Source of the DNA: Eubacteriales bacterium
GTDB taxonomy: Bacteria; Bacillota; Clostridia; Oscillospirales; CAG-272
Length of the DNA: 64,000 nucleotides
Direction of reading: 5' to 3'
NCBI GenBank assembly: GCA_045602215.1
Contig: JAZSBE010000011.1
Coordinates: 12,203-76,202, forward strand
In this document: positions 1-64,000 of the stretch, piece by piece
Layout: the number at the start of each line of letters is the position of its first letter
Position numbering within the stretch: position 1 is the first letter of the stretch
The notes under the pieces: model-generated
What the model was told of the DNA's origin: nothing
The model's input: the letters and a program-made list of their open reading frames with translations, nothing else
Database searches by the model: none
Translations under genes and position numbers: made by a program

Positions 1-394
1 CATCGTTTTCATAGATCGAGGGCCAGAGCAGATCTTCGGGGATCTCAAGCGTTCTGGTGAGAAATTCCCAGGCAAACGGAATCGCCTCTTCTTTGAAGTA
101 GTCACCAAAAGAGAAGTTTCCGAGCATTTCAAAGTATGTGCCGTGGCGTGCCGTGTGACCGACACGCTCAAGGTCGGGCGTGCGAATGCATTTCTGGCAG
201 GTGGCAACGCGGCGGCGGGGCGGCTCTTCCTCGCCTGTGAAAAACTTTTTCATCGGCGCCATGCCCGAATTGATCAAGAGAAGCGATTTATCACGGATCG
301 GCACGAGCGGAAAGCTCGGCAGGCGAAGGTGTCCTTTGCTTTCAAAAAAGGAAAGGTACTTTTCGCGCAGATCGTTCAAAGAAGTCCATTGCAT
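1..394 (-). CDS. alaS: alanine--tRNA ligase, N-terminal ~131 codons (rest lies outside the window)
   Basis: Absent from the ORF track because it is open at the window edge. Minus-strand translation from the ATG (complement of 392-394) gives [82 protein letters not shown], the conserved AlaRS N-terminus. GGAGGA lies 8 nt upstream. Confidence 0.9.
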
Positions 395-442
395 TGGTTT
401 CGTCCTCCGTATAGAGATCTAAATTTTCAAGTTATCTATAAA

Positions 443-471
443 ATTATAGCACCAAGAGGCTTTTCTGTCAA
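443..471 (-). promoter_or_regulatory. sigma-A-type promoter of alaS (TTGACA-17-TATAAT)
   Basis: Minus strand reads cTTGACAgaaaagcctcttggtgcTATAATttt, about 50 nt upstream of the alaS ATG. Confidence 0.6.
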
Positions 472-500
472 GTTTTTTTAAACAAGTTTTCAAAGAAGTC

Positions 501-529
501 TTGACTTTGCTTGCGCAGTGTTCTATAAT
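501..529 (+). promoter_or_regulatory. sigma-A-type promoter (TTGACT-17-TATAAT) of the acidic-tailed membrane protein gene
   Basis: Reads TTGACTttgcttgcgcagtgttcTATAAT, about 40 nt upstream of the ATG at 568. Confidence 0.6.
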
Positions 530-567
530 AAGTTGTAATACATTAAATTTGATGGAGGGCCTAATTG

Positions 568-2163
568 ATGGAAAACATCGAAAAGGATAAGACCTTGGAA
601 GATCTTTCCGTTGACGGAACACCCGATACCGAGTTGACCGCCGACCAAACGGAAGAGAAGGTCGATTCCGTTCCCGAAGAAACGGTAGAAACCGAAACGG
701 TAGAAACCGAAGGCGAAGCAGAAGAGCCTGTACAAGAAGAGGTTGTCGAAGACGTCGAAGAAGAAGCGACGGAGGAATCTGCACAGGAAGAAGTCGTCGA
801 AGAAACGGCAGAAGCACCGATTGAAGAAGCAAAAGAGGAAAGCGCGAAAAAGAAGTTGCCGATCGAGCGCGAAAAGCTGATTTCCATGATCCTTGGCGGC
901 GTTGGCATTCTTTTCGTCATTGCACTGTTCATCCGCCTGTTCGCATTCGGATTGACCGCTGATGCATTCCAGTACGGCGTTTTGAAGATGAACGTCTGGG
1001 ATACCCTGAAAGCAGGACTCGGCGAAAATGCGTTCGGCATGAACAATTCGCTTCATTTCTCGCTTGTTCTGGCAATGTACGTGTTCCCGATGCTCGTTGC
1101 GTTCGGTGCAGGCGTGACCTGTCTTGTCCGTTCGCTGATCCTCGTGCTCGGTACGCCGAAGGAAAAGACTGCGCTGACTGAGCCCATGATTTACTCTGCC
1201 GCAGGCATTTACGGTTTGCTCTCTTACGTGGCGATCATGAACGTGATTGCAAGCTTCTGCATGAAGGATTTTGAGAATTGCACCGCACTTTTCAGAGGTG
1301 CGTTTGAACTTGCCGTCATCGCAGGTATCGCATCGCTTCTGCAAAGAGTCATTCGTCAGGCGACCGTTGAACGTGTCATGAAAGCAAAGTTCCATGCCAA
1401 AGCCGAAGTGACAAGCGAACGCCTGGTTCGTAAAGAAATCATCAAGAATCCTACGGCTTTGACCGCACTCGTTCACAGAAACGCGCTCTTTTATGTTACA
1501 TACGGCTTGATGGCAGTCGCCGTGCTCGGCATTCTTTCCTGGCTGATCACCGCCCCCGTTGCGGCAGGTGTTTACGAAGGCGGAATCAAGAGCTTCATCG
1601 AAACTGCTACCGGCGTTGAAGAAATCGACTTCAAGAGCTTTGGCCGTCTGGTCGCAGGCGTGTGCCTGATGATCTCGCTGATCAGCCTGATCTCCCGCCT
1701 TGCATTCCGTGCCGTTGACTTCCTCGGTACGCGTCTTGCATTCGGTGCATCTGCACAGGATCGCTATGAATTCGCAAAGTTTTTGGGTGTTTTCTGGCGC
1801 AGACTGATCTATACGTGCATCTTTGCCGCCGCTTATGCCGCTCTGGCTCCCGGCGATTTCGAGATCGGCAACATCATCACTGCCGTTTTGCCCTATGCGG
1901 TACTTATGGCTTGCTGCATCGTGTTGCGCATCGTTTATGCGATCCTCGCTTGCAACTTGAAGTACGAAACCGTTCCCGCCGCACTCTTTGAAGAAACTCC
2001 CGCAGAAGAACTTCCCGAAGCGGCAGAAGAACAAACCGAAGAAATTGCGGAAGAATCCGCAGAAGAAGCAGTCCAGGAAGAGGCTGATGAAGTCGTTGAG
2101 GATGCGGCTGAAGAAGTTGCCCAAGAGGTGGCTGAAGAAACAACCGAAGAAAAAGCAGAATAA
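568..2163 (+). CDS. polytopic membrane protein with strongly acidic Glu/Val/Thr-rich N- and C-terminal tails (function unknown)
   Basis: The ORF track gives 565..2163 (TTG). The ATG at 568 lies 8 nt after GGAGGG. Acidic tails of about 70 aa and 65 aa flank a core with about 8-9 hydrophobic helices. I recognise no catalytic motif. A hairpin terminator follows. Confidence 0.8.
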   Translation: MENIEKDKTLEDLSVDGTPDTELTADQTEEKVDSVPEETVETETVETEGEAEEPVQEEVVEDVEEEATEESAQEEVVEETAEAPIEEAKEESAKKKLPIEREKLISMILGGVGILFVIALFIRLFAFGLTADAFQYGVLKMNVWDTLKAGLGENAFGMNNSLHFSLVLAMYVFPMLVAFGAGVTCLVRSLILVLGTPKEKTALTEPMIYSAAGIYGLLSYVAIMNVIASFCMKDFENCTALFRGAFELAVIAGIASLLQRVIRQATVERVMKAKFHAKAEVTSERLVRKEIIKNPTALTALVHRNALFYVTYGLMAVAVLGILSWLITAPVAAGVYEGGIKSFIETATGVEEIDFKSFGRLVAGVCLMISLISLISRLAFRAVDFLGTRLAFGASAQDRYEFAKFLGVFWRRLIYTCIFAAAYAALAPGDFEIGNIITAVLPYAVLMACCIVLRIVYAILACNLKYETVPAALFEETPAEELPEAAEEQTEEIAEESAEEAVQEEADEVVEDAAEEVAQEVAEETTEEKAE

Positions 2164-2200
2164 CGGTTTGTATTATTTCCGAAGAATTGCTAATAGAAAA

Positions 2201-2248
2201 GGACAGAGAAACGTCAGTTTGGTGTTTCTCTGTCCTTTTCCTTTTTTT
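2201..2248 (+). terminator. rho-independent terminator
   Basis: Stem and loop ggacagagaaac-gtcagtttggt-gtttctctgtcc, followed by a T-run. Confidence 0.75.
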
Positions 2249-2266
2249 ACACTTTGAAAACCATAC

Positions 2267-2295
2267 TTGACTTTTATACGAAAAAGTTATATAAT
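2267..2295 (+). promoter_or_regulatory. sigma-A-type promoter (TTGACT-17-TATAAT)
   Basis: Reads TTGACTtttatacgaaaaagttaTATAAT, about 95 nt upstream of the ATG at 2390. Confidence 0.6.
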
Positions 2296-2389
2296 GAAGA
2301 TGTTCACAATCAAATTTAAAACTAAAATTTTTTTATAATTAGATGTAAACTCTTGCAGATTCCGACAAATAAGCACTTTTGGGGGCTCT

Positions 2390-4285
2390 ATGAAAATCAA
2401 CAAGAGAAAAATATTTTTAGCCTTTTTTGATATTCTATGTTTTGTTTTTATTGCGACGGTTTGCTTTTTTGTGTCTGCCGCCGGCTTTGATGATGTTTCT
2501 TTTGCAAACGGCGGTAAGTACGTCATTGCCGCTTTCTTTTTGTGCGGCGGTCTGTTCTTCAGCCGACTGCTCTTCGGGGTCTATCGGACCGTATGGCGCT
2601 ATACGAGCACACAAGCTTATTTACGCATCATTTTGGCTGACATTGTCGGCGGTCTTGCCACCGTCGCCGTCGCCGAACTGTTTTTGTATGACAAAAAATT
2701 TTGGGTGTTTATCACAGTCACGGCATTGGATACGTTGATGTCGCTCTCCGCGCGTTTTTGTTATCGTTTGCTTTACAAAAGATCAAAAGGTACGGCAGAT
2801 CCGCGCAGCTGCATCAACATCGGCATTGTCGGCGCGGGTCAGCTCGGTGCTTTTCTGGCAGGAGAGCTTTTGGGAAACGCCATGTCGCATTACCGTCCCG
2901 TTTGCTTTATTGATGTCGATAAAGCAAAGATTGGCAGCCGCATTGCAAGTCTCAAGGTCTTCTCGCCCGAAGATTTCGCCAGAAGACGAGGCTTGATGGA
3001 AGTTTCGGTGGTGGTATTTGCACTTGGGGCGGTCGACGGCGAGAAGAGGACGGCGCTTTGCGATCACTACAAAGAGATCGGTTGTCGCGTGCTGATCTAC
3101 GATTCTCCCATCCATGCGTTCAGCCGACGCAATGGCAAGCGCGTCATCCGTGAATTTGAGATCGAAGACCTGCTTTTCAGGAAACCGTTGTCTGTACTCG
3201 GTGCGGAAAGCATGGAAAAATACCGTGATAAAACCGTTCTCGTTACGGGTGGCGGCGGATCGATCGGCAGTGAGCTTTGCCGCCAGATTGCCACGTGTTC
3301 TCCCAAAAAACTGGTCGTTTTCGATATTTATGAAAATAACGCTTACGATCTGCAACAGGAATTGCATCTGCTTTACGGGGACAAGCTTGACCTGTCGGTT
3401 GAGATCGGCTCTGTTCGTGACCCGAAGCGGTTGGCGTGCGTTTTTGAAAAATACAAGCCTGACATCGTCTTTCACGCGGCGGCGCATAAGCACGTGCCTT
3501 TGATGGAACAGAGCGCAGGCGAAGCTATCAAAAACAACGTTTTCGGTACTTATAATACCGCCAATGCTGCGGAAAAATACGGTGTTGATGCCTTTATTCT
3601 TGTGTCGACTGATAAGGCAGTCAATCCCACCAACATCATGGGCGCGTCCAAGCGGCTTTGCGAAATGGTGATCCAATGCAGAACAGACAGCCGTACGAAA
3701 TTCGCCGCCGTGCGATTCGGAAACGTGCTCGGTTCTAACGGCTCGGTCGTTCCTTTGTTCAAACGGCAGATTGCCAACGGCGGTCCGATCACGATCACCG
3801 ACCGACGCATCATCCGTTACTTTATGACCATTCCCGAAGCCAGCCAGCTGGTCATGACGGCAGGTGCAATGGCAAAAAGCGGCGAACTTTTCGTTCTTGA
3901 TATGGGCAAACCCGTCAAGATCTACGATCTGGCGGTCAATATGATCCGCCTTTCGGGACTTGTGCCCGACGTTGACGTTAAAATCAAGGAAACCGGTCTG
4001 CGTCCGGGCGAAAAGCTCTATGAAGAGCTTCTGATGAAAACCGAAACGCTCGATAAAACCTCCAATAACCTCATCTTTATCGAGCGCGATACTCCGCAAA
4101 CGCGTGAAAGAATGGAAGACATTCTCTGTGAATTGCGCCGCGCACTTGATCTTTATGAAAACAAAGGCAACCTCTGTGCCGTCAAGGATGCCATCAAGAA
4201 GACCGTGCCGACCTTCCGCGAGCCTGAAGAAATCAACGTCTGTGCTGAAAATTCCGAGGAAATGAAGCTTTCTTCGGTGCATTAA
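2390..4285 (+). CDS. membrane-anchored NDP-sugar 4,6-dehydratase/epimerase, CapD/PglF/WbpM family (polysaccharide biosynthesis protein)
   Basis: 631 aa. There are four N-terminal TM helices and two Rossmann segments (IGIVGAGQLG; VLVTGGGGSIGSEL). The CapD-type core STDKAVNPTNIMGASKR is present. Confidence 0.9.
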   Translation: MKINKRKIFLAFFDILCFVFIATVCFFVSAAGFDDVSFANGGKYVIAAFFLCGGLFFSRLLFGVYRTVWRYTSTQAYLRIILADIVGGLATVAVAELFLYDKKFWVFITVTALDTLMSLSARFCYRLLYKRSKGTADPRSCINIGIVGAGQLGAFLAGELLGNAMSHYRPVCFIDVDKAKIGSRIASLKVFSPEDFARRRGLMEVSVVVFALGAVDGEKRTALCDHYKEIGCRVLIYDSPIHAFSRRNGKRVIREFEIEDLLFRKPLSVLGAESMEKYRDKTVLVTGGGGSIGSELCRQIATCSPKKLVVFDIYENNAYDLQQELHLLYGDKLDLSVEIGSVRDPKRLACVFEKYKPDIVFHAAAHKHVPLMEQSAGEAIKNNVFGTYNTANAAEKYGVDAFILVSTDKAVNPTNIMGASKRLCEMVIQCRTDSRTKFAAVRFGNVLGSNGSVVPLFKRQIANGGPITITDRRIIRYFMTIPEASQLVMTAGAMAKSGELFVLDMGKPVKIYDLAVNMIRLSGLVPDVDVKIKETGLRPGEKLYEELLMKTETLDKTSNNLIFIERDTPQTRERMEDILCELRRALDLYENKGNLCAVKDAIKKTVPTFREPEEINVCAENSEEMKLSSVH

Positions 4286-4326
4286 ACGATATTTTATACA
4301 TTCAAAAACGAGAGGGGACGCATCCC

Positions 4327-4920
4327 ATGTATCAGATCAGAAAAGTTGCGCTTGACGATGCCGAGCGCTTGCCAATCGATCGCCCGCAATGGGGGTACAC
4401 TACGTACAAAAAGGAAGTTTATGCACAGATCGTGCGTGACGACTGCGGCTTCACCGTCCGTTTCACCGTGCGGGAAAAGAATCCGCGCCGCCTGTGGAAG
4501 GAGCATTTTTCGCCCGTTCATGAGGATAGCTGTGTCGAATTCTTTGCGAATTTTTCGCCCGATACGACCGATTGGTACATCAATTTTGAGGTCAATGCAA
4601 ACGGCGCGATGAATCTTGATTTTCGTCGCGACAGATACGAAACCCGTCCGATTCTGAAAGAAGAAGTCGAGGCTTTCGGCATCGTTTGCGAGCTTGATCG
4701 CTATTTCTGGCGCGCCACTTACCATATCGGTGACGACTTCATCCGTAAATATTTCCCCGACTATGATCCCGAAAAAGCCGATAAGATTAAATGCAATCTT
4801 TACAAATGCGGTGACCGCACACTGATTCCGCACTATATGGCGGCGTTTGACCTTGAGTGTCCGAAGCCCGATTTTCACCGCCCCGAATGTTTTGTGGAAA
4901 TTGACATCTGCCGCGAATAA
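4327..4920 (+). CDS. cytosolic beta-sandwich protein, possibly carbohydrate-binding family 9-like (assignment by recall only)
   Basis: A 197-aa ORF with an RBS (GAGAGGGGA) and non-membrane composition. The family call is tentative. Confidence 0.7.
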   Translation: MYQIRKVALDDAERLPIDRPQWGYTTYKKEVYAQIVRDDCGFTVRFTVREKNPRRLWKEHFSPVHEDSCVEFFANFSPDTTDWYINFEVNANGAMNLDFRRDRYETRPILKEEVEAFGIVCELDRYFWRATYHIGDDFIRKYFPDYDPEKADKIKCNLYKCGDRTLIPHYMAAFDLECPKPDFHRPECFVEIDICRE

Positions 4921-4931
4921 CCTTGTATAGC

Positions 4932-4970
4932 CGAAAGGCGATCCGTGATACGGATCGCCTTTCGATTTTT
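4932..4970. terminator. bidirectional hairpin terminator between convergent genes
   Basis: Stem and loop cgaaaggcgatccgt-gat-acggatcgcctttcg plus a T-run. It sits between the 4327-4920 (+) gene and rluD (-). Confidence 0.75.
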
Positions 4971-5946
4971 ATCTGTTTGCCTCTTCGCGCAAAAGCGTGA
5001 GCATTTTTTCAAAGTTTTCGGGAAGAGGGGACTCAAAGCGCACCTCTTCCTTTGTGCGCGGATGAGTGAAGGTGAGCGAAACGGCATGCAGACATTGACC
5101 GTCGAAAAGCTGCGGATGATGCTTTTCAAAGGGCGTTTTGCCGCCACCGTAAAGTGTGTCGCCGAGCAAAGCATGGCCGAGCGACGACATGTGTACGCGA
5201 ATCTGGTGCGTGCGCCCTGTTTCAAGCTCAAGCGAAAGGTAGGTAATGCCGCCGAAGCGTTCAAGCACGCGGTAATGCGTGACTGCCGCGCGTGACCGCC
5301 CCCCGCTTTCCCGAACAATTGCCATTTTCTTGCGGTCAACGGGGTGGCGACCGATCGGCGCATCGACTGTGCCTTCGTCGACAGAGAACCCGCCCGCCAC
5401 AAGTGCGCGGTATTCCCGACGGATGTGATGACCTTCAAGCTGTGCCGAGAGGGCGCGGTGAGAGTCGTCGTTTTTGGCAACCACGAGCAAACCCGAAGTG
5501 TCTTTGTCAATGCGATGCACGATGCCGGGACGAATGGTGCCGCCAATGCCCGAAAGCGAATCGCCGCAATGGAAAAGCAGTGCGTTGACAAGCGTGCCGC
5601 TCGGATTGCCCGGCGCGGGATGGACCACCATGCCCGCTTTTTTGTTGATAACCAGAAGGTCGTCGTCTTCGTAAACGATATCAAGCGAAATGTCTTCGGG
5701 CAATATTTCGGATGGCAGAGGGGGTGGCGGAGAAAAAAAGAGAATTTCGCCCACGCGTGCGGTGTAGCGCTTTTGCTTTTGCTCACCGCTGACGGTGATG
5801 TTGCCGTCGCTGATGTGGCGTGATGCTTCGCTTCGGGTGAGGTTGAAGCACTCGGCGGTAAGCAGGTCAAGGCGTTTGCCCGCCTCTTCTTGGGTCACTG
5901 TGTGGGAAAGTCGGTTTTCCTCTTCGGACAGGTCAATCATTGTCAT
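4969..5946 (-). CDS. rluD: 23S rRNA pseudouridine synthase, RluA/RluD family
   Basis: The ORF track gives 4969..6108, but its 5' part overlaps lspA. I take the start at MTMIDLSEE (ATG 5946), which overlaps the lspA stop by 14 nt. The protein has an S4-like N-terminus and the catalytic motif HRIDKDTSGLLVVAKN. Confidence 0.9.
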   Translation of the reverse strand: MTMIDLSEEENRLSHTVTQEEAGKRLDLLTAECFNLTRSEASRHISDGNITVSGEQKQKRYTARVGEILFFSPPPPLPSEILPEDISLDIVYEDDDLLVINKKAGMVVHPAPGNPSGTLVNALLFHCGDSLSGIGGTIRPGIVHRIDKDTSGLLVVAKNDDSHRALSAQLEGHHIRREYRALVAGGFSVDEGTVDAPIGRHPVDRKKMAIVRESGGRSRAAVTHYRVLERFGGITYLSLELETGRTHQIRVHMSSLGHALLGDTLYGGGKTPFEKHHPQLFDGQCLHAVSLTFTHPRTKEEVRFESPLPENFEKMLTLLREEANR

Positions 5947-6508
5947 GATGCTGATCTCCGTCAAGCGCTTTTTGCGCTTTTTCTTTTTTGTAATCCCGAA
6001 CGATGTCAACAACCGACAAGAAAATGAGAATGCCGACACCGACGCAAACAAAGCAATCGGCAATATTGAACACGGCAAAGTCAATGAGGGCAACGTAAAT
6101 GAAATCAACCACGTATCCGAGCAGAATACGGTCGATCATGTTACCGATGCCGCCGCCGACAAGCATACCGATGCCCAGCATCCAGAAAAAGCGGTCGCAG
6201 CGCGTAAAGAACAGATAGACAGCCAACGCAATGATGGCAACCGTAGAAATGACGAGAAAGACTTCGCGTCGGTCGGCAAGCATACCGAAAGCCGCACCTC
6301 TGTTCTGAATGTATTTCCAATGAAAAACGCCGTCAATGACGGGGATCTCTTCGTAGAGCTGCATGGTGCTGACCACGATCTTTTTGGTGATGACGTCAAA
6401 AACGATGGCAAAAAGAAGAGTCAGGATAGCCACGATCTTGCAAAGGATCTGCTTTTTGGAGAGAGGGGGTCTTTCTTTGAATTGTCGGAGATATTCTTTG
6501 ATCTTCAT
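5933..6508 (-). CDS. lspA: lipoprotein signal peptidase II
   Basis: The ORF track gives 5933..6598. I take the start at MKIKEYL (ATG 6508) behind GAGGAAGG. Motifs NRGAAFGML, GGGIGNMIDR and VVDFI are present, with 4 TM helices. Confidence 0.9.
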   Translation of the reverse strand: MKIKEYLRQFKERPPLSKKQILCKIVAILTLLFAIVFDVITKKIVVSTMQLYEEIPVIDGVFHWKYIQNRGAAFGMLADRREVFLVISTVAIIALAVYLFFTRCDRFFWMLGIGMLVGGGIGNMIDRILLGYVVDFIYVALIDFAVFNIADCFVCVGVGILIFLSVVDIVRDYKKEKAQKALDGDQHHDND

Positions 6509-6609
6509 GAATTTTCCTTCCTCATGATCGGAATCAAACGCGAAAAGCAAATACAGCCCCTGCCCCGATGCTTTGCGCAAAGGGGAAGGGGCGAGCAAAC
6601 AAAAATCTC

Positions 6610-7089
6610 TTATTGTTCGGTGTATTCGATCTCGTCTTCGAAGGACTCTTCTTCGGGAGCCTCTTCGTTTTTGACAGCCTCGGAAACCTCAACGTTGCGG
6701 GGGGTGATGATGTACGTGCCCGTTGCAACGCGCTGGAAACGGCCGTGAATAGAATAAGCAACGCCGCTCAAAAAGTCGATCAGACGGCGGGTGACGTCCT
6801 TGTTGATGAAGTCCATGTTGAGAACGACGGTACGGCCTGCGAGCAGGTGATCTGCAATGTCGCAGGAATCCTCGAACTGCTCGGGGCGCACGACCTTGAG
6901 CTCAAGGCTTGCGGCGGCACCGATCTCTGTACCATGGAATGCGGTTTTTGTGCGGGGAGCCTCTGCGGCTTCGGTTTCTTTTACAGGTTCGACCTCTTCC
7001 GCTTCATCAGCGTCGGTGAACTCGGGCTCAATGAAGCCGTTTTCAAAGTCCGCGTCATCGTATCTTCTTTTTTGGTCGAAAAATCCCAT
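6610..7089 (-). CDS. sepF: cell division protein SepF
   Basis: 159 aa. An acidic linker is followed by the SepF core VVRPEQFEDSCDIADHLLAGRTVVLNM..RRLIDFLSGVAYSIHG. The ylmE-sepF synteny is conserved. Confidence 0.9.
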   Translation of the reverse strand: MGFFDQKRRYDDADFENGFIEPEFTDADEAEEVEPVKETEAAEAPRTKTAFHGTEIGAAASLELKVVRPEQFEDSCDIADHLLAGRTVVLNMDFINKDVTRRLIDFLSGVAYSIHGRFQRVATGTYIITPRNVEVSEAVKNEEAPEEESFEDEIEYTEQ

Positions 7090-7146
7090 GTTTGTTTCCT
7101 CCGTTTTTTGAATATATCCTATTCATTTTGATTAACGTTTTCAAGT

Positions 7147-7833
7147 TCACGCAAAGAGCGCACTGCCCACGCGAACCATAGTTGCCCCTTCTTCTGTGGC
7201 GACCTCAAAGCTATCGGTCATCCCCATGGACAGAATCGGGCGGTCGGTGTCGAAATAAGGCGTGAGTCTTTCAAAAGCGCGCCTTGTCGCCCGAAAATAC
7301 GGGCGGTATTCTTCCGCCGTTTCAAGATTGGGTGCCATGGTCATGATTCCCTGCACCGATAGCCCTTGAAAGGCGGCAACCTGTGCGGCAAATTCATCGA
7401 TCATTTCGGGCATGACACCGCCCTTGTTTTCCTCTTTGCCGCTATTGATCTCCAGAAGAACGGCGGTTTTGATGCCTTTCTTTTGCGAAAGACGGTCAAG
7501 TTCTTCGGCAAGACCGATCGAATCAAGCGAATGCAGAAGAGCAATGCGCCCGACAAGGTATTTCGCCTTGTTTTTTTGCAGACTGCCGATGAAGTGCATG
7601 TCGCATGCAACCCCTGCGCTTCTGATGATCTCATGCCGCGCTTCGCATTGGCGCGCACGGTTTTCTCCGACGGCGTGAACGCCCAAAGAAAGCATTGTGC
7701 GGAAAGTGTCGTCATCACAGCTTTTGGTGACGGCAAGCAAAGAAGGCGTTGGCACACCGACGCGCGCGGCGGCATTTGCCATGCGTTCGCGCACAGAATT
7801 CAGGTTGCGCGCAAGAGAAATCTGATCACACAC
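7147..7833 (-). CDS. yggS: YggS/YlmE-family pyridoxal-phosphate homeostasis protein
   Basis: 228 aa, GTG start 9 nt after ACGGAG. Motifs LLAVTKS (PLP lysine) and HFIGSLQKNKAKY are present. Confidence 0.9.
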   Translation of the reverse strand: MCDQISLARNLNSVRERMANAAARVGVPTPSLLAVTKSCDDDTFRTMLSLGVHAVGENRARQCEARHEIIRSAGVACDMHFIGSLQKNKAKYLVGRIALLHSLDSIGLAEELDRLSQKKGIKTAVLLEINSGKEENKGGVMPEMIDEFAAQVAAFQGLSVQGIMTMAPNLETAEEYRPYFRATRRAFERLTPYFDTDRPILSMGMTDSFEVATEEGATMVRVGSALFA

Positions 7834-8025
7834 AAGAAAAAACTCCGTTTGAGTAAATTACGTTTGACAGTCAAAAGGATACCTGTTTCTATTATTATAA
7901 CATACGATTTTGAAAGATGCAAGAGATTCAAAGCAAAAAAAGAATGATTTTTCATCGAAATTCATATATCAAATGTATGAGCGACAGAATTCGCCCATCA
8001 AGTGAAGTGAAAGAGGGGAAAAAGA

Positions 8026-9645
8026 GTGAATTCGGGCAAAAAAAGTTTTTTGATGAATGGAATGACTCTGGCGGCGGCGGCACTTCTTATGCGGACAGTG
8101 TCGGTATCTTTCAACGCCTATACGGTGTCCCGTGTCGGCGCAGAAGGGATCGGTTTGTATACGCTGACCATGAGCCTTTACGGCTTTTTCCTGACGCTTG
8201 CAACCTCAGGCGTCGGTCTTGCGCTCACTCGACTGGTAGCGGACGCACTCAGTCGGGGTGACGGCGACTACGCACGCGCTATGATGAAACGGTGTGCCGT
8301 GTACGCTTTGGTTTGCGGAAGTGCCGCATCTTTGGCGCTGTTCAGCTTCGCGCCCTTCCTTTCAACGTACGTTTTGCACGACGCGAGGACATTGCCCTCG
8401 CTTCGCTTGCTATCGCTCGGGCTTGTACCGATCGCGCTTTCTTCGGTCTTCAGCGGTTATTTCATTGCTGTGCGCCGCGCGGCAAGGAATGCGGCAATTC
8501 AAGTGGCGGAGCAGTGGATCAAGATCGCGTTGACCGTCTTTTTGCTCGGGCGCATGATCCCTTACGGCGTGACCTATGCGTGCGTGGGGTTGGTGCTGGG
8601 CGGCATGATCGGGGAATGTCTTTCCTGCCTGATCTTGCTGATCACCTGCCGTATCGATTATCTGCGCCATCCGCTTACCCGCCTGCCCCGAAACGAACGC
8701 AAAAAACCGGGGCTTCGTCCGCTTCTCGAGATCTCCGTACCGATTGCGGGCGGTGCTTATGCGCGTTCCGCGCTTGTCACGGTCGAACATATGCTCATCC
8801 CCGTGGCGCTTGCCATGGCGGGCAGCGACCGTTCGGGCGCGCTTGCCTCGTACGGTGCTTTGCACAGTATGGCGTTCCCCATCGTCATTTACCCGATGGC
8901 ACTTCTGTCTTCATTTGCTTCTCTTTTAGTGCCCGAATATACGCAAAGTCTTGTGCGTGACGAGAAAAAACGGCTCAGGCATATGACCGCAGAGTCACTT
9001 TCAACCACGCTTGCCTTCGCTTTGTGTGTCGGTGCCGCGCTTTTCCTGTTCGGCGAAGAGCTTGGTCTGTGCCTTTATTCGTCGGCAGAAGCAGGACGTT
9101 TCATCCGCTTGCTTGCGCCGCTTGTGCCGCTGATGTATCTTGATCACGTCACCGATGCCATGCTCAAAGGGATCGGACTGCAACTTTACGCCATGGTGGT
9201 CAATATTGCCGATTCCATACTCAGCATTGTACTTGTCATGTTGCTTTTGCCGCGCTTCGGTGCCGTCGGTTACGTCTACGTCATCATGATTGCAGAAGCC
9301 TTCAATTTTCTTTGCAGTTATATCGGCATGCGGCGCAAGATCGGTGCGGGGCTGACCTTTTCCATGCTGTTGCGCCCTCTGCCTTCTGTGCTCGCAGCCA
9401 CCCTTTTTATGCGCCTTTTCAGCTTCGGTAAGGCAACCGACGGCGTGGGGCTTTCCTTGAAAATCATGCTCTTTTGTGCAATGGCATTTCTTTGTTTTTT
9501 TGTGCATCACGAGATTGACAAAAATTTATCGAAGAAAGAGGCGCAAAGTCAGACGGCACAAGAGAAAACCGAGATTTTGCCCAGACGGTGCGGCTTTTCG
9601 GTTAACACCGTTTTTTGCACAAAAAATTTGCCAAAAGACGGTTGA
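8026..9645 (+). CDS. spoVB: MOP-superfamily polysaccharide/peptidoglycan-precursor flippase, stage V sporulation protein B-like
   Basis: 539 aa with about 14 TM helices. The N-terminus (LLMRTVSVSFNAYTVSRVGAEGIGLYTL) is typical of SpoVB/MurJ-like proteins. GTG start after AGAGGGGA. The symbol is tentative. Confidence 0.75.
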   Translation: MNSGKKSFLMNGMTLAAAALLMRTVSVSFNAYTVSRVGAEGIGLYTLTMSLYGFFLTLATSGVGLALTRLVADALSRGDGDYARAMMKRCAVYALVCGSAASLALFSFAPFLSTYVLHDARTLPSLRLLSLGLVPIALSSVFSGYFIAVRRAARNAAIQVAEQWIKIALTVFLLGRMIPYGVTYACVGLVLGGMIGECLSCLILLITCRIDYLRHPLTRLPRNERKKPGLRPLLEISVPIAGGAYARSALVTVEHMLIPVALAMAGSDRSGALASYGALHSMAFPIVIYPMALLSSFASLLVPEYTQSLVRDEKKRLRHMTAESLSTTLAFALCVGAALFLFGEELGLCLYSSAEAGRFIRLLAPLVPLMYLDHVTDAMLKGIGLQLYAMVVNIADSILSIVLVMLLLPRFGAVGYVYVIMIAEAFNFLCSYIGMRRKIGAGLTFSMLLRPLPSVLAATLFMRLFSFGKATDGVGLSLKIMLFCAMAFLCFFVHHEIDKNLSKKEAQSQTAQEKTEILPRRCGFSVNTVFCTKNLPKDG

Positions 9646-9670
9646 CAGAATCAGGCGAATCATGTATAAT
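9642..9670 (+). promoter_or_regulatory. sigma-A-type promoter of the rnf operon (TTGACA-17-TATAAT)
   Basis: Reads TTGACAgaatcaggcgaatcatgTATAAT. The -35 box contains the stop codon of the upstream flippase gene. The leader is about 110 nt and contains a hairpin (tctctttct..agaaagaga). Confidence 0.6.
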
Positions 9671-9783
9671 AGTATATAGCAACTATTGCAAATTCAAACG
9701 ATCTCTTTCTTTGGTCGGTCACTTGGCGGCTTTGAGAAAGAGAATGCGGCGGTAAGAGCGTTTTTGCTTCCGCAGGAAAGGAC

Positions 9784-11112
9784 ATGGTTACGATGAGATA
9801 TACTTTTCGCGGCGGTTTTCATGTGGAAGAGCATAAAAACACGGCGGATCGGTCGATCATGCGGCTGGCGGCGCCCCCGCAGGTCTTCATCCCTCTGTTA
9901 CAGCACATCGGCGCGCCCTGTGTTGCGCGTGTTGCGGTCGGGGATCGCGTTTTGCGCGGTCAGGTGATCGGCGAAGTGGAAAACGGTCTTGGCTGTCCCG
10001 TTCACAGCAGTATTTCGGGGACCGTGAGTGCCATCAGAAGCCAGCGCAGTGCAAACGGCGCCGAGGTCATGCAGGTGGTCATCGATAACGATTTCAAAAA
10101 TGAAACCGTGCCGTCGATCGCGCCGACGGGCCGCTTGGTCGGCGATCTTTCTGTCGAAGAATCCATAGAACTGATCCGTGCGGCAGGTATTGCGGGCATG
10201 GGCGGCGCGACCTTCCCGACGCATGCCAAGATCAGAAGCGCATTCGGAAAGGTGGATACGTTGATCGTCAACGCCGCCGAGTGCGAGCCGTACATCACAG
10301 CTAATCACCGTCTGGTGCTTGAAGACCCCGATGCCGTTCTGAACGGCGCGCGTGTGCTTGCACACGTCTTTGGACTGTCATCTTCGATCATCGCCATTGA
10401 GGACAACAAGCAAAACGCGGTCAAAGTGCTGGAAGGGCTGACCGAGGATACCGACGATATTTCGGTCAAGGTCGTCAAGACCAAGTATCCGCAGGGTGAT
10501 GAACGTCAGCTTATTTATGCGTTACTTCGCCGCGAGATCCCCGCGGGTAAGTTGCCGGCAGATGTTGGTTGCGTGATCTTCAATGCCGAAACGGTGGCGG
10601 CGGTCTGGTCCGCCTTTTCGCTGAACAAGCCTCTGTATGAACGAATCGTCACGGTGGACGGCGACTGCGTGAAAAATCCCGGCAACTTCCTCGTGCCGAT
10701 CGGAACGCCTTTCAGCGCACTCATTGAAGCGGCAGGCGGTCTTTCGGACACACCCGCACGCTTGATTGCAGGCGGACCCATGATGGGCTTTGCTCAATGG
10801 GATATCGAAACGCCCGTAACCAAAGGGACAAGCGCTCTGCTCGTTCTGAGTCGGGAAACGGGTGACGTCGTCGGTGCCGCCGAGTGCATCCGTTGCGGCA
10901 GATGCGTCAAAAGCTGTCCGATGCGCTTGATGCCCAACTACATTGCCGCCTTCTCCCGTCGCGGTGAATATGACCGCGCCGAAGAGTTTGGTGCGAGAAG
11001 CTGTGTCGAGTGCGGCACTTGCTCTTACGTGTGTCCTGCCCGCGTACCGATCATCCAGTACGTGCGCGTGGCAAAATTCAACCTGAATGCTCGCCGTCGG
11101 GCAAAATCGTGA
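9784..11112 (+). CDS. rnfC: Rnf electron-transport complex subunit C
   Basis: 442 aa, with an alternative ATG at 9793 (MRYTFRGGFHV). The SLBB/NADH-binding region is present, as are two 4Fe-4S motifs (CIRCGRCVKSCP and CVECGTCSYVCP). Confidence 0.93.
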   Translation: MVTMRYTFRGGFHVEEHKNTADRSIMRLAAPPQVFIPLLQHIGAPCVARVAVGDRVLRGQVIGEVENGLGCPVHSSISGTVSAIRSQRSANGAEVMQVVIDNDFKNETVPSIAPTGRLVGDLSVEESIELIRAAGIAGMGGATFPTHAKIRSAFGKVDTLIVNAAECEPYITANHRLVLEDPDAVLNGARVLAHVFGLSSSIIAIEDNKQNAVKVLEGLTEDTDDISVKVVKTKYPQGDERQLIYALLRREIPAGKLPADVGCVIFNAETVAAVWSAFSLNKPLYERIVTVDGDCVKNPGNFLVPIGTPFSALIEAAGGLSDTPARLIAGGPMMGFAQWDIETPVTKGTSALLVLSRETGDVVGAAECIRCGRCVKSCPMRLMPNYIAAFSRRGEYDRAEEFGARSCVECGTCSYVCPARVPIIQYVRVAKFNLNARRRAKS

Positions 11113-11121
11113 GGTGATTTC

Positions 11122-12246
11122 ATGGAAACAAAAGTTAACTCGCAAACCGCGGAAGTCCAAGCTGACGAAAAGGCAGGGAAGGTTTTCCCCGACATTCTGA
11201 CCGTCGCGCCTTCTCCGCACATCCGTCACAAGGATACGACTTTGCGCCTGATGAATACCGTCACGCTGGCACTTCTGCCCGCGCTCATTTTCGGGATCGT
11301 TCTGTGTTTTATGACCGATGTTGAGTACGGCATCCGATCGATTCTCTTGCTTGTTCTCTCTGCACTGTCCTGCGTTCTTTTTGAATGGGGCTTTTGCCGA
11401 CTGACTAAGCGACCCGTCACGGTCTGCGACGGATCTGCCGTCGTCACGGGTGTCCTGCTCGCCATGAACGTTTCACCCACCTTGCCGCCCTGGCAGATCG
11501 TGATCGGCGCATTTTTCGCCATCGTCGTTGTCAAAGAACTTTTCGGCGGCATCGGCAAAAACATCGTGAACCCCGCGCTGGCAGCACGCGTCTTTCTCTT
11601 CTTTTCTTATCCCGACAGTATGTCCTCTTTTCCTGCGCTCAAGAATGCAGTCACACTTGACGGCGGTGCGGGCGCAACTCCGCTCACCGCACTGAAGGGC
11701 GCTCTTGATGCTTCGCTTGAAGCGGTTGAAAGCGGAGCGCAAACTTCACTTGACATTACGTTGCTGACGTCGGGTGTCGATTATCTTGATATGTTTTTCG
11801 GATTCAAAAACGGCTGTATCGGAGAGATCAGCGTTTGTCTTCTTCTGCTCGGCGGTCTGTTTTTGATCTGGCGACGTGTGATCACGTGGCACATCCCCGT
11901 CGCTTATATTGCAACCGTCGCGCTGATTACCTTCCTGTTCCCGCTTGGAGGGGCATCCGGACTTGACTTCATGCTCTTGCATCTTTTGTCGGGCGGCTTG
12001 ATGCTCGGTGCATTTTTCATGGCGACCGACTATGCAACTTCGCCCGTGACCGCGCGCGGCAGATTGCTGTACGGTTGCATTTGCGGTGTCATCACGGTGC
12101 TCATCCGCTATTTCGGCGCATATCCCGAGGGCGTTTCCTTCTCGATCCTGATTGCCAATCTTTTGGTTTATTACATCGATAAAGTCACCAAGCCCCGCCG
12201 TTTCGGCAGCCGTCCTTACGTGAAAAAGGAGGAAAAAGCGTCATGA
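11122..12246 (+). CDS. rnfD: Rnf complex subunit D
   Basis: 374 aa, polytopic. It carries the FMN-attachment motif SGGLMLGAFFMATDYATSP. Confidence 0.93.
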   Translation: METKVNSQTAEVQADEKAGKVFPDILTVAPSPHIRHKDTTLRLMNTVTLALLPALIFGIVLCFMTDVEYGIRSILLLVLSALSCVLFEWGFCRLTKRPVTVCDGSAVVTGVLLAMNVSPTLPPWQIVIGAFFAIVVVKELFGGIGKNIVNPALAARVFLFFSYPDSMSSFPALKNAVTLDGGAGATPLTALKGALDASLEAVESGAQTSLDITLLTSGVDYLDMFFGFKNGCIGEISVCLLLLGGLFLIWRRVITWHIPVAYIATVALITFLFPLGGASGLDFMLLHLLSGGLMLGAFFMATDYATSPVTARGRLLYGCICGVITVLIRYFGAYPEGVSFSILIANLLVYYIDKVTKPRRFGSRPYVKKEEKAS

Positions 12247-12797
12247 AGCATTTTTTGAAAATCTGTATTGTTCTGATGCTCGTCTGTACCTTGATGGCAA
12301 CGGCACTTGCCGTCATCAACGGTATCACCGATCCTCTGATCGAAAAGAACGAAAAAGAAAAACGCGCAGAGATCCTGTCTTCCTTCTTTCCTGACATGGA
12401 AGGTGAGTATGAAACGCTCGATTCCGAAGTTGACGGCGTGTCCTGCGTTTACGCAGTCCGCGGCGGCGAAGGACTTCTTCTCGGTTACTGTGCCGAAGTC
12501 ACCAAAGTCGGCTACGCAGGCGACGTCAATATGATGGTCGCATTGACACCCGATCAGAAGATTCTCGGTGTCAGTTTGGTTTCTCACAGCGAAACAAAAG
12601 GTCTTTCCGACAAGAAGCTGGCAAACATCCTTTGCGATAGCTTTGAAGGCAAGGAAGGACAACAAAAACTTACAAGCAGCGGCGGTGAGATCGATGGGAT
12701 CGCAGGTGCGACGTATAGTTCGCGCGCCGTGCTTGAAGGCGTAAACGCCGCCGTTGAAGCGGTGAGTATTCTGGAGGAAGGAGGCAAGCAGGCATGA
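12243..12797 (+). CDS. rnfG: Rnf complex subunit G
   Basis: 184 aa with an N-terminal anchor and the FMN-binding motif GIAGATYSSRAV. Its start forms an ATGA overlap with rnfD. Confidence 0.9.
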   Translation: MKHFLKICIVLMLVCTLMATALAVINGITDPLIEKNEKEKRAEILSSFFPDMEGEYETLDSEVDGVSCVYAVRGGEGLLLGYCAEVTKVGYAGDVNMMVALTPDQKILGVSLVSHSETKGLSDKKLANILCDSFEGKEGQQKLTSSGGEIDGIAGATYSSRAVLEGVNAAVEAVSILEEGGKQA

Positions 12798-13462
12798 AAA
12801 AATCTTCCTTTTTGCTGACGCATCTGCGTGAAGGGTTGATTGATAAAAACCCCGTGCTCGTGCAGTTGCTCGGTATGTGTCCGACGCTTGCCATGAGTGA
12901 TTCTCTTGATAAAGCGGTCGGTATGGGACTTGCCGCCACGGCAGTTCTTATCTGCTCAAACTTTCTGATTTCTCTTTTGCGGAAATTCATTCCGAAAGAA
13001 GTGCGGATTGCCGCATACATCGTCATCATTGCGGGCTTTGTGACGGCAGTACAAATGCTGATGAATGCATTTTTGCCCTCGCTTTACGAGTCGCTCGGCA
13101 CTTTCCTTGCGCTCATCGTCGTCAACTGTATCATCCTTGCACGCGCCGAAGCCTTTGCCTCGAAAAACAAACCGTTGCCTTCTGCCTGGGACGGCGTTTG
13201 CATGGGTCTTGGCTTTACGTTCGCGCTTTCTTTGTTGGCGTTCGGTCGTGAGCTTATCGGAAAAGGTACGCTTTTCGGTCGCGAGATTCCTTTTCTGACC
13301 GAAGCCTACACCCCCATGGCAATGCTTTCGGCTGCACCCGGTGCGTTCATCGCGCTCGGTTGCCTGATCGCACTCATGAAGTATCTCGTTCGCCGTCAGA
13401 AAAAAGCGGCGAAGGCACGTCAAGAGAAAATGACTGCCGAAGAAGTGAAGGAGGTGGCGTAA
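12794..13462 (+). CDS. rnfE: Rnf complex subunit E
   Basis: 222 aa, 6 TM helices, with the RnfA/E-family signature NPVLVQLLGMCPTLA. Confidence 0.9.
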   Translation: MKKSSFLLTHLREGLIDKNPVLVQLLGMCPTLAMSDSLDKAVGMGLAATAVLICSNFLISLLRKFIPKEVRIAAYIVIIAGFVTAVQMLMNAFLPSLYESLGTFLALIVVNCIILARAEAFASKNKPLPSAWDGVCMGLGFTFALSLLAFGRELIGKGTLFGREIPFLTEAYTPMAMLSAAPGAFIALGCLIALMKYLVRRQKKAAKARQEKMTAEEVKEVA

Positions 13463-14071
13463 ATGACAACGATTATTTCCATCATGATTGCGGCTCTCCT
13501 GACCGACAACTTCATTTTCTCGCGTTTTTACGGTTGCTGTCCCTTCCTCGGTGTTTCGGATAAACCCTCGACTGCGCTCGGTATGGGTTGTGCCGTCACT
13601 TTCGTCATGTCGCTGTCGGGTGCCGCCACTTACGCCATTTATCATGCATTTTTGATGCCGAGCACCTTGAACGGCAATCATGACCTGACTTTTTTGCAGA
13701 CCATTGCCTTCATTCTCGTGATTGCCGTTCTCGTGCAGTTCATCGAGATGTTCCTGCGCCGCTACATTCCCGCCCTTTACGGCGCACTCGGCATTTTCCT
13801 GCCCCTCATCACCACCAACTGTGCGGTGCTGGGTGCGGCGCTTGAGCACGTCAATCGCGGCTACGATTTCGTGCAGTCTGTGGTTTACTGTGCGTTTGCG
13901 GGTATGGGCTTTACGTTGGCGATTACGGTTTTTGCGGGTGTGCGCGAAAAGATGGTGCTTTCCTCGCCTCCCAGACCGTTCCGCGGGTTCCCCTTGACTC
14001 TGATTGCGGCAGGCTTGCTTGCGATGGCATTCACGGGCTTTTCGGGGCTTGACGTTATGAAATATCTTTGA
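13463..14071 (+). CDS. rnfA: Rnf complex subunit A
   Basis: 202 aa, 6 TM helices, paralogous to RnfE (NFIFSRFYGCCPFLGVS). Confidence 0.9.
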   Translation: MTTIISIMIAALLTDNFIFSRFYGCCPFLGVSDKPSTALGMGCAVTFVMSLSGAATYAIYHAFLMPSTLNGNHDLTFLQTIAFILVIAVLVQFIEMFLRRYIPALYGALGIFLPLITTNCAVLGAALEHVNRGYDFVQSVVYCAFAGMGFTLAITVFAGVREKMVLSSPPRPFRGFPLTLIAAGLLAMAFTGFSGLDVMKYL

Positions 14072-14089
14072 TTCGGGAGGACGAGAGTT

Positions 14090-14917
14090 ATGGATTATTT
14101 GATTCCCGCACTTTTGTTCGCCCTGATGGGTCTTTGCTTTGCTTTGCTTCTGGCAATCGCATCACGCGTGTTTGCGATCAAGCAGGATCCGCGCATTGCC
14201 GAGCTGACCGAATGTTTGCCCGGTGCCAATTGCGGCGGTTGCGGCTATACGGGTTGTGAAGCGTATGCTGAGGCTGTTGCCAAAGGGGAAGCCGAAATCG
14301 GCGCATGCAATCCCGGCGGTACGGCGACGGCGAAAGCCATGGGCGCGATCATGGGTGTTGAAGTCGGTGAGGTCGTGCGCCTTCGCGCACAAGTTATGTG
14401 TTCGGGTGTATTGGGAGCCGCCAAGATCAAGTATCATTATGCAGGCGCGCCCGATTGCACGTCTGCCGCACGGTTGGGCGGCGGCGACAAGCTTTGCCCG
14501 AACGGTTGCATTGGCCTTGGAAGTTGTGTCACTGTCTGTCCTTCCAATGCGATCAGCGTCAAAAACGGCGTTGCGTACGTAGAGCCCTCTCTTTGCAGTG
14601 CCTGCGGCGTTTGTGTCAATACCTGTCCTAAGAATATCATTCGTCTTGTTCCTTATGATTCGCCCTATTTTGTCGGCTGTTCTTCGACCGATAAGGGCGC
14701 ACAAACGCGTGCATACTGTTCGGTCGGTTGCATCGGATGTAAGATTTGTGAACGCGCATGCGAGGCAGATGCCATCCATGTTGACGGCGCACTTGCTTCG
14801 ATCGATTACGGCAAATGCACGGGTTGCGGCGCTTGTGTTGCCAAGTGCCCACGCAAGATCATCCACAGCGTGAGCGAAGACGGTGAAAAGAAGACCGTGG
14901 TATGCGTTACGGCGTAA
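14090..14917 (+). CDS. rnfB: Rnf complex subunit B (polyferredoxin)
   Basis: 275 aa with an N-terminal TM helix, a CGGCGYTGC cluster and several CxxCxxCxxxCP ferredoxin motifs. Confidence 0.9.
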   Translation: MDYLIPALLFALMGLCFALLLAIASRVFAIKQDPRIAELTECLPGANCGGCGYTGCEAYAEAVAKGEAEIGACNPGGTATAKAMGAIMGVEVGEVVRLRAQVMCSGVLGAAKIKYHYAGAPDCTSAARLGGGDKLCPNGCIGLGSCVTVCPSNAISVKNGVAYVEPSLCSACGVCVNTCPKNIIRLVPYDSPYFVGCSSTDKGAQTRAYCSVGCIGCKICERACEADAIHVDGALASIDYGKCTGCGACVAKCPRKIIHSVSEDGEKKTVVCVTA

Positions 14918-15045
14918 CCTTTAGTCAAAAATTGATAAAAAGTCAAGACCATCGGTTCAACCATATCGCAAATCCGGAAAGGGATTTATATCGCTGGGGC
15001 TATCTCAAATTACTTTTTTGAGATAGTTGCCTATGCAAAAACAAC

Positions 15046-15086
15046 AAAAAATCAAGGTCATCTCAACGAATGGCCTTGATTTTTTG
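15046..15086. terminator. bidirectional terminator between the rnf operon (+) and the lipoprotein gene (-)
   Basis: Reads aaaaa-atcaaggtcat-ctcaacga-atggccttgat-ttttt. A second hairpin (ctatctcaa..ttgagatag) lies at about 14998-15027. Confidence 0.7.
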
Positions 15087-15196
15087 TTTGAGTTGCACAT
15101 AGCGTTCACAGTTTGTTATGCCATGAAACAGCCCCTGTTGGCGTCCTTTGCGTTTTGTTTGGTGACCGAAATAGATGACATTGTTTTATATGAGAT

Positions 15197-16681
15197 CTAT
15201 CCGTTCTTGGAATTGCCGTTTTGAAGCTGCTCAATGATCGCATCGTATGATACGGCGTTTTCATCAAGTCTTACCGCCTTTGAAAAATCAAAAGCCGAGT
15301 TGATGGCATTATTATAGTCGGCTTCGCTTACGGGCATATCGTCTATAAAATACTCACAATAAATATCATATTCTTGGTTCCCAATATGCTGATATCTTTC
15401 CGTATACCTTGCGTTCAAGGTTTTGGAAAAACCATTCTCGTTAAGCTTATATACTTCGTCGTAATAAAGCCCCATATGACCGTTTTGATTGATTATATTT
15501 CCACTTTTCTCAATATACTTTCCGCCACCTGTACGACTCAAATACTGATATATAACAATATCATTTTTGAAAGAACAAATCATATCGCCTTCAGCTTCGC
15601 TTGCACCACGCAAATATAGCTCGGGAATATCATCCCCGTCAATAAAAACAAGCGCAAATAAATAATGAGAGTCCTTTTTGTCTTTCAAAAAATTCAAATA
15701 TGCTTTTTTACAATCGGCAAGTGTCTGTTCCTCGGTTTTATCAGCCGTGGACGGAGCTGTATCAAAACGAATAAACTGTTGTTCGGAATTGACCAAAGCG
15801 TCCGCCATTGCCGAAATAGCTTCGCTTTTTGTTTCTGTGTTGATTGTGTTCCAATATACAATTTTTATTTGAGTTTCCTCTATTTCTTCATAATTGTTTT
15901 TAAACTGATTTTTTTGCTTTTCAAACTCTGCCTTGTCGACCTCGTTGCCATCGCAATAATAGCGCTTATTATTCTCGGCAGACGTTACCTCTTGGAAAAG
16001 AACGTCAAACTTGAATTGGTCGTTTAATGTCGATGTGATCGTATACCCTTCCAATCCGTCGCGAAGAGAGCCTTCATTGACGATAAGATAGTTTCCGTCA
16101 TTATTTCTGTACACACAAAGATATACGTTATTCCAATCTTTATAATGAGGTGTATCTCCGAGCACGCATAACATCTCACCGTCTTCAAGATCATACGCAA
16201 CAACACAGACGTTGCCCATAGATCCGCCTGAGTAAGCGACAACGATTTCGGGGGTATTATCAAAGTTCAAATCCATTAAAGCAACGCCTAAACACCCATA
16301 TTCTATTCGTTCATAATAATCATCTGCAGAGAGTACATTTATAATTTTTTCTTTCCACAATGATCGTTCTTGGTTTGAAATAAAAGCATATTGGGCAACA
16401 AAAGCAGGGTCTTCGCCACCGCAAACCGAACACACACCCGAGGAATAAGAGTGACTTAATACCGTTCCCTCTGTTTGACTACAAACAGAACATGTCTTGG
16501 GTGCGGTGCAGGTCGCTGCGACATACGTATGCCCTAAAGACGTTCCCTCTGTTTGATTACAAACAGAACACGTCTTGGGTGCGGTGCAGGTCGCAGATTT
16601 CCATTCATGCTCATGCCCACAAGAGGCAAATACTAACACAAGAGCCACCAAAAGCGTAGAAATCCATAAAATTTTCTTCAT
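15197..16681 (-). CDS. lipoprotein with duplicated ATCTAPKTCSVC Cys-motif modules (function unknown)
   Basis: 494 aa with a lipobox signal peptide (MKKILWISTLLVALVLVFASC). Two 26-aa repeats (HxW/Y..ATCTAPKTCSVC(N/S)QTEG) are followed by a third CSVCG. The gene is AT-rich, and GGAGGA lies 9 nt upstream. Confidence 0.8.
   Translation of the reverse strand: MKKILWISTLLVALVLVFASCGHEHEWKSATCTAPKTCSVCNQTEGTSLGHTYVAATCTAPKTCSVCSQTEGTVLSHSYSSGVCSVCGGEDPAFVAQYAFISNQERSLWKEKIINVLSADDYYERIEYGCLGVALMDLNFDNTPEIVVAYSGGSMGNVCVVAYDLEDGEMLCVLGDTPHYKDWNNVYLCVYRNNDGNYLIVNEGSLRDGLEGYTITSTLNDQFKFDVLFQEVTSAENNKRYYCDGNEVDKAEFEKQKNQFKNNYEEIEETQIKIVYWNTINTETKSEAISAMADALVNSEQQFIRFDTAPSTADKTEEQTLADCKKAYLNFLKDKKDSHYLFALVFIDGDDIPELYLRGASEAEGDMICSFKNDIVIYQYLSRTGGGKYIEKSGNIINQNGHMGLYYDEVYKLNENGFSKTLNARYTERYQHIGNQEYDIYCEYFIDDMPVSEADYNNAINSAFDFSKAVRLDENAVSYDAIIEQLQNGNSKNG
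16464..16594 (-). repeat. tandem 78-nt duplication inside the lipoprotein gene (53-nt cores at 16464-16516 and 16542-16594, 2 mismatches)
   Basis: The core gttccctctgtttga(c/t)tacaaacagaaca(t/c)gtcttgggtgcggtgcaggtcgc occurs twice. It encodes the repeated Cys motif. Confidence 0.85.
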
Positions 16682-16882
16682 TGTTCTTTTCCTCCAAAAG
16701 CAACAAAGTATTCAAACCATATTGACAAACGAAAAAATCAAAGTATATAAATTATAGCTTATATCGAATTAAAGATCAATAGTTCAAAAAAGAACATCCT
16801 TTAAGCAAAAGGCAAAGACCTCTTTCGTTTTGGAAAACTCATTTTACAGAAAAACCATAAAACTAAGATAAATCCTTGAAAA

Positions 16883-17238
16883 CTATTTGTTTGCATTCTG
16901 TTTTGCTGTCTGAACAGAGCGAACAAGCAAAAATCTTATAGTTGAACAGGTCTTGTCAAGTGCTTTGTGTCTTGCTTCATCAATATAATCACTTTTCAAA
17001 GCATTTCAAGCCACTTGCTTGTTTCGTTGGTTTCTTTAAGAGCAATTTCGAGCTTCGATATAAAATCCTTTTTGCCTTGTGCATACTGTGCTTCGTGGAT
17101 ATTTGCGCCGATAGATGTACCGCTTCTGCCGATTTGGTTTGCAATAATGGTTTCGTGATTCGCTTTTAGAAACCTAACAAGGTTTATAATGTCAACGGAA
17201 AAATCCATTGAAAGCTCGACAAGTTTGTTTTCTTTCAT
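16883..17238 (-). pseudogene. four-helix-bundle protein gene (23S rRNA intervening-sequence protein family) disrupted by a 1-nt frameshift near 16997-16999
   Basis: The ORF track gives 16996..17238 (80 aa), ending ..ALKETNETSKWLEML*. In the -1 frame it continues as LKSDYIDEARHKALDKTCSTIRFLLVRSVQTAKQNANK* down to the TAG at 16883-16885, which matches the usual family C-terminus. The break lies in a short T-run (cttTGaaaag). Confidence 0.7.
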
Positions 17239-17259
17239 AGTAGTATCTCCTTTTTTGCT

Positions 17260-17288
17260 ATTATATCACAAAATCGCATGTCTGTCAA
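17260..17288 (-). promoter_or_regulatory. sigma-A-type promoter (TTGACA-17-TATAAT) of the four-helix-bundle gene
   Basis: Minus strand reads TTGACAgacatgcgattttgtgaTATAATagcaaaaaaGGAGatactactATG. Confidence 0.6.
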
Positions 17289-17460
17289 ATGATGCATCGC
17301 CTGCGGCGATATGATGCATTTGCTTCGCAAATATGATGTTGCTCCACTGCGTTCCGCAATGATGCGATGTTTGCCATAAAATGTGGCGAAGCCACACATC
17401 ATTAGGCGAAGCCGTCATCATTGGCGAAGCCTACATCATTTGCCGCAGGCAAACATCATT
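17288..17460. repeat. array of about 8 degenerate ~20-nt units (AATGATG-n3-5-GC(C/T)T(C/G)CG..), four direct then four inverted, forming a long imperfect palindrome
   Basis: Forward units: aatgatgcatcgcctgcggcg / atgatgcatttgcttcgca / atgatgttgctcc.. / atgatgcgatgtttgcc. Inverted units: ggcgaagccacacatcatt / aggcgaagccgtcatcatt / ggcgaagcctacatcatt / tgccgcaggcaaacatcatt. Confidence 0.8.
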
Positions 17461-17461
17461 C

Positions 17462-17502
17462 AAAAAAGCTTAATTTGTCCGGTAGACAAATTAGGCTTTT
17501 TT
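17462..17502. terminator. bidirectional hairpin terminator downstream of tRNA-Gln
   Basis: Reads aaaaaa-gcttaatttgtc-cggta-gacaaattaggc-tttttt. Confidence 0.75.
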
Positions 17503-17504
17503 GT

Positions 17505-17580
17505 TGGCTGCGGCACTAGGATTCGAACCTAGGTAATGACGGAGTCAGAGTCCGTTGCCTTACCGCTTGGCGATGCCGCA
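17505..17580 (-). tRNA. tRNA-Gln (anticodon CUG), CCA encoded
   Basis: Minus strand reads UGCGGCAUCGCCAAGCGGUAAGGCAACGGACUCUGACUCCGUCAUUACCUAGGUUCGAAUCCUAGUGCCGCAGCCA. It has a 7-bp acceptor stem, anticodon arm ACGGA/CUCUGAC/UCCGU and T arm CUAGG/UUCGAAU/CCUAG. It is very similar to E. coli tRNA-Gln. Confidence 0.93.
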
Positions 17581-17592
17581 TTAACAGATGAT

Positions 17593-17621
17593 ATTATAGC
17601 AGATTCGGGGGCGTTTGTCAA
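17593..17621 (-). promoter_or_regulatory. sigma-A-type promoter of tRNA-Gln (TTGACA-17-TATAAT)
   Basis: Minus strand reads TTGACAaacgcccccgaatctgcTATAAT, ending about 12 nt before the tRNA 5' end. An A-rich UP-like tract lies upstream. Confidence 0.65.
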
Positions 17622-17962
17622 GTGTTTTTTTGCTTTTTCTTATATTTTTTTCGAGTTTTTTGCTTTTATTCCTTTTCTTCGAAAAAAACGTTTCTTCGCG
17701 TCCTTTTCTCGGGATCATTTTCGTTTCTTTTCAAAAATATACCGATTTTTCCTTTGCGCAAAGTATGATTTGAGGGCGATCGGAAACACTATCATCAAGC
17801 GTCGCGACGGGCGCGCGTGGCGTTTCTTTTTCTGTTTTGCGATCACAAAATTTGGATGCATGATGTAATTTTGTTAGACATGAAAGCACGGAAATCGGGC
17901 AAATTAGTAACAGCAATTCATGCGGGTTGCATTTGACAAAGCAAAAAGGGATGGAAAGGGAA

Positions 17963-19162
17963 ATGAACGCAAAAAAAAAAGGTTGGAAGCTGCTCGGCTG
18001 CTCGCTTCTGGCGGTGCTTCAGATGATTGGTTGCGCCGCCCGCGTGGGTGCGCTGGGGGCGGACGGGAAGGATGCCACAATGATGCAGGAACTCCCCGCA
18101 CAAGCGGCTTTTGCGGCTCTGGCGGCAGATCGATCGGGTGACGGCTCTGTTGCGACCGCGGTTGGTGTGTGCGTGGATGAATCCGTGGGCGGAGCGGTTG
18201 CGGCATTCGAAGCGAGTGAGCTGGAAAATTTAACGGTTACCCCCGGCGGGATGCCGTTTGGAGTGAAATTTATGACCGAGGGTGTGACGGTGGTCGGCTT
18301 TTGTGACGTGGAGGTCGATGGGAAGAAGGTCAATCCTGCGTCGGCGGCAGGACTAAAGCTTCGGGACGTGATCCTGCGCGTCAACGGCGAGCCCTTGCAG
18401 AGTGCGGCGGGCTTGACCCAAAAAATTGAGGGGTGCGAGGGCAAGGAGCTTGTTCTTCACTGCCGCAGAAATAAGGAAGAGGTGGAGATCCATTTAAGCC
18501 CCGTCTACTCCAATTCCGAGGCTCGTTACAAGACGGGCATTTGGGTGCGTGACAGCGGCGCGGGAATTGGAACCGTGACCTTCATTCTTCCCGAGACTGG
18601 CGCATTCGCAGGGCTTGGGCACGGCATCTGCGATGGTGATACGGGAGAGCTGGTCTCCATGCGACGGGGGACGGTGTCCGATGTGACCATCAGCTCGGTG
18701 GTCAAGGGGGTCTCAGGCGCACCCGGGGAGCTCAAAGGATATTTCAATCCTGGCAAGGTTGGTGCACTTCTCGGCAATACCTCCTGCGGCGTTTGGGGCG
18801 TTTTTTCGGAGCTGCCCGAGGCGGTTGCCGAGCCCATGAAGGTCGGACTGCGCGGGGAGGTGCAGGATGGCGCGGCGTATATCCTCTCGACCTTGGATAG
18901 CAACAAGACCGAACGCTATGACGTTGAGATATCAAACATCAACCGCGACGCAACAGGCTCAAAATGCTTCACCGTCAAGATCACCGATCCCGATCTGCTT
19001 GCGGTGTCGGGCGGGATCGTGCAGGGCATGAGCGGATCCCCCATCATTCAAAACGATAAGATCATCGGCGCGGTCACGCACGTCCTCATCAACGACCCTA
19101 CCACGGGCTACGGAATCTTCCTTGAAAATATGCTCGTTAATATGCCCGTGCCGGCGAGGTAA
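17963..19162 (+). CDS. spoIVB: stage IV sporulation protein B (SpoIVB, S55 signalling serine peptidase with PDZ domain)
   Basis: The ORF track gives 17927..19162. I take the start at MNAKKKGWKLLGC (ATG 17963) after GGAAAGGGA. A PDZ segment (GLKLRDVILRVNGEPL) and the catalytic motifs GLGHGICD and GMSGSPIIQNDKIIGAVTHV are present. Confidence 0.9.
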   Translation: MNAKKKGWKLLGCSLLAVLQMIGCAARVGALGADGKDATMMQELPAQAAFAALAADRSGDGSVATAVGVCVDESVGGAVAAFEASELENLTVTPGGMPFGVKFMTEGVTVVGFCDVEVDGKKVNPASAAGLKLRDVILRVNGEPLQSAAGLTQKIEGCEGKELVLHCRRNKEEVEIHLSPVYSNSEARYKTGIWVRDSGAGIGTVTFILPETGAFAGLGHGICDGDTGELVSMRRGTVSDVTISSVVKGVSGAPGELKGYFNPGKVGALLGNTSCGVWGVFSELPEAVAEPMKVGLRGEVQDGAAYILSTLDSNKTERYDVEISNINRDATGSKCFTVKITDPDLLAVSGGIVQGMSGSPIIQNDKIIGAVTHVLINDPTTGYGIFLENMLVNMPVPAR

Positions 19163-19259
19163 AGTAATCTGGGAAGGCGGGGAAACCTTTTTTAAGAAGT
19201 TTCCTTGTCTTCTCATTTTTTATTCTCGATGATATCGAGAATGAGATAAGAGCTACTTC

Positions 19260-19502
19260 TTACTCTAGCCCCAACAACCAGGTGACTGAAACCTTTAAAA
19301 TTCGTGCCAATTCTCGAAGTTCGTAATCTGCAACAAATCTAGTTCCAATCTCAATACGTGAGATACTGTCTCGCTCTATAATGATTCCGGCAACCTGTAA
19401 TTGTGCGGCAAGATCGCTTTGAGTTAAGCGGTGCTTGCATCGTGCCTCGTGAACTCTGTCCCCGCAAATGTTTTTCTTACCATTATAGTCGTATATTTTC
19501 AC
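19260..19502 (-). CDS. XRE-family helix-turn-helix transcriptional regulator
   Basis: The ORF track gives 19260..19514 (TTG). A GTG at 19502 lies 5 nt after GGAGG and gives MKIYDYNGKK.. The HTH is LTQSDLAAQLQVAGIIIERDSISRIEIG. The gene is divergent from the SPFH operon. Confidence 0.85.
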   Translation of the reverse strand: MKIYDYNGKKNICGDRVHEARCKHRLTQSDLAAQLQVAGIIIERDSISRIEIGTRFVADYELRELARILKVSVTWLLGLE

Positions 19503-19539
19503 AATTACCTCCAAAATTCGATAAAGTTAAGAATTACTC

Positions 19540-19568
19540 TTGACTTTAACATATTTTTTATGTATAAT
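19540..19568 (+). promoter_or_regulatory. sigma-A-type promoter (TTGACT-17-TATAAT) of the SPFH operon
   Basis: Reads TTGACTttaacatattttttatgTATAAT in the 124-nt XRE/SPFH intergenic region. Confidence 0.6.
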
Positions 19569-19626
19569 TGTGTTAAAGATCAGAATATATGTGTTTTTTT
19601 GAAAAACCAAGTGAAAGGAGAACACT

Positions 19627-20811
19627 ATGGCAATAGCAGATATTATCAAATATGAAGGAGATAATAGTACCTTTATATGGAAGCATCCATGCGAAGATTT
19701 TAACACAACTTCGCAGCTGATTGTCCACGAATCGCAGGAAGCGGTATTCTTTGTTAACGGTCAAGCTCTTGATCTGTTCGGAGCTGGACGACATACGCTT
19801 GAAACGCAGAATATTCCGCTGCTCCGTAGAATTATTAACATTCCTACGGGTGGAGAAACTCCGTTTCATTGTGAGGTCTATTTTATCAATAAGACTGAAC
19901 AAATGGCAATTCGTTGGGGGACAGACTCAAAGGTTCAGTATGTAGAACCTACCTATAAGTTCCCGATCTCCATTGGAGCATCAGGCGAGATGACATTGAG
20001 TGTCGAGGATTCAAGAAAACTCTTAATCAAGCTTGTGGGAACAGAGGACAATCTTGATCGTCAACGACTTGTATCGTATTTCCGTGCGGTGTTGATGACA
20101 AAAGTCAAAACCTATATGGCGCAGACCATGCGGCAGAACGCTATCAACATTTTTGAGATTGACGAGCAGCTTGAAGCATTTTCAAAAGAGCTTCATTCAA
20201 AGCTTATAGATGATTTCCTTGAGTATGGTATTAATCTCAACCGTTTCTATGTAACAACAATAGTCAAGCCAGATGGCGACCCTCAATACGAGCGCTTCAA
20301 GGAGTTGCACTTCCGTCAGTATGCGGATATTGCCGAGGCAAAGCTTAAGCAACAGACTGATATCATTCACGCACAGACAGAGGCGCAGAAGGTCGTCATT
20401 GACTCTCAGGCACAAGCAACCAAACGTGCACAAGAAGGTTATACCTATCAGCAAGAACGTGGCTTTGACGTGGCGCAGGATGCAGCAAAGAATGAAGGTG
20501 CAGGACAGTTCACCAATATGGGCATCGGTCTTGGTATGATGGCAGGTGTTGGCGGCGGCATCGCTAATATGGTTGGTGGCGCTGTAAATACAGCATTCAA
20601 TGGAGTAAACACTCAACCGCAATCACAACCTTCTGCTCCAGCAGATACCTTCTGCGAAAACTGCGGTGCAAAGCTCACGCCCGGCGCGGCGTTTTGCGAT
20701 GAATGTGGCACAAAGGTAGCCGTTCCCGATAATGTTTGCAGAAATTGTGGCTATCAGTTTGAACGCCCCGGCAAGTTCTGCCCCAAATGCGGTACAAAGA
20801 GGGAGGGCTAA
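19627..20811 (+). CDS. SPFH/Band-7 domain protein (YdjI / virion-core-protein-like subfamily) with C-terminal double zinc ribbon
   Basis: 394 aa. The N-terminus (MAIADIIKYEGDNSTFIWKHP..LIVHESQEAVFFVNGQ) is typical of the PF13421-type SPFH family. A Gly/Met-rich linker follows, then four CxxC pairs (CENC, CDEC, CRNC, CPKC). The RBS is AAAGGAG. Confidence 0.85.
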   Translation: MAIADIIKYEGDNSTFIWKHPCEDFNTTSQLIVHESQEAVFFVNGQALDLFGAGRHTLETQNIPLLRRIINIPTGGETPFHCEVYFINKTEQMAIRWGTDSKVQYVEPTYKFPISIGASGEMTLSVEDSRKLLIKLVGTEDNLDRQRLVSYFRAVLMTKVKTYMAQTMRQNAINIFEIDEQLEAFSKELHSKLIDDFLEYGINLNRFYVTTIVKPDGDPQYERFKELHFRQYADIAEAKLKQQTDIIHAQTEAQKVVIDSQAQATKRAQEGYTYQQERGFDVAQDAAKNEGAGQFTNMGIGLGMMAGVGGGIANMVGGAVNTAFNGVNTQPQSQPSAPADTFCENCGAKLTPGAAFCDECGTKVAVPDNVCRNCGYQFERPGKFCPKCGTKREG

Positions 20812-20814
20812 GCG

Positions 20815-21483
20815 ATGAAGAAGAATCATTTGATATCCTATCTCGCACTCGGTGTTGTGTTTGTGCTCTTTAACATAATTGCATTCGTGATTCCTACCAA
20901 CAAGACAGTTGTGTTTTGGACGGCTTATGCTTTTTCAGTGGTAGCCTTTGCGGTGCAAATTCCTTTATGGAAGATTGCTCTTGGCCAAAGGGATACTTTG
21001 AAAAGCAAATTTCTTGGGATTCCCGTTATTCACATTGGAATTACCTATCTGACCATCCAACTAATTGCCTTTGCAATCTTTATGATCTTCCCGACACTTC
21101 CCGTGTGGTTAGCGGTAGTTGTATGTACGATTATCCTTGCACTCTCTGCTCTCTTCGCTATCGCGGGACAAGCGGGGGCTAACGAGATCAATCGCGTGGA
21201 AGAAAAGATTAAGGTTAAACGATTATTTATTCAATTTCTGCAAACCGATATTGAAATGCTCGTTGAAACCGAAACCGATGATGAAACTCAAGCGGAACTC
21301 AAAAAGCTTTCCGAAAAGGTACGTTTTAGCGATCCAATGAGCCACGAAATGCTTGGTGAATTAGAATCTCGCATTTCTGCCAAAGTCGAAGAAATGAAAA
21401 CGGTGTCGGATAAGAAAGTTCTCATTGGAGAGATTGATGTATTACTTACAGAACGCAATATGAAGTGTAAAATATTAAAATAA
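20815..21483 (+). CDS. 4-TM membrane protein with helical cytoplasmic C-terminal domain (function unknown)
   Basis: 222 aa. It starts 3 nt after the SPFH stop, behind GGGAGGG. Four hydrophobic helices are followed by a charged coiled-coil-like tail. Confidence 0.8.
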   Translation: MKKNHLISYLALGVVFVLFNIIAFVIPTNKTVVFWTAYAFSVVAFAVQIPLWKIALGQRDTLKSKFLGIPVIHIGITYLTIQLIAFAIFMIFPTLPVWLAVVVCTIILALSALFAIAGQAGANEINRVEEKIKVKRLFIQFLQTDIEMLVETETDDETQAELKKLSEKVRFSDPMSHEMLGELESRISAKVEEMKTVSDKKVLIGEIDVLLTERNMKCKILK

Positions 21484-21507
21484 CAATGCAAACGGAGATA
21501 AAGACAA

Positions 21508-23013
21508 ATGAAGCAACTAACTTGCGAAATGTGCGGAGGCACAGAGCTCATTAAACAGGATGGCTTTTTTGTGTGCCAAACTTGCGGTTGCAAGTATTCT
21601 GTTGAAGAAGCCAAGAAAATGATGATTGAAGGCACTGTGGATGTCCAAGGTACTGTTAAAGTGGACAATTCCGCCTTTGTTCAAAAATATCTTGCTAATG
21701 CTCGCCGCGCTAAACAAAAAGAGGACTGGAAAGAAACTGAAAAATACTATAATATGGTTGAGCAAAACGATCCAACCAATATTGAAGCCATTTTTTACAG
21801 TACCTATGCACAAGTTAAATTGGCTTTATTAGAAGCGGAAACCAAAGATAAAAGACAAAGTGTTTTTAACACATTAATAAAAGGCGTATCTGTAATAGAT
21901 GATAACTATGATAACGCAAATGAAGAACATCATAAATTATTATTTGAAATAATGGATGCTATTAACACATTAAAAGAAGGCACTATTGTCCCGACAACAC
22001 ATTTGCAAGAATATGTAACCAAAAATGGCTATGGTAATATTGTAGACCGTAATCAACTTGTGGAAAATGATTCCTTGAATGTCACCTACAATATGATAGA
22101 TCAGGTTATTGAAGCTTATGGGGACTCATTAGCCAATATTACTGTGGTACAATGTAAAGATTTATCCGAAAAAGAGATTCTTAAAAAGGCTTGTGAAGCA
22201 TTGCGAAATGGTTACTCGTACTTTGCTCTAGGTTATTTTGGCGAGTATACAAAGAAGAAAGCCGATTCACCCGTTGGTTATGCAGGCAAAGCTTTGGCTA
22301 TCTGTGTTACAAACAAAGGCGAGAAAAATGCTTTGGCGTATTTAAGAAAAGCCGCACAGTATAATGCTGTGGAAAATGAGGAAAAAGATGCTCTTGATTT
22401 TATTATCAAATGTAAGTATGGTGATAATATCACATTATTAATGGTCGCTTCCGCGAATTATGATTATGAAGCAGTAAAATACCTGGTAGAAGCTGGAAGT
22501 GATATTGATGCAAAATCAAATTATGCTGTCACTGCTTTATGGTATGTATGTAGAAAAAAACCTGACGAGACTAATGTTGAGGCTGCAAGAGAAATTGCAA
22601 AATTGTTGTTAGATCATGGCGCGAAAATTGATGTTAAAAACACAGGCGGAGTTGATTTATACAACAAAGATACAGATTATGAAATTGCAGAAATGATAAG
22701 AGTCAAATTTCCAAATGCCCAAGAAGGAGTTGCAGCTGGAAAAAGTGGTTGCTATGTAGCCACTGCGGTTTATGGCTCGTATGATTGTCCTCAAGTATGG
22801 ACGCTTCGCCGTTACCGTGATGATACTCTCGGATCTACTTGGTACGGAAGATTGTTCATTCATACATACTACGCAATCAGTCCTACTCTCGTAAAATGGT
22901 TCGGCAACACAAATTGGTTCAAAAAGCTTTGGAAGGGCAAACTTGACCGTATGGTTACAAAACTTCAAAAGAATGGTGTAGAAAACACTCCGTATGAAGA
23001 TAAGCAATGGTGA
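21508..23013 (+). CDS. zinc-ribbon / helical-repeat / ankyrin-repeat protein with C-terminal conserved Cys box (function unknown)
   Basis: 501 aa. The N-terminus has the ribbon CEMCGG..CQTCGC. Ankyrin-like repeats are present (NITLLMVASANYDYEAVKYLVEAGSDIDAK; AREIAKLLLDHGAKIDVKN). The C-terminus reads GCYVATAVYGSYDCPQVWTLRRYRD plus an aromatic-rich tail. This is the most AT-rich gene of the window. Confidence 0.8.
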   Translation: MKQLTCEMCGGTELIKQDGFFVCQTCGCKYSVEEAKKMMIEGTVDVQGTVKVDNSAFVQKYLANARRAKQKEDWKETEKYYNMVEQNDPTNIEAIFYSTYAQVKLALLEAETKDKRQSVFNTLIKGVSVIDDNYDNANEEHHKLLFEIMDAINTLKEGTIVPTTHLQEYVTKNGYGNIVDRNQLVENDSLNVTYNMIDQVIEAYGDSLANITVVQCKDLSEKEILKKACEALRNGYSYFALGYFGEYTKKKADSPVGYAGKALAICVTNKGEKNALAYLRKAAQYNAVENEEKDALDFIIKCKYGDNITLLMVASANYDYEAVKYLVEAGSDIDAKSNYAVTALWYVCRKKPDETNVEAAREIAKLLLDHGAKIDVKNTGGVDLYNKDTDYEIAEMIRVKFPNAQEGVAAGKSGCYVATAVYGSYDCPQVWTLRRYRDDTLGSTWYGRLFIHTYYAISPTLVKWFGNTNWFKKLWKGKLDRMVTKLQKNGVENTPYEDKQW

Positions 23014-23060
23014 AAATTCTGTGTAAATATATCATGCTGTAGGAATAAAATGCAGAGTAT

Positions 23061-23097
23061 AAAAAAGGCAATCTCCTTATCTGGAGATTGCCTCTTG
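23061..23097. terminator. bidirectional terminator between the SPFH operon (+) and pflA (-)
   Basis: Reads aaaaa-aggcaatctcc-ttatct-ggagattgcct-cttgcgttatttt. Confidence 0.75.
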
Positions 23098-23099
23098 CG

Positions 23100-23837
23100 T
23101 TATTTTCTCTTGACTTCCCGAATCCCTTGCAGGATCTGCTCCTTTGCGGTGATCGCGTCGGAGACGGAGAGGGCAGGCATGCCTGCCAGCGGGTAGGGAA
23201 TGCCGAGCGATTCATATTTTGAAACGCCCATGGTGTGGTAGGGAAGTACATCCAATGCCTTGAGATTGGAGAGTTTGCCGATGAAGCGTCCGAGCTCAAC
23301 CAGATCGGTGTGCGCGTCGGTGTAGCCCTCTACAATGATGTGACGAACCCACAGGGGGATCTTCCTTTTCTCAAGGTGCTTTGCAAACGCCAGAATTCTG
23401 GCATTGTCGTGCCCCGTCAGCGTTTGGTGCTTTTGGGGGTCGATGTGCTTGATATCCAGCATCACCAGGTCCGTGACCTCAAGCAGGCGGTCGAGCCGCT
23501 CGGTGTGGTCGGGGGTAAAGGTGATTCCGGATGTATCGACACAGGTGTGAATTCCTTGCTCTTTCGCTTTTTGGAAAAGCTCGGTCAGAAACTCGATCTG
23601 CAGCAAGGGCTCTCCGCCCGTGACGGTGATTCCTCCGTTTCGGTAAAAGGGCCGATTCTTTTGGTACTGAGCCAGAAGCTCGTCAACTGACATTTGGGTT
23701 CCTTTGCCGATCTCCCAGGTGTCGGGGTTGTGGCAGTAGAGACACCGCATGGGACAACCCTGAAAGAAGATCACAAATCGGAGCCCCGGGCCGTCAACCG
23801 TACCAAAGCTTTCGGTGGAATGGATGTAACCCAGCAT
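23100..23837 (-). CDS. pflA: pyruvate formate-lyase activating enzyme (radical SAM)
   Basis: 245 aa with the CxxxCxxC motif CPMRCLYCHNPDTW and GGITVTGGEPLLQ. Confidence 0.93.
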   Translation of the reverse strand: MLGYIHSTESFGTVDGPGLRFVIFFQGCPMRCLYCHNPDTWEIGKGTQMSVDELLAQYQKNRPFYRNGGITVTGGEPLLQIEFLTELFQKAKEQGIHTCVDTSGITFTPDHTERLDRLLEVTDLVMLDIKHIDPQKHQTLTGHDNARILAFAKHLEKRKIPLWVRHIIVEGYTDAHTDLVELGRFIGKLSNLKALDVLPYHTMGVSKYESLGIPYPLAGMPALSVSDAITAKEQILQGIREVKRK

Positions 23838-23842
23838 GGAGA

Positions 23843-24085
23843 TCAGATCTGATCGTGGAAGGTTCTGGAGATGACCTCGTCCTGCTGCTCCTTGGTAAGC
23901 TTAATGAAGTTTACCGCGTAGCCGCTCACGCGAACGGTGAGCTGGGGGTACTTTTCGGGATGCGCCTGCGCGTCCAGAAGAGTTTCTCTTGTGAAAACGT
24001 TTACGTTGAGGTGGTGACCGCCCTTTTGAACGTAGCCGTCCAGGAGGTTGACCAGATTGTCAATTTGATTTTGTGTTGCTGCCAT
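23843..24085 (-). CDS. stand-alone glycyl-radical domain (GrcA/YfiD-like; corresponds to the C-terminal ~75 aa of PflB)
   Basis: The ORF track gives 23843..24106 (TTG). The ATG at 24085 lies 6-7 nt after AAAGGAG. The sequence is [76 protein letters not shown], and RVSGYAV is the radical-glycine loop. Confidence 0.85.
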
Positions 24086-24123
24086 GGAAAACTCCTTTCT
24101 TTGCAATCTGCAAAATAGAGATA

Positions 24124-26232
24124 TTAGTTGTTGTCGTCAAGTCCCTCAAAGAGCGTGGGGGATGCGCACGCGCCATTCGAGCAATCGAAGCTGACCGCTA
24201 CGTCGATGTCTCCTGCGAACACACGGTCGTCCTTACCCAGCGCGCCGGGAATGATGGAGAAGGTGTTGGAGATTCCGTCCTGTGCGTCGATGAAGGGAAG
24301 CTTTGCAACGGATGCGAGGGATGCAACTGCGCCGTGGGTATCTCTGCGGTGCATGGGGTTTGCTCCGGGAGCGAACGCCTCACCCTTCTTACGTCCGTCG
24401 GGGGTTGCACCGGTATTCTTACCGTATACCACGTTGGAGGTAATGGTCAGAATAGAGGTTGTGGGAACGCCGCCTCTGTAAGTATGGTTCTTACGGATGT
24501 GCTCCATGAAGCGGTGAACGATATCGTAAGCAAGCGTATCTACGCGGTCATCGTCGTTTCCGAACTTGGGGAAGTCTCCCTCTACCTCGTAGTCAACTGC
24601 CAGTCCCTGCTCGTTGCGGAGAACCTTAACCTTGCCGTACTTGATCGCGGACAGAGAGTCTGCAACGACCGAGAGACCGGCAATTCCGGTTGCGAACCAA
24701 CGGGTAACGTCCTTATCGTGAAGAGCCATCTGGAGACGCTCGTAGCAGTACTTGTCATGCATATAGTGAATGACGTTGAGGGTGTTTACGTAAACGTTAG
24801 CAAGCCACTTCATCATATCGTCATACTTCTGCATAACCTCGTCGAAATCAAGATACTCGGAGGTGATGGGACGGTAAGCGGGACCAACCTGCTTTCCGGA
24901 GATCTCATCCACACCGCCGTTGATCGCGTAAAGCAAGCACTTTGCAAGGTTTGCTCTTGCGCCGAAGAACTGCATTTCCTTACCCAGACGCATAGAGGAT
25001 ACGCAGCATGCGATCGCATAGTCGTCGCCATGGGTGAATCTCATCAGGTCGTCATTCTCGTACTGAACGGAGGACGTCTCGATGGAGGTCTTTGCGCAGA
25101 AGCGCTTGAAGTTCTCGGGAAGCTTTACAGACCAGAGCACCGTGAGGTTGGGCTCGGGAGCAGCTCCGAGGTTGGACAGGGTGTGCAGGTAACGGTAGGA
25201 CATCTTGGTGACAAGGTGAGAACCGCTGATGGAAACACCGCCGATGGACTCGGTTACCCACTGGGGGTCGCCGGAGAAGAGCGCGTTGTACTCGGGAGTA
25301 CGTGCGAACTTGATCAGACGGAGCTTCATGATGAAATGGTCAACCATTTCCTGAATCTCGTTCTCGGTGAACAGACCCTTCTTGAGGTCTCTCTCCGCGT
25401 AGATGTCAAGGAAGGTGGAGGTACGTCCGAGGGACATTGCGGCACCGTTCTGCTCCTTGACTGCTGCAAGGTAGCCGAAGTACAGCCACTGGATCGCTTC
25501 CTTTACGTTGCCGGCAGGTCTGGAAATGTCAAAGCCGTAGGATGCAGCCATTTCCTTGAGCTCTTCAAGCGCGCGGATCTGCTCAGACAGCTCTTCTCTC
25601 GCACGGATGATGTGAGAGAACATTGCAGAACGAGTGGTCTCCTTCTGCTCCTTCTTGTCCTCGATCAGACGGTCTACACCGTAGAGCGCAACTCTTCTGT
25701 AGTCACCGATGATTCTTCCGCGGCCGTAAGCATCGGGAAGACCGGTGATGATATGGCTGGAGCGGCATGCTCTCATCTCGGGGGTGTAGGCATCAAAAAC
25801 GCCTGCGTTGTGAGTCTTTCTGTACTTGGTGAAGAACTCCTTTACCTCGGGGTCGATGGTGTAGCCGTTGTCAGCGCAAGCCTTCTCTGCCATACGGATT
25901 CCGCCGTAGGGCATCAGCGCACGCTTGAGGGGCTTTTCGGTCTGAAGACCGACGATCGTCTCCTTCTCACGGTTGAGGTATCCGGGAGCGTGGGAGGTAA
26001 TGGTGGAGATTACCTTGGTGTCCATATCCAATACGCCGCCGCGCTCTCTTTCCTGTCTGGTCAGATCCATGACCTGATCCCACAGGTCGAGCGTGTTCTG
26101 CGTGGGACCTTCCAGGAAGGACTCGTCTCCGTCATAAGGAGTATAGTTATGCTTGATAAAGCTTCTTACATTAATTTCCTTGGTCCAGGTAGCAGTACGG
26201 AACCCTTCCCATTCTTTGTAGATTTCGTGCAT
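24124..26232 (-). CDS. pflB: pyruvate formate-lyase catalytic core lacking its own glycyl-radical domain (split pflB)
   Basis: The ORF track gives 24124..26463. The likely start is [11 protein letters not shown] (ATG 26232, 9 nt after GAAGGG), with an alternative at 26241. It is collinear with PflB down to ..[29 protein letters not shown]. It then diverges into a 33-aa tail ([33 protein letters not shown]) and stops. Confidence 0.88.
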
Positions 26233-26422
26233 CTCACTCATCCCTTCTGTTTGATTTTCTATCACCCTATATTGTACATTTTTTTTGTAGGAAAAGCAAG
26301 AGTTTTTCAAAATTTTTTCTCGGAAAATGCAATTTCGTCTGTTTTTCCGTGAAATGAAGCGCAAAAACCGATTCCCTTGGACGGATTGACGATGGATTGG
26401 CGCAAATCTCTTGTTTTTTTGT

Positions 26423-26464
26423 ATTGTACCATTTTTTCGGTTGCTCTTCTGTGATTCGGTCACA
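26423..26464 (-). promoter_or_regulatory. candidate distal pfl promoter (extended -10 TGgTACAAT) with TGTGA-N5-TCACA palindrome centred near -41
   Basis: Minus strand reads TGTGAccgaaTCACAgaagagcaaccgaaaaaaTGgTACAAT. A proximal TTGCTT-17-TACAAT lies at about 26271-26299. Confidence 0.35.
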
Positions 26465-26493
26465 ATGATTGAAGGGTGACGCCGATGCGTTTG

Positions 26494-27477
26494 TCAGGAG
26501 AGATCCTTTGGAAAATAGAATTGCTCGGTTTTGACGAGCGGATAGGATCGCAGTGTGGCGGCGTTGATCGCGTCCTCGGAGAGCGAAACCGAGGAGATCC
26601 GGTGATTCCCATAGGTCTTGCAGTAGCAGGTTTTCCCTTCGGTGTCGTAGCAGGAGGTGTACTGCGTGTGCTCTGAAGCGTTACCCAATTTCAGGCATCC
26701 CTCGATCTGCTCCACCGCGCCAAGAATGTGGAAGAACTGGTTGACCGAGTCCTCAGCGGTATCTTTGAGGGGAGCATTCAGCTTGGCGAACGCCGCGCGG
26801 ACGAATCGAGAGGGAGAGGTCCAGTCGCCCGGAAGCCCCAACGCGCCCGTTCCGCGTGAGATGGGAGACTCTGTAAAGTTGCCGCCAAAGCGAGGGGAGG
26901 GAGGCTCCTCTGCGGTGAGATTTTGATAGAGTGAGAGGTTTTCAAGCTGGTGGAGGAAGGGGGGATTGTTGGTAAGAACGCCCACGGGATTGTCGTAGAC
27001 GCAAAGCCCGTCGGCGGTTGGCTCCACGGCAATCGAGCCGCTTTTGTCCGACAGCATCCAATGGAGTCTTGCAACCGGAAGATCCCGGCGAAAGGAGACG
27101 TCCAGCAGGTTGATGCGTCCCAGCTCAGCTCTTGCCTCAGCGAGATTTCGACACCTGCCGAGCAGCCAGGGGATCAACTCAAATTGCGCCAGGTTATACA
27201 TCCCCTCCTCCCAAGGGAGGTAGACGGCGTTACCGACGAAATTCAACCCTGCAATGCCAAGCCCGTGCTCGTTGCAGGCGTCGTAGTAGAGGGGATAGTC
27301 GTCCATGACGGTGGCGATTCCGATCATGGCGTAGTGGTTTTCGTCGGCGGGAAGCTCCAGAAAGCGAAAGGGAAACCGTCGCGGCGTTACGACGATATGC
27401 TCGTCATACGTGTATTCCAGATCCAGCGTTCTGCCAAAGTAGTGGCGGCGTGAGAGATGAGAAATTGCGGTGCACAT
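26494..27477 (-). CDS. choloylglycine hydrolase family protein (bile salt hydrolase / penicillin V acylase-type Ntn hydrolase)
   Basis: The ORF track gives 26494..27510. I take the start at MCTAIS.. so that Cys2 is the N-terminal nucleophile. FGRTLDLEY and the family-typical length (327 aa) fit. Confidence 0.88.
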   Translation of the reverse strand: MCTAISHLSRRHYFGRTLDLEYTYDEHIVVTPRRFPFRFLELPADENHYAMIGIATVMDDYPLYYDACNEHGLGIAGLNFVGNAVYLPWEEGMYNLAQFELIPWLLGRCRNLAEARAELGRINLLDVSFRRDLPVARLHWMLSDKSGSIAVEPTADGLCVYDNPVGVLTNNPPFLHQLENLSLYQNLTAEEPPSPRFGGNFTESPISRGTGALGLPGDWTSPSRFVRAAFAKLNAPLKDTAEDSVNQFFHILGAVEQIEGCLKLGNASEHTQYTSCYDTEGKTCYCKTYGNHRISSVSLSEDAINAATLRSYPLVKTEQFYFPKDLS

Positions 27478-27609
27478 AAAAAAGCTCCTTTTTTTCATTA
27501 GCGTGGGCAAAAAAAGGCAGTTTTATGCGGCGGAATTGATGTGAGGATCATAAATCAAGCCGTCCCGCACATACACTTGAAGGGAATACGGAATGCACGG
27601 AGGCAAGAA

Positions 27610-28098
27610 ATGAATCCAACTACCAAGCAAAAAATCAAAACCTATGCGATCGCCATCGCGATCCCCGTGAGCGTGGGTCTTCTGTCTGCGCTCCTCACGA
27701 TGGGGAATATGCAGATCTACGAGACCCTGCGGATTCCGCCCCTCGCTCCGCCTGCAATTCTTTTTCCCATTGTGTGGACGGTCCTTTACGTTCTTATGGG
27801 TGTCAGCTCAGGCATGATTTGGTCGCGTCGGGAGCAAGATCCGAGGCGGGCGCGAAGGGGGCTTGTCTATTATGCGGTCAGTCTTGTTTTCAACTTCTTC
27901 TGGAGTATTTTATTCTTTCGGCTTCGACTGTTCTTGTTCTCCTTCTTTTGGCTGTTGGCACTGTTGTACCTGATCATCCGCACCATGCTTGCCTACGAAC
28001 GCGTGTATCCGACGGCGGCGTATCTGCAGATCCCCTATCTCTTTTGGGTCTCCTTTGCGGGGTACCTCAATTTTGCCATCTGGTTCTTGAATCGATAA
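27610..28098 (+). CDS. tspO: TspO/MBR family tryptophan-rich sensory protein
   Basis: The ORF track gives 27541..28098. The ATG at 27610 follows GGAGGCAAG. There are 5 TM helices and Trp-rich motifs (PPLAPPAILFPIVWTVLYVLMG; FFWSILFF). Confidence 0.88.
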   Translation: MNPTTKQKIKTYAIAIAIPVSVGLLSALLTMGNMQIYETLRIPPLAPPAILFPIVWTVLYVLMGVSSGMIWSRREQDPRRARRGLVYYAVSLVFNFFWSILFFRLRLFLFSFFWLLALLYLIIRTMLAYERVYPTAAYLQIPYLFWVSFAGYLNFAIWFLNR

Positions 28099-28104
28099 TC
28101 GGGG

Positions 28105-28143
28105 CAGGACGCTCACAGAAAATCTGTGAGCGTCCTGTGCTTT
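28105..28143 (+). terminator. rho-independent terminator after tspO
   Basis: Reads caggacgctcacag-aaaat-ctgtgagcgtcctg-tgctttg. Confidence 0.7.
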
Positions 28144-28170
28144 GAAGCAAGCGAAATCCCTATAAAAAAC

Positions 28171-28199
28171 TTGACTTTTTTCACGTTTTCTTGTATAAT
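28171..28199 (+). promoter_or_regulatory. sigma-A-type promoter (TTGACT-17-TATAAT) of the ABC transporter gene
   Basis: Reads TTGACTtttttcacgttttcttgTATAAT. This places the real start downstream of the ORF-track start. Confidence 0.6.
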
Positions 28200-28245
28200 G
28201 AGCACAGTGACAGAGCATGTCAAATCACAAAACGGAGGACAATCT

Positions 28246-31200
28246 ATGCTCGAGATAAAGAATCTCACAAAAATTTACAAATCGAAAACGGGAGAATCCG
28301 TCAAGGCACTTGACGACGTCAACATCTCCTTCCCCGAGTCTGGAATGGTGTTCATTCTCGGTAAGTCGGGAAGCGGAAAATCCACCCTGCTCAACATCAT
28401 GGGCGGACTTGACAGCTACGATAGCGGTGAGTTTATCATCAAGGGAAAATCCTCCAAGGATTTTGGAGGATCTGATTTTGACGCATACCGTAACACCTTT
28501 ATCGGTTTTATCTTCCAAGAATATAACGTGCTCGACGATTTCACGGTGGGCGCGAACATTGCGCTCGCGCTGGAGCTGCAGGGCAAGAAGGCGACCCCCG
28601 AGAAGATCAACGAGATCCTCTCGCAGGTAGACCTCATAAACTACGCCAAGAGAAAGCCCAACGAGCTCTCGGGTGGACAGAAGCAGAGAGTTGCGATTGC
28701 AAGAGCCCTGGTCAAGTCGCCCCAGATCATCATGGCGGACGAACCCACGGGCGCGTTGGATTCCAATACGGGTAAGCAGATCTTTGATTCCCTCAAGCTT
28801 CTCTCCAAGGAAAAGCTGGTGCTCATCGTTTCGCACGACCGTGATTTTGCCGAGCGGTACGCAGACAGAATCGTGGAGCTGTCGGACGGAAAGATTATTT
28901 CCGACGTGACCAAGCACGAGCACGAGAGCGAGCGGCTCAGCGACGGCATTGACAAGCTCAGCGGTCAGATCCTTCGGATCAAGCGGGGATACCGTCTGAC
29001 CGAGCGGGATCTGCAGATGATCAACGAATACCTCGCGCGCAACGATCAGGCGGATATTCTGCTCTCGGGTGACGGACGCGTCAACGACGAGCTTCGTTCA
29101 GCCGCAGGCATCAGCGACAAGGGAACCATCTCGGTGTTCGAAGGAACGGATGAGGAAAAGGACGTCAGACTGAAAAAGTACGAAAAGAAGGACAGTCACT
29201 TCATTCGCTCCAGACTTCCTGTCAAAAATGCGCTCCGTATGGGTGCGAGCGGGCTCAAGCACAAGAAGTTCCGCTTGACCATGACCATTCTCTTGTCCAC
29301 CATCGCGTTTGCGCTTTTTGGATTTGCGGATAGCATGGCGGCGTACCAAAAGATCACCGCGGCGACCGATTCCCTCGTGGATTCCAACGTCAAGAATGCG
29401 TCGATCTCGCTTGGTGTGCGCCGTACCATTACCACCTCCGATGGGGAGGTGAGTATGTATTACACCGAAGCCGCACTCAACGATGCGGATCTGCAGTATC
29501 TCCGCGAGACCACGGGGCTTGACTTCGTTCCCGTCTTTACGGGTCGGATGTATAACAGCGGATGGTCGATCGCTTCCATGATGCAGAATCATTCCCAGAC
29601 CGAGGTCTATACCGGAAAGATTCACGGCTTGGTGGCACTCGATGCCGAGCAGATTGCCAAAACGGGATATCAGCTCATCGGACGGATGCCAGAGGGGAAG
29701 GGCGAGATCGTTATCACCGAGCTGATGTACAGACAGTTTAATGAATTCGGATTCGTTAATTCTGTGAAGAACGAGAGTATTGCCGCGGGAAGTGTCTCGA
29801 AGGACGCAGACTCTCCCAATTCCATCATCGGAAAGCACCTCACTCTTTCGGGCGGTACGTCCCTTTCCGGTGACAGCGGATATACCTTTGAGATCGTCGG
29901 TATTCTCGATACCGGGTTTGACTACGTTCGCTATGAGGGCTTCCTGCCCGATGACGAAAACACCGTACCCGGTCAGCAGGACACCAATATGCTGGTGGAA
30001 AGCGTGCTTCAGATGGAGATCATGAGCGAGCTGAACTACGGCTTCCACGCCCTTGGTTATACCACCGACGAGGATATTGACGAGATGGCAGAACTGTTCC
30101 CTCCCAACATGTATATCTCGCTTGGAACGCCTTTCAACGGATGGGATTCTATCTATTATATTTCCGTGAGCGATCCCATGGCTCAATCGGATTCTGATAA
30201 GGATATGGGCATGAACTACGGAAATCGCATCAGCGAAGCCGCAACGTCCTCGGCGCTCTCCAAGCTGACGATCAAGTGGCTCGACGGAAACGAGCGCACC
30301 ACCCTTGCGGCCGACGAGGTCGTTCTGCCTTCCTCCATCATCGAATCCCTGTACCCGTCAAGCGTAAAGATCGCGCTGGACGTTGAGAAGATGAAGAACG
30401 ACGCGATCACGGCGGGAACATTTGCCGAGGCGCATTGGAATGAGATCGGACAGCAGGATTCTGCTTGGGAACAGTTCAAAAAATCCGCAATGCTTGCCTA
30501 TATTGATCAAATGCTGGAAGAGCAGGCGGTCGTGGATGCGGTGAGCGCATACGCGCGTGATAACGGATATGGCGATCATATTCAGGATCGGGAAAGTGCA
30601 AGACAGTTCTGGAAGGAATACTGGTTTGATCAGGGACAGTACGATGCGCCCGTATACGACCGATCCGGCTTCAAAAACTCCTATGAGTTCGAGAAACAGG
30701 TAAGAGCATTGTTTGTCCCGACCGTTGCGCAAACGCTTGGGTTGGATGCATCTCTGCTGGCGTCTGAAAGCGTTGCTCAGAGAGTGGAGGAATGGGTCAG
30801 GAATCTCTCTGCCTCCGAGCCTGAATTTTCGGTCGAGACGTGGAGCATTCGCGAGCTTTTGACACAGGCTGCAGCAGAGCGCGAGATTGATGCGCTGCTT
30901 GCAAACGAAGACTTTATGGAAATGATGCTCGCGTCCGACCTATTCTCCTACAAGGATGAATGGGATGGTGCGTTGGATGAGCAGAAGAAAATTTGGACCA
31001 TGCAGTTCTATCGGATCTATCTGACCGACGGTAATGGCGGTCTTAACAGAAATCCCTACGGAACGGTGACCGGTGAAGAGCTTGAGCGCGAGGCAAAGGC
31101 GATACTCCTGCAGGCAAGCGGCAGAACCGAGGCAGAGCTTCTTTCCTCGCTTGTCATCGAGCGGTTTGAGGAAAATCTCGAGCTTCAGACGAATACCTCC

Positions 31201-31920
31201 CTTGGCGTTTATGATTTCAAGATCGTCGGTATTTACGATTCGAATCAGTATATCTTCAGCAATCTGATCATCAATGATACCGTTCTTGCCGATTATCAGA
31301 CTTGGATGGAGGAGAACAGTGGCGGATGGTACTATACCGAGGAGATTGCCGATCACGACGACGGTATCTGGGCGTATGCGTTGGCACCTATGGGTAGTGA
31401 CGTCGACGTGGTCAGACAACTGGTGGAGATGTCCTATGACGAGAGCGGAGATCTTCAGTTCGTGCTTCAGAACTACATCATGGAGACCCTGGACTCCTTC
31501 AACAGCTTCATCGAAATCGGATCGAAGGTCTTCTTGTACGTGGGAATCGGATTCGCCGTCTTCTCGGCACTCCTTCTGATGAACTTTATCGCAACGTCTA
31601 TTTCCTACAAGAAGAGAGAGATTGGCGTGCTGCGAGCAGTCGGCGCGCGTTCCTCCGACGTCTTCAAGATTTTCTTTGGAGAGGCCCTCATGATCGCGGC
31701 GATCAACTTCCTGCTCTCCACGGCTTTGGTTGTGGCGGGAATCATCGTTGCCAATAACCTGATGCATAAGAGCGGCATCAATATCACGCTCCTGCATTAC
31801 GGTGTGCGTCAGTTTGGGCTGATGCTGGTGATCAGCGTCGTGGTCGCACTTCTTGCAAGTTATCTGCCCGTGAGCAATATTGCAAGAAAGAAGCCCGTTG
31901 ATGCGATCAAGGATCGCTAA
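28246..31920 (+). CDS. fused ABC transporter: MacB/LolD-type ATPase + FtsX-type permease with a ~730-aa extracytoplasmic domain
   Basis: The ORF track gives 28126..31920. The ATG at 28246 (MLEIKNLTKIYKS) follows GGAGGA. Walker A is GKSGSGKST, the signature is LSGGQKQR and Walker B is IIMADEPTGALD. TM1 lies at about aa 343-364. Three C-terminal FtsX helices with the KKREIGVLRAVGA motif lie at about aa 1095-1224. Confidence 0.88.
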   Translation: MLEIKNLTKIYKSKTGESVKALDDVNISFPESGMVFILGKSGSGKSTLLNIMGGLDSYDSGEFIIKGKSSKDFGGSDFDAYRNTFIGFIFQEYNVLDDFTVGANIALALELQGKKATPEKINEILSQVDLINYAKRKPNELSGGQKQRVAIARALVKSPQIIMADEPTGALDSNTGKQIFDSLKLLSKEKLVLIVSHDRDFAERYADRIVELSDGKIISDVTKHEHESERLSDGIDKLSGQILRIKRGYRLTERDLQMINEYLARNDQADILLSGDGRVNDELRSAAGISDKGTISVFEGTDEEKDVRLKKYEKKDSHFIRSRLPVKNALRMGASGLKHKKFRLTMTILLSTIAFALFGFADSMAAYQKITAATDSLVDSNVKNASISLGVRRTITTSDGEVSMYYTEAALNDADLQYLRETTGLDFVPVFTGRMYNSGWSIASMMQNHSQTEVYTGKIHGLVALDAEQIAKTGYQLIGRMPEGKGEIVITELMYRQFNEFGFVNSVKNESIAAGSVSKDADSPNSIIGKHLTLSGGTSLSGDSGYTFEIVGILDTGFDYVRYEGFLPDDENTVPGQQDTNMLVESVLQMEIMSELNYGFHALGYTTDEDIDEMAELFPPNMYISLGTPFNGWDSIYYISVSDPMAQSDSDKDMGMNYGNRISEAATSSALSKLTIKWLDGNERTTLAADEVVLPSSIIESLYPSSVKIALDVEKMKNDAITAGTFAEAHWNEIGQQDSAWEQFKKSAMLAYIDQMLEEQAVVDAVSAYARDNGYGDHIQDRESARQFWKEYWFDQGQYDAPVYDRSGFKNSYEFEKQVRALFVPTVAQTLGLDASLLASESVAQRVEEWVRNLSASEPEFSVETWSIRELLTQAAAEREIDALLANEDFMEMMLASDLFSYKDEWDGALDEQKKIWTMQFYRIYLTDGNGGLNRNPYGTVTGEELEREAKAILLQASGRTEAELLSSLVIERFEENLELQTNTSLGVYDFKIVGIYDSNQYIFSNLIINDTVLADYQTWMEENSGGWYYTEEIADHDDGIWAYALAPMGSDVDVVRQLVEMSYDESGDLQFVLQNYIMETLDSFNSFIEIGSKVFLYVGIGFAVFSALLLMNFIATSISYKKREIGVLRAVGARSSDVFKIFFGEALMIAAINFLLSTALVVAGIIVANNLMHKSGINITLLHYGVRQFGLMLVISVVVALLASYLPVSNIARKKPVDAIKDR

Positions 31921-31931
31921 TAAACAAAAAT

Positions 31932-31967
31932 GCCGAGGGAAAATATTTCCCTCGGCTTCCTTTTTTT
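31932..31967 (+). terminator. rho-independent terminator
   Basis: Reads gccgaggga-aaatatt-tccctcggc-ttccttttttt. Confidence 0.8.
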
Positions 31968-31977
31968 GTGTCATTTA

Positions 31978-32006
31978 TTGACAGATCGGACGGGGTGTGC
32001 TATAAT
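31978..32006 (+). promoter_or_regulatory. sigma-A-type promoter (TTGACA-17-TATAAT)
   Basis: Reads TTGACAgatcggacggggtgtgcTATAAT, about 28 nt before the ATG at 32034. Confidence 0.6.
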
Positions 32007-32033
32007 GAAAAAAACGAAAAAAGGAGTGTTACG

Positions 32034-32870
32034 ATGTATCCGGTCGGTCTTTCTGTTTCCTCCCTTCGCATTACGGAGGAAATGTTTCAAAACATGGCAA
32101 ACGCAGGCGTTGCCGCGATGGAGGTCTCGCACAGCCTGAAAAAGCATCTGGAGGCGGACAATCTTCCGCAGTTTGCCGCATGGGCAAAGCAGTACGGCGT
32201 GGATCTGTGGTCGTATCATCTTCCTTTTTGGGATGACGAATTGAAGTTTGACATTTCGGACGTGCCCACGGCAGACGCGACGGTCAAGCTGTTCTGCTCG
32301 ATTATTGAGCAGGGCGTGGAGATAGGAATCAAGAAATTCATTATCCACCCCAGCACCGAGCCCATTTCGGACGAGGATCGCCCCGCGCACATGGCGCGAT
32401 CCAAGAAGTCTCTGTATATGCTGACAGAGTTTGCCAAGACAAAGGGCGCTGTGATGTGTTTGGAAAATCTGCCCCGCACCTGCCTTGGAAAGAACTCGGA
32501 GGAGATGCTGGAGCTGCTCTCGGCGCACCCCGATCTGCGCGTGTGCTTTGATACCAACCATCTCTTGCAGGAGCCCTTCGTGGATTTCATTCGGGCGGTG
32601 GGAGATAAGATCGTGACGCTTCACGTGTCCGACTACGACTATATTGACGAGAAGCATTGGTTCCCCGGGGAGGGACTTGTGGACTGGCATTTGCTTTACA
32701 GTACTCTCAAAGAGGTGGGGTACGACGGCGTATGGATGTACGAGACGGGCATTGGCGACCCCAAAAACCGCCGCACCAAGAAGCTGACCTGTGAGGACGT
32801 AGCTCAAAACGCGAATGAAATTTTTGAAGGGAAGCCCATTACCTCATACTTGATTAAGAAATTGGTATAA
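32034..32870 (+). CDS. sugar phosphate isomerase/epimerase (xylose isomerase-like TIM barrel)
   Basis: The ORF track gives 31968..32870. The ATG at 32034 follows AAGGAG. The pattern is typical of the family (..FIIHPS.., ..CLENL.., ..CFDTNH.., HVSDY). Confidence 0.8.
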   Translation: MYPVGLSVSSLRITEEMFQNMANAGVAAMEVSHSLKKHLEADNLPQFAAWAKQYGVDLWSYHLPFWDDELKFDISDVPTADATVKLFCSIIEQGVEIGIKKFIIHPSTEPISDEDRPAHMARSKKSLYMLTEFAKTKGAVMCLENLPRTCLGKNSEEMLELLSAHPDLRVCFDTNHLLQEPFVDFIRAVGDKIVTLHVSDYDYIDEKHWFPGEGLVDWHLLYSTLKEVGYDGVWMYETGIGDPKNRRTKKLTCEDVAQNANEIFEGKPITSYLIKKLV

Positions 32871-32873
32871 AGA

Positions 32874-32912
32874 AAAGGCGTCAAGCACCGTTCGGTGCTT
32901 GACGCCTTTTGT
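32874..32912. terminator. bidirectional terminator between convergent genes
   Basis: Reads aaaggcgtcaagcacc-gttc-ggtgcttgacgccttt. Confidence 0.8.
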
Positions 32913-32914
32913 AT

Positions 32915-33346
32915 TTAGATTCTGTAGATCTCTGCAGGATCGATCTTGCCTGCTTCGGTCGCTGCAATGATCTGCTCAGCAGTTGCTGCGTTGTCAATTC
33001 CCAGAATCATGAGTGCCTTTCCGTGGATGTGTCCCACCGAGGCGTACATATATTTGACCTCGAGGTTCTTCTCGGAGAGAAGATTGACGACCTTTGCAAA
33101 TCCACCGGGGACGTCCTCAATGGCAACTGCCAACGCCTCCGTGATCTTTGCGACCACGCCTGCGGAGCGCATGACCTCAACCGCTTTTTCGGGATCGCTC
33201 ACCAGCATACGGAGAATGCCGTAGTCGGTGGAGTCTGCCAAGGAGAGTGCGCTGATATCAATGCCGTTGGTCGCGAGGATGTCCGCAAGCTCGGAGAGCC
33301 TGCCCGTCTTGTTTTCAATAAATGCACAAACCTGCTTTACGATCAT
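32915..33346 (-). CDS. ACT domain-containing protein (tandem ACT), last gene of the ior-paaK operon
   Basis: 143 aa. The sequence VCAFIENKTGRLSELADILATNGIDISALSLADSTDYGILRMLV is an ACT fold. Confidence 0.8.
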   Translation of the reverse strand: MIVKQVCAFIENKTGRLSELADILATNGIDISALSLADSTDYGILRMLVSDPEKAVEVMRSAGVVAKITEALAVAIEDVPGGFAKVVNLLSEKNLEVKYMYASVGHIHGKALMILGIDNAATAEQIIAATEAGKIDPAEIYRI

Positions 33347-33361
33347 GGTACTGTGTCCTCC

Positions 33362-34666
33362 TTAGAGTTTTCTCTTGTCGTTGACGCGCTTTGCCTTACC
33401 TTCGCTTCTTGCGATGGACTTGGGGTTCACGAGGTGAACCTTGACGCCGAGTCCAAGCGCGGAGCGGAGCTTTTCGGCGATCTGACGCTCTACGTTGGCG
33501 ATGGACTTCACGTCATCGGCAAAGAATGCGTCGCTCATTTCCACGTCAAGGTCAAAGGTATCGTTGTTATCAACACGGTCAATGGTGATGAAGTAGTTGG
33601 GCGTGATCTCGCCGCCGCCGATCGAGAGGAGCACCTCCTCGACCTGAGAGGGGAAGACGTTGACGCCGCGGATGATGAGCATATCGTCGCTTCGTCCGTT
33701 GGGCTTCATCATTCTCACGTGCGTTCTGCCGCACTTACAGGGCGCATACTCCAGACGGCAAATGTCTCTGGTGCGGTAACGGATGGCAGGGAAGCCCTCC
33801 TTGGTGATGGTGGTGAGCACGAGTTCTCCCGTCTCTCCTGCAGGGAGCACCTCGCAGGTATCGGGATCAATGATCTCGGGAATGAAGTGATCCTCCCAGA
33901 TGTGCATGCCGCTTTGCTCGGTGCATTCGCAGCCGACACCGGGACCGAGAATCTCGGACAGACCGTAAATGTCGTACGCCTTGATGCCAAGCTTTTCCTC
34001 GATCTCGTGGCGCATACTCTCGCTCCAGGGTTCAGCACCGAAGATGCCCGCCTTGAGCTTGAGCTGATCCTTCAGACCTGCGCGCTCGATCTCCTCGCCG
34101 ATGTAGAGGGCGTAGGAGGGGGTGCAGCAGAGAATGGTCGCGCCGAAGTCGATCATATTCTGGATCTGCAAGGGGGTGTTTCCGGAAGACATGGGGATGA
34201 CGGTTGCGCCGATGCGTCCTGCGCCGTCATGCGCGCCGAGACCTCCCGTGAACAGACCGTAGCCGTAGGACACCTGAACGATGTCCTCGTCGGTTGCGCC
34301 GATGGCAACCAGCATTCTTGCAAAGCAATCTGCCCACATATCCAGGTCGTTTTGCGTGTATCCGACCACGATCCTCTTGCCGGTCGTTCCGCTGGAGGCG
34401 TGGATTCTCTTGATGTTCTTCAGGGGCTCTGCAAAGAGTCCGTAGGGGTAATAATCACGGAGGTCCTTTTTGTAGGAGAAGGGAAGCTTTGACAGATCGT
34501 CAACGTTCTTGATGTCCTCGGGCTTCAGTCCCAGCTCATCCATGCGGAGGCGGAAGCATTCCACTTTTTCGTAGGTGCGCTTGACCTGCCATACGAGGCG
34601 CTCGCTCTGAAGCGCGCGCAGTTCTTCTCTGGAGAGGGTTTCCTCCCGTTCGTTCAACATTGCCAT
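33362..34666 (-). CDS. paaK: phenylacetate--CoA ligase family adenylate-forming enzyme
   Basis: 434 aa with HASSGTTGKRIVVGYT and the PaaK-type C-terminal domain. Confidence 0.88.
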   Translation of the reverse strand: MAMLNEREETLSREELRALQSERLVWQVKRTYEKVECFRLRMDELGLKPEDIKNVDDLSKLPFSYKKDLRDYYPYGLFAEPLKNIKRIHASSGTTGKRIVVGYTQNDLDMWADCFARMLVAIGATDEDIVQVSYGYGLFTGGLGAHDGAGRIGATVIPMSSGNTPLQIQNMIDFGATILCCTPSYALYIGEEIERAGLKDQLKLKAGIFGAEPWSESMRHEIEEKLGIKAYDIYGLSEILGPGVGCECTEQSGMHIWEDHFIPEIIDPDTCEVLPAGETGELVLTTITKEGFPAIRYRTRDICRLEYAPCKCGRTHVRMMKPNGRSDDMLIIRGVNVFPSQVEEVLLSIGGGEITPNYFITIDRVDNNDTFDLDVEMSDAFFADDVKSIANVERQIAEKLRSALGLGVKVHLVNPKSIARSEGKAKRVNDKRKL

Positions 34667-34683
34667 TGTTTTTATTCCTCGCT

Positions 34684-35265
34684 TTACTGTTTCTTGGAAA
34701 TTTCATATCCTGCGTCAAATGCCTTGAGATTGATATCCAGGAATTTGGGAGGAACGGTTGCCTTGAGTGCTTCGATCCACGCGTCACGCGGGATTTCGGT
34801 AGAGCCTGCCAAAACGCCGATCAGTACGACGTTGACCGCCTTTGCGCTGCCGCACGCTTCTGCAATGGAGAGGGCGTCGAGACTGATGACGTCTGCAAAT
34901 TTCTGCAGCTCCTCAATAATTCCCTCGGGGTATTCTGCCGCGCCGGTGATGACGGGCATGGGATCAATGGATCGGTCGTTGACAATGATGCGTCCACCTT
35001 TTTTGAGGTAGGGAAGTGCGCGAAGCGCCTCCAGACGCTCAAACGCCAGGATGATATCTGCCTCCCCTTGGTCGATGATGGGGGAGAAGATCTCCTGCCC
35101 GTATTTTACGTAGGTTACCACGCTTCCGCCGCGCTGACTCATGCCGTGCACCTCGGAAAGCTTGACGTCATAGCCCTTTTCGGTCAGAAGAGTTCCGAGA
35201 ATGCGGCTGGCAAGAAGAGTTCCCTGTCCGCCGACGCCGACGATCATAATATTCTTGCTGGACAT
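34684..35265 (-). CDS. iorB: indolepyruvate:ferredoxin oxidoreductase subunit beta
   Basis: The ORF track gives 34684..35313. I take the start at MSSKNIMIVGVGGQGTLL (ATG 35265), which overlaps the iorA stop by 1 nt (TAATG). Confidence 0.88.
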   Translation of the reverse strand: MSSKNIMIVGVGGQGTLLASRILGTLLTEKGYDVKLSEVHGMSQRGGSVVTYVKYGQEIFSPIIDQGEADIILAFERLEALRALPYLKKGGRIIVNDRSIDPMPVITGAAEYPEGIIEELQKFADVISLDALSIAEACGSAKAVNVVLIGVLAGSTEIPRDAWIEALKATVPPKFLDINLKAFDAGYEISKKQ

Positions 35266-37004
35266 TATCTTTCCTCCTTTTTGATTGCGCCGAAGGGGCA
35301 TACTGCCGTGCAAAGTCCGCAGCCGTTACACTGTACGGGGTCGATCACAGCCTTGCCGTCCTTAAAGCTGATGGCAGGGCATCCGAGCTTCATGCAAAGC
35401 TTGCAGCTCTTGCAGGTGTCCGCATCCACGCGGCATACGCCCGAATATTTTACGGTCTTGAGCAACGCGCAAGGACGCTGAACGATGACAACCGAGGGCT
35501 CGTTGCAAGCCAGCTCCTCCTTCAGAGCGGCCTCCAGACCCTTGACGTCGAAGGGATCCTCCACGCGCACGCGCTCGATGCCGATGGCGTGGCAGAGCTT
35601 GAGAAGATCCACCGCGCGCGTTTCCTCGCCGCGGATGGTCTTGCCGGTGGTGGGATTGTCCTGATGTCCGGTCATACCCGTAATGGAGTTATCCAGGATC
35701 AGAACGGTGTTGTTGCCCTTGTTATAAACGATATCGATCAGTCCGGTGATGCCCGAGTGCATAAAGGTGGAGTCACCGATGACCGAGACCAGCTTCTTGT
35801 TGAATTCCTCGCCTCTTGCTTTGCTCATTCCGTGTGCCGCGCTGACAGATGCGCCCATGCAGATGGTGGTGTCCACGCTTGCAAGGGGAGCCGCCGCGCC
35901 GAGGGTGTAGCAGCCGATATCGCCCGAAACGGTCACGCCGAGCTTTTTAAGGACGTAGAAGGTTCCTCTGTGAGGGCATCCCGCGCACATCACGGGAGGA
36001 CGAGCGGGAATGTTTTCAATGGAGGAGGTCAGCGCCTCGGACTTCTCGCCGAGAACAGCCGCCTTGATCATATTCTGAGAATATTCACCCAGCAGGGAGA
36101 AGTATTCCTTGCCCTTCACCTTAACACCCAGTGCGCGAATGTGCTGCTCAAAGATCGGATCCAGCTCCTCGATGCACCAAAGCTCGTCGAGATCCTTTGC
36201 AAAATCCAGAATCAGCTTCTCGGGCAGGGGATAGACCATACCGAGCTTGAGATAATTTGCGCGATTTCCGAGCGCTTCCTTGGCGTACTGGTAGGCAACG
36301 CCCGAGGTGATCACGCCGATTTTTGCGCCGTTATCCTCCACGCGGTTGAAGGAGCAGTTCTCCGCGAGGGCGCGAAGCTTTTCGATGCGCTCCTCAACAA
36401 CTACGTGTCTGCCCTTTGCGTTTGCGGGCATCATCACGTGCTTGCGAATGTTCTTTTCATAAGGCTTGAGCGCGACGTCTTCCTTGTCGCAAAGCTCGAC
36501 CAGACTCTGGGAGTGGGAAACGCGGGTGGAAAGACGAACGAACACGGGCGTGTCGTACTCCTCGCTCAAGGCGAACGCCGCCTTGGTGAACTCCTTGCAT
36601 TCTGCCGAATCCGAGGGCTCGAGCATGACGATCTTTGCTGCCTCGGCGTAGTGACGGGAATCCTGCTCGTTCTGGGAGGAGTGCATTCCGGGGTCGTCTG
36701 CAACGCAGAAGACCAGACCGCCGTTTGCGCCGATGTAGCTGACGGTGAATACGGGGTCAGCCATGACGTTCAGTCCCACGTGCTTCATGCAGGACATCGC
36801 GCGCGCGCCGCCGACGGATGCGCCGATGGCAACCTCTGCGGCAACCTTCTCATTGGGAGCCCATTCTACGAAAATATCCTCGTACTGAACGATATTTTCG
36901 GTGATCTCGGTGCTGGGAGTTCCGGGATAGGAGGAAACTACGCGTACACCTGCTTCATATGCGCCGCGAGCAACTGCGGCATTTCCAAGTAATAATTTTT
37001 TCAT
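35265..37004 (-). CDS. iorA: indolepyruvate:ferredoxin oxidoreductase subunit alpha (TPP, 2x[4Fe-4S])
   Basis: The ORF track gives 35265..37031. I take the start at MKKLLLGNAAVARGAYEAG (ATG 37004). The TPP motif is GDSTFMHSG. Ferredoxin motifs CKSCKLCMKLGCPA and CNGCGLCTAVCP are present. Confidence 0.9.
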   Translation of the reverse strand: MKKLLLGNAAVARGAYEAGVRVVSSYPGTPSTEITENIVQYEDIFVEWAPNEKVAAEVAIGASVGGARAMSCMKHVGLNVMADPVFTVSYIGANGGLVFCVADDPGMHSSQNEQDSRHYAEAAKIVMLEPSDSAECKEFTKAAFALSEEYDTPVFVRLSTRVSHSQSLVELCDKEDVALKPYEKNIRKHVMMPANAKGRHVVVEERIEKLRALAENCSFNRVEDNGAKIGVITSGVAYQYAKEALGNRANYLKLGMVYPLPEKLILDFAKDLDELWCIEELDPIFEQHIRALGVKVKGKEYFSLLGEYSQNMIKAAVLGEKSEALTSSIENIPARPPVMCAGCPHRGTFYVLKKLGVTVSGDIGCYTLGAAAPLASVDTTICMGASVSAAHGMSKARGEEFNKKLVSVIGDSTFMHSGITGLIDIVYNKGNNTVLILDNSITGMTGHQDNPTTGKTIRGEETRAVDLLKLCHAIGIERVRVEDPFDVKGLEAALKEELACNEPSVVIVQRPCALLKTVKYSGVCRVDADTCKSCKLCMKLGCPAISFKDGKAVIDPVQCNGCGLCTAVCPFGAIKKEER

Positions 37005-37039
37005 AGATGTATTTCCTTTGGAAAATTTCAATTTCTCTG

Positions 37040-38677
37040 TTATTGGTTGATCTCGTTTTGGTCGGAGATCAGATGGGACGCACCGTAACGCTGACGCAGG
37101 GTGGGCTTCTCAATCTTTCCTGTGGGGTTACGCGGAATCTCATCAAAGAACACACGGCGAGGACGCTTGTAGCGGGGGAGCTCCATGCAGAACGCGTTGA
37201 ACTCCTCGGTCGTCATCGACTCGCCTTCCTTGATCTCCACGATTGCCACTGCGATTTCTCCAAGGCGGCTGTCGGGCAGACCGATGACTGCGGTGTCCTT
37301 GACCTTGGGATGCCTGCGAATGTGGTTTTCGATCTGAACGGGGTAGAGGTTTTCTCCACCCGTGATGATGACGTCCTTCTTGCGGTCAACCAGCCAGATG
37401 AATCCGTCCGCGTCCTCCTGCGCCATGTCGCCCGTAAAGAGCCAACCGTCGGCAAGTACCTCGTCGGTGGATTTTTGATCCTTGTAATAGCACTTCATCA
37501 CACCCGGACCCTTGACGGCAAGCTCACCGATCTCGCCCTTGGCTACGGTCTGCTTTTTGTCATCCACGATGCGGATCTCCCATCCGTATCCTGCTTTTCC
37601 GATCGCGCCAACCTTGTGAATGTTTTCCACGCCGAGATGCACGCATCCGGGGCCGATGGATTCGCTCAATCCGTAGTTGGTGTCGTACTCGTGGCTTGGG
37701 AAGACCGTCTTCCAGCGTCTGATCAGACTGGGAGGAACGGGCTGCGCGCCGATGTGCATCAGACGCCAGGGGGAGAGATCGTACCGATCAAGATCAATCT
37801 CGCCACGATCAATGCTGTCGAGAATATCCTGCGCCCACGGCACCAGGAGCCATACGATGGTGCAAGCCTCCTGTGATGCGGTTTGTACGATCAGCTCGGG
37901 GGTGGTTCCCTTGAGAAGGACTGCGCGGGAGCCTACGACAAGGCTTCCGAACCAGTGCATCTTGGCACCGGTGTGATAGAGGGGCGGAATGCAAAGGAAT
38001 ACGTCGTCCTTGGTTTGCCCGTGATGATTCTGCTCAACGGCCGCCGCGTGCGAAAGGCTGCGGTGATCGTGAAGGATCGCCTTGGGGAAACCTGTCGTTC
38101 CGCTGGAAAAATAGATTGCGGCGTGATCGTCCTCTGTAAGCGAAACGAAGGGGTCGGTCGAGGGTTGATCTGCCGTAAGCGTATCGTAGCTTTCTGCAAA
38201 GTAGGGGCAATCGTTGCCCACGTAGATCCACATACCCATACCGGTGGAGGTCTCCATTGCGACCTCCACACGTCCGATGAACTCGGGACCGAACACCAGA
38301 TGCTCTGCGTCTGCCTTTTTGAGACAGTAGCTGATCTCATCTGCGGCGTAACGATAGTTGAGAGGAACGGCAATGGCGCCTGCCTTCAGAATCCCGAAAT
38401 AAACGGGAAGCCATTCCAGACAGTTCATCAAAAGGATCGCAACCTTCGTTCCTTTTTGGATGCCTCTGGCAAGCAGGAGATTGGCAAAGCGATTGGATCT
38501 CTCGTCAAAGTCAAGCCAGGTCATTTCGCGTCTTCCGCTGACGCCGGTGGGGTGTGTGAGTGCAAATTCACGCCAGGATTTTCCGCCCTTGTCGGATGTA
38601 GTGGGGGTAATTTCCACGAGCGCCACGTCGTGGGGAAATTCCTTGGCGTTCTTTCGCAGTAAATCGGTAATGGGCAT
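37040..38677 (-). CDS. AMP-dependent acyl-CoA synthetase/ligase (fatty-acid or aryl-acid CoA ligase family)
   Basis: The ORF track gives 37040..38746. The ATG at 38677 (MPITDLLRKNAKEFP) lies downstream of the promoter at 38718-38746. The AMP-binding motif IYFSSGTTGFPKAILH is present, followed by ..TGDMA.. Confidence 0.88.
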   Translation of the reverse strand: MPITDLLRKNAKEFPHDVALVEITPTTSDKGGKSWREFALTHPTGVSGRREMTWLDFDERSNRFANLLLARGIQKGTKVAILLMNCLEWLPVYFGILKAGAIAVPLNYRYAADEISYCLKKADAEHLVFGPEFIGRVEVAMETSTGMGMWIYVGNDCPYFAESYDTLTADQPSTDPFVSLTEDDHAAIYFSSGTTGFPKAILHDHRSLSHAAAVEQNHHGQTKDDVFLCIPPLYHTGAKMHWFGSLVVGSRAVLLKGTTPELIVQTASQEACTIVWLLVPWAQDILDSIDRGEIDLDRYDLSPWRLMHIGAQPVPPSLIRRWKTVFPSHEYDTNYGLSESIGPGCVHLGVENIHKVGAIGKAGYGWEIRIVDDKKQTVAKGEIGELAVKGPGVMKCYYKDQKSTDEVLADGWLFTGDMAQEDADGFIWLVDRKKDVIITGGENLYPVQIENHIRRHPKVKDTAVIGLPDSRLGEIAVAIVEIKEGESMTTEEFNAFCMELPRYKRPRRVFFDEIPRNPTGKIEKPTLRQRYGASHLISDQNEINQ

Positions 38678-38717
38678 AAGGGGTCCGCCTTTCAAGTCGA
38701 ATCGTGTAATATTCTTT

Positions 38718-38746
38718 ATTGTATCATTAAATGGAAGGTTTGTCAA
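38718..38746 (-). promoter_or_regulatory. sigma-A-type promoter (TTGACA-17-TACAAT) of the acyl-CoA ligase/iorAB/paaK/ACT operon
   Basis: Minus strand reads TTGACAaaccttccatttaatgaTACAAT. Confidence 0.55.
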
Positions 38747-38853
38747 TAGAATTTCCGCTAACAGACCTCAAAAACAACCGTTTTGAAGGTTTTTTTACAG
38801 AAAGGGCAGTCATACCCTACAAGGTGAAAACTGCGCTTGGTAGGGAAAGAAAA

Positions 38854-38890
38854 GCAGGCGAAGCCATGAGGATGCTCCGCCTGCGTTTTT
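38854..38890 (-). terminator. terminator after the dnaC-like gene
   Basis: Reads gcaggcgaagc-catgaggat-gctccgcctgc, with T/A runs on both sides. Confidence 0.65.
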
Positions 38891-38891
38891 A

Positions 38892-39875
38892 TTATCGCCT
38901 CAGCTTCTGTTTGCGGATGTCAACGCCAAAGAAGGGGATCAGATGAAATTCTCCAAAGAGGCGACTGGTGATGCGGTCGGAATAATGCTTCCGAAGCTCC
39001 TCGGCCTTGAGATTGGAGCTGATGACGGTGGGACGTCCGGAGTTGAGTCGGGAATTGAGAACGAAATAAATCGTGGATTGCGTGAACTGGTTGAACACCT
39101 CGGTTCCGAGGTCATCCAGAATCAACAGATCGCAGGTGAGATAGCGGTCGGTGTTGTCCGCGTCTCCCATTGCCGAAGCGTTTCCGAAGCGACGGCATTC
39201 AAAGTCGGAGATCATACCGACGGCACTGTTGTAGAAGACGTCATATCCGCGCTCAATCACCGTTCTGGCAATCGCCGTGGAGAGATGCGTTTTTCCAAGT
39301 CCCGTACCGCCCAGGAGCAGGATGCTTTCGGGAGGTGTCTCTGCATCCATCGCAAAGGTTTCCGCATACGTCTTGAGCTTATGGAAGCTTTGTTCCATTC
39401 TTGCATACTCCTCGCGGTTGTGACGGTAGAAATCCAGCGAGAAGTTATCAAAGGACTGCTTTTTCATCAGTCCGCCAAGACCGCAGGATTCCATGCCTGC
39501 CTCTGTCAGACGCCGTCTCATGCAGGCGCACATCTGAATGCCGACGTAGCCGCTGTCGTTGCACTCGTTGCACTCGTAATGGGGCTTGCAATAATCCTCG
39601 GGGTAGCCGTTGGCCTCCAGCAGCTGTCGACGCTCTGCAAGAATCCGTTGGTTCTCCTCGCGCAGACGGGCGATCGCCTCGTCCGTGTTGCCGCCTTCCA
39701 TCGCAAGCTTCATGATGCGAAGTCCAAAGGAAGAGAGCTTTTGGTCAAGCTCGTGGAGCTGCGGGATCGCCTGATGTACCTCCTCGCGTCTGCCGTCTGC
39801 GGCGCGCTGCGCCAGGAGGGCTTTCGTTTCGTATTCAGCTCGGATCCTCTTAAAATTTTCCTTATTGTAACCCAT
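38892..39875 (-). CDS. DnaC/DnaI-family AAA+ helicase-loader ATPase
   Basis: 327 aa. There is an N-terminal Cys cluster (CNECNDSGYV..CAC). Walker A is LLLGGTGLGKTHL and Walker B is LLILDDLGTE. Confidence 0.85.
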   Translation of the reverse strand: MGYNKENFKRIRAEYETKALLAQRAADGRREEVHQAIPQLHELDQKLSSFGLRIMKLAMEGGNTDEAIARLREENQRILAERRQLLEANGYPEDYCKPHYECNECNDSGYVGIQMCACMRRRLTEAGMESCGLGGLMKKQSFDNFSLDFYRHNREEYARMEQSFHKLKTYAETFAMDAETPPESILLLGGTGLGKTHLSTAIARTVIERGYDVFYNSAVGMISDFECRRFGNASAMGDADNTDRYLTCDLLILDDLGTEVFNQFTQSTIYFVLNSRLNSGRPTVISSNLKAEELRKHYSDRITSRLFGEFHLIPFFGVDIRKQKLRR

Positions 39876-39911
39876 AGAGGTAGTTCCTTTCTCTTGCTCT
39901 GTGCCTGCGCG

Positions 39912-40886
39912 TTAATTGCTTCGGAAGCTCTTTTCAAGCGCCGCCTTGAAAAAGTCGTCGGTCTGAAAGCTGTTTCCAAAGGTGGTCTTGCCTTCTTTTT
40001 CTGCGCGTTCCTCTGTTTGCCTTTGGTCGATCTCTTCGACCGTTTTGAGTCCCTCCGAGTGCCAACGCTCCAGAATGGAATTGGCGTAGGGGATGGAGGC
40101 GTTGCCGGTGGAATTGACCGTGATCTCGTATGCCCGTCGAATGACGTCCTCGCCGTATCCGTAGGAGGCCCATTTTTCAATGGCGCCCCGCTCCTTTGCC
40201 GTGAGCGCGCGGCTCTTGAGTCCGAACATCTGGCGAATGGTGCCCTCAAGCTGATGTGCCGCCTCCATTTCCTGAAGGTGTGCATCCAACGAGTCTGCCG
40301 TGGTGATTCCCTTGTCGATCAGGGAGATGGCGTATCTCTCCACCTGTCTAAAGCTCTTGATCTCCAGTCGCTTGCAATGCGCGAGCAGGATCAGAATATA
40401 TTCGTCCTCAAGCTTGAGATAATCCACCATGCCAAACAGAATATTGATCTCGTGGGGATTAAACATCTTGCCGAAAATGTTCTGGCAGGCGTCCAGCAGG
40501 ATGCGAAGGGAAGCGCGCTTCTCCATCATGTCCGACAGCTCCTCGGTGTTGTAGGTCGGGAGCTCATCTGCGCGCTGCAGAACCCTTTTGGGAGGATTTT
40601 TCTCAACCGATTCGGTTGTCTTCTTCTTTGTGGCTTTTTGGGAGGATACGACCTCCGTTTCTTTTCCGTCGGTCAGAACCCCACACGATTTCCAGTAGTC
40701 CAGAATATCCGAAAGAGCACTCTTATCTACGTCTGCAAGCTTGGCAAGCTGCGCGGGCTTTCCCGACAGGCTTGCGTCCTCTGCCAGCCAAAGCAAAACA
40801 CGCAGCTGCTCGGCCGTGGCGTCCGAAGACAATACCGATGCGGGAAGAACCAATACGCTTTGCCCGTAATTCCATTTTAAGTCCAT
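39912..40886 (-). CDS. DnaD-domain replication initiation/primosome protein (DnaB/DnaD family of Firmicutes)
   Basis: 324 aa with two DnaD-like repeats (..YAISLIDKGITTADSL..; ..YANSILERWHSEGLKTVEEI). Its ATG lies 1 nt after the rex stop. Confidence 0.8.
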   Translation of the reverse strand: MDLKWNYGQSVLVLPASVLSSDATAEQLRVLLWLAEDASLSGKPAQLAKLADVDKSALSDILDYWKSCGVLTDGKETEVVSSQKATKKKTTESVEKNPPKRVLQRADELPTYNTEELSDMMEKRASLRILLDACQNIFGKMFNPHEINILFGMVDYLKLEDEYILILLAHCKRLEIKSFRQVERYAISLIDKGITTADSLDAHLQEMEAAHQLEGTIRQMFGLKSRALTAKERGAIEKWASYGYGEDVIRRAYEITVNSTGNASIPYANSILERWHSEGLKTVEEIDQRQTEERAEKEGKTTFGNSFQTDDFFKAALEKSFRSN

Positions 40887-40887
40887 A

Positions 40888-41619
40888 TTATTTCCTTCCG
40901 TCCTTCCGCCTGTTTTTGCCGATTGCGTTTTGCTCGGAAAGCTGACAAACGCGATAATTCAAATACATCAAGGAGTCTCCCAGATGGACGTTTTCCACTG
41001 CGATCCTGGAGGCGTCGTGCTCGATGTCCTTGCCCGTGAAGTTCCAGATTCCCGTTACGCCCTGCTCGGTCAGCTGCTTGGAGACGTCCTCTGCCGCTTC
41101 CTTAGGAATGGTGAGAACGGCAATGTCAACCGGCTTGCTCGTGCAGAAGTCCGCCAGATCCTTCATATCAAAGATCCTGACGTCACCAAACGTTTGTCCC
41201 ACCAGCGCGGGGTTGACGTCAAACATCGCAAGGATATTGACGCCTCGTTTTTCAAATATGGAAGAACGAACCAGCGCTCTTCCGAGGTCTCCGGCTCCGA
41301 TGATGATGGCATTCAGTCCCTTTTCAACACCCAGCAATTCGCAGATCTTTTCGTACAGATAGTCCACGTTGTAGCCGTAGCCCTGCTGACCAAATCCGCC
41401 GAAGCAGTTGAGGTCCTGACGGATCTGCGACGCGGTGATGTGCATCATGTTCGCAAACTCTCTCGAGCTGACGCGCTTTTTTCCTCTTCGGATCAGCTCG
41501 CGCAGATACCGAAAATAGCGGGGAAGACGACGAATGACAGCAGGGGATACCTCCGGACGCTCGCAGCGGTCGGAGGTGTCGTTTCCATATAGATTTTTAG
41601 AAGGATTCAGATGATCCAT
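40888..41619 (-). CDS. rex: redox-sensing transcriptional repressor Rex
   Basis: 243 aa with the winged-helix motif VIRRLPRYFRYLREL and the Rossmann motif AIIIGAGDLGRAL. Confidence 0.9.
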   Translation of the reverse strand: MDHLNPSKNLYGNDTSDRCERPEVSPAVIRRLPRYFRYLRELIRRGKKRVSSREFANMMHITASQIRQDLNCFGGFGQQGYGYNVDYLYEKICELLGVEKGLNAIIIGAGDLGRALVRSSIFEKRGVNILAMFDVNPALVGQTFGDVRIFDMKDLADFCTSKPVDIAVLTIPKEAAEDVSKQLTEQGVTGIWNFTGKDIEHDASRIAVENVHLGDSLMYLNYRVCQLSEQNAIGKNRRKDGRK

Positions 41620-41736
41620 GATGGGTATCCTCGTTTCTTTCTATTTGGATCTCGCGCAAAAAAAAATGAGACGATTTGTGGAGTTTAGACAAGAAAAATT
41701 TTCTATGAAAAAGCAGATGGCAAAACCGAAAAAATG

Positions 41737-41899
41737 TTTTCCACAATGCAAAAAAGCATGATTTTTCAACAAATTTAACAGAGTTATCCACAAAATGCAT
41801 AGTCAAAAGTGTTTTTTTCGACTAATTTCCACATATTTTTTGCTCAAAAAAAGTATTTCTCAAGGTTTTCAACAGGTTGTGAAAAAGTCGTGTGGAAAA
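41737..41899. promoter_or_regulatory. cluster of DnaA-box-like 9-mers in an AT-rich 379-nt intergenic region
   Basis: TTATCCACA is perfect at 41784-41792. TTTTCCACA occurs at 41737-41745. TGTGGAAAA (inverted TTTTCCACA) occurs at 41891-41899. ATTTCCACA occurs at 41825-41833. Weaker boxes lie at about 41677, 41877, 41937 and 41959. Confidence 0.5.
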
Positions 41900-41998
41900 A
41901 TGATTTTGAGAAAAAATTTCAAACAAATTGAAACTTTGTGAAAAGTCACGATTTTGATGTTTTCCAAAAGATTTTTTCAAAAAGGGCTTGACAGGATT

Positions 41999-43018
41999 TC
42001 AGATGCCGTCTCCGTCATCGCAGGCAGATGCGTTGAGCGATGTGTTTGCAAAATTCCCCTTCAGATACTGAAAATATCCTGCGGCGGCGATCATAGCGCC
42101 GTTGTCTCCGCAAAGCGCGCGGTCAGGCATTGCAAGGCGGATTTTTTTGCGGTCGCACATCGCTTGCAGAGAGGCGCGTAGGTGAGAATTGGCGGCGACA
42201 CCGCCTGCCAGTACCAGCGTCTTCATGCCGGTTTGCTTCAGCGCAAGCTCGGTTTTGGAGGTCAGCGCCTTGACGATCTTGTCGGTGTAGCACGCCGCAA
42301 CGTCTGCGGGGTTGATCTCTAGTCCCTTTTGCGCCATGCCGTTCAGATAGTTGAGGGTTGCGGTCTTGATTCCGCTGAAGGAAAAGTCCAAGGTGTCTCC
42401 CGAGAGGGCGGGAGAGGGGAGCGTGATTGCCTGCTTGTCTCCCTCGTATGCCAGCTTGTCCAAGGCGGCGCCGCCGGGATAGGGCATCCCGATCACGCGG
42501 CCGACCTTATCAAAGGCCTCTCCTGCCGCGTCGTCTCTGGTCGCGCCGATCTCCCGAAATTCGGTGGGAGAAGACACCTCGTAGATGGAGGTGTGACCGC
42601 CCGAAACAACGAGCGCCAAAAAGGGCGGCTTCAGATCGGGATTGGACAGGTATGCGGCGGCGACGTGCCCGTGAATGTGATTGACGGGTACGAGAGGAAT
42701 GTTGTTGGCAAACGCCAAGGATTTTGCAAAATTGACTCCCACGAGCAGCGCGCCGATCAGTCCGGGGAATGCGGTCACGGCGAGCGCGCCGACGTCTGAA
42801 AGAGCGATTTCCGCTTCCTTCAGTGCTTGCTCGGTAATAGAGGTGATTGCCTCGATATGTGCGCGGCTGGCGATCTCGGGAACGACACCGCCGTAGAGCC
42901 GATGGATTTCAATTTGAGATGCGACAATGTTGGAGCAAACGGAGAGCGTATCGTTTTCCGCTTTTACAATCGACGCAGAGGTCTCGTCGCAGGAGCTCTC
43001 AATTCCTAAAATGTACAT
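41999..43018 (-). CDS. tsaD: tRNA N6-adenosine threonylcarbamoyltransferase
   Basis: The ORF track gives 41999..43051. I take the start at MYILGIESSCDETS. GHVAAA and the Kae1/TsaD fold motifs are present. Confidence 0.92.
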   Translation of the reverse strand: MYILGIESSCDETSASIVKAENDTLSVCSNIVASQIEIHRLYGGVVPEIASRAHIEAITSITEQALKEAEIALSDVGALAVTAFPGLIGALLVGVNFAKSLAFANNIPLVPVNHIHGHVAAAYLSNPDLKPPFLALVVSGGHTSIYEVSSPTEFREIGATRDDAAGEAFDKVGRVIGMPYPGGAALDKLAYEGDKQAITLPSPALSGDTLDFSFSGIKTATLNYLNGMAQKGLEINPADVAACYTDKIVKALTSKTELALKQTGMKTLVLAGGVAANSHLRASLQAMCDRKKIRLAMPDRALCGDNGAMIAAAGYFQYLKGNFANTSLNASACDDGDGI

Positions 43019-43060
43019 AGTTTTCCTTCCGTGTAAAAAAGATAAAACCAAATGAATGAT

Positions 43061-43522
43061 CTAATTTTGTGTGCCCGCATCCAAGGAGAGGATCATGACA
43101 AGCCCGTCCTCGGTGGGATGACGGTAAAAGCCTTTCCGAACGCCGGCGATCTCAAAGCCGTGGGATTGATACAATGCCTTGGCGGGGAGGTTGGATTGCC
43201 GCACCTCCAGAGAAAGCTCTCGGATGCCTCGTGCCTTTGATTCGGAGACCATTTCCTTCAGGATCGCGTTCCCGACGCCTTTTTTTCGATGCTCGGGGTG
43301 TACGGCGATGTTGGTAATCTGCCCCTCGTCAAGAACGGTCAGAAGACCTCCGTATCCGATGGGAGCTCCGTCTTCGTCCAATGCGACCACGCCGAGATTG
43401 GCGTCCTGCAACAAAAGCGCGAGCGATTGCTGACTCCAGGACTCCGCAAAGCACAGGCGTTCAAGCTCAGCCACGCCCTCCAGATGAGAAGGGAGAAGCT
43501 GCGAGATGGTAAACGGCTTCAT
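43061..43522 (-). CDS. rimI: ribosomal-protein-alanine N-acetyltransferase (GNAT)
   Basis: 153 aa with the GNAT motif HPEHRKKGVGNAIL. It lies adjacent to tsaD. Confidence 0.85.
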   Translation of the reverse strand: MKPFTISQLLPSHLEGVAELERLCFAESWSQQSLALLLQDANLGVVALDEDGAPIGYGGLLTVLDEGQITNIAVHPEHRKKGVGNAILKEMVSESKARGIRELSLEVRQSNLPAKALYQSHGFEIAGVRKGFYRHPTEDGLVMILSLDAGTQN

Positions 43523-44061
43523 AGGCGCGACTCCTTGTCAAACAGTCCCTGTCGGATGCCCTCGGTGATCTGTGCAAGACACGCTTGATAGACCTCGGGG
43601 CTGCCTCCGTAGGGGTCGGAGATGTCGGTGGGAAAGGTCGTGATTCGTTGCGCCAGATGGGGAAAGCGAAAGAGGATCGCCATGGCATGTTCCCGTGTCA
43701 GCCCGATCAGAAGATCGTACCCCTCGGCCTCTTCTTCACCTAGAGTGTGTGCCGTGTGACTGTGATAATCCAAGCCTGCAACGGCGGGGATATCGGCAGC
43801 CTCCAGCGCCGCGATTGCGTTTTTTGCGATGGGATCACCGTTCTGCGCATAAATTCCCGCACTGTAAGCCAGAAGACGGGGCACCATCCTTTCCCGAACC
43901 GATTCGGGAAAGGAATCCAGCTCACGGGATGCGATCGCGTTTGCAACCGCCGCAGCCATAGGGGAGCGGCAGGTATTTCCCGTGCACACAAAGCAGATTC
44001 GTTTTGGATTTTCGGGGATATCCGTTGCCGGCTTTTCCAGTGTTGGTTGTACGGTTGACAT
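43519..44061 (-). CDS. low-molecular-weight protein tyrosine/arginine phosphatase family protein
   Basis: 180 aa with the P-loop CFVCTGNTCRSPMA (CX5R-S). Confidence 0.85.
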   Translation of the reverse strand: MSTVQPTLEKPATDIPENPKRICFVCTGNTCRSPMAAAVANAIASRELDSFPESVRERMVPRLLAYSAGIYAQNGDPIAKNAIAALEAADIPAVAGLDYHSHTAHTLGEEEAEGYDLLIGLTREHAMAILFRFPHLAQRITTFPTDISDPYGGSPEVYQACLAQITEGIRQGLFDKESRL

Positions 44062-44081
44062 AAAACTCCTTTTTGACCGCC

Positions 44082-44765
44082 TTATTCGGCGATGTTAAAA
44101 TAACCTTCCAGAATCTCGCCCATCACGAAGAAGCGGTCGGCTACAACGTCATAGACGATGCCTTGTTTCAATTCGATCTCTCCCGCGTCATCAATATACG
44201 TCACGTCCTCGTCATAGGTCCAGTACTCCAACACGAAGAAGATGCCGGGGTATTCCTCCGACGCAAACAGAAGCTCGTAGCAGGTAGTCGGAGCAAGCGC
44301 AATCTTGTTTCCCGAGTGAGATGTACCGTTCGTCAGGATGTCGACCAGGTCGTCGATTGCGGCTTTTTGGCCCTCACCAAGGTATCCCGCCATGCTTCCC
44401 GTCTGATCTCCGGAGAGACGCATATAAACCGTGTCGGGGTTCATTTGCACAAGCGAGGGAAGGGTAAAGCTACTGTTGTAATAGAGCGTGAAGCTCTCGT
44501 CGGTGAGAAAGTCCGATTCGGACAGACCGTCAATCGCATAAAGCGGAGTGGGATCCTGCTTTTTGTTTCGTGAGAGATTGAATATTACAGGTTCGCGCAC
44601 GATGGACTGCGCGCGGTAATTCATGGACGCCTTGCAGAAGGATGCGCCCGTTGCTTCGTTTCGGTAGGCACCGTCCTGATAGGTGAGCTTCCTCGTGCAT
44701 CCGCAGAGCAGAAGCATAGACACCATCAAAAGTGCCGAGACGCGCAGCAGAATGCTTTTTTTCAT
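44082..44765 (-). CDS. lipoprotein, function unknown
   Basis: The ORF track gives 44082..44879. I take the start at MKKSILLRVSALLMVSMLLLCGC (lipobox). Confidence 0.75.
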   Translation of the reverse strand: MKKSILLRVSALLMVSMLLLCGCTRKLTYQDGAYRNEATGASFCKASMNYRAQSIVREPVIFNLSRNKKQDPTPLYAIDGLSESDFLTDESFTLYYNSSFTLPSLVQMNPDTVYMRLSGDQTGSMAGYLGEGQKAAIDDLVDILTNGTSHSGNKIALAPTTCYELLFASEEYPGIFFVLEYWTYDEDVTYIDDAGEIELKQGIVYDVVADRFFVMGEILEGYFNIAE

Positions 44766-44775
44766 GTCAGGGTCC

Positions 44776-45264
44776 TCAATAGCCGAATACACCGGACAGC
44801 GAGTCGTCAAAATCGATCCACTCGGAGGTGGGGATAATGCGGAACTCCTCCTTGGTATCGCGAATGACCACAAAATCAATGCCCGCGTTCAGAACCTGAC
44901 GCTTGCACATCATACAGCTGGAGGTTCCTGCGATCAGCTCCTTGGTTTTTGCATCAACGCCTACCATGTAGAGCGTGGAGCCGAGCATCTGGTCGCGGGA
45001 GGCGGAAATGATCGCGTTTGCCTCTGCGTGAACCGAGCGGCAAAGCTCGTATCTCTCTCCTCTCGGGATCTGCAGCTTGTCTCTCATACAGGTACCGAGA
45101 TCGCAACAGTTCTTTCTTCCACGCGGTGCGCCGTTGTAGCCGGTGGAAATGATCACGTCGTTTTTGACGATGATCGCACCGTACATCTTACGCAGACAAG
45201 TGGATCTCTCTGCCACGGTCTGGGCAATGTCAAGATAATAATTATGTTTGGAAACTCGTTCCAT
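44776..45264 (-). CDS. comEB: dCMP deaminase (ComEB-type cytidine/deoxycytidylate deaminase)
   Basis: The ORF track gives 44776..45300. I take the start at MERVSKHNYYLDIA. The zinc motifs are HAEANAI and SCMMCKRQ. Confidence 0.88.
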   Translation of the reverse strand: MERVSKHNYYLDIAQTVAERSTCLRKMYGAIIVKNDVIISTGYNGAPRGRKNCCDLGTCMRDKLQIPRGERYELCRSVHAEANAIISASRDQMLGSTLYMVGVDAKTKELIAGTSSCMMCKRQVLNAGIDFVVIRDTKEEFRIIPTSEWIDFDDSLSGVFGY

Positions 45265-45452
45265 GTGACGTCCTCCTGTGTTTTGGGTACAATACACCAT
45301 TTTACACTATTATATAACATTTTATATATAAAATCAAGCGGTAAGCGCATTTTTCTAAAAAATTCACAGATTTCAAAAAGGGGAATAAAACCGAAAAACG
45401 TGGGGAAGATAGTAAATGAAAATCGAAAACCATAACGAAAAGGAGAATAAGC

Positions 45453-45911
45453 ATGGCAGGAACAGTCGTGGTAAGAAGAAGTGCCGACCTTGTCGGAGAG
45501 ATATACCGAAACGTGAAGATGGCAGAGGAGTCGATCCTGGATCTGATGCCAAAGGTAAGAGACGATCACCTCAAAAGCGCACTCACCGTTCAGCTCAGCG
45601 TCTATTCGGGCTTTGCGGCGCGCGCGGCAAAGCTGTTGGATGACGAGGGGGTCAAGCCCGATGACGGCGGAATGCTCGCAAAAATGGGCGCAAAATGGGG
45701 TATTATGATGAACACCATGAAGGATTGCACCACCGAGCACCTGATTCAGATGATGATCGAGGGAACGACGATGGGGGTAGGAGAAATGCTCCGATGGATC
45801 CGCGAATCCGAGAACACGGGTGTGTCGGAGGCGTCCTTGAAGCTTGCGCGAGATGTCTGCAGCTACGAGGAAAAAACGGTAGAGGACCTCAAGGAAATGT
45901 TAAAGAAATAA
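45453..45911 (+). CDS. hypothetical helical protein
   Basis: A 152-aa ORF behind AAAGGAG with a predicted all-helical composition. I recognise no motif. Confidence 0.65.
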   Translation: MAGTVVVRRSADLVGEIYRNVKMAEESILDLMPKVRDDHLKSALTVQLSVYSGFAARAAKLLDDEGVKPDDGGMLAKMGAKWGIMMNTMKDCTTEHLIQMMIEGTTMGVGEMLRWIRESENTGVSEASLKLARDVCSYEEKTVEDLKEMLKK

Positions 45912-45993
45912 ATGCAGGGAGACGCTTTCCGATCGGGGGGCGTCTTCTTTGCTGCAAAGGGGTTGGAAAGTGCAAAAAAACACGTAAATTCTC

Positions 45994-46022
45994 TTGACAT
46001 TTTCCCTATATTTGTGTATAAT
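45994..46022 (+). promoter_or_regulatory. sigma-A-type promoter of rny (TTGACA-17-TATAAT)
   Basis: Reads TTGACAttttccctatatttgtgTATAAT. Confidence 0.6.
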
Positions 46023-46094
46023 TAAAGAGTATGATACGCATTTTATGCTTATTTCTCATACTAATATAGCGAATATAGATTCAAGGAGGTGTTT

Positions 46095-47660
46095 ATGATT
46101 GAACCGATCAGTCTTGTGATTGGCATTGCAGGCGGCGCGGTTGTGAGCGTGTTGTCCTATTGGGGCATTTCTACCGCAGTTCGCAGTGTCAAGATCAAGA
46201 ATGGAAAATTGAAGATTGCTTCAGCGGAAGATGAGGCAAAACGAATTCTGGCGCGCAGCGAAAAGGATGCCGAGGCCAGAAAGAAGGATATGATCCTTGA
46301 GGCAAAGGAGGAGGTCCTCCGTTTGCGTAACGAGACAGAGCGTGATCTCAAGGAGCGCCGCGCGGAGGTATCCCGTCAGGAGCGCAGACTGAACCAAAAG
46401 GAAGAAACGCTTGACAAGAAATATGAATCCTTGGAGCGTAAAAACGAGGTTCTTGACGCGAAGCTGAAGGAAAACGAGGAGGCGCGCGCACGGATCGAGG
46501 AGATCGCGGCGCAGCACGTCAAGCGTCTTGAGGAGATCTCGGGATACACGGCTGAGGAGGCAAAGCAGGAGCTGCTTTCCAGACTGGAATCCGAGACCCG
46601 TCACGAAATGGCGCAAAAGCTGGACGAGCTGGAGACCCAGTTCAAGGAGGAGGCAGATCAGAAGGCAAAGAATCTTCTGACGCTTGCAATCCAGAGATGC
46701 GCTGCCGACCACGTTGCAGAGGCAACGATTTCGGTTGTGTCCATTCCGAGTGAAGAGATGAAGGGACGCATCATCGGAAGAGAAGGTCGAAACATTCAGA
46801 AGTTTGAGATGCTCACCGGCGTGGAGCTGATCATTGACGACACGCCAGAGATTATCACCGTATCGGGATTTGATCCCGTACAGAGAGAGATCGCAAGACT
46901 TGCGCTTGAGAAGCTGATCTCCGACGGACGCATTCACCCTGCCCGCATTGAGGAGATGGTGGAGAAGTCCAAGAAAGAGGTCGATGCAGTCATCAAGCAG
47001 GCAGGTGAGAGAGCTACCTTCGAGACAGGCGTACATGGCGTACATCCCGATCTGGTTCGCCTTTTGGGAAGACTTCGCTACCGTTCCAGCTACGGTCAGA
47101 ACGTGCTCAAGCACGCGGTCGAGGTTTCCTGGCTTGCAGGCATGATGGCAGAGGAGCTCGGACTTGACGGCGCGATCGCGCGTCGCGCAGGACTGCTTCA
47201 CGACATCGGAAAAGCCTTCCCGCAGGACATGGAAGGATCTCACGTTGAGATCGGTGTCAACGCGGTGAAGAAGTACAAGGAAAACAAAGAGGTGGTTCAC
47301 GCCATCGAGGCGCACCACAACGACGTAGAGCCGCAGACCATGATCGCCATTCTGGTTCAGGCGGCAGATGCAGTTTCCGCAGCCCGTCCCGGCGCACGCC
47401 GCGAGGATATGGAGAACTACATCAAGCGTCTTGAGAAGCTTGAGGAGATCGCTACCGGATTCGATGGAATCGAGAGAGCGTTTGCCATTCAGGCAGGCCG
47501 CGAGGTCCGCGTGATGGTCAAGCCCGAGGTGGTTTCCGACGAGGGAATGAAGCTGATTGCAAGAGAGATTGCCAAGAAGATCGAGGGAGAAATGAAGTAC
47601 CCCGGCCAGATCAAGGTCAACCTGATCCGCGAAACACGCACCGTGGATTATGCAAAGTAA
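46095..47660 (+). CDS. rny: ribonuclease Y
   Basis: The ORF track gives 46089..47660 (GTG). The ATG at 46095 lies 5 nt after AAGGAGG. The protein has an N-terminal TM helix, a coiled coil, a KH domain ([12 protein letters not shown]) and an HD domain (LLHDIGK). Confidence 0.93.
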
Positions 47661-47671
47661 TCAGACAATAT

Positions 47672-47712
47672 AAAAAGAGAGAGGTTTCCGTTTGGAAGCC
47701 TCTCTCTTTTCT
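47672..47712. terminator. bidirectional terminator between rny (+) and dut (-)
   Basis: Reads aaaa-agagagaggtttcc-gttt-ggaagcctctctct-tttc. Confidence 0.8.
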
Positions 47713-47714
47713 GT

Positions 47715-48164
47715 TTATTTCGCACCGGTGCTGCCGAAGCCGCCCGCTCCGCGCTCGGTTTCGTCCAGCTCCTCGCAAACAGCAAAGCTTGCGTGGCAGA
47801 TGGGGAGAAACATCATCTGCGCGATGCGGTCACCGCGTTGCACCTTAAAGGGCTCGTTTCCGCGGTTGATCAGACCAACCTGGATCTCTCCGCGGTAGTC
47901 CGAATCAATCACGCCGATTCCGTTGGCGAGCGTGACACCGTTTTTGATGCCCAGTCCGCTTCTTCCCGCAATGATGGCAACCACGTCCCGCGTCTCGGGC
48001 GAAATCGCGATTCCTGTGGGAATCAATGCTCTCTCGCCGGGCAGAATGACAACCTCTGCGCCCTCGTCGAGTGCCGCGCGCAGGTCAACTGCGGCGGATC
48101 CGTCTGTTGCGTAGGCGGGAGCCTCCATGCCGCGAGTGAGCTTTAATTTCACGTTCAGATTCAT
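47715..48164 (-). CDS. dut: dUTP diphosphatase
   Basis: 149 aa with GVIDSDYRGEI and RGAGGFGSTG. Confidence 0.92.
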   Translation of the reverse strand: MNLNVKLKLTRGMEAPAYATDGSAAVDLRAALDEGAEVVILPGERALIPTGIAISPETRDVVAIIAGRSGLGIKNGVTLANGIGVIDSDYRGEIQVGLINRGNEPFKVQRGDRIAQMMFLPICHASFAVCEELDETERGAGGFGSTGAK

Positions 48165-48182
48165 GTCAAAATCCTCCTTGCA

Positions 48183-50234
48183 TCAGTGGATCGCAGTTCC
48201 CTCGGGAACAGAATCGTCCACGAAGATGACCTTGCAGCCGCAAGCGTTGTTGGTCGCCGCGAGCAGCATACCTTGCGAATTGATGTTGCAGATACGGTTG
48301 GGCTTGAGGTTTGCGATGACGATGATCTTTCGGCCGACCAGCTGCTCGGGGGAGTACTCCGACTTGATGGAGGACATGATCACGCGCTCGCCGATGCCGT
48401 CAGACAGGGTGAGCTTGAGGCAGGAGTGAGACTTGCGCACGCCCTCAGCCTTGAGGATCTTGCACACACGGAGGTCGAGCTTCTCGAAGTCCTCCATGAC
48501 CACCTGCTCCTTGATGGGCTCCACGGGGTCAGCCTCGCCGTAAACGGTCTCCTCGGTCTCAACGGGGCAAGCGTCAGAAGCGGCTGCCGCGTCGATCGCC
48601 TTTTCTTCCTCGGTCTGAGGATAGGAGAAGTCGAGAAGTCCGACGTACTTTTCGGGCTCGATCGCGTAGAGGAAGAGATACAGTCTCGGTCCCTGCTCCT
48701 TGTCAATGAGCAGCTTGTACACGCTCTTGAAGAACGCGCCCTGCAGACCGCGAAGCTCCTTGGTGTCGATCAGGTGAGGATATACGGTCTTGGGAATGTC
48801 GTAGAGAATGGTGTTCAGTCCGTCGAGATCGTAGCCGCCTGCCGAGATCTTTTCGTGCAGGAGTGCGATCGCCTTCTTCTCGTCGTCGCTGAGCGTATTA
48901 TAGATCTCCCAGTTACGCGTGGTACGCAGACGGTTGACCTGATCGGGCGCGCACTGCTCAAGCCAGTATTTTGCGCGGCTGAGACGGTCGGCAAACTGCT
49001 CGTAGGTGTAGGGCGTGCCGATCTTCTGGAAGACGGTTTCCAGCATGGGAACGTTGAAGTCCACGATGGAGCCGAGCTGAACGAGAAGTCCCATGGGAAC
49101 GGTTTCGAGGGTTCTGCCGTCGATCATGCACTTTTCCATGATCGCCTGTGCTGCCTCGTTTGCCTTGCCCTGGCGGCAGTCGGTGAGCATCTTGTCAAAC
49201 TCAAAGTACTGGCGCAGGATTCCGTCGTCAAAGCAGATGTCAAACGCCTTGGTGGGCTCGGTCTTGGCGTAGAGCCAGAGGAGCACCTCGGGCTGATAGA
49301 GCTTCAGAAGGGTGTCAGGGGTGAGGTTGAGGCCGGAGGAACTGGACATTTTGCCCGTCATGCCCTTGATTCCGATGAACTCGTATCCCTGGAACAGGGG
49401 AGCCTCAAAGCCGAAGACCTTTTTGGAAATGATCTTGGAGTTGTTGTAGGAGCCTGTGGGAGCGGCGTGATCCTTTCCGCCCGGCTCAAAGTCAACCTGC
49501 TCGTATCTCCAACGCATCGGCCAGTCGATCTTCCAACCGAGCTTGCAGTTGAAGTTCTCAAGGAAGTTGAACTGACCCTTGTGACCGCAGCGGCAGGTGA
49601 ACTCTGCCTGCGTGCAATCGTCGGAGAGACTGGTAATGGTGGTGAAGTCGGTGTGACACTCGGGGCAGAAGATGCTCACGGGGTAGTAGGAAGCCTTTTC
49701 CGCGTCGTGCTCCGTCTTCAGCTGCTCGGGAGACTTGTCCGCATCCTTGGTCTTAAAGGAATCCAGAATCTCAAAGATCTCGCCTCTCTTCTGCAGAGAC
49801 TCGATGATGTCCTTGGTGTACTTACCCGAGCGGTACATCTCTGCCTGATAGCGGCAGTCCAGCTCGATGCCAAAGGGCTTGATTCCATTGAGGAACTCCT
49901 CCTCAAAGTGCTGGGCGTAGTTTTCGTGGCAGCCCCAAGGGTCGGGAATGTCTACGTAGGGGCATCCGATATATTTGTCGTATGCGTCGCCCACGACCTC
50001 CTTGACGTTTGCAGGGATTTTGCGGCAACGGTCATACTCGTCCCAAGAAATGAGAAGCTTTGCCTTTTTGCCCATCTTCTGCAGTGCTTTTACCACAAAC
50101 AGAGGGGTGGCGATATCACGGAAGTTTCCGATGTGAACCGAGCCGGAAGGGCTGACACCGGCGGCGCAGATATACTCCTCCTTTTCGGGGTTGCGCGCAA
50201 TAATCTTTTGGGCAATTTCTTCTGACCAATGCAT
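48183..50234 (-). CDS. lysK: class I lysine--tRNA ligase fused to a C-terminal OB-fold tRNA-binding domain (Trbp111/CsaA/MetRS-C type)
   Basis: The ORF track gives 48183..50444. The ATG at 50234 (MHWSEEIAQKII) lies downstream of the promoter at 50275-50303. The class I motifs are SGSVHIGNFRD (HIGH) and GKMSSSSG (KMSKS). The last ~110 aa (DLRVCKILKAEGVRKS..ANLKPNRICNINSQGMLLAA) form the tRNA-binding OB domain. Confidence 0.88.
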   Translation of the reverse strand: MHWSEEIAQKIIARNPEKEEYICAAGVSPSGSVHIGNFRDIATPLFVVKALQKMGKKAKLLISWDEYDRCRKIPANVKEVVGDAYDKYIGCPYVDIPDPWGCHENYAQHFEEEFLNGIKPFGIELDCRYQAEMYRSGKYTKDIIESLQKRGEIFEILDSFKTKDADKSPEQLKTEHDAEKASYYPVSIFCPECHTDFTTITSLSDDCTQAEFTCRCGHKGQFNFLENFNCKLGWKIDWPMRWRYEQVDFEPGGKDHAAPTGSYNNSKIISKKVFGFEAPLFQGYEFIGIKGMTGKMSSSSGLNLTPDTLLKLYQPEVLLWLYAKTEPTKAFDICFDDGILRQYFEFDKMLTDCRQGKANEAAQAIMEKCMIDGRTLETVPMGLLVQLGSIVDFNVPMLETVFQKIGTPYTYEQFADRLSRAKYWLEQCAPDQVNRLRTTRNWEIYNTLSDDEKKAIALLHEKISAGGYDLDGLNTILYDIPKTVYPHLIDTKELRGLQGAFFKSVYKLLIDKEQGPRLYLFLYAIEPEKYVGLLDFSYPQTEEEKAIDAAAASDACPVETEETVYGEADPVEPIKEQVVMEDFEKLDLRVCKILKAEGVRKSHSCLKLTLSDGIGERVIMSSIKSEYSPEQLVGRKIIVIANLKPNRICNINSQGMLLAATNNACGCKVIFVDDSVPEGTAIH

Positions 50235-50274
50235 AAAACTAGTCCTCACTTCAAAAATAAAAATATTCCATATT

Positions 50275-50303
50275 ATTCTATCACATTCTTTTGCATTTGT
50301 CAA
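50275..50303 (-). promoter_or_regulatory. sigma-A-type promoter of lysK-dut (TTGACA-17-TAGAAT)
   Basis: Minus strand reads TTGACAaatgcaaaagaatgtgaTAGAAT. Confidence 0.6.
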
Positions 50304-50329
50304 CACCGGATTGGAACATCTTTTGGGGG

Positions 50330-50368
50330 AATGAAAAAGAAAAACTGCAGGATGTGTTTGTCCTGCAG
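50330..50368 (-). terminator. rho-independent terminator after the SGNH hydrolase gene
   Basis: Minus strand reads ctgcagga-caaacaca-tcctgcag-ttttcttttt. Confidence 0.75.
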
Positions 50369-50379
50369 ATTTCTTGATG

Positions 50380-51474
50380 TTAGAAGAGCTTTTGCGTAAA
50401 CGCGCGCTTGAGCTCGCACTCGATGGCGTCTGCCATGAGGGCAAAGCCGATGTCGGTGGGGTGACAGCCGTCGGTGGTGCAGAGATCCTGATAGGGACCG
50501 CGGAAGACGCTCGCGCCGTCGATGTAGTAGACGTTCTTGTCCTTGTTTGCCCTCGCGTAGCGGTAGGTGTCGATGATCACGTCGCGGCGCTTGATGTTCA
50601 CATCGTACTCGCAGTCAAAATCCACGCGCGAGATCATGATATAGGGGATCTCGGGGTGAGCGGCGCGGATCTTTTCGTACATCTTGCGGTGGGTCGCCTC
50701 CAGGTGCGCCACGTCGGGGGCGTTGTGATCGTAGTCGCACACGAATGCGGACATCTCGAGGCTGCACAGGTAGTCCACCATGGCGTCCTCCGCCCTGCCG
50801 CTTCCCGAAAAGCCGAGGTTGATATAGTCCAGATTCATGTTTCGGCTGATGATGTTCTGATAGATGTTGCCCGGTCGGGAGGCGCAAGCCCCCTGCGTGA
50901 TAGAGCTTCCGTAGTAAACCACGGGGGCAAGATCACGGTATTTCATTCCCTCGCCAAGCGACGCGGTGTCCTGCAGACCGATGAAAAGATCCTTGACGTA
51001 GCTGTAGGTAGGGAAGTTGATGGTGAAATAGCGCAGACGCTTTTTGCTGAACTTGATGATTGATTCATACCCGCCCTTGGCGTCCCTGTCGATGCGGAAG
51101 GGGCGGTGAAAGCGGCTGATCCCGCTTTCGGGATCGTCGATGAAGAGATCAAAGGAGGATGACCCCGTCATGGCAAAATGCGACATATGCTCGATGTGAG
51201 GCATGATGGCGCGGATCGCCACGTACTGCGAATCGGTAGAGAAGCGCACGCGGCCGCCAGCGGTCGCGTAGTTGAGCGTCTTGACGCCCTCGTTGACCTG
51301 CTCCGCCACGGCGTCGGGCATCCGCTTGAACTCCGGCTCGGTCTGATAATTGTAAAATCCGTAGACGTCAAAAGGGGGGGTTCTGACGTCGTAAAAGCAG
51401 ATATCCGGCTCGCTGACGGTAGCGCGGATCGCCATATTCTGATCGATTTTTTCGATGGATGGATTGTTTGACAT
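50380..51474 (-). CDS. SGNH/GDSL-type hydrolase with N-terminal beta-sandwich domain
   Basis: 364 aa. Block I is VVYYGSSITQGA. The catalytic end is TDGCHPTDIGFALMA (DxxH). Confidence 0.82.
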   Translation of the reverse strand: MSNNPSIEKIDQNMAIRATVSEPDICFYDVRTPPFDVYGFYNYQTEPEFKRMPDAVAEQVNEGVKTLNYATAGGRVRFSTDSQYVAIRAIMPHIEHMSHFAMTGSSSFDLFIDDPESGISRFHRPFRIDRDAKGGYESIIKFSKKRLRYFTINFPTYSYVKDLFIGLQDTASLGEGMKYRDLAPVVYYGSSITQGACASRPGNIYQNIISRNMNLDYINLGFSGSGRAEDAMVDYLCSLEMSAFVCDYDHNAPDVAHLEATHRKMYEKIRAAHPEIPYIMISRVDFDCEYDVNIKRRDVIIDTYRYARANKDKNVYYIDGASVFRGPYQDLCTTDGCHPTDIGFALMADAIECELKRAFTQKLF

Positions 51475-51619
51475 TGAGGATTCCTTTCACGAGACGGCGT
51501 GCCGTCTCTGCATTTTTTGGGAGTGATCCTTTTGCGCTCATTGTACCACATTTTACGTGGATTGTCAAGAGCGCGGGCGCAGTTGGAACCTCGCGGCAGG
51601 TGAGTTTTTTCAAAATCTC

Positions 51620-51648
51620 TTGCATTTGGGGACGGAACGTGTTACAAT
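51620..51648 (+). promoter_or_regulatory. sigma-A-type promoter (TTGCAT-17-TACAAT)
   Basis: Reads TTGCATttggggacggaacgtgtTACAAT, about 38 nt upstream of the ATG at 51687. Confidence 0.5.
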
Positions 51649-51686
51649 AAACCAAAGGAAAACAAAAACGGGAAGGAGTGACGGAA

Positions 51687-53084
51687 ATGAAGGACGCCTA
51701 TGCGCTGAGTTTTGCCGTTCCGTCGGAGGAGTGCCCCACGGTCACCTACGGCAGTCATTTTTCTGTCGTGGGAAAGATCCGTCATGAAAAATCACTTCCC
51801 GAGGATGCGGTGCTGACGGTCAAGCTGCTCGACCGAGAGGGGAAGGTTCTGCGTTTAGCGCGACAGGATCGAAAAAACAACCCAAACGTCTACGCCGATC
51901 ATCCCGATCTGACCTGCTATGCAAAGGCACTTGACCCCGATCGGGAGAAGATGAAGCGGTTCGGCTTTCCCGAGCTGATGGTGAGGGATCCGGGCGATCC
52001 CGAGGACTCTATGCGGGAAGCGACCATCAAATGCTGGTACTCGGACGACACCTTCAAGGCGGTCATCGTCAGCGCGACCGACAAGGCACACGGCTTGATT
52101 TGCGATGACGGGGTAGGCTTTACCGACGAAAAGGGAAACCCCTATACCGTATTGCCGAGAGGACGCTACACGTTGGTAGCGGAGCTGACGGACAGAGACG
52201 GAAATCTGCTCGCAAGGGCAGAGAAGGATTTGAAGATCGGAGATCGGGCGGATCAGCTCATCTGCCGCTTCAACCCCATCGCGCACAGAAAAAATATGAC
52301 CGCGTGGAGCGAGCAGACAGGATTTTTCATCATGAACGATCCGCTCCCCGGTTACCTCGATCCTTATCTTGGGCATTGGGACTACCACATGGGGCTTTTG
52401 CCGCTCTACCGCGCGTGCGATCTTGCCATGTTTGAGGGGCCGAAGATCCGGATGTTCGTCTATCTGATCGATCCCACCAGCACGTCGTATGAGACCGAGC
52501 TGGCGTTCCTCCAATCGAGGGGCTACGTCGGCTCGCCCGAGCGATTTGCGGCGTACCACTATGACATCGGAGAGGCGGAGATCGGCGATAGAAAGGGCGA
52601 GATCCTGCCCTTTGGAGAGGATTCCTTCTTGCACGTTTACAGAGTGGACACCGTCAACGAAAAAGCGCGGGAGAACGTCTTTGATCTTGGCGGCGAGGGC
52701 GTGATCTCGTCTTCGTTTGATACGGACGTTGTGAAGGTTCGCGCAGGAGACAATATTGCCATCACGGGCGTGGTCAAGCCTTGGCAGCTCGATCCCGCAT
52801 CCTTCGTCTTGCGTGAAGATAACACCTATGAGATTTGCGACGCGGTGGAGAAAATTGTCTATATTTTCGATGACGGTGTGAAAAAACAACGCGTCGAGAG
52901 GAAGCTCCTGATGGAACGCATCGACGGTGGAAAATCCATCGGGCGTTCGGTGTATGAGTTCTACAACCTCTTTTTGGTTGACGAGGCGTGGCGGGGCAAG
53001 CGAGTTACCGTCCGGATCACCGCCGCCGACCGCGGGGGAGAAAAAACGGGGGAGGAGCAAACGATCGTGATGGAGGTCGTATAA
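51687..53084 (+). CDS. hypothetical cytosolic protein (465 aa), no recognisable motif
   Basis: The ORF track gives 51678..53084 (GTG). The ATG at 51687 lies 8 nt after GGAAGGAG. Codon usage matches the high-GC background and the composition is beta-rich. Confidence 0.75.
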   Translation: MKDAYALSFAVPSEECPTVTYGSHFSVVGKIRHEKSLPEDAVLTVKLLDREGKVLRLARQDRKNNPNVYADHPDLTCYAKALDPDREKMKRFGFPELMVRDPGDPEDSMREATIKCWYSDDTFKAVIVSATDKAHGLICDDGVGFTDEKGNPYTVLPRGRYTLVAELTDRDGNLLARAEKDLKIGDRADQLICRFNPIAHRKNMTAWSEQTGFFIMNDPLPGYLDPYLGHWDYHMGLLPLYRACDLAMFEGPKIRMFVYLIDPTSTSYETELAFLQSRGYVGSPERFAAYHYDIGEAEIGDRKGEILPFGEDSFLHVYRVDTVNEKARENVFDLGGEGVISSSFDTDVVKVRAGDNIAITGVVKPWQLDPASFVLREDNTYEICDAVEKIVYIFDDGVKKQRVERKLLMERIDGGKSIGRSVYEFYNLFLVDEAWRGKRVTVRITAADRGGEKTGEEQTIVMEVV

Positions 53085-53113
53085 AAGAAGGAAGACGCCG
53101 AAGGGGTACCTTC

Positions 53114-53126
53114 TATAAAGCAGGTT
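53114..53126 (+). repeat. left copy of the 13-bp direct repeat TATAAAGCAGGTT flanking the LysR/YitT AT-rich cassette
   Basis: It is identical to 55185-55197. The surrounding ~30 nt are also similar (ccgaaggggtaccttcTATAAAGCAGGTTgatcc versus cccaagggaagcgtTATAAAGCAGGTTtttcc). Confidence 0.8.
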
Positions 53127-53157
53127 GATCCCCTCCGATAAACACGGTGATCGTAAA

Positions 53158-53196
53158 GAAAGGCACTTGCGGAATTCTTCCGCAAGTGCCTTTCTT
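53158..53196. terminator. bidirectional terminator
   Basis: Reads gaaaggcacttgcgg-aattctt-ccgcaagtgcctttc. Confidence 0.8.
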
Positions 53197-54140
53197 CAAT
53201 CGATTAGTTCTCTTGCTATCTTGATAAATTCGCGCATGGCACGAGTACAATATCTTCCGCGTTTGTAGGCGATATAAAGCGTTCTGCTGCCATGCTCTTC
53301 GCCAACGTTATAAAATGACACATTTCCGTGAATTCCACCGTATTTGATCAAAGTATCTGTTACAAAGCAAAGTCCTATTCCTGATTCTGTAAGAGCGTAA
53401 GATATATTAAGCTGGTCAACACTGAATAATACCTTCGGCGTAATACCGCTATTATGAAATATATTCATTGCTCTATAATACATATCGTTGCCGTTTTTGA
53501 GGAGTATGAAGTTTTCATTTTCAAACCGTTCTATAGGGATAGACGGTATCGACTCTATCATATCCTTTCCACCGCGTATAATCTCGGGAGTTATACGGTA
53601 TTTCCGTAGGGATTCGTTTATTGCAAATGTCGAGGGAACACACAAAAAGATCCGCTCTTTGGCAAGAGGGTATCCTTCATATAGCTCACCAATATTGTCA
53701 AAGCTGTCCACCACAATATCTATCTGCTCATCCTTCATCATTGTTCCGAGACTTTGCGAATTGGCTTCAACGAGATTTACCTCAATATTTGGGTGCAAGG
53801 AGGAAAAACCGGTGATGATTCTTGGCAAAACATACGACGACAGATAGTTTGTGCCTCCAACGGTGAGTCTCCCCGTCTCGAGCGTGTAAATATCATTTAT
53901 TTTACGCTTAAAATCATTCTCTGCACTCATGATCTGCTCGGCTGCTAAAATATATTCCGCGCCTATCTCGGTAAGCTTAATTTTCCCTCCATACCTTTCA
54001 AAAAGCGGTGCGCCCACCTCGGTTTCTATATTTTTTATTGCCGCACTGAGAGAAGGTTGGGATATAAAGAGTTTTCGCGCCGCCCGCGTAAAGCTCTGTT
54101 CCTTATATACTGCATAAACGTATTTGTATTTACTGAACAT
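53196..54140 (-). CDS. LysR-family transcriptional regulator
   Basis: 314 aa with the N-terminal HTH FTRAARKLFISQPSLSAAIKNIE. The gene is AT-rich. Confidence 0.88.
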   Translation of the reverse strand: MFSKYKYVYAVYKEQSFTRAARKLFISQPSLSAAIKNIETEVGAPLFERYGGKIKLTEIGAEYILAAEQIMSAENDFKRKINDIYTLETGRLTVGGTNYLSSYVLPRIITGFSSLHPNIEVNLVEANSQSLGTMMKDEQIDIVVDSFDNIGELYEGYPLAKERIFLCVPSTFAINESLRKYRITPEIIRGGKDMIESIPSIPIERFENENFILLKNGNDMYYRAMNIFHNSGITPKVLFSVDQLNISYALTESGIGLCFVTDTLIKYGGIHGNVSFYNVGEEHGSRTLYIAYKRGRYCTRAMREFIKIARELID

Positions 54141-54191
54141 ATTCCACCCTCATTATAGTTTATTTCTATGAAAACTATATTTTATAAGTAT

Positions 54192-54228
54192 TTGACTATA
54201 TTATAATCTCGTTTTATAATATAGTCAA
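54192..54228. promoter_or_regulatory. perfect 15-bp inverted repeat (TTGACTATATTATAA-n7-TTATAATATAGTCAA) forming two symmetric face-to-face TTGACT-17-TATAAT promoters; probable LysR operator
   Basis: Read directly between the lysR-family gene (-) and the yitT-family gene (+). Each strand reads TTGACT, a 17-nt spacer, then TATAAT. Confidence 0.6.
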
Positions 54229-54256
54229 GATTTTTTTGAGGAATAATATAGAAATT

Positions 54257-55117
54257 ATGAAATTCACTAAAAAAGCAGTATATTTTTCAATCTCGGTTAT
54301 TGCCGTGCTTTCTGCGCTCAATTACGCGATCTTTATCTTCCCGAACAGCTTTGCTCCTGCGGGAATCGACGGCATCTGCACAATGATACAAGACCTGACA
54401 GGGATCAATATAGGGTATCTGTCGCTTCTCGCAAACGTTCCCCTCGTCATTCTCGCCTTTTTCTGCTTAAACCGCGACTTTGCTGTAAAAAGCACACTAT
54501 ATGTTGCTGTATTCTCAATTACATCAATTTTAATAAAAAATATGGTATCATCAGATTTCGGTTACCATACCGATACGGGGAGCAGTGTGGTACTGGCACC
54601 TATTGCGGCAGGCGTTATACGCGGACTGCTATACGCCCTCACCCTTTGTTTGAATAGCTCCAGTGGAGGCACCGACATCATAGCGGCGGTGGTTAAAAAG
54701 AAAAAGCCTTATCTCGATTTGATGAATGTCATTTTCCTTATAAATTTGCTCATTTCATGTACCTCGTTTTTTGTTTACGGAATGAGAATGGAACCGGTGA
54801 TCTGCAGTATTCTATATTCCTTTATTACAAGCAGCATCAGCAACAGCATCCGATCGAGAAAGCATCATGCAATCAAATATGAGATCATAACCTCTGAATC
54901 AGAGGAGCTCTGCGAGGAAATAACCAAAAAACTGAAACAGACTGCCACCGTGGTTGATGCGAAAGGGGCATATTCCGGTACCGACCAGAAGATGGTGGTT
55001 TGCGTCACCGACCGGCGCAATGCCCCATATCTTGAGGAAATTATACTTACTGTTCCCACGTCGGTTGTGGTAAAAAGCGTGGTGGATGACAACGTAACAG
55101 GAATAGATTATAAATAA
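54257..55117 (+). CDS. YitT-family membrane protein (DUF2179 C-terminal domain)
   Basis: The ORF track gives 54236..55117 (TTG). I prefer the ATG at 54257 (MKFTKKAVYFSISV). There are 5-6 TM helices (..FIFPNSFAPAGIDGI.., ..SSGGTDIIA..) followed by a soluble C-terminal domain. Confidence 0.82.
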   Translation: MKFTKKAVYFSISVIAVLSALNYAIFIFPNSFAPAGIDGICTMIQDLTGINIGYLSLLANVPLVILAFFCLNRDFAVKSTLYVAVFSITSILIKNMVSSDFGYHTDTGSSVVLAPIAAGVIRGLLYALTLCLNSSSGGTDIIAAVVKKKKPYLDLMNVIFLINLLISCTSFFVYGMRMEPVICSILYSFITSSISNSIRSRKHHAIKYEIITSESEELCEEITKKLKQTATVVDAKGAYSGTDQKMVVCVTDRRNAPYLEEIILTVPTSVVVKSVVDDNVTGIDYK

Positions 55118-55184
55118 TTTTGATGTAATCCTTACGGTGTTGAAGGCTTAAGATCTTTACGGAAAGCAATCCCAAGGGAAGCGT

Positions 55185-55197
55185 TATAAAGCAGGTT
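55185..55197 (+). repeat. right copy of the 13-bp direct repeat TATAAAGCAGGTT
   Basis: It is identical to 53114-53126. Confidence 0.8.
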
Positions 55198-55215
55198 TTT
55201 CCTGCCGCAAAAGCA

Positions 55216-55258
55216 AAGGGAGTACGAACAAATTGTCCGTACTCCTTTTCGCTTTTTC
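55216..55258. terminator. bidirectional terminator
   Basis: Reads aagggagtacg-aacaaattgtc-cgtactcctt-ttcgcttttt. Confidence 0.7.
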
Positions 55259-55260
55259 TA

Positions 55261-56295
55261 TTATTTCTCGATCACCGCGCGGATCTTCTCGGTCATCACA
55301 TCGGCGATGCGCTGTGCGCCGTAGATGTTGGGATGCACCTCGTCCGCCGACATATATCTCATGTGATCCAGTACGTCAAAACCATTGATATAGGTGACGT
55401 TCTTGTAGTCGAGTTTCTTCGCGATTTCCTCGATCAGTGCTCTCCAGCGGTTGCCGTTTCCGCTTTGCGAGAAATCGTCGCCGCAATGATAGAAGGGAGA
55501 AATGACGAAAACAGGCTTGTCGGGGTTTCTTCCCGCCACCTGACGAATGATGTTTTCGACACGGGGGCCTGCTTTTTCATTGTTCCAGTGGAGCACGTTG
55601 ATGCCAAGCTCCAGCGTTGCGAGATCCCAGTTTCCTCTCTCTCCTTCGGCGGCGATGTATTCTGCCATCGCAGGCTCCATCGCGCAACTTCCTGCCATGC
55701 CGAGATTGCGCGCGTCAACGTTGAGGTTGTGCGCGAGAACCGACACCCACGAGTGGGATGCGTCAATGGAGTTGGAGCCGTGTGTGATGGAGGAGCCGTA
55801 GGCGAGCAGGGTTTTCTTGGGGCACTGCTCGGGCGTCGGGGGAACGACGTCTCCGATGATATCGTAGATGCGATAGCGTCCTCTGTCAAAGATCACGCGG
55901 ACCACCTCGGGATCCCAGTCGTGCCCGTTCCGCTCGGTCATGGTGTTCAATCTGTCCATATTGGCAGATCTCTTGATCTCGAAATCCTGGATCTCCCCCG
56001 TTACGTGGCGATGGACCTCGTGATCCTCGTATCCGCCCTGAATGCCGCCGCGATAGACGTGGAAGGTGCTGAAGGATTTGGGATTGTTCTTGAGTGTGCT
56101 CATGCGGATGGTTGCCGACTCGCCTTTGATCACGAACCGAAGCTCAACGCCCGTGGCGTTGTGCGCCACGATCTCCTTGCCCTCTGCTTCCATCTGATCG
56201 TATACGTCCAAAGGAACGCGTCTCCAGGAAACGCTTCCGTCCTCAAATTCGATCAGCTCTGCAACGTTATGTATTTCAATATTCTTGTATTGCAT
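55261..56295 (-). CDS. SGNH/GDSL-type hydrolase with N-terminal beta-sandwich domain (distant paralogue of 50380-51474)
   Basis: The ORF track gives 55261..56310. The ATG at 56295 (MQYKNIEIHNV) lies 7 nt after GGAGGA. Block I is LLAYGSSITHGS. The catalytic end is ADEVHPNIYG. Confidence 0.82.
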   Translation of the reverse strand: MQYKNIEIHNVAELIEFEDGSVSWRRVPLDVYDQMEAEGKEIVAHNATGVELRFVIKGESATIRMSTLKNNPKSFSTFHVYRGGIQGGYEDHEVHRHVTGEIQDFEIKRSANMDRLNTMTERNGHDWDPEVVRVIFDRGRYRIYDIIGDVVPPTPEQCPKKTLLAYGSSITHGSNSIDASHSWVSVLAHNLNVDARNLGMAGSCAMEPAMAEYIAAEGERGNWDLATLELGINVLHWNNEKAGPRVENIIRQVAGRNPDKPVFVISPFYHCGDDFSQSGNGNRWRALIEEIAKKLDYKNVTYINGFDVLDHMRYMSADEVHPNIYGAQRIADVMTEKIRAVIEK

Positions 56296-56472
56296 TTCAA
56301 ATTCCTCCAAAGGCTTTTACTGACGAGAACATTATACCATAAAACAAGTGTAATTTCAACCCCAAAAGGAAAAAAGTTCAAGTTTCGCACGGTAAAATTG
56401 CACAAGTTCTTGGTGTGTGTTTTGTAAAATGTAATGCATATTTCCGAGAATTTCGAAAATGCAAAATGTCTA

Positions 56473-56501
56473 TTGACATTTGTCGAAAAAGGGAGTATAA
56501 T
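56473..56501 (+). promoter_or_regulatory. sigma-A-type promoter (TTGACA-17-TATAAT) driving the glycine riboswitch / agcS
   Basis: Reads TTGACAtttgtcgaaaaagggagTATAAT. Confidence 0.6.
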
Positions 56502-56529
56502 CGGCACATAAACCGAATAAAGCTAAATG

Positions 56530-56695
56530 AAATCAGCAGGAGATAGGGCGCAAGCTCTTCCAAAGGGGTAATACTCTCGGGTGTCGGTAAGACGGAGACT
56601 GCTGACGGATAGCAATCTGGAGAAGTCCGCCACGCGCGGGTGCCGAAGGGGCAAGGGATACAAGCCATAATCTCTCAGGCAAAAGGACAGATCAT
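56530..56695 (+). promoter_or_regulatory. glycine riboswitch (one canonical aptamer preceded by a degenerate, ghost-like aptamer)
   Basis: The 3' aptamer reads ctGGAGAAgtccgcc..gggtGCCGAAGGGGCAAggg..AATCTCTCAGGCAAAAGGACAG and matches the glycine-aptamer core (GGAGA..CCGAAGGGGCAA..CTCAGGCAAAAGGAC). The 5' half (cagcaGGAGAtagg..aaAGGGGtAA..) is only partly similar. Confidence 0.75.
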
Positions 56696-56737
56696 TTTTT
56701 CACAAAGCTTGTCTTTGTTAGATTGACTTCTTTATGT

Positions 56738-56772
56738 TCACCGCTATCCGAATGGTTGGCGGTGATTTTTTG
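56738..56772 (+). terminator. riboswitch expression-platform terminator
   Basis: Reads tcaccgc-tatccgaatggttg-gcggtga-tttttt, about 40 nt before the agcS ATG. Confidence 0.7.
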
Positions 56773-56810
56773 TTTTATTTGGTTGAAAAATTTTAGGAGG
56801 TTCATATAAT

Positions 56811-58364
56811 ATGAACGCATTTCTTCAAGCTCTGGAGACCGTGAACGGGAAGATCAACGGTGTCGTATGGGGCGTCTTCGGTCTCTTCCTCCTGATCGGT
56901 ACCGGTATTCTAGTGACCGCACTCACAAGGTTCTTCCAGGTGACGCACATCGGTCTTTGGTTCAAGAACACGCTCGGCAGTCTGTTTGACAAGAGCGTCA
57001 TCAAGCACACCAAGGAAAAGGGCACTATCTCGCCCTTCCAGGCACTTTGTACGGCACTTGCCGCAACGGTCGGAACGGGTAACATCGCGGGTGTTGCTGC
57101 GGCGATCTGCATCGGTGGCGCAGGTGCGGTGTTCTGGATGTGGGTCGCTGCCTTCTTCGGTATGATGACCAACTATTCCGAAAACGTTCTGGGTATCTAC
57201 TTCCGCCGCAAGAATGAAAACGGCGAGTGGTCCGGTGGCGCGATGTACTACCTTGCCGACGGTCTCGGCAAAAAGAAGGGCATGAAGCATGTCGGACGGG
57301 TTCTTGCCATTCTGTTTTGTATCTTTACCATGCTGGCTTCCTTCGGTATCGGAAGTATGGGTCAGGTCAACAAGATCGTGACCAATATCGCAGGCGCGTT
57401 TGACGTGTCCGCGCTTTCCTCGGTTCAGTTGTTTGAGGGCGTTTCTCTCTACAATATCATTCTCGGCGCTTTGATCATGGCGCTGACTGCGCTGATCACC
57501 TTGGGCGGTCTTAAGAGAATCGCGAACGTTGCGGAGAAGATCGTTCCTGCAATGGTGGTTCTGTTCGTCCTTGGCAGCTTGGCAATCATTGGCGTCAACT
57601 ACGCAAACATTCTTCCCGCCTTCAAGGCGATCTTCGTCAACGCGTTCAAGCCCGAGGCATTCGTGGGAGGCGGAATCGGCGCGGTGATCGGCAAGGTCGT
57701 GACGCAGGGCTTTAAGCGCGGCGTGTTCTCCAACGAGGCAGGTCTCGGTTCGTCCGTTATGGTTCACTCCAACTCCAATATCAAGGAGCCCGTTAAGCAG
57801 GGTATGTGGGGTATCTTTGAGGTATTTGCTGATACCATGATCGTCTGCACCATGACGGCTCTGGTTATCCTGACCGCAGGCGGTCTGGACGGCGGTGTAT
57901 TCAACGTTTTGACAGGTGAGATTGCAGAGGGCTATACCGACGCGACCCTCGTGGGCGGCGCATTTAACTCGGTCTTCTCTTGGGGTAACCTTGGCGAGAA
58001 GTTCATCGCGATCGCGATGTTCCTGTTCGCGTTTACCACCGTTCTCGGCTGGTCTCACTACGGCTCCAAGGCGTGGGAGTACCTCTTTGGCTCAAGGACC
58101 ACCTATATCTTCCGCATCATTCACGTTTGCACCGTTATCTTCGGAGCAGTTCTGACCTCCTCCCTTGCGTGGGATATCTCCGACACCTTCAACGGTCTGA
58201 TGATGATCCCCAACCTGATCGGTGTGATCGTGCTCTCGCCTCTGGTCGTTAAGATTACGGTCAACTATCTCAGAAGAGTGAAGAAGGGCGAGGATATCGA
58301 GCCGATGTATAACGTCGATCCCGACATTCAGGCAGAGGAAGTTGCAAGAGAGATCGAGGAATAA
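56811..58364 (+). CDS. agcS: alanine/glycine:cation symporter (AGCS family)
   Basis: 517 aa with about 11 TM helices. The motifs ISPFQALCTALAATVGTGNIAGVAAAI and FSNEAGLGSS are present. Confidence 0.9.
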   Translation: MNAFLQALETVNGKINGVVWGVFGLFLLIGTGILVTALTRFFQVTHIGLWFKNTLGSLFDKSVIKHTKEKGTISPFQALCTALAATVGTGNIAGVAAAICIGGAGAVFWMWVAAFFGMMTNYSENVLGIYFRRKNENGEWSGGAMYYLADGLGKKKGMKHVGRVLAILFCIFTMLASFGIGSMGQVNKIVTNIAGAFDVSALSSVQLFEGVSLYNIILGALIMALTALITLGGLKRIANVAEKIVPAMVVLFVLGSLAIIGVNYANILPAFKAIFVNAFKPEAFVGGGIGAVIGKVVTQGFKRGVFSNEAGLGSSVMVHSNSNIKEPVKQGMWGIFEVFADTMIVCTMTALVILTAGGLDGGVFNVLTGEIAEGYTDATLVGGAFNSVFSWGNLGEKFIAIAMFLFAFTTVLGWSHYGSKAWEYLFGSRTTYIFRIIHVCTVIFGAVLTSSLAWDISDTFNGLMMIPNLIGVIVLSPLVVKITVNYLRRVKKGEDIEPMYNVDPDIQAEEVAREIEE

Positions 58365-58387
58365 TTCCTACAAACAACATATATGAA

Positions 58388-58430
58388 GAGCACCTCAAAG
58401 GCATTCCGCCTTTGGGGTGCTCGTTTCGTT
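58388..58430. terminator. bidirectional terminator
   Basis: Reads gagcacctcaaaggc-attcc-gcctttggggtgctc-gtttcg. Confidence 0.7.
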
Positions 58431-59118
58431 ATTCCTTGATGATCGTGTAGTCTCGGCTTTGTAGGATTCGGATGAGATCGTCGTTGCTACGGATTCGCTC
58501 CTTGGTAGCGATTCCTGCGCGTCCGCCCGATTGCAGGCTGTGTCCGTCAGAGCCTGCGACGCAGGCAAGCCCCAGCTCGTCGGCAAGTCTCTGCGCGCGC
58601 TCGTTTGCCTCGGGCTGATTGGAGGCGTTGTAGACCTCAATGCCGTCGAGACGGTCGAGGCAGGGGAGAGGGAAGGGGCATTTGATATAAAACCGATCCC
58701 GATAGGGGTGCGCCTGATAAATCAGACCGCCCGCGGCGTGCACGACCTCAAGATAGGTCTCTACGTCTCCCGATCTCAATTCGGGGTGAGACGCGATCAG
58801 ATCGGGGGTAATGCCGTACAAGAGGATCTCCTGCCCGTTTCCGACGTGCTCCTCCAGTCCAAACAACAGGTCGAAGTCAACCTGCTTGGCATATTCCAAC
58901 CCGTAGAGATAGTCCTGTCTGTAGGTGGCCACAAAATCCTCCCAAGGCAGGCTTCTGTCGATTCTGGTGTCGCCGTTGTAGAAGTGATTGGTGACCACCA
59001 TTCCGCAAAAGCCCTTCTCCATCAATGCGTCAATATGCTCGCGAATATCCGAGCCCGCGCCGCTGCAAGGGCTGGTGTGGATGTGCATTTCGTATTTGTA
59101 GATCTTTTCGTTATTCAT
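58429..59118 (-). CDS. PHP-domain metal-dependent phosphoesterase
   Basis: The ORF track gives 58429..59244. I take the start at MNNEKIYKYEMHIHTSPCSG (His-x-His PHP motif). AGSDGH is present near the C-terminus. Confidence 0.8.
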   Translation of the reverse strand: MNNEKIYKYEMHIHTSPCSGAGSDIREHIDALMEKGFCGMVVTNHFYNGDTRIDRSLPWEDFVATYRQDYLYGLEYAKQVDFDLLFGLEEHVGNGQEILLYGITPDLIASHPELRSGDVETYLEVVHAAGGLIYQAHPYRDRFYIKCPFPLPCLDRLDGIEVYNASNQPEANERAQRLADELGLACVAGSDGHSLQSGGRAGIATKERIRSNDDLIRILQSRDYTIIKE

Positions 59119-59229
59119 GGCACGTACCGCCTTTTGGGGTGATGGATTTATTATAGCATAGAAAGTCTTGTTTGTAAAGAGAGACGTTTTGGTTTTATCA
59201 AAATGAAAAGAAAAATGGAAGATTACCCA

Positions 59230-59275
59230 AAAAACGCGCGGCACTCCGCCCTAAAGCGGATTGCCGCGCGTTTTT
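59230..59275. terminator. hairpin terminator after the M20/ceramidase-like/M20D gene string
   Basis: Reads aaaaacgcgcggca-ctccgccctaaagcggat-tgccgcgcgttttt. Confidence 0.75.
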
Positions 59276-59306
59276 AACGCTTGATTTGGTCGATGAAACG
59301 TCTTGC

Positions 59307-60449
59307 TCAGATTTCAAAATAATCCAGCATAATATCCGAGCAGATCCGAAGACCGATGGGGAGGCTTGCGATCTCCACCCACTCTTCTCTGGTGTGAGAG
59401 CCGCCGCCCATAAAGATTCCGGGACATACTGCGGGGATTCCCATGGACATGGGGATGTTGCAGTCGGTAGAGCTTCTGCCTCTCTTGCATTCGAATCCCG
59501 AATACTTCTCGCAGATCTCGATGACGCGCGTGATCATTTCCTCGTGAACGTCCTGATCTACCTTTCCGCCGCAGGGACGCATGCCAACGGTCTCAACGGT
59601 GAATCTGCCCTTTCCGCGGGCGTTGGCGTTGTCGATCACGCTCTTGAAGGTCTTTTCCATGATCGAAAGACATTCCGCGTCATCGGAGCGATACTCATAG
59701 AGCATCTTTGCCGACTGCGCGATGGTATTGACGCTGGTGCCGCCCTCGATGAGCCCGACGTTGTAGGTGGTCTTGGAATCTCCGTTGTGGGGAACCTCAA
59801 CCGCATACAGCTCGGTGATCACCTTGGCAAGCTCAGCGATGGAGTTGGTGTTGCCGAATGCGCCGAAGGAATGACCTCCCTCGGTCTCGCAGGTCACCTC
59901 GTAACGGTGAGAGCCCACGCACTTGCAGGAAATGACGTCGTATCGGCCGTCAAAGGTGTAGAATCGCTTGATCCTGCCCTCATAGTCCTTCATGATTTGT
60001 CTTGAACCCTTCAGGTTTCCAAGCCCCTCTTCTCCTGCGTTGGCAACGATCAGCACGCCGCATTTGGGGGTAATCTTGTTTTGAATGATATACTTGGTCG
60101 CCATCATCATAATGGCAAGCGACGCGGTATCGTCACCCACACCGGGTGCGCAGAAATTCTTTCCGTCGCTCGTCACGGTAAAGCCCTCAAGGTCGGGGAA
60201 AACCGTGTCGGTGTGTGCCATAAAGACCACGATATCGTCTCTGCCCTCGCAACCAATGGGATAAACGCAGTTCTTCGCCTCGTCGATATAAACGCCCTCG
60301 GCACCCTGCGCTTCCAGCCATTTTTTGCAGAATTCAGCCCTCTGCTCCTCGTTGTTGGAGGGCGCAGGGATGGCTACGAGATCAAACAAAAGCTGATGAA
60401 GATCTTCGATACAGTTGTCCTGATAAACTTTCAAATTTTCCATTTTCAA
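59307..60449 (-). CDS. M20-family metallopeptidase (peptidase T / tripeptidase-like)
   Basis: 380 aa with FMAHTDTV, GVGDDTASLA and ANAGEEGLGNLKG. Confidence 0.85.
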   Translation of the reverse strand: MKMENLKVYQDNCIEDLHQLLFDLVAIPAPSNNEEQRAEFCKKWLEAQGAEGVYIDEAKNCVYPIGCEGRDDIVVFMAHTDTVFPDLEGFTVTSDGKNFCAPGVGDDTASLAIMMMATKYIIQNKITPKCGVLIVANAGEEGLGNLKGSRQIMKDYEGRIKRFYTFDGRYDVISCKCVGSHRYEVTCETEGGHSFGAFGNTNSIAELAKVITELYAVEVPHNGDSKTTYNVGLIEGGTSVNTIAQSAKMLYEYRSDDAECLSIMEKTFKSVIDNANARGKGRFTVETVGMRPCGGKVDQDVHEEMITRVIEICEKYSGFECKRGRSSTDCNIPMSMGIPAVCPGIFMGGGSHTREEWVEIASLPIGLRICSDIMLDYFEI

Positions 60450-60473
60450 ACCTCTTTTGCCTTGATGCTGAAT

Positions 60474-61961
60474 TTATTCGGCGAACATCTTGTTGATCTC
60501 TTGCACGGTTTTGCGAACGAGGAGGGCGCCGCCCTCATGTCCCGCCGTGCCGCTTCCGACGAATGCGGAATAGTGGCTTCCCATCTCTGCCTTTTCGGTG
60601 GGAAGATAGCCGTACGAGCCGCAGGTAAGCTGAGACAGGAAGGTCTGCTTTGCCTTGCTTCTTGCGCGGATCTGGTTGCCGTAGTTGAGGAAGAGCTCGT
60701 AGGGATTGGTCGCAAAGGCAACGTCGCCAAGACGCGCGACGTGAACCTCGACGGGGTAGAGATCCATAGTCTGCTGAAGCTTGTAACGCGCGACGATGCC
60801 GCTGTAGATCTGCATTCTTGCGTTGTCCTCGTGGGTGACGTCGCCCTTAAGGTTTGCGAAGAAGTCGGTGATCACCTTTTCAGCCGCGAGATACTCTGCA
60901 ATGGTTACCTTACGCAGAGGCATCTCAACGGTGAGGTTCTTGTGCTCGAGCGTGGTATCGGTTACGTACTCCCGTACGTCGTCGAGTGCCCAGAAGATCT
61001 CGGTAGCAACACGGCGAGCCGCAACCTCACAGCCCTTCACCTCGAACATAGAGGGGTCTGCGCGTCTCTCAAGGACGGTGTCGCGGTGGATGTTGGGGTC
61101 GTTCTTACAAACGAGAGAATCCACCCAACGGATCAGATCTCTGGGAGCCATATCGCCCGCAGGGGAGATCATGCCGAGGAGCTTGACGTTCTTGCCGTAC
61201 TTCTCCTGAATCTTCTCTCTGACCTTGCCCATATAGTCGGAGGAGATAAAGCTCTGATGCTCAAGCACCTGCGCGGGGCAGGCGATGTTGGCAATCACAC
61301 CGGTCAGCTTTTTGTCCTTGTCATAGGTGAACATCAATTCGATTCCCGAATCGTTGCCCGACTCAAGCTCGGTAAAGTTTGCAAGGCTCGCGTTCCCCCA
61401 CATCTTGGCGGAGCCGTCGTCATAGCAAACGCGGCGGCACATACCCACAGCCGCACGGCCGAAGCCGCAGGCGTACGCGCCCTCGGCTCTGGTTGTCCAT
61501 GCCTCCATAACCGCCTTCGCAATCCTCTCGATGAGGAAGTCTCTCGCCTCCTGATCTCTGATAATGTCGGCGGAATCGTCGTGAACAAGGGGCGCGTACT
61601 TCACGCCCTTGGGCAGATAAGCATTGAGATTCTGGATCCCGCTGGAGAAGCTGTCTCCTCTCTTGGCATACGCCATAGAGGTATGGGTATGGATTGCGCC
61701 GATGATAAGCTTGCTCTTGTCAAATCCGCAGTTCGCGGGAAGATATTCTCTGACGGATTCGAGAAGGGAATGGCTGGTGGACGCCAAGTCGCAGCTAACG
61801 AAGATCATCTGATCGTCGCCGCACTCCATCGCAAGGGCTGTAACCGAGATGGGGGTCTCGACCTCTCCCGAAATTCTCTCATAAAACTGACCTGCAAGAT
61901 CGACTCTTCTTCCCTCGGGAACGATGCTGACCTCACTCCAGCCAATCTTAATCTTATTCAT
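60474..61961 (-). CDS. hypothetical hydrolase, neutral/alkaline-ceramidase-N-terminal-domain-like (tentative)
   Basis: 495 aa. The N-terminus (IKIGWSEVSIVPEG..) and the IGAIHTHTS motif resemble the ceramidase-like family. This assignment is by recall only. Confidence 0.7.
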   Translation of the reverse strand: MNKIKIGWSEVSIVPEGRRVDLAGQFYERISGEVETPISVTALAMECGDDQMIFVSCDLASTSHSLLESVREYLPANCGFDKSKLIIGAIHTHTSMAYAKRGDSFSSGIQNLNAYLPKGVKYAPLVHDDSADIIRDQEARDFLIERIAKAVMEAWTTRAEGAYACGFGRAAVGMCRRVCYDDGSAKMWGNASLANFTELESGNDSGIELMFTYDKDKKLTGVIANIACPAQVLEHQSFISSDYMGKVREKIQEKYGKNVKLLGMISPAGDMAPRDLIRWVDSLVCKNDPNIHRDTVLERRADPSMFEVKGCEVAARRVATEIFWALDDVREYVTDTTLEHKNLTVEMPLRKVTIAEYLAAEKVITDFFANLKGDVTHEDNARMQIYSGIVARYKLQQTMDLYPVEVHVARLGDVAFATNPYELFLNYGNQIRARSKAKQTFLSQLTCGSYGYLPTEKAEMGSHYSAFVGSGTAGHEGGALLVRKTVQEINKMFAE

Positions 61962-61997
61962 AACAAAGTCTCCTTTTGCAAAAATCCGTATAAGATG

Positions 61998-63158
61998 TTA
62001 GTCGTTCTGAATGCCGTTCATGTTGTCGAGAACGAACTGCACGAAGGTCTCAGCGCCCAGGTGAAGCACGTCGTCGTCCACGATGAAATCGCTGTTGTGA
62101 GCCCGAGCCGTGCATCCCTTCTCCTCGTTATAGATACCGAGGCGGAAGAAGGTTGCAGGGGCTTTTTCTCCGTAGAAAGCAAAGTCCTCGGCCCCCAGAC
62201 GCATTCCGGCGGTGATGGCATTTTCTTTTCCAACCACCTTCTCTGCAGAGGCTCTTACAAGTCCCGCGATCTTGGGATCGTTATAAACGACGCCCGATTT
62301 CAGATGTGTGGTGAGCTTATATTTGACTCCCGTCTCTGCCTCGATGCTCTTGGCAATGCTCTCGATGCGACCGATGATATAGGCGTCGAGCTCGGGGGTA
62401 AAGGTGCGGATGGTTCCGACCATTTCAGCATAGTCGGTAATGATGTTCTGCGCCGTACCTGCAATCAATTTGCAGATCGAGCAGACGAATTTCTCCATCG
62501 GAGAGATTTCGATCGAGTTCATCAGCTTGATCGCGGTGTAGGCTCTCACAGCCGCAGCCAGAGCATCCTTTCCGTTCTGCGGTGTTGCCGCGTGGGTGGA
62601 TTCTCCGAAGAACTCCAGCTTGAAGGGTCTGCTTGCCGCCTGATGCGCGCCGACGCAGACGCCGATCTTGCCCGAAGGACACTCGTCCACGTGCAGACCG
62701 ACGGTCACGTTTACTCCGTCCATCACGCCGTTATCGATCATCATTTTCGCGCCGCTGACGGGACACTCCTCGCTGGGCTGGAAGATAAAGCGGACGTGGC
62801 AAGCGATCTTGTCCTTCATCTCGTAAAGAGCCTTGACGGTTCCGACGAGGATCGCGGTATGGGCGTCATGACCGCAGGCGTGCATTCTGCCCTCGATCTC
62901 GGAGGCATATTCAACGCCCGATTGCTCGGTGACCGCCAGCGCATCCATGTCGGCGCGAATGGCGATGGTGAAATGGTCCTTTTCAGGATTCAGATCCGCA
63001 ACGATCGAGCTCTTTCCGTATTTCTCTGTGTATTCAATTCCGATCTTATCCAGCTCGCGCTTGACCACGGCAACGGTGCGAGGAAGATCAAACCCAAGCT
63101 CGGGAATACGATGCAATTCGTGCTGCAATTGTTTGATGTATTCGTTATCTATCGTCAT
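61998..63158 (-). CDS. M20D-family amidohydrolase (N-acyl-L-amino acid amidohydrolase / hippurate hydrolase type)
   Basis: 386 aa with MHACGHDAHTAILVG and FIFQPSEE. Confidence 0.88.
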   Translation of the reverse strand: MTIDNEYIKQLQHELHRIPELGFDLPRTVAVVKRELDKIGIEYTEKYGKSSIVADLNPEKDHFTIAIRADMDALAVTEQSGVEYASEIEGRMHACGHDAHTAILVGTVKALYEMKDKIACHVRFIFQPSEECPVSGAKMMIDNGVMDGVNVTVGLHVDECPSGKIGVCVGAHQAASRPFKLEFFGESTHAATPQNGKDALAAAVRAYTAIKLMNSIEISPMEKFVCSICKLIAGTAQNIITDYAEMVGTIRTFTPELDAYIIGRIESIAKSIEAETGVKYKLTTHLKSGVVYNDPKIAGLVRASAEKVVGKENAITAGMRLGAEDFAFYGEKAPATFFRLGIYNEEKGCTARAHNSDFIVDDDVLHLGAETFVQFVLDNMNGIQND

Positions 63159-63369
63159 TTGATTGTCCTTTCTTGGGATTTTATTTTTTCAAATTTTACC
63201 TATCGGTAGGGTGCAAAGCACCGGCTGACCGAAGGCTCGCGTCCTTCGCGCTCGCTTTGCAAAACATCAAATTTTCCTTGTACCTTCTCGCTCGCCCAAA
63301 TGCCCTTGGGCATTTGAGCGAAAAAGAATTTACAAAATTCCGATTGCGGCAGATCACCGCAAGGGAGCA

Positions 63370-64000
63370 TCAGAAATCCGTAATGGTCTTGTCGCCGTAA
63401 ACGCTCTTCCAATCCTTGTCAAAGCCTGCGACAGCGGCGTCGGTCATCGGATGGCTGATGAGCATTTTCAGAATATCAGCGGTAACGGTCACGCTGTGAC
63501 AAGCGACGCTTGCACACTTGTGAACCTGCTCTGCGTTCTTGAAGCTTGCGGCAAGAACCTTGCAATCCGAGCCGTAGTTTTCAAGCTGGCTTACGATCTC
63601 TGCAACCACCTCACAGCCGTCGCCGAGAATGTTATCCAGACGGTTTACGTAGGGAGCTACGAAATCCGCGCCTGCCATCGCCGCCATAAGAGCCTGCGTG
63701 GGGGTGAAGATCGCGGTCATGGTGACGCCGATGCCGATCTTCTTGAGCATCATGGTAGCCTTCAGCCCTTCCTCGCCGATCGGGATCTTAACAAAGAAGC
63801 AACCGCCAAGTCTCTCCTTGAGAAGCTTTGCTTCCGCAACGATCTCCTCTGCCTTTTCCTTGGTAGTCTGGACGTGGAGCATCTTGTCGGGACCGATGAT
63901 GCTTCTGATCTCCTCAACGAGAGGCCAGAAATCGGTATTTGCCTTGGCAATGATGGAGGGGTTGGTGGTAACGCCCGCCAAGGGATAAAATTCGTTACAA
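63370..64000 (-). CDS. transaldolase / fructose-6-phosphate aldolase (class 3B), N-terminus outside the window
   Basis: The ORF track gives 63370..63981 from an internal TTG, but the frame stays open to the window edge (..NEFYPLAGVTTNPSIIAK). The Schiff-base lysine context FFVKIPIGEEGL is present. Confidence 0.88.
   Translation of the reverse strand, partial: CNEFYPLAGVTTNPSIIAKANTDFWPLVEEIRSIIGPDKMLHVQTTKEKAEEIVAEAKLLKERLGGCFFVKIPIGEEGLKATMMLKKIGIGVTMTAIFTPTQALMAAMAGADFVAPYVNRLDNILGDGCEVVAEIVSQLENYGSDCKVLAASFKNAEQVHKCASVACHSVTVTADILKMLISHPMTDAAVAGFDKDWKSVYGDKTITDF

Follow-up and report, generated by a model that had tools for sequence, protein, structure and literature searches.

A three-gene operon in the window, the whole 64-kb stretch of DNA that was analysed, looks like a previously undescribed conflict or phage-defence system. 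Judging from sequences and predicted structures, we put the probability at roughly one half that the operon is a mobile SPFH platform at the membrane, under XRE control, whose specificity or effector subunit is interchangeable and which would act as a conflict system against phages or mobile elements. The established part of the analysis comprises the anatomy of the module, its acquisition, co-conservation, mobility and polymorphism, and the absence of pspA.

An acquired islet with a divergent control region

The module lies in a low-GC islet of about 3.9 kb that extends from the spoIVB stop codon to the pflA terminator. The features that an earlier note had described from the sequence (the ORFs, gaps of 3 nt between genes 1 and 2 and of 24 nt between genes 2 and 3, the promoter and the domains) were all recovered where it had placed them, and are listed here with additions.

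19163..23062, no strand: low-GC acquired islet
19212..19252, no strand: inverted repeat with 19-nt arms (pair I3 of the repeat search), between the stops of spoIVB and the XRE gene
19260..19502, minus strand: XRE-family HTH regulator, 80 aa
19503..19626, no strand: divergent control region with promoter and operator-like repeats
19522-19535 and 19574-19587: operator-like repeats TAAAGTTAAGAATT and TAAAGATCAGAATA
19540-19545 and 19563-19568: -35 element TTGACT and -10 element TATAAT
19627..20811, plus strand: gene 1, soluble SPFH protein, 394 aa, N terminus MAIADIIKYEGDNSTFIWKHP
20815..21483, plus strand: gene 2, 4-TM membrane protein, 222 aa
21508..23013, plus strand: gene 3, 501 aa
21508..21672, plus strand: gene 3 head, with a zinc ribbon (C6, C9, C23, C26), an EEAKKMM helix and a GTVxVDNS segment
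21673..22745, plus strand: gene 3 body, TPR-like and ankyrin helical solenoid (AF2, Foldseek, Pfam)
22750..22956, plus strand: gene 3 CFI-box-CTERM domain, residues 415-483, GCYVATAVYGSYDCPQVWTLRRYRD... (NCBIfam NF041770)
23063..23096, no strand: hairpin (inverted repeat I8), bidirectional terminator common to the operon and the convergent pflA

The sharp drop in G+C claimed earlier is borne out by computation. The GC content of the islet, 0.401, is the lowest among all 3.9-kb windows of the 64-kb sequence (mean 0.512, sd 0.035), with the minimum within the islet (0.347) in the body of gene 3, and GC3 is 0.30-0.44 for the islet genes versus 0.68 for spoIVB and pflA. In the relative L100, which is 88% identical to the window at the nucleotide level, the segment 19159-23082 has no counterpart and the 3' end of spoIVB is separated from pflA by 26 nt. 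Because its composition deviates and the block is absent from this site in L100, the islet is horizontally acquired, foreign DNA in a gut Clostridia genome, as had been proposed. The inverted repeat at 19212..19252 is likely a terminator. The hairpin at 23063-23096, which the earlier note had assigned to the operon, is present, with a T run behind it on the minus strand, and it is therefore the pflA terminator at least as much as that of the operon; an equivalent hairpin is found between spoIVB and pflA in L100.

The XRE protein matches Pfam HTH_3 (E = 1.3e-5) and PHROG transcriptional-repressor families. Its gene has a GTG start with a GGAGG Shine-Dalgarno sequence 5 nt upstream, and a longer alternative with a TTG start, extending to 19514, is also in the ORF list. 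A promoter scan of the divergent region identified TTGACT-17-TATAAT at 19540-19568, which matches 11 of 12 consensus positions. L035, L061 and L064 have copies of the XRE gene, about 90% identical, upstream of the module. The control block is kept across the four loci having this gene in common, and in L061 the operator-like motif occurs as an 18-nt direct repeat. The islet had been called repressor-controlled: the divergent XRE/promoter cassette with conserved operator-like repeats is in place, and from this arrangement the XRE protein is predicted to repress the operon.

The three gene products

Gene 1 contains a Band_7_1 domain (Pfam, 1.4e-36, residues 25-216) and, towards its C terminus, a double zinc ribbon (residues 342-389; DZR, 7.4e-10) whose four CxxC pairs lie at residues 343, 357, 371 and 385. 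Between the two are a helical region and then a hydrophobic stretch rich in Gly (around residues 291-325). Hydropathy analysis revealed no TM segment (maximum KD19 1.37).

Gene 2 consists of four TM helices and a helical tail, as seen by hydropathy and in an AF2 model with a pLDDT of 91.8. In the model, TM4 runs on into a cytoplasmic three-helix bundle, and an alignment shows that the RxSDPMS and ERNxKCKxLK motifs of this bundle are conserved. There were no matches for gene 2 in Pfam, NCBIfam or PADLOC, and no structural counterpart of the fold in the PDB (best E = 0.3).

The head of gene 3 is a constant segment of about 55 aa that precedes unrelated bodies, and its four cysteines, C6, C9, C23 and C26, are invariant across 71 third-gene proteins. 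In the window the body is modeled with a pLDDT above 90 over residues 55-410. Foldseek matches it to FEM1B, DARPins, KANK and TPR proteins, and Pfam identifies Ank_2 at residues 287-378 (6.3e-9). The profile searches suggested in the earlier note confirmed Band_7_1, DZR and Ank_2. A recognisable enzymatic effector is absent from the window's version of gene 3.

The C-terminal Cys box reported earlier is present, but it belongs to a family that is already curated as CFI_box_CTERM (NF041770), which the note had missed. The match has an E-value of 5e-20 and a score of 71.1 bits against a cut-off of 40, and it covers the full 69-position model. The family exists as a curated sequence model only; a literature search for the domain gave no paper, and a structure search gave no solved relative. 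The box is aromatic-rich and non-TM, and 31 of the 71 third-gene proteins carry it. Since it is found here on a cytoplasmic protein without a signal peptide, a role in surface sorting is unlikely. Residues 40-51, residues 164-187 and the CFI box are conserved yet of low confidence in the AF2 model, which would suit interfaces that form with a partner.

Occurrence, mobility and polymorphism of the module

Relatives of gene 1 with 70-94% identity occur at no fewer than 575 loci in species-representative genomes of several phyla, among them Oscillospiraceae, Lachnospiraceae, Christensenellales, Eggerthellaceae (on a 281-kb contig) and Anaerolineaceae. Gene 2 lies directly 3' of gene 1 at 77 of 80 loci, and a third ORF with an N-terminal CxxC..CxxC ribbon is present at 63 of 66, so that the three-part module is co-conserved elsewhere. 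The DNA similarity to other loci covers precisely gene 1 to gene 3 (window 19612-23017).

The module is mobile, and its mobility crosses phyla. Its two upstream neighbour genes include, over all loci together, 15 tyrosine integrases and 12 resolvases, and TnpV is found downstream 6 times. On the 20.5-kb Butyrivibrio plasmid pNP21 the module adjoins ArdC, a YoeB/RelB pair, a recombinase and a restriction S subunit. Both in the window and in L014, L061 and L068 it lies directly 3' of spoIVB, although the SpoIVB proteins of these three loci are only 42-54% identical to that of the window, and in L061 and L068 the 3' end of spoIVB is directly repeated on either side of it (109 and 116 nt, respectively). 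Insertions recur after spoIVB, which makes this site an integration hotspot.

No pspA gene was found near the module in the window or at any of the approximately 90 loci examined, which extends the earlier statement that PspA/IM30 is missing from the vicinity. Known or candidate defence genes are scattered among the neighbours (PifA, AbiQ, SoFic, SduA, MADS, DRT, ThsA and TIR proteins), but their share is modest, about 20 of 277 as a raw count without a control set. Viral contigs seldom carry the module (6 loci), and it is also rare in phage records; this is neutral with regard to defence and gives no positive link to phages. A distant trio in Bacteroides has the housekeeping genes obgE, adk and pgeF as neighbours.

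Genes 1 and 2 form a constant platform, whereas the third gene is polymorphic from one genome to the next. The bodies of the 71 third-gene proteins fall into 18 clusters, with TPR (12 proteins), ankyrin (5), the Ribosomal_L12 C-terminal domain (5), EF-Tu domain 2 (2) and TIR_2 (2) among their domains; the ankyrin version of the window occurs at 4 of 80 loci only. In L014 the body alone is swapped: the ends are conserved, the chromosomal context is the same and the head retains DNA similarity to the window. Median identity drops along the operon, with 77% for gene 1, 52% for gene 2 and 53% for the zinc-ribbon head. The head type is shuffled independently of the gene 1-gene 2 backbone, and a search for co-variation with either gene found none. 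More than one head-bearing gene is present in L029, L032, L035, L058, L081 and L090. In L001, L003 and L005, homologues of gene 3 occur with an XRE gene only, the SPFH and 4-TM genes not being nearby, and the trio is thus not obligatory for gene 3. This polymorphism, the gene 3 homologues with XRE alone, the cross-phylum mobility and the spoIVB hotspot had been overlooked in the earlier note.

Candidate role of the module and alternative explanations

We infer that the products of genes 1, 2 and 3 form a physical complex. SPFH proteins generally oligomerise at the cytoplasmic face of the membrane, and gene 1 would do so here, tethered by the 4-TM protein through its conserved cytoplasmic helical bundle. 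Gene 3 would dock on this platform by its zinc-ribbon head, and possibly by the CFI box as well. Its body would be the interchangeable part, in the window a protein-binding TPR/ankyrin solenoid, and from genome to genome the head-bearing gene is exchanged, duplicated or refitted with different binding or effector domains, TIR included. The variable subunit could then provide specificity or act as the effector, with the membrane platform as common executor or scaffold. A constant platform with a swapped head-bearing gene points to a conflict system, and conflict with phages or mobile elements is probably the role of the module. The preference for an accessory or conflict role over housekeeping is one that we share as the better fit. 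The scattered defence genes among the neighbours count in favour of the conflict reading. Their modest share, the missing enzymatic effector in the window's version, the housekeeping surroundings in Bacteroides, the head type that does not co-vary and the dispensability of the trio for gene 3 speak against it. Literature searches found no SPFH core in a described defence system, and in PADLOC-DB v2 genes 1 and 2 match no model, with only generic ankyrin (gene 3) and HTH matches.

Modular anti-phage systems combine a constant core with swappable modules, as in the TIR proteins of Thoeris, the TM effectors of CBASS and Pycsar, and the 4-TM KwaA of Kiwa. The module resembles them as a patchy, horizontally spread operon with a constant core and a hypervariable component, with a variable part that includes TIR and repeat domains (TPR, ankyrin), a small multi-TM protein and an upstream XRE or CapH-like regulator. 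In contrast to these systems, it has no nucleotide-signalling enzyme or nuclease, and its core is an SPFH protein. SPFH cage complexes such as HflK/C-FtsH, stomatin-NfeD and flotillin likewise combine an SPFH scaffold with an integral membrane partner in one operon, and in both cases an oligomer at the cytoplasmic face likely encloses or organises the partner. However, gene 1 has a double zinc ribbon and no TM anchor of its own, the protein that it pairs with is not a protease or an NfeD protein, and the variable zinc-ribbon-headed third subunit is without an equivalent in these complexes.

The trio had been called YdjGHI-like. When module and YdjGHI are compared by domain architecture and descriptions, both pair an SPFH gene with genes for a membrane protein and for a protein that starts in a zinc ribbon, and gene 1 has the architecture of B. 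subtilis YdjI (Band_7_1, low-complexity region, C-terminal zinc ribbon). The likeness does not extend to the other two proteins. Gene 2, with its four TM helices and helical tail, lacks the TPM domain of YdjH. In YdjG, two zinc ribbons are combined with an NTF2-like domain and a TM segment (PMC11237479), whereas gene 3 shares only the N-terminal ribbon, of which it has one, and is otherwise a soluble, polymorphic protein with a TPR/ankyrin solenoid and a CFI box. The module also differs from pspA-ydjGHI in lacking pspA, in gene order, in being mobile and not core, and in having an XRE repressor and a sigma-70-like promoter instead of sigma-W control. A core trio always adjacent to pspA is not what was found; pspA is never adjacent and the module is widespread, mobile and polymorphic, and the Psp accessory set was therefore rejected as its identity, the SPFH component and the zinc-ribbon theme being all that is common to both. 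In B. subtilis, YdjG and YdjH anchor YdjI at the membrane, which is a precedent for a Band_7_1 protein held by membrane and zinc-ribbon partners (PMC8581546), and the same anchoring logic is proposed for the module.

A YdjI-type scaffold for membrane integrity or envelope stress, which would recruit PspA/IM30 or another repair factor encoded elsewhere through zinc-ribbon-headed client adaptors and have no part in conflict, is somewhat unlikely. The pairing of Band_7_1 SPFH proteins with zinc ribbons is ancient and crosses phyla (Bacteroides, Paracoccus), the Bacteroides trio sits amid housekeeping genes, and the body of gene 3 in the window is a protein-binding solenoid and nothing more. Nevertheless, pspA is near none of the approximately 90 loci, a TPM protein was not found, and the promoter is sigma-70-like and XRE-controlled and not an ECF stress promoter. 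Stress maintenance would also not predict 70-94% identity across phyla, association with recombinases and a plasmid, absence from a close relative, or a hypervariable third gene that includes TIR. A closed cage of gene 1 on the membrane around gene 2, into or onto which the head as a targeting signal loads interchangeable cargo, would account for the constant head before unrelated bodies and for the loci with several head-bearing genes. HflK/C and flotillin are SPFH proteins that form membrane-attached cages, and such a compartment need not be antiviral; the L7/L12 C-terminal domain and EF-Tu domain 2 among the cargo domains would fit the regulation of translation factors. We regard this explanation as quite unlikely, given that neither gene 1 nor gene 2 co-varies with the head type and that gene 3 homologues occur without these two genes.

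The adjoining integrases, resolvases and TnpV, the YoeB/RelB pair and ArdC on pNP21, and an XRE-type control typical of mobile-element modules could instead indicate a function in stabilisation, exclusion or competition that serves the carrier element and not the host, such as plasmid or ICE addiction or entry exclusion. This is very unlikely, as domains resembling toxins or antitoxins are absent from the unit, as are conjugation genes, and as the unit is carried by very different types of element and is intact in the window, L061 and L068 despite the absence of recombinase and transfer genes. A link to sporulation, suggested by the position immediately 3' of spoIVB in the window and in three further genera even though the SpoIVB proteins have diverged, is hardly credible: the blocks in L061 and L068 lie between direct repeats of the 3' end of spoIVB, which indicates an integration site and not an operon partnership, contexts are unrelated at more than 90% of the loci, and the module is present in lineages labelled non-sporulating (Eggerthellaceae, Anaerolineaceae).

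Function aside, the family of gene 2 is large, with about 2,200 representative clusters, yet has no Pfam model, and the module is widespread and spreading horizontally.

Gene content and composition of the islet

The low-GC islet between spoIVB and pflA carries four genes, and the coordinates and spacing first read by eye were reproduced by the ORF list:

19260-19502, minus strand: XRE gene, 80 aa, GTG start after GGAGG (the mechanical ORF reaches a TTG at 19514)
19627-20811, plus strand: gene 1, SPFH protein
20815-21483, plus strand: gene 2, four-TM protein
21508-23013, plus strand: gene 3, zinc-ribbon-headed protein

The gaps between the operon genes are 3 and 24 nt. Windowed GC lies at 0.55-0.62 in spoIVB, 0.53-0.56 in pflA/pflB, and 0.32-0.51 in the islet, and the block 19163-23060, with a GC of 0.401, is the minimum among all 3.9-kb windows of the 64 kb (mean 0.512, sd 0.035). 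The GC3 of the islet genes is 0.30-0.44 compared with 0.68 for the flanking genes, so that both measures bear out the sharp drop in composition over about 3.9 kb claimed in the earlier note. The hairpin that had been taken to close the operon does exist (23063-23096), but the T run follows on the minus strand and an equivalent hairpin is found between spoIVB and pflA in L100, a relative without the islet. It is thus the bidirectional terminator of the host, and the operon ends against it.

The proposed TTGACT-17-TATAAT promoter is present at 19540-19568 and matches 11 of 12 consensus positions. The XRE gene is divergent from the operon, and its product matches HTH_3 (1.3e-5, 25.5 bits against a gathering score of 23) as well as phage-repressor PHROG families. 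An XRE gene of about 90% identity precedes the module, as we call genes 1-3, at three other loci (L035, L061, and L064), and the promoter block is kept in these loci and the window. A motif TAAAG[AT]T[AC]AGAAT, kept in all four, is situated directly upstream of the -35 element (19522-19535) and again directly downstream of the -10 element (19574-19587). As judged from sequence, these repeats over the promoter resemble operators, and their arrangement fits putative repressor sites bracketing it. Other module loci have different HTH genes upstream, or no regulator, which indicates that the regulator is a replaceable accessory.

Gene 1 matches Band_7_1 (PF13421; 1.4e-36, residues 25-216, 126.6 bits against a gathering score of 24, profile positions 11-197 of 211) and a double zinc ribbon (DZR, 7.4e-10), with CxxC pairs at residues 343, 357, 371, and 385. 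This agrees with its initial description as an SPFH/Band-7 protein ending in four CxxC pairs. Hydropathy analysis gives no TM segment, the peak being a Gly-rich stretch at residues ~291-325 (KD19 1.37), and no match was obtained among PDB sequences.

Gene 2 has no match in Pfam (E <= 0.1), NCBIfam, PADLOC, or PHROGs, and an exhaustive HMMER search places it in a family of ~2,200 representative clusters, almost all of 220-230 aa. Its AF2 model (pLDDT 91.8) consists of four TM helices, of which TM4 forms a long helix reaching into a three-helix bundle in the cytoplasm, in accord with the four TM helices and helical tail read from the sequence. The motifs RxSDPMS and ERNxKCKxLK are almost invariant in this bundle. 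A Foldseek comparison of the model with the PDB returned insignificant helical-bundle matches only (best E = 0.3). Two long homologues, P0356 (565 aa) and P0388 (504 aa), contain a fifth TM helix, YKDS-type repeats, and a C-terminal extracytoplasmic domain. The long homologues were considered as fusions that might reveal a partner and were rejected as such, being fused to an extra TM segment and extracytoplasmic domain and never to a zinc ribbon. The fusions in P0356 and P0388 suggest that the gene 2 family may also couple to the cell exterior.

The gene 3 product begins with a zinc ribbon (Cys-6, Cys-9, Cys-23, and Cys-26), followed by a helical solenoid at residues 55-410 (AF2 pLDDT >90) whose structural neighbours are substrate receptors of the ankyrin/TPR kind, among them FEM1B, DARPins, and KANK. 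Pfam ankyrin repeats cover residues 287-378. The ribbon, helical middle, and ankyrin repeats of the earlier description are therefore present, but the C-terminal Cys box that it had listed is an already curated domain, CFI_box_CTERM (NCBIfam NF041770; residues 415-483, 71.1 bits against a cut-off of 40, model positions 1-69 of 69). This CFI box is rich in aromatic residues (19% W/Y/F) and has no TM helix. Neither the N-terminal half of gene 3 nor the CFI box matched PDB sequences. Three stretches combine high conservation with low model confidence, namely residues 40-51 (GTVxVDNS), residues 164-187, and the CFI box, and this combination suggests that they may be partner-dependent interfaces.

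Distribution of the trio and variation of the third gene

Gene 1 relatives of 78-94% identity make up >120 clusters, some of them hundreds of sequences strong, and a scan of one genome per species gave at least 575 gene 1 loci, mostly from gut and rumen bacteria. The best 80 of these (70-93% identity) come from Oscillospiraceae, Acutalibacteraceae, Lachnospiraceae, Christensenellales, Eggerthellaceae (on a 281-kb contig), Anaerolineaceae, Gastranaerophilaceae, and others. Some short MAG contigs may have been assigned to the wrong taxon by binning, but the spread of the module across phyla is supported by long contigs. A gene 2 homologue is situated directly 3' of gene 1 in 77 of the 80 loci, and an ORF with a CxxC..CxxC ribbon is among the next genes in 63 of the 66 loci that have >=2.5 kb downstream, which confirms that the trio is kept together.

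The third gene has a constant head of ~55 residues, made up of the zinc ribbon, an EEAKKMM helix, and GTVxVDNS, and a highly variable body. The bodies of 71 proteins fall into 18 clusters and contain TPR (12 proteins), ankyrin (5), ribosomal L7/L12 C-terminal (5), EF-Tu domain 2 (2), and TIR (2) domains; DUF5640 or SMC-like coiled coils also occur, and the CFI box is present in 31 of the 71. One protein, L058:5700-7370, has the order zinc ribbon, TIR, EF-Tu domain 2, L12 fragment, and CFI box. Here and at L081:11211-12902 and L026:6204-8183, a TIR domain and EF-Tu domain 2 are accompanied by a fragment of the L7/L12 C-terminal domain, or the complete domain stands at the end; translation-factor-like domains are thus found on putative conflict proteins. 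Two head-bearing genes are present in 6 loci, and a full-length orthologue of the ankyrin version of the window in only 4 of the 80. The median identities of gene 1, gene 2, and the head are 77%, 52%, and 53%, respectively, and that of the CFI box, where there is one, is 81%. A test for co-variation of head type (A or B) with the divergence of gene 1 or gene 2 gave no signal, which argues that genes 1 and 2 are a common backbone on which the third gene is freely exchanged.

The nearest homologues of gene 3 (72-83% identity) lie in the same trio, at L007, L009, and L011. At L001:7623-9503, L003:7593-9509, and L005:7670-9236 a gene 3 homologue makes up a two-gene unit together with a divergent XRE gene, and the SPFH and four-TM genes are absent within 8 kb. 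These stand-alone homologues either share 61-67% identity or are a ~410-aa form that has the head and CFI box without ankyrin repeats. TIR-domain genes occur ~7 kb downstream of the L005 homologue. Between gene 2 and the zinc-ribbon gene, a 57-aa HTH_17 (excisionase/MerR-like) ORF is found at L009:7809-7982 and also in L016, L043, L050, and L077; other loci have unrelated small ORFs in this gap, and the window has none.

Mobility of the module and the 3' end of spoIVB

When other loci are compared with the window at the nucleotide level, the similarity coincides exactly with the stretch from gene 1 to gene 3 (19612-23017) and leaves out the XRE gene and the flanks. At L014, in the same spoIVB context and with a gene 1 of 93% identity, the replacement is confined to the body of gene 3 (window 21672-22746), and the ends encoding the head and CFI box are kept, which amounts to a cassette swap. 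Within two genes upstream of the module, ~72 loci have 15 tyrosine integrases, 12 serine resolvases, and 13 XRE-type HTH genes. TnpV is recurrent downstream, and the remaining neighbours are diverse. On the 20.5-kb plasmid pNP21 of Butyrivibrio fibrisolvens, the module is accompanied by a recombinase, a restriction S subunit, a YoeB/RelB pair, and ArdC. The module is rare in viral collections, and phage records gave no real match.

An exact-protein look-up with the PflA of the window returned no record, and a metagenome scan with PflA gave L100 (PflA 94% identical) as the sole close relative. L100 aligns to window positions 23875-23083 and then, 26 nt on, to 19158-19034, so that the 3.9-kb block is missing there, as is consistent with the earlier view of the islet as acquired. 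L100 was rejected as a virgin empty site because its spoIVB is truncated to the last 44 codons beside pflA (fragment at L100:822-960), the cargo upstream is unrelated, and it has an element-end motif in common with L061. The fragment begins at the same codon as the spoIVB repeats of L061 and L068 and has the junction sequence TTGAC(C)ACACTCGTGTCGGG in common with L061, indicating the same hotspot with other cargo.

The module also directly follows spoIVB in L014, L061, and L068, whose SpoIVB proteins are 42-54% identical to that of the window. In L061 and L068, direct repeats of 109 nt (8624-8732 and 13742-13850) and 116 nt (9437-9552 and 13965-14080), respectively, bracket the regulator and module, and these repeats correspond to spoIVB codons ~368-403. 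They are the signature of integration into the spoIVB 3' end, which from about codon 368 (G-x-S-G-S-P-I motif) recurs as an integration hotspot in several genera of Clostridia. The bracketed cargo blocks are 4.5-5.1 kb long and contain no recombinase despite the flanking repeats. The islet of the window contains no recombinase ORF, flanking direct repeat, right-hand repeat, or junction motif, and so lacks the marks of an integrative element.

A second low-GC stretch (0.32-0.44) is situated on the other side of spoIVB, at window positions 14900-17900, so that spoIVB is flanked by AT-rich and probably acquired DNA on both sides. It contains:

15197-16681, minus strand: 494-aa ORF, GC 0.40, no Pfam match
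16996-17238: 80-aa ORF of a 23S-rRNA-intervening-sequence protein (four-helix bundle)

On the pflA side, pflB is split (23843-24126, minus strand). The large ORF ends at 24124, short of the glycyl-radical domain, which is carried by a separate small ORF (...RVSGYAVNF...) with its own AAAGGAG Shine-Dalgarno sequence just upstream of pflA; this may reflect a spare-part arrangement like that of GrcA, or else a frameshift in the gene.

Relation to PspA-YdjGHI and possible function

The earlier note had described the trio as YdjGHI-like. YdjI consists of a band-7 domain and a C-terminal zinc ribbon (PMC11237479; PMC8581546), YdjG of two zinc ribbons, a YpeB/NTF2-like domain, and a TM segment, and YdjH of a TPM domain and a low-complexity or coiled-coil region; all three are linked to pspA (PMC11237479), and YdjG and YdjH anchor YdjI and PspA to the membrane (PMC8581546). 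The likeness holds for gene 1, which has Band_7_1, a C-terminal zinc ribbon, and no TM segment. In contrast, gene 2 has no TPM match at E <= 0.1 and an all-helical four-TM model, and gene 3 resembles YdjG in nothing beyond its zinc-ribbon start, with one ribbon (CxxC at 6 and 23), no TM segment, and a TPR/ankyrin solenoid. The claim that the trio lacks PspA stood: PspA_IM30 was not found among genes called within 8 kb in six annotated contexts, nor PspA among the recurrent Pfam families of 277 neighbour genes. A tblastn search with an approximate E. coli PspA query, which is weak evidence, gave nothing in the window or 92 loci.

Distant Band_7_1 operons show both types of partner. Bacteroides finegoldii (L180, NZ_OY725907.1 61383-63994) encodes an SPFH protein (34% identity), a four-TM protein with a helical tail, and a zinc-ribbon-headed TPR-like protein, and its four-TM protein aligns to the gene 2 profile in hhalign with E = 7e-5 and a probability of 64%. 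Ahead of this trio are an HTH gene and a YidD-like gene, and the surrounding genes are of the housekeeping kind (obgE, adk, hpt, and pgeF); the record is annotated as a 109-kb plasmid and may be a chromosomal fragment or chromid. In Paracoccus pFER4, the gene after that of the SPFH protein encodes two zinc ribbons and a C-terminal TM segment, in keeping with the description of YdjG. The likeness to YdjI alone, the lack of pspA, and the two partner types together point to a second, PspA-independent branch of Band_7_1/zinc-ribbon operons, to which the module of the window probably belongs. In gut Firmicutes, this branch became a mobile cassette with a polymorphic third gene.

SPFH/flotillin-like proteins are ubiquitous in bacteria and poorly understood, and to our knowledge YdjI, which is tied to the Psp response, is the only Band_7_1 member studied. 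Literature searches on the CFI box, the CFIATAAYG motif, SPFH proteins in phage defence or abortive infection, and COG4260/PF13421 brought up no account of the module. Its SPFH Band_7_1, XRE, ankyrin, and CFI-box parts are known, and gene 2 alone is without a curated model. The module would represent another use of an SPFH scaffold, PspA-free, highly mobile, and paired with a four-TM family that has no Pfam model and with plug-in proteins.

We propose a largely inferred model in which the XRE protein would repress the operon, gene 1 would oligomerize under the membrane, anchored by the conserved cytoplasmic bundle of gene 2, and gene 3 would dock through its head, and perhaps also the CFI box, with the variable body as the binding or effector part. 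The gradient from constant to variable parts, the horizontal spread, the association with recombinases and plasmids, and the TIR-bearing variants are hallmarks of a conflict system, and we put the probability of this reading at about one-half. The phage-response role suggested earlier fits this pattern, but genes 1 and 2 have no defence-model match in PADLOC-DB v2.0.0, and the version in the window has no enzymatic effector. For gene 3, the sole match is PDC-M72A (5e-6), which is due to the ankyrin repeats, and the XRE gene gives generic HTH matches. The occurrence of gene 3-like genes without the platform of genes 1 and 2 also speaks against a conflict system. Scattered defence genes among the neighbours (PifA, AbiQ, SoFic, SduA, MADS, DRT, ThsA, and TIR) agree with it as descriptive counts only, because they were counted without a control set.

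The other half of the probability is shared by three readings: a scaffold for membrane maintenance independent of PspA, a cargo-cage without an immune role, and a function that serves the mobile element. A link to sporulation is very unlikely and was rejected, since the integration repeats explain the adjacency to spoIVB. Within the conflict-system reading, a more specific and rather doubtful possibility is a widespread class of SPFH-scaffold immune systems that has escaped recognition. Gene 1 would then form a membrane-attached cage or ring round gene 2, a latent membrane effector or anchor, and the zinc-ribbon head would be the docking or loading signal that plugs swappable sensors or effectors into the platform. 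The plug-ins would be TPR/ankyrin binders, TIR NADases, and EF-Tu and L12 mimics, and gut Firmicutes would exchange both platform and plug-in genes horizontally. The module is a Band_7_1 SPFH/zinc-ribbon membrane operon; the possibility that it represents a new class of defence system is real, though unproven. If it does act in defence, it would bring in a mechanism based on a membrane scaffold, one missed by current defence-finding tools, and give a function to the CFI-box domain and the gene 2 family. Otherwise, it would offer a compact three-gene model for how a soluble SPFH protein is anchored to membranes and recruits clients.

Among the sequencing runs matched to the locus, none contained >9% of the locus words and none was RNA. 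In the rumen metaproteome, a Band_7_1 domain protein of Megasphaera elsdenii was detected at the protein level (PMC7035244), and some members of the Band_7_1 family are therefore expressed in the gut.

Follow-up and report, generated by a model that had tools for sequence, protein, structure and literature searches.

A locus for a probable two-chain pyruvate formate-lyase with a separately encoded glycyl-radical subunit, GrcA3

Introduction

Pyruvate formate-lyase (PFL) is the founding member of the glycyl radical enzymes and, in fermenters of gut and rumen, one of the main routes to formate and acetyl-CoA. In the single-chain enzyme, domain-flipping is needed for the radical-bearing piece to reach the activase PflA. 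Small free proteins with a radical glycine, activated by PflA and providing the radical in trans, are known as GrcA/YfiD in E. coli (PDB 6OWR) and as Y06I in phage T4, with E. coli GrcA serving as a back-up for intact PflB. Truncated E. coli PFL(1-695) combined with YfiD displays, once activated, an activity equal to wild type; removal of residues 696-733 weakens YfiD binding, and this binding needs the ~60-residue disordered N-terminus of YfiD (PMC8683613). A body devoid of the radical domain therefore needs some compensating feature. In vivo, E. coli PflB-G734A is rescued by GrcA (PMC12338860). In a 2026 review of this enzyme superfamily, free radical-domain proteins figure solely as spare parts for E. 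coli-type PFL damaged by oxygen, and enzymes that consist of two chains by default go unmentioned. Our literature search, which was weak on subscription journals, likewise revealed no paper on a naturally split PFL, and none naming GrcA3 or describing a constitutively domain-less partner body.

Here we describe a pflB-grcA3-pflA locus within a 64,000-nucleotide stretch of Eubacteriales DNA from a gut member of the Clostridia (the window; all positions refer to it), which probably encodes an obligate two-chain PFL, as judged from sequence comparison.

Results

The three genes lie on the minus strand in the 5' to 3' order pflB body, grcA3 and pflA, with the following features:

24124..26232, minus strand: pflB body, 702 aa, without glycyl-radical domain, stop included (TIGR01255, PF02901, E. 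coli PFL match)
25003..25008, minus strand: codons TGCTGC for the catalytic Cys409-Cys410 in AIACCVSSM (alignment to PFL structures)
24127..24225, minus strand: 33-aa C-terminal tail, residues 670-702 of the body (conserved in relatives)
24126-24124, minus strand: TAA stop of the pflB body (also present in independent contigs)
24123-24086, minus strand: 38-nt spacer between the body stop and grcA3, holding the Shine-Dalgarno sequence
24098-24092, minus strand: Shine-Dalgarno sequence AAAGGAG, followed by TTTTCC, 6 nt before the grcA3 ATG at 24085
23843..24085, minus strand: grcA3, 80 aa, stop (TGA 23845-23843) included (NF038360, PF01228)
23921..23923, minus strand: GGC, coding for Gly55, predicted radical site and counterpart of G734 in E. 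coli PflB (alignment)
23100..23837, minus strand: pflA, 245 aa, PFL-activating radical-SAM enzyme (TIGR02493, 303.9 bits; cut-off 231.75)

The body scored 1105.6 bits against TIGR01255 (cut-off 994.2; profile positions 1-665 of 744), matched PF02901 with E = 1.8e-227, and aligned to residues 9-681 of E. coli PFL (1H16) with 985 bits. It has a ten-stranded barrel of PFL type and in it the catalytic pair Cys409-Cys410, which corresponds to E. coli C418/C419 and is invariant in 109 aligned PflBs; the glycyl-radical domain (RVSGYAV) is absent from the polypeptide. Its start is most likely the ATG at 26232, which is preferred because the closest homologues, P0121 and P0122, begin there and a Shine-Dalgarno sequence (GAAGGGA) lies 8 nt upstream; on the same grounds a 779-aa ORF beginning with GTG is an unlikely product. 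A further ATG at 26241 would give a 705-aa body.

Canonical PFL sequence extends to ..ALGKDD, and is followed by the 33 further codons of the tail and by the TAA. Just as a previous reading of this DNA from sequence only had claimed, AAAGGAG and an ATG then open an ORF of 80 codons, the AAAGGAG lying inside the 38-nt spacer and the ATG directly after it. The frame of this ORF differs from that of the body. Domain profiles are divided accordingly: PF01228 positions 1-50 match the end of the body and 49-106 the small ORF, and TIGR01255, covered up to position 665 by the body, continues in the small ORF from 664 to 743. The sequence-only reading had put the insert carrying stop, ribosome-binding site and ATG at ~149 nt; all of these elements were located, and the extra DNA relative to a continuous PflB amounts to ~143 nt. 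Its proposal of a core of ~79 kDa and a radical-domain subunit of ~9 kDa with its own translation signals, followed by pflA, agrees with the ORFs and family matches. No terminator-like site was seen in the spacer, and a search of the locus against Rfam returned zero matches.

The small protein scored 169.2 bits against NF038360, "autonomous glycyl radical cofactor GrcA3" (cut-off 158; profile positions 2-78 of 78), and relatives are labelled GrcA or GrcA3 in NCBI records of metagenome-assembled genomes; GrcA3 is thus an existing database label and the small protein is already named in databases. It consists of a helix, strand beta10, the Gly loop RVSG55YAV and a C-terminal helix. Residues 9-77 align with residues 683-756 of E. 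coli PflB, including RVSGYAV, so that the 80-aa protein runs collinear with the final ~80 residues of single-chain PflB, radical glycine included. It scored below the family cut-offs for both GrcA/YfiD (TIGR04365, 93.9 versus 170) and GrcA2 (NF008341, 103.5 versus 145). Only residues 21-78 align with YfiD (residues 68-125), as GrcA3 lacks the ~60-aa disordered N-terminal half; in the PflB alignment it starts 17-20 residues earlier than GrcA/YfiD and thereby includes the helix before beta10.

The ATG of pflA lies 5 nt past the grcA3 stop and has no Shine-Dalgarno sequence (junction TGATCTCCATG), and translational coupling of pflA to grcA3 is therefore likely. In 56 of the 80 loci fetched for comparison, grcA3 has pflA directly downstream on its own strand, with a spacing of -4 to +11 nt in ~34 of those; the adjacent pflA of the window is a dedicated radical-SAM activase. 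The region is transcribed: a metatranscriptome contig (X2, 24081-24429) spans tail, stop, Shine-Dalgarno sequence and ATG, reaching 4 nt into grcA3. From contigs rather than reads, we infer that pflB, grcA3 and pflA share one transcript.

The junction between body and grcA3 is no artefact of assembly. A contig from the probable source run (X1, 23876-24286) shows 0 differences across it, and contigs from two independent gut metagenomes (X3, 23853-24451; X4, 23876-24957) carry it without indels. The same insert is thus present in X1, X3, X4 and the RNA contig X2. A separate small ORF was found in 79 of the 80 loci (a figure biased by the use of GrcA3 itself as query), which come from many gut, rumen and other taxa, the cultured relative Sellimonas caecigallum JCM 35759 (locus L035) among them, and the break always follows ..ALGK(DD), so that the split is shared by related genomes. 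Thousands of 90%-identity clusters comprise GrcA3 proteins of 80 aa and bodies of ~700 aa that share this tail, and with at least 597 matches in species-representative genomes the layout is common to hundreds of species. Synonymous divergence is saturated, and omega values of 0.02-0.04 for GrcA3, 0.05-0.13 for the C-terminal region of the body and 0.12-0.17 for the tail indicate that all three are under purifying selection.

These data bear on two ways of explaining away the split. The single ORF of E. coli is here interrupted by a stop codon, as would be expected from a recently broken pflB pseudogene or from a sequencing or assembly error; yet the same junction recurs, free of indels, in independent metagenomes, the layout is kept in hundreds of species despite saturated synonymous sites, the dedicated Shine-Dalgarno sequence is conserved, and the small protein has an NCBI-curated family model. 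We give this explanation practically no weight; a recently inactivated gene, which the sequence-only reading had left as an alternative, is refuted. The two halves might instead be rejoined by recoding (programmed frameshift, bypass of the ~40-nt gap or read-through) or by RNA or protein splicing, considering that the ORFs lie near each other and in some relatives are in frame with one stop between them. Among relatives, however, spacers measure anything between -17 and 406 nt and each of the relative frames 0, 1 and 2 occurs, while nearly all of the 46 loci with a short gap have a strong Shine-Dalgarno sequence at matching spacing ahead of the small ORF; frameshifting, bypassing and read-through are therefore excluded as a conserved mechanism, in line with the earlier view that this is no simple frameshift. 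Slippery or take-off/landing signals are not conserved, in contrast to the Shine-Dalgarno sequence and ATG, no intron or other RNA family was matched in Rfam, and the tail has no intein boundary residues and is conserved as protein. Rejoining of the halves by any of these routes is hardly credible.

In a phylogenetic tree, split and fused forms are interleaved, with at least 12 state changes, at least 7 of which are forced by well-supported branches, and a fused form (P0305) is nested in the window's own clade. This distribution suggests that both forms work, and the repeated switching implies that the covalent link at the hinge is dispensable.

The 33 codons before the TAA had been read as unrelated sequence, but profile homology and relatives reveal an old, conserved acidic Cys module at the hinge between body and radical domain. 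The tail contains 6 D/E and 1 R, and its two cysteines, C684 and C689, lie in the motif DC-x3-AC-x2-PTLFEGLD; all five strain differences within it (5/5) are synonymous. By hhalign (probability 93.6%, E = 2e-7), the motif shares homology with the C-terminal end of a free protein of ~70 aa encoded between body and GrcA3 in three-part loci of Ruminococcus-type genomes, and a tail-only profile run against 1.8 billion representatives pulled out such free middle proteins (P0408, P0413 and P0415). These loci share the hinge break and GrcA3 with the window; there, three genes include a middle protein with a GrcA-like helix and beta10, whereas the window has two genes, for body and GrcA3, carries the Cys module as part of the body and lacks that GrcA-like portion. 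In some fused PflBs the module occurs as an in-line insert. A census of the motif in a 50%-identity representative library gave 26 matches, mostly gene fragments or chimeric calls, the low number arising because full-length bodies cluster with ordinary PFLs; free middle proteins were among those recovered. Queried with the tail, Pfam and PDB returned zero matches.

AlphaFold models of the body alone and of a read-through fusion of locus L019, both mediocre overall (mean pLDDT 77-82), gave pLDDT values of 24-38 for the tail, which is thus predicted to be disordered; structured docking of the tail receives no structural support in either context. A Cys2His2 metal site pairing the cysteines of the tail with the His-His in the GGHHLNVNV of GrcA3 was rejected, since canonical fused PflBs without the Cys insert share the His-His and the two do not covary. 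An internal grcA3 promoter within the tail codons (TTGACG-17-TATTTT, 24140-24112) was rejected as well, being a chance-level match that is missing from all close relatives.

Discussion

In fold and chemistry the locus resembles E. coli PflB/PflA (1H16/2PFL, TIGR01255): the Cys-Cys pair is intact, a PflA equivalog is adjacent, and the AlphaFold model of the L019 fusion, a natural in-frame stop read-through, superposes over its full length on 2pfl_A with a TM of 0.86. E. coli PflB is a single chain without a tail, whereas here a break falls after the position corresponding to K676-D678, the body ends in the 33-aa acidic Cys tail and the radical domain is translated separately. The closest solved sequences are two PDB entries named "Formate acetyltransferase", 38LB (739-residue chain) and 38LA (687-residue chain), with 1151 and 1116 bits compared to 985 bits for E. 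coli. The 38LB chain passes ..ALGK into a Cys-containing segment (SGNVMFGECDMC..) without a glycyl-radical domain, and 38LA stops precisely at the tail boundary. The pair resembles a domain-less PFL body in a tailed and a tail-less version, and others are therefore already working on such a body. They are ~73% identical to bodies of the window's clade, their tail being of another type that the tail profile does not match. No GrcA3-like chain was found in the two entries, which are not in the Foldseek copy of the PDB running to April 2026, and our literature search found no associated paper. What is new here is the homology of the tail Cys motif to a free middle protein, its in-line insert form, and at least 7 interchanges between split and fused forms.

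We propose that grcA3 would be translated from its own Shine-Dalgarno sequence and pflA by coupling, and that PflA would take the H atom from Gly55 of GrcA3. GrcA3 would occupy the empty socket of the body in the manner of the covalent domain of E. coli PFL, with Gly55 coming to lie beside Cys409/Cys410, and the complex is predicted to make acetyl-CoA and formate from pyruvate and CoA. Being untethered, the radical piece could meet PflA without domain-flipping, and upon oxygen cleavage only the 9-kDa chain would need replacing. An exchangeable radical subunit is plausible by analogy with the E. coli experiments.

The name of the NCBI family implies a different role, in which GrcA3 would be a mere spare part, serving an intact single-chain PflB whose gene lies elsewhere in the genome, and the body beside grcA3 would be inactive or have another function; single-chain PflBs of 741-794 aa do occur in related Lachnospiraceae and Clostridia. 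Against this, none of the invariant PFL residues is missing from the body, which retains the Cys-Cys pair, is under strong purifying selection, and always adjoins grcA3 and usually also pflA. GrcA3 in turn falls below the GrcA cut-off (93.9 versus 170) and has no counterpart of the ~60-residue disordered N-terminus required for YfiD binding. The window holds a single PFL body and a single radical domain and no second PFL, and unlike E. coli PflB, for which GrcA is a back-up, the body never has a radical domain of its own. Judged from the window and the loci compared, we consider a pure spare-part role very unlikely. A functional two-subunit enzyme, the other alternative of the sequence-only reading, is strongly favoured by the shared break in 79/80 loci, the selection, the intact Cys-Cys pair and radical Gly, and the transcription.

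Within such a two-chain enzyme, our best guess is that the tail may act as a flexible capture or recognition element for GrcA3, in functional analogy to residues 696-733 of oxygen-cleaved E. coli PFL. More speculatively, and on balance rather doubtfully, the Cys module might be a third component of these enzymes, a latch or placeholder that sits at the socket, senses redox state or metal, and governs whether GrcA3 docks, is retained or is exchanged. If so, strict gut anaerobes would adjust their PFL activity and its repair to oxygen or redox state.

With such a two-chain PFL, annotation and metabolic reconstruction would be corrected as well, in that a ~700-aa "formate C-acetyltransferase" without a GrcA3 partner would be an incomplete enzyme. 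A widespread natural two-chain PFL would offer a ready system for studying the encounter of radical domain and activase, the insertion of the domain and its replacement following damage by oxygen, and would explain how strict anaerobes keep brief contact with oxygen from becoming too costly.

The pyruvate formate-lyase locus

In the window, pyruvate formate-lyase (PFL) is encoded by a PflB-like ORF that lacks the glycyl-radical domain (the body, whose last 33 residues we call the tail), followed by a separate radical-domain ORF (GrcA3) and by the gene for the PFL activase, PflA:

26232-24124, minus strand: body, from ATG 26232 to TAA 24126-24124, 702 aa; start from homologues and Shine-Dalgarno (SD) sequence
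25008-25003, minus: Cys409/Cys410 codons of the body, equivalent to C418/C419 of E. coli PflB
Ahead of TAA 24126-24124, minus: tail, 33 aa at the C-terminus of the body, by ORF reading
Between body stop and grcA3, minus: 38-nt spacer with AAAGGAG at 24098-24092, six bases, then ATG 24085
24085-23843, minus: grcA3, from ATG 24085 to TGA 23845-23843, 80 codons, in a reading frame different from that of the body
23923-21, minus: GGC codon for Gly55 of GrcA3, equivalent to G734 of E. coli PflB
23837-23100, minus: pflA, beginning 5 nt past the grcA3 stop

The start at ATG 26232, with an SD 8 nt upstream, is preferred since it is shared by homologues of 96-98% identity, and residue numbers of the body refer to this 702-aa form. 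A 779-aa body from GTG 26463 (24124-26463 in a mechanical ORF list) was rejected, because nothing in PFL matches its additional 77 residues and because homologues begin at the position of ATG 26232. The 64-kb window has just one PFL body and one radical domain.

Upstream of pflB on the minus strand (26438-26452 and 26263-26290), a TGTGA-N5-TCACA dyad, listed in a separate sequence-only finding as a possible CRP/FNR-type site, is followed by TGgTACAAT; a second element, TTGCTT-17-TACAAT, lies nearer pflB. The ORF upstream of pflB (26494-27510, minus strand) begins ..MCTAISHLSRRHYFGRTLDLEY.. and is a putative Ntn-hydrolase, of the type of choloylglycine (bile-salt) hydrolase and penicillin V acylase.

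The sequence-only reading had placed a stop codon, ribosome-binding site and ATG between the pflB core and the 80-codon ORF, which the coordinates confirm, and had pointed to other assemblies and reads as a check on the insert. The junction is identical in Logan contigs of the probable source run, and contigs from two independent gut metagenomes are free of indels from the tail through stop and spacer to the start; none of the five differences that they show in the tail region changes an amino acid. Tail, stop, SD and ATG are also included in a contig from a bovine metatranscriptome (24081-24429).

Family assignment and distribution

The body scored 1105.6 bits on TIGR01255 (cut-off 994), yet covered only positions 1-665 of the 744 in the profile; the 80-aa ORF fills positions 664-743. 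The latter scored 169.2 on NCBIfam NF038360, 'autonomous glycyl radical cofactor GrcA3' (curated cut-off 158), and fell below the cut-offs of the GrcA and GrcA2 families. PflA is a TIGR02493 equivalog. Because residues 683-756 of the solved E. coli PflB structure align with GrcA3 residues 9-77, whereas YfiD (GrcA, the E. coli spare radical domain) aligns only by its residues 68-125 with GrcA3 residues 21-78, the alignments indicate that GrcA3 corresponds literally to the last 80 residues of a PFL rather than to a YfiD-type protein, whose N-terminal half is disordered.

Word-indexed searches retrieved 80-aa GrcA3 proteins, at 91-98% identity, in thousands of clusters; bodies of ~700 aa that carry this same tail likewise made up thousands of clusters. 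The GrcA3 query gave at least 597 confirmed matches in species-representative genomes, and 80 loci from among the matches listed were retained for comparison; they span Lachnospiraceae, Oscillospiraceae, Acutalibacteraceae, Ruminococcus, Christensenellaceae, Erysipelotrichaceae, Gastranaerophilales and spirochaete MAGs. The split sought in related genomes was thus recovered: a small ORF of its own encodes the radical domain in 79/80 loci, a fraction biased by the GrcA3 query, and in every split locus the body stops just past ..ALGK(DD), the hinge at which a single-chain PflB would continue into the radical domain.

Body and grcA3 are separated by -17 to 406 nt and stand in any of the three relative frames, while a strong SD 6-9 nt ahead of the small-ORF ATG is nearly universal. 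This combination argues for independent initiation of the small ORF and speaks against a recoding mechanism that would join body and GrcA3, in agreement with the earlier view that the split is not a simple frameshift and carries its own translation signals. Rfam gave no match on the locus. Downstream of grcA3, pflA lies on the same strand in 56/80 loci, mostly at -4 to +11 nt (about 34 loci); this short spacing suggests that translation of the activase is coupled to that of its substrate protein by termination-reinitiation. In the window, the pflA ATG lacks an SD, and the grcA3/pflA junction reads TGATCTCCATG (23838-23845).

In a dN/dS comparison of the window with 17 relatives, synonymous sites were saturated (dS >1 or undefined). 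GrcA3 had dN of 0.02-0.10, the C-terminal 133 residues of the body 0.07-0.14 and the tail 0.20-0.36; omega, where defined, was 0.02-0.04, 0.05-0.13 (body) and 0.12-0.17, respectively, which indicates that all three are kept as protein. A recently inactivated gene, the other possibility raised from the sequence, is refuted: the proteins are conserved at saturated dS, and nearly all loci of the GrcA3-selected set are split.

The tail and a free cysteine protein

The tail consensus in close relatives is [QR][IV]F[AV]GD[IL][DE][IV]-[DE][LF]D-C-x3-AC-x2-PTLFEGLD; tails of other clades carry PDCACCEPN, GCCE or CGCCEGTC in its place, and that of Ruminococcus-type bodies is short and Cys-free (..VFAGDLDLDKLRGE). 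Loci with a body-grcA3 gap of 200-400 nt encode a middle ORF of 65-85 aa; across the listed loci, the conserved ORF between body and grcA3 has 64-84 aa (L024, L026, L030, L031, L036, L037, L041-L044, L047, L048, L050-L052, L054-L056, L059, L060, L062, L066, L067, L069, L080). Its N-terminus resembles the GrcA3 helix and beta10 strand (..ELADLIDKLMSQGSGHVNI..), and its C-terminus reads ..VDTVNSTDC-x3-5-AC-x-[VQ]P[TN].., in some cases ..PTLFEGLD. Profile-profile comparison aligned tails with middle ORFs across the Cys motif (93.6% probability, E = 2e-7), and a tail-only profile run against 1.84 billion representatives gave 26 matches, among them the free middle proteins P0408, P0413 and P0415. 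These data indicate that the tail of the window is the body-fused version of a Cys module that elsewhere is a separate protein.

The remaining matches were mostly gene fragments. In P0390, P0394, P0395, P0405, P0411 and P0412, unrelated and often hydrophobic N-termini are joined to the tail motif; these probably reflect faulty ORF calls or chimeric contigs at the pflB end and not real proteins. The tail matched no Pfam family or solved structure, and the middle ORF stayed below the threshold of every Pfam family (its best match was that of P0413 to PF01228, E = 0.029). AlphaFold left the tail disordered, with pLDDT 33-38 when modelled with the body alone and 24-32 in a 'fusion' given by natural in-frame stop read-through of locus L019, which outside the tail superposes on full-length E. 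coli PFL (TM 0.86 to 2pfl_A). Our guess is that the tail serves to capture or recognise GrcA3; that it is a latch responding to redox state or metal is less probable. A Cys2His2 site formed by the tail cysteines and the His-His of GrcA3 is unlikely, as fused PflBs that lack these cysteines have the HH too.

Fission and fusion at the hinge

Locus L040 (Treponemataceae; 1865-4225) encodes a fused 786-aa PflB with no pflA directly downstream. Searching with this protein gave canonical PflBs of 741-746 aa (..ALGKDEESSENNLV..) and single-chain PflBs of 751-794 aa with an insert exactly at the hinge, from Treponemataceae, Ruminococcus and Lachnospiraceae. The inserts (P0271-P0308, L040) comprise 10-60 residues and are acidic and often Cys-rich, e.g. 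..IFADNINTELCEECGDTAYVPN.. and ..GCCCNTVS...

On a tree of 94 bodies, from which the hinge and all sequence beyond it were removed, the split or fused state cannot be explained with fewer than 12 changes, and well-supported branches force 7 or more of them. Fused P0308 stands beside split L071 and fused P0303 beside split L078; fused P0305 falls within the window's own 21-member clade, and its junction (..GEPEIDSQINNLV..) looks like a deletion running from the tail GD.E.D into the GrcA3 start. The covalent link at the hinge is thus readily gained and lost, which suggests that both forms are functional.

Discussion

The sequence-only reading, that PFL is encoded here as a core and a radical-domain subunit followed by pflA, is upheld by family scores, conservation, selection and junction contigs. 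For the two-chain enzyme, anatomy, conservation, selection and transcription are observed; in the mechanism that we propose, PflA would activate Gly55 of GrcA3, and GrcA3 would occupy the socket of the body with Gly55 against Cys409/410. An untethered radical domain might ease access for PflA and make repair of oxygen damage cheap. In E. coli, PFL(1-695) with YfiD, once activated, equals wild-type activity, and YfiD binds weakly when residues 696-733 are missing (PMC8683613); GrcA restores formate production in vivo to PflB-G734A (PMC12338860).

Two PDB entries named 'Formate acetyltransferase', 38LB (739 residues) and 38LA (687 residues), score 1151 and 1116 bits to the body, compared with 985 for E. 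coli PFL. The 38LB chain continues past ..ALGK into SGNVMFGECDMC.. and has no radical domain; 38LA ends where the tail would start, and neither is accompanied by a GrcA3-like chain. They look like a split-type body with and without tail, and some laboratory appears to be studying such a domain-less body in both forms. Both entries were absent from the Foldseek PDB copy (to April 2026), and no associated paper was found.

The small protein is already curated by NCBI (NF038360); a 2026 GRE review covers free radical domains only as YfiD-type spare parts, and no description of the split design, GrcA3 or NF038360 was found in the searchable literature. The two-chain PFL is thus labelled in databases, without a description found in searchable papers, and the window adds one further member. 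Taken together, the comparisons indicate that the window's PFL is a real, ancient and widespread two-chain variant of the textbook enzyme. More generally, the analysis shows that the tail is homologous to a free Cys protein and that PFL has been split and rejoined repeatedly at this hinge, and it draws in the PDB entries 38LA and 38LB.
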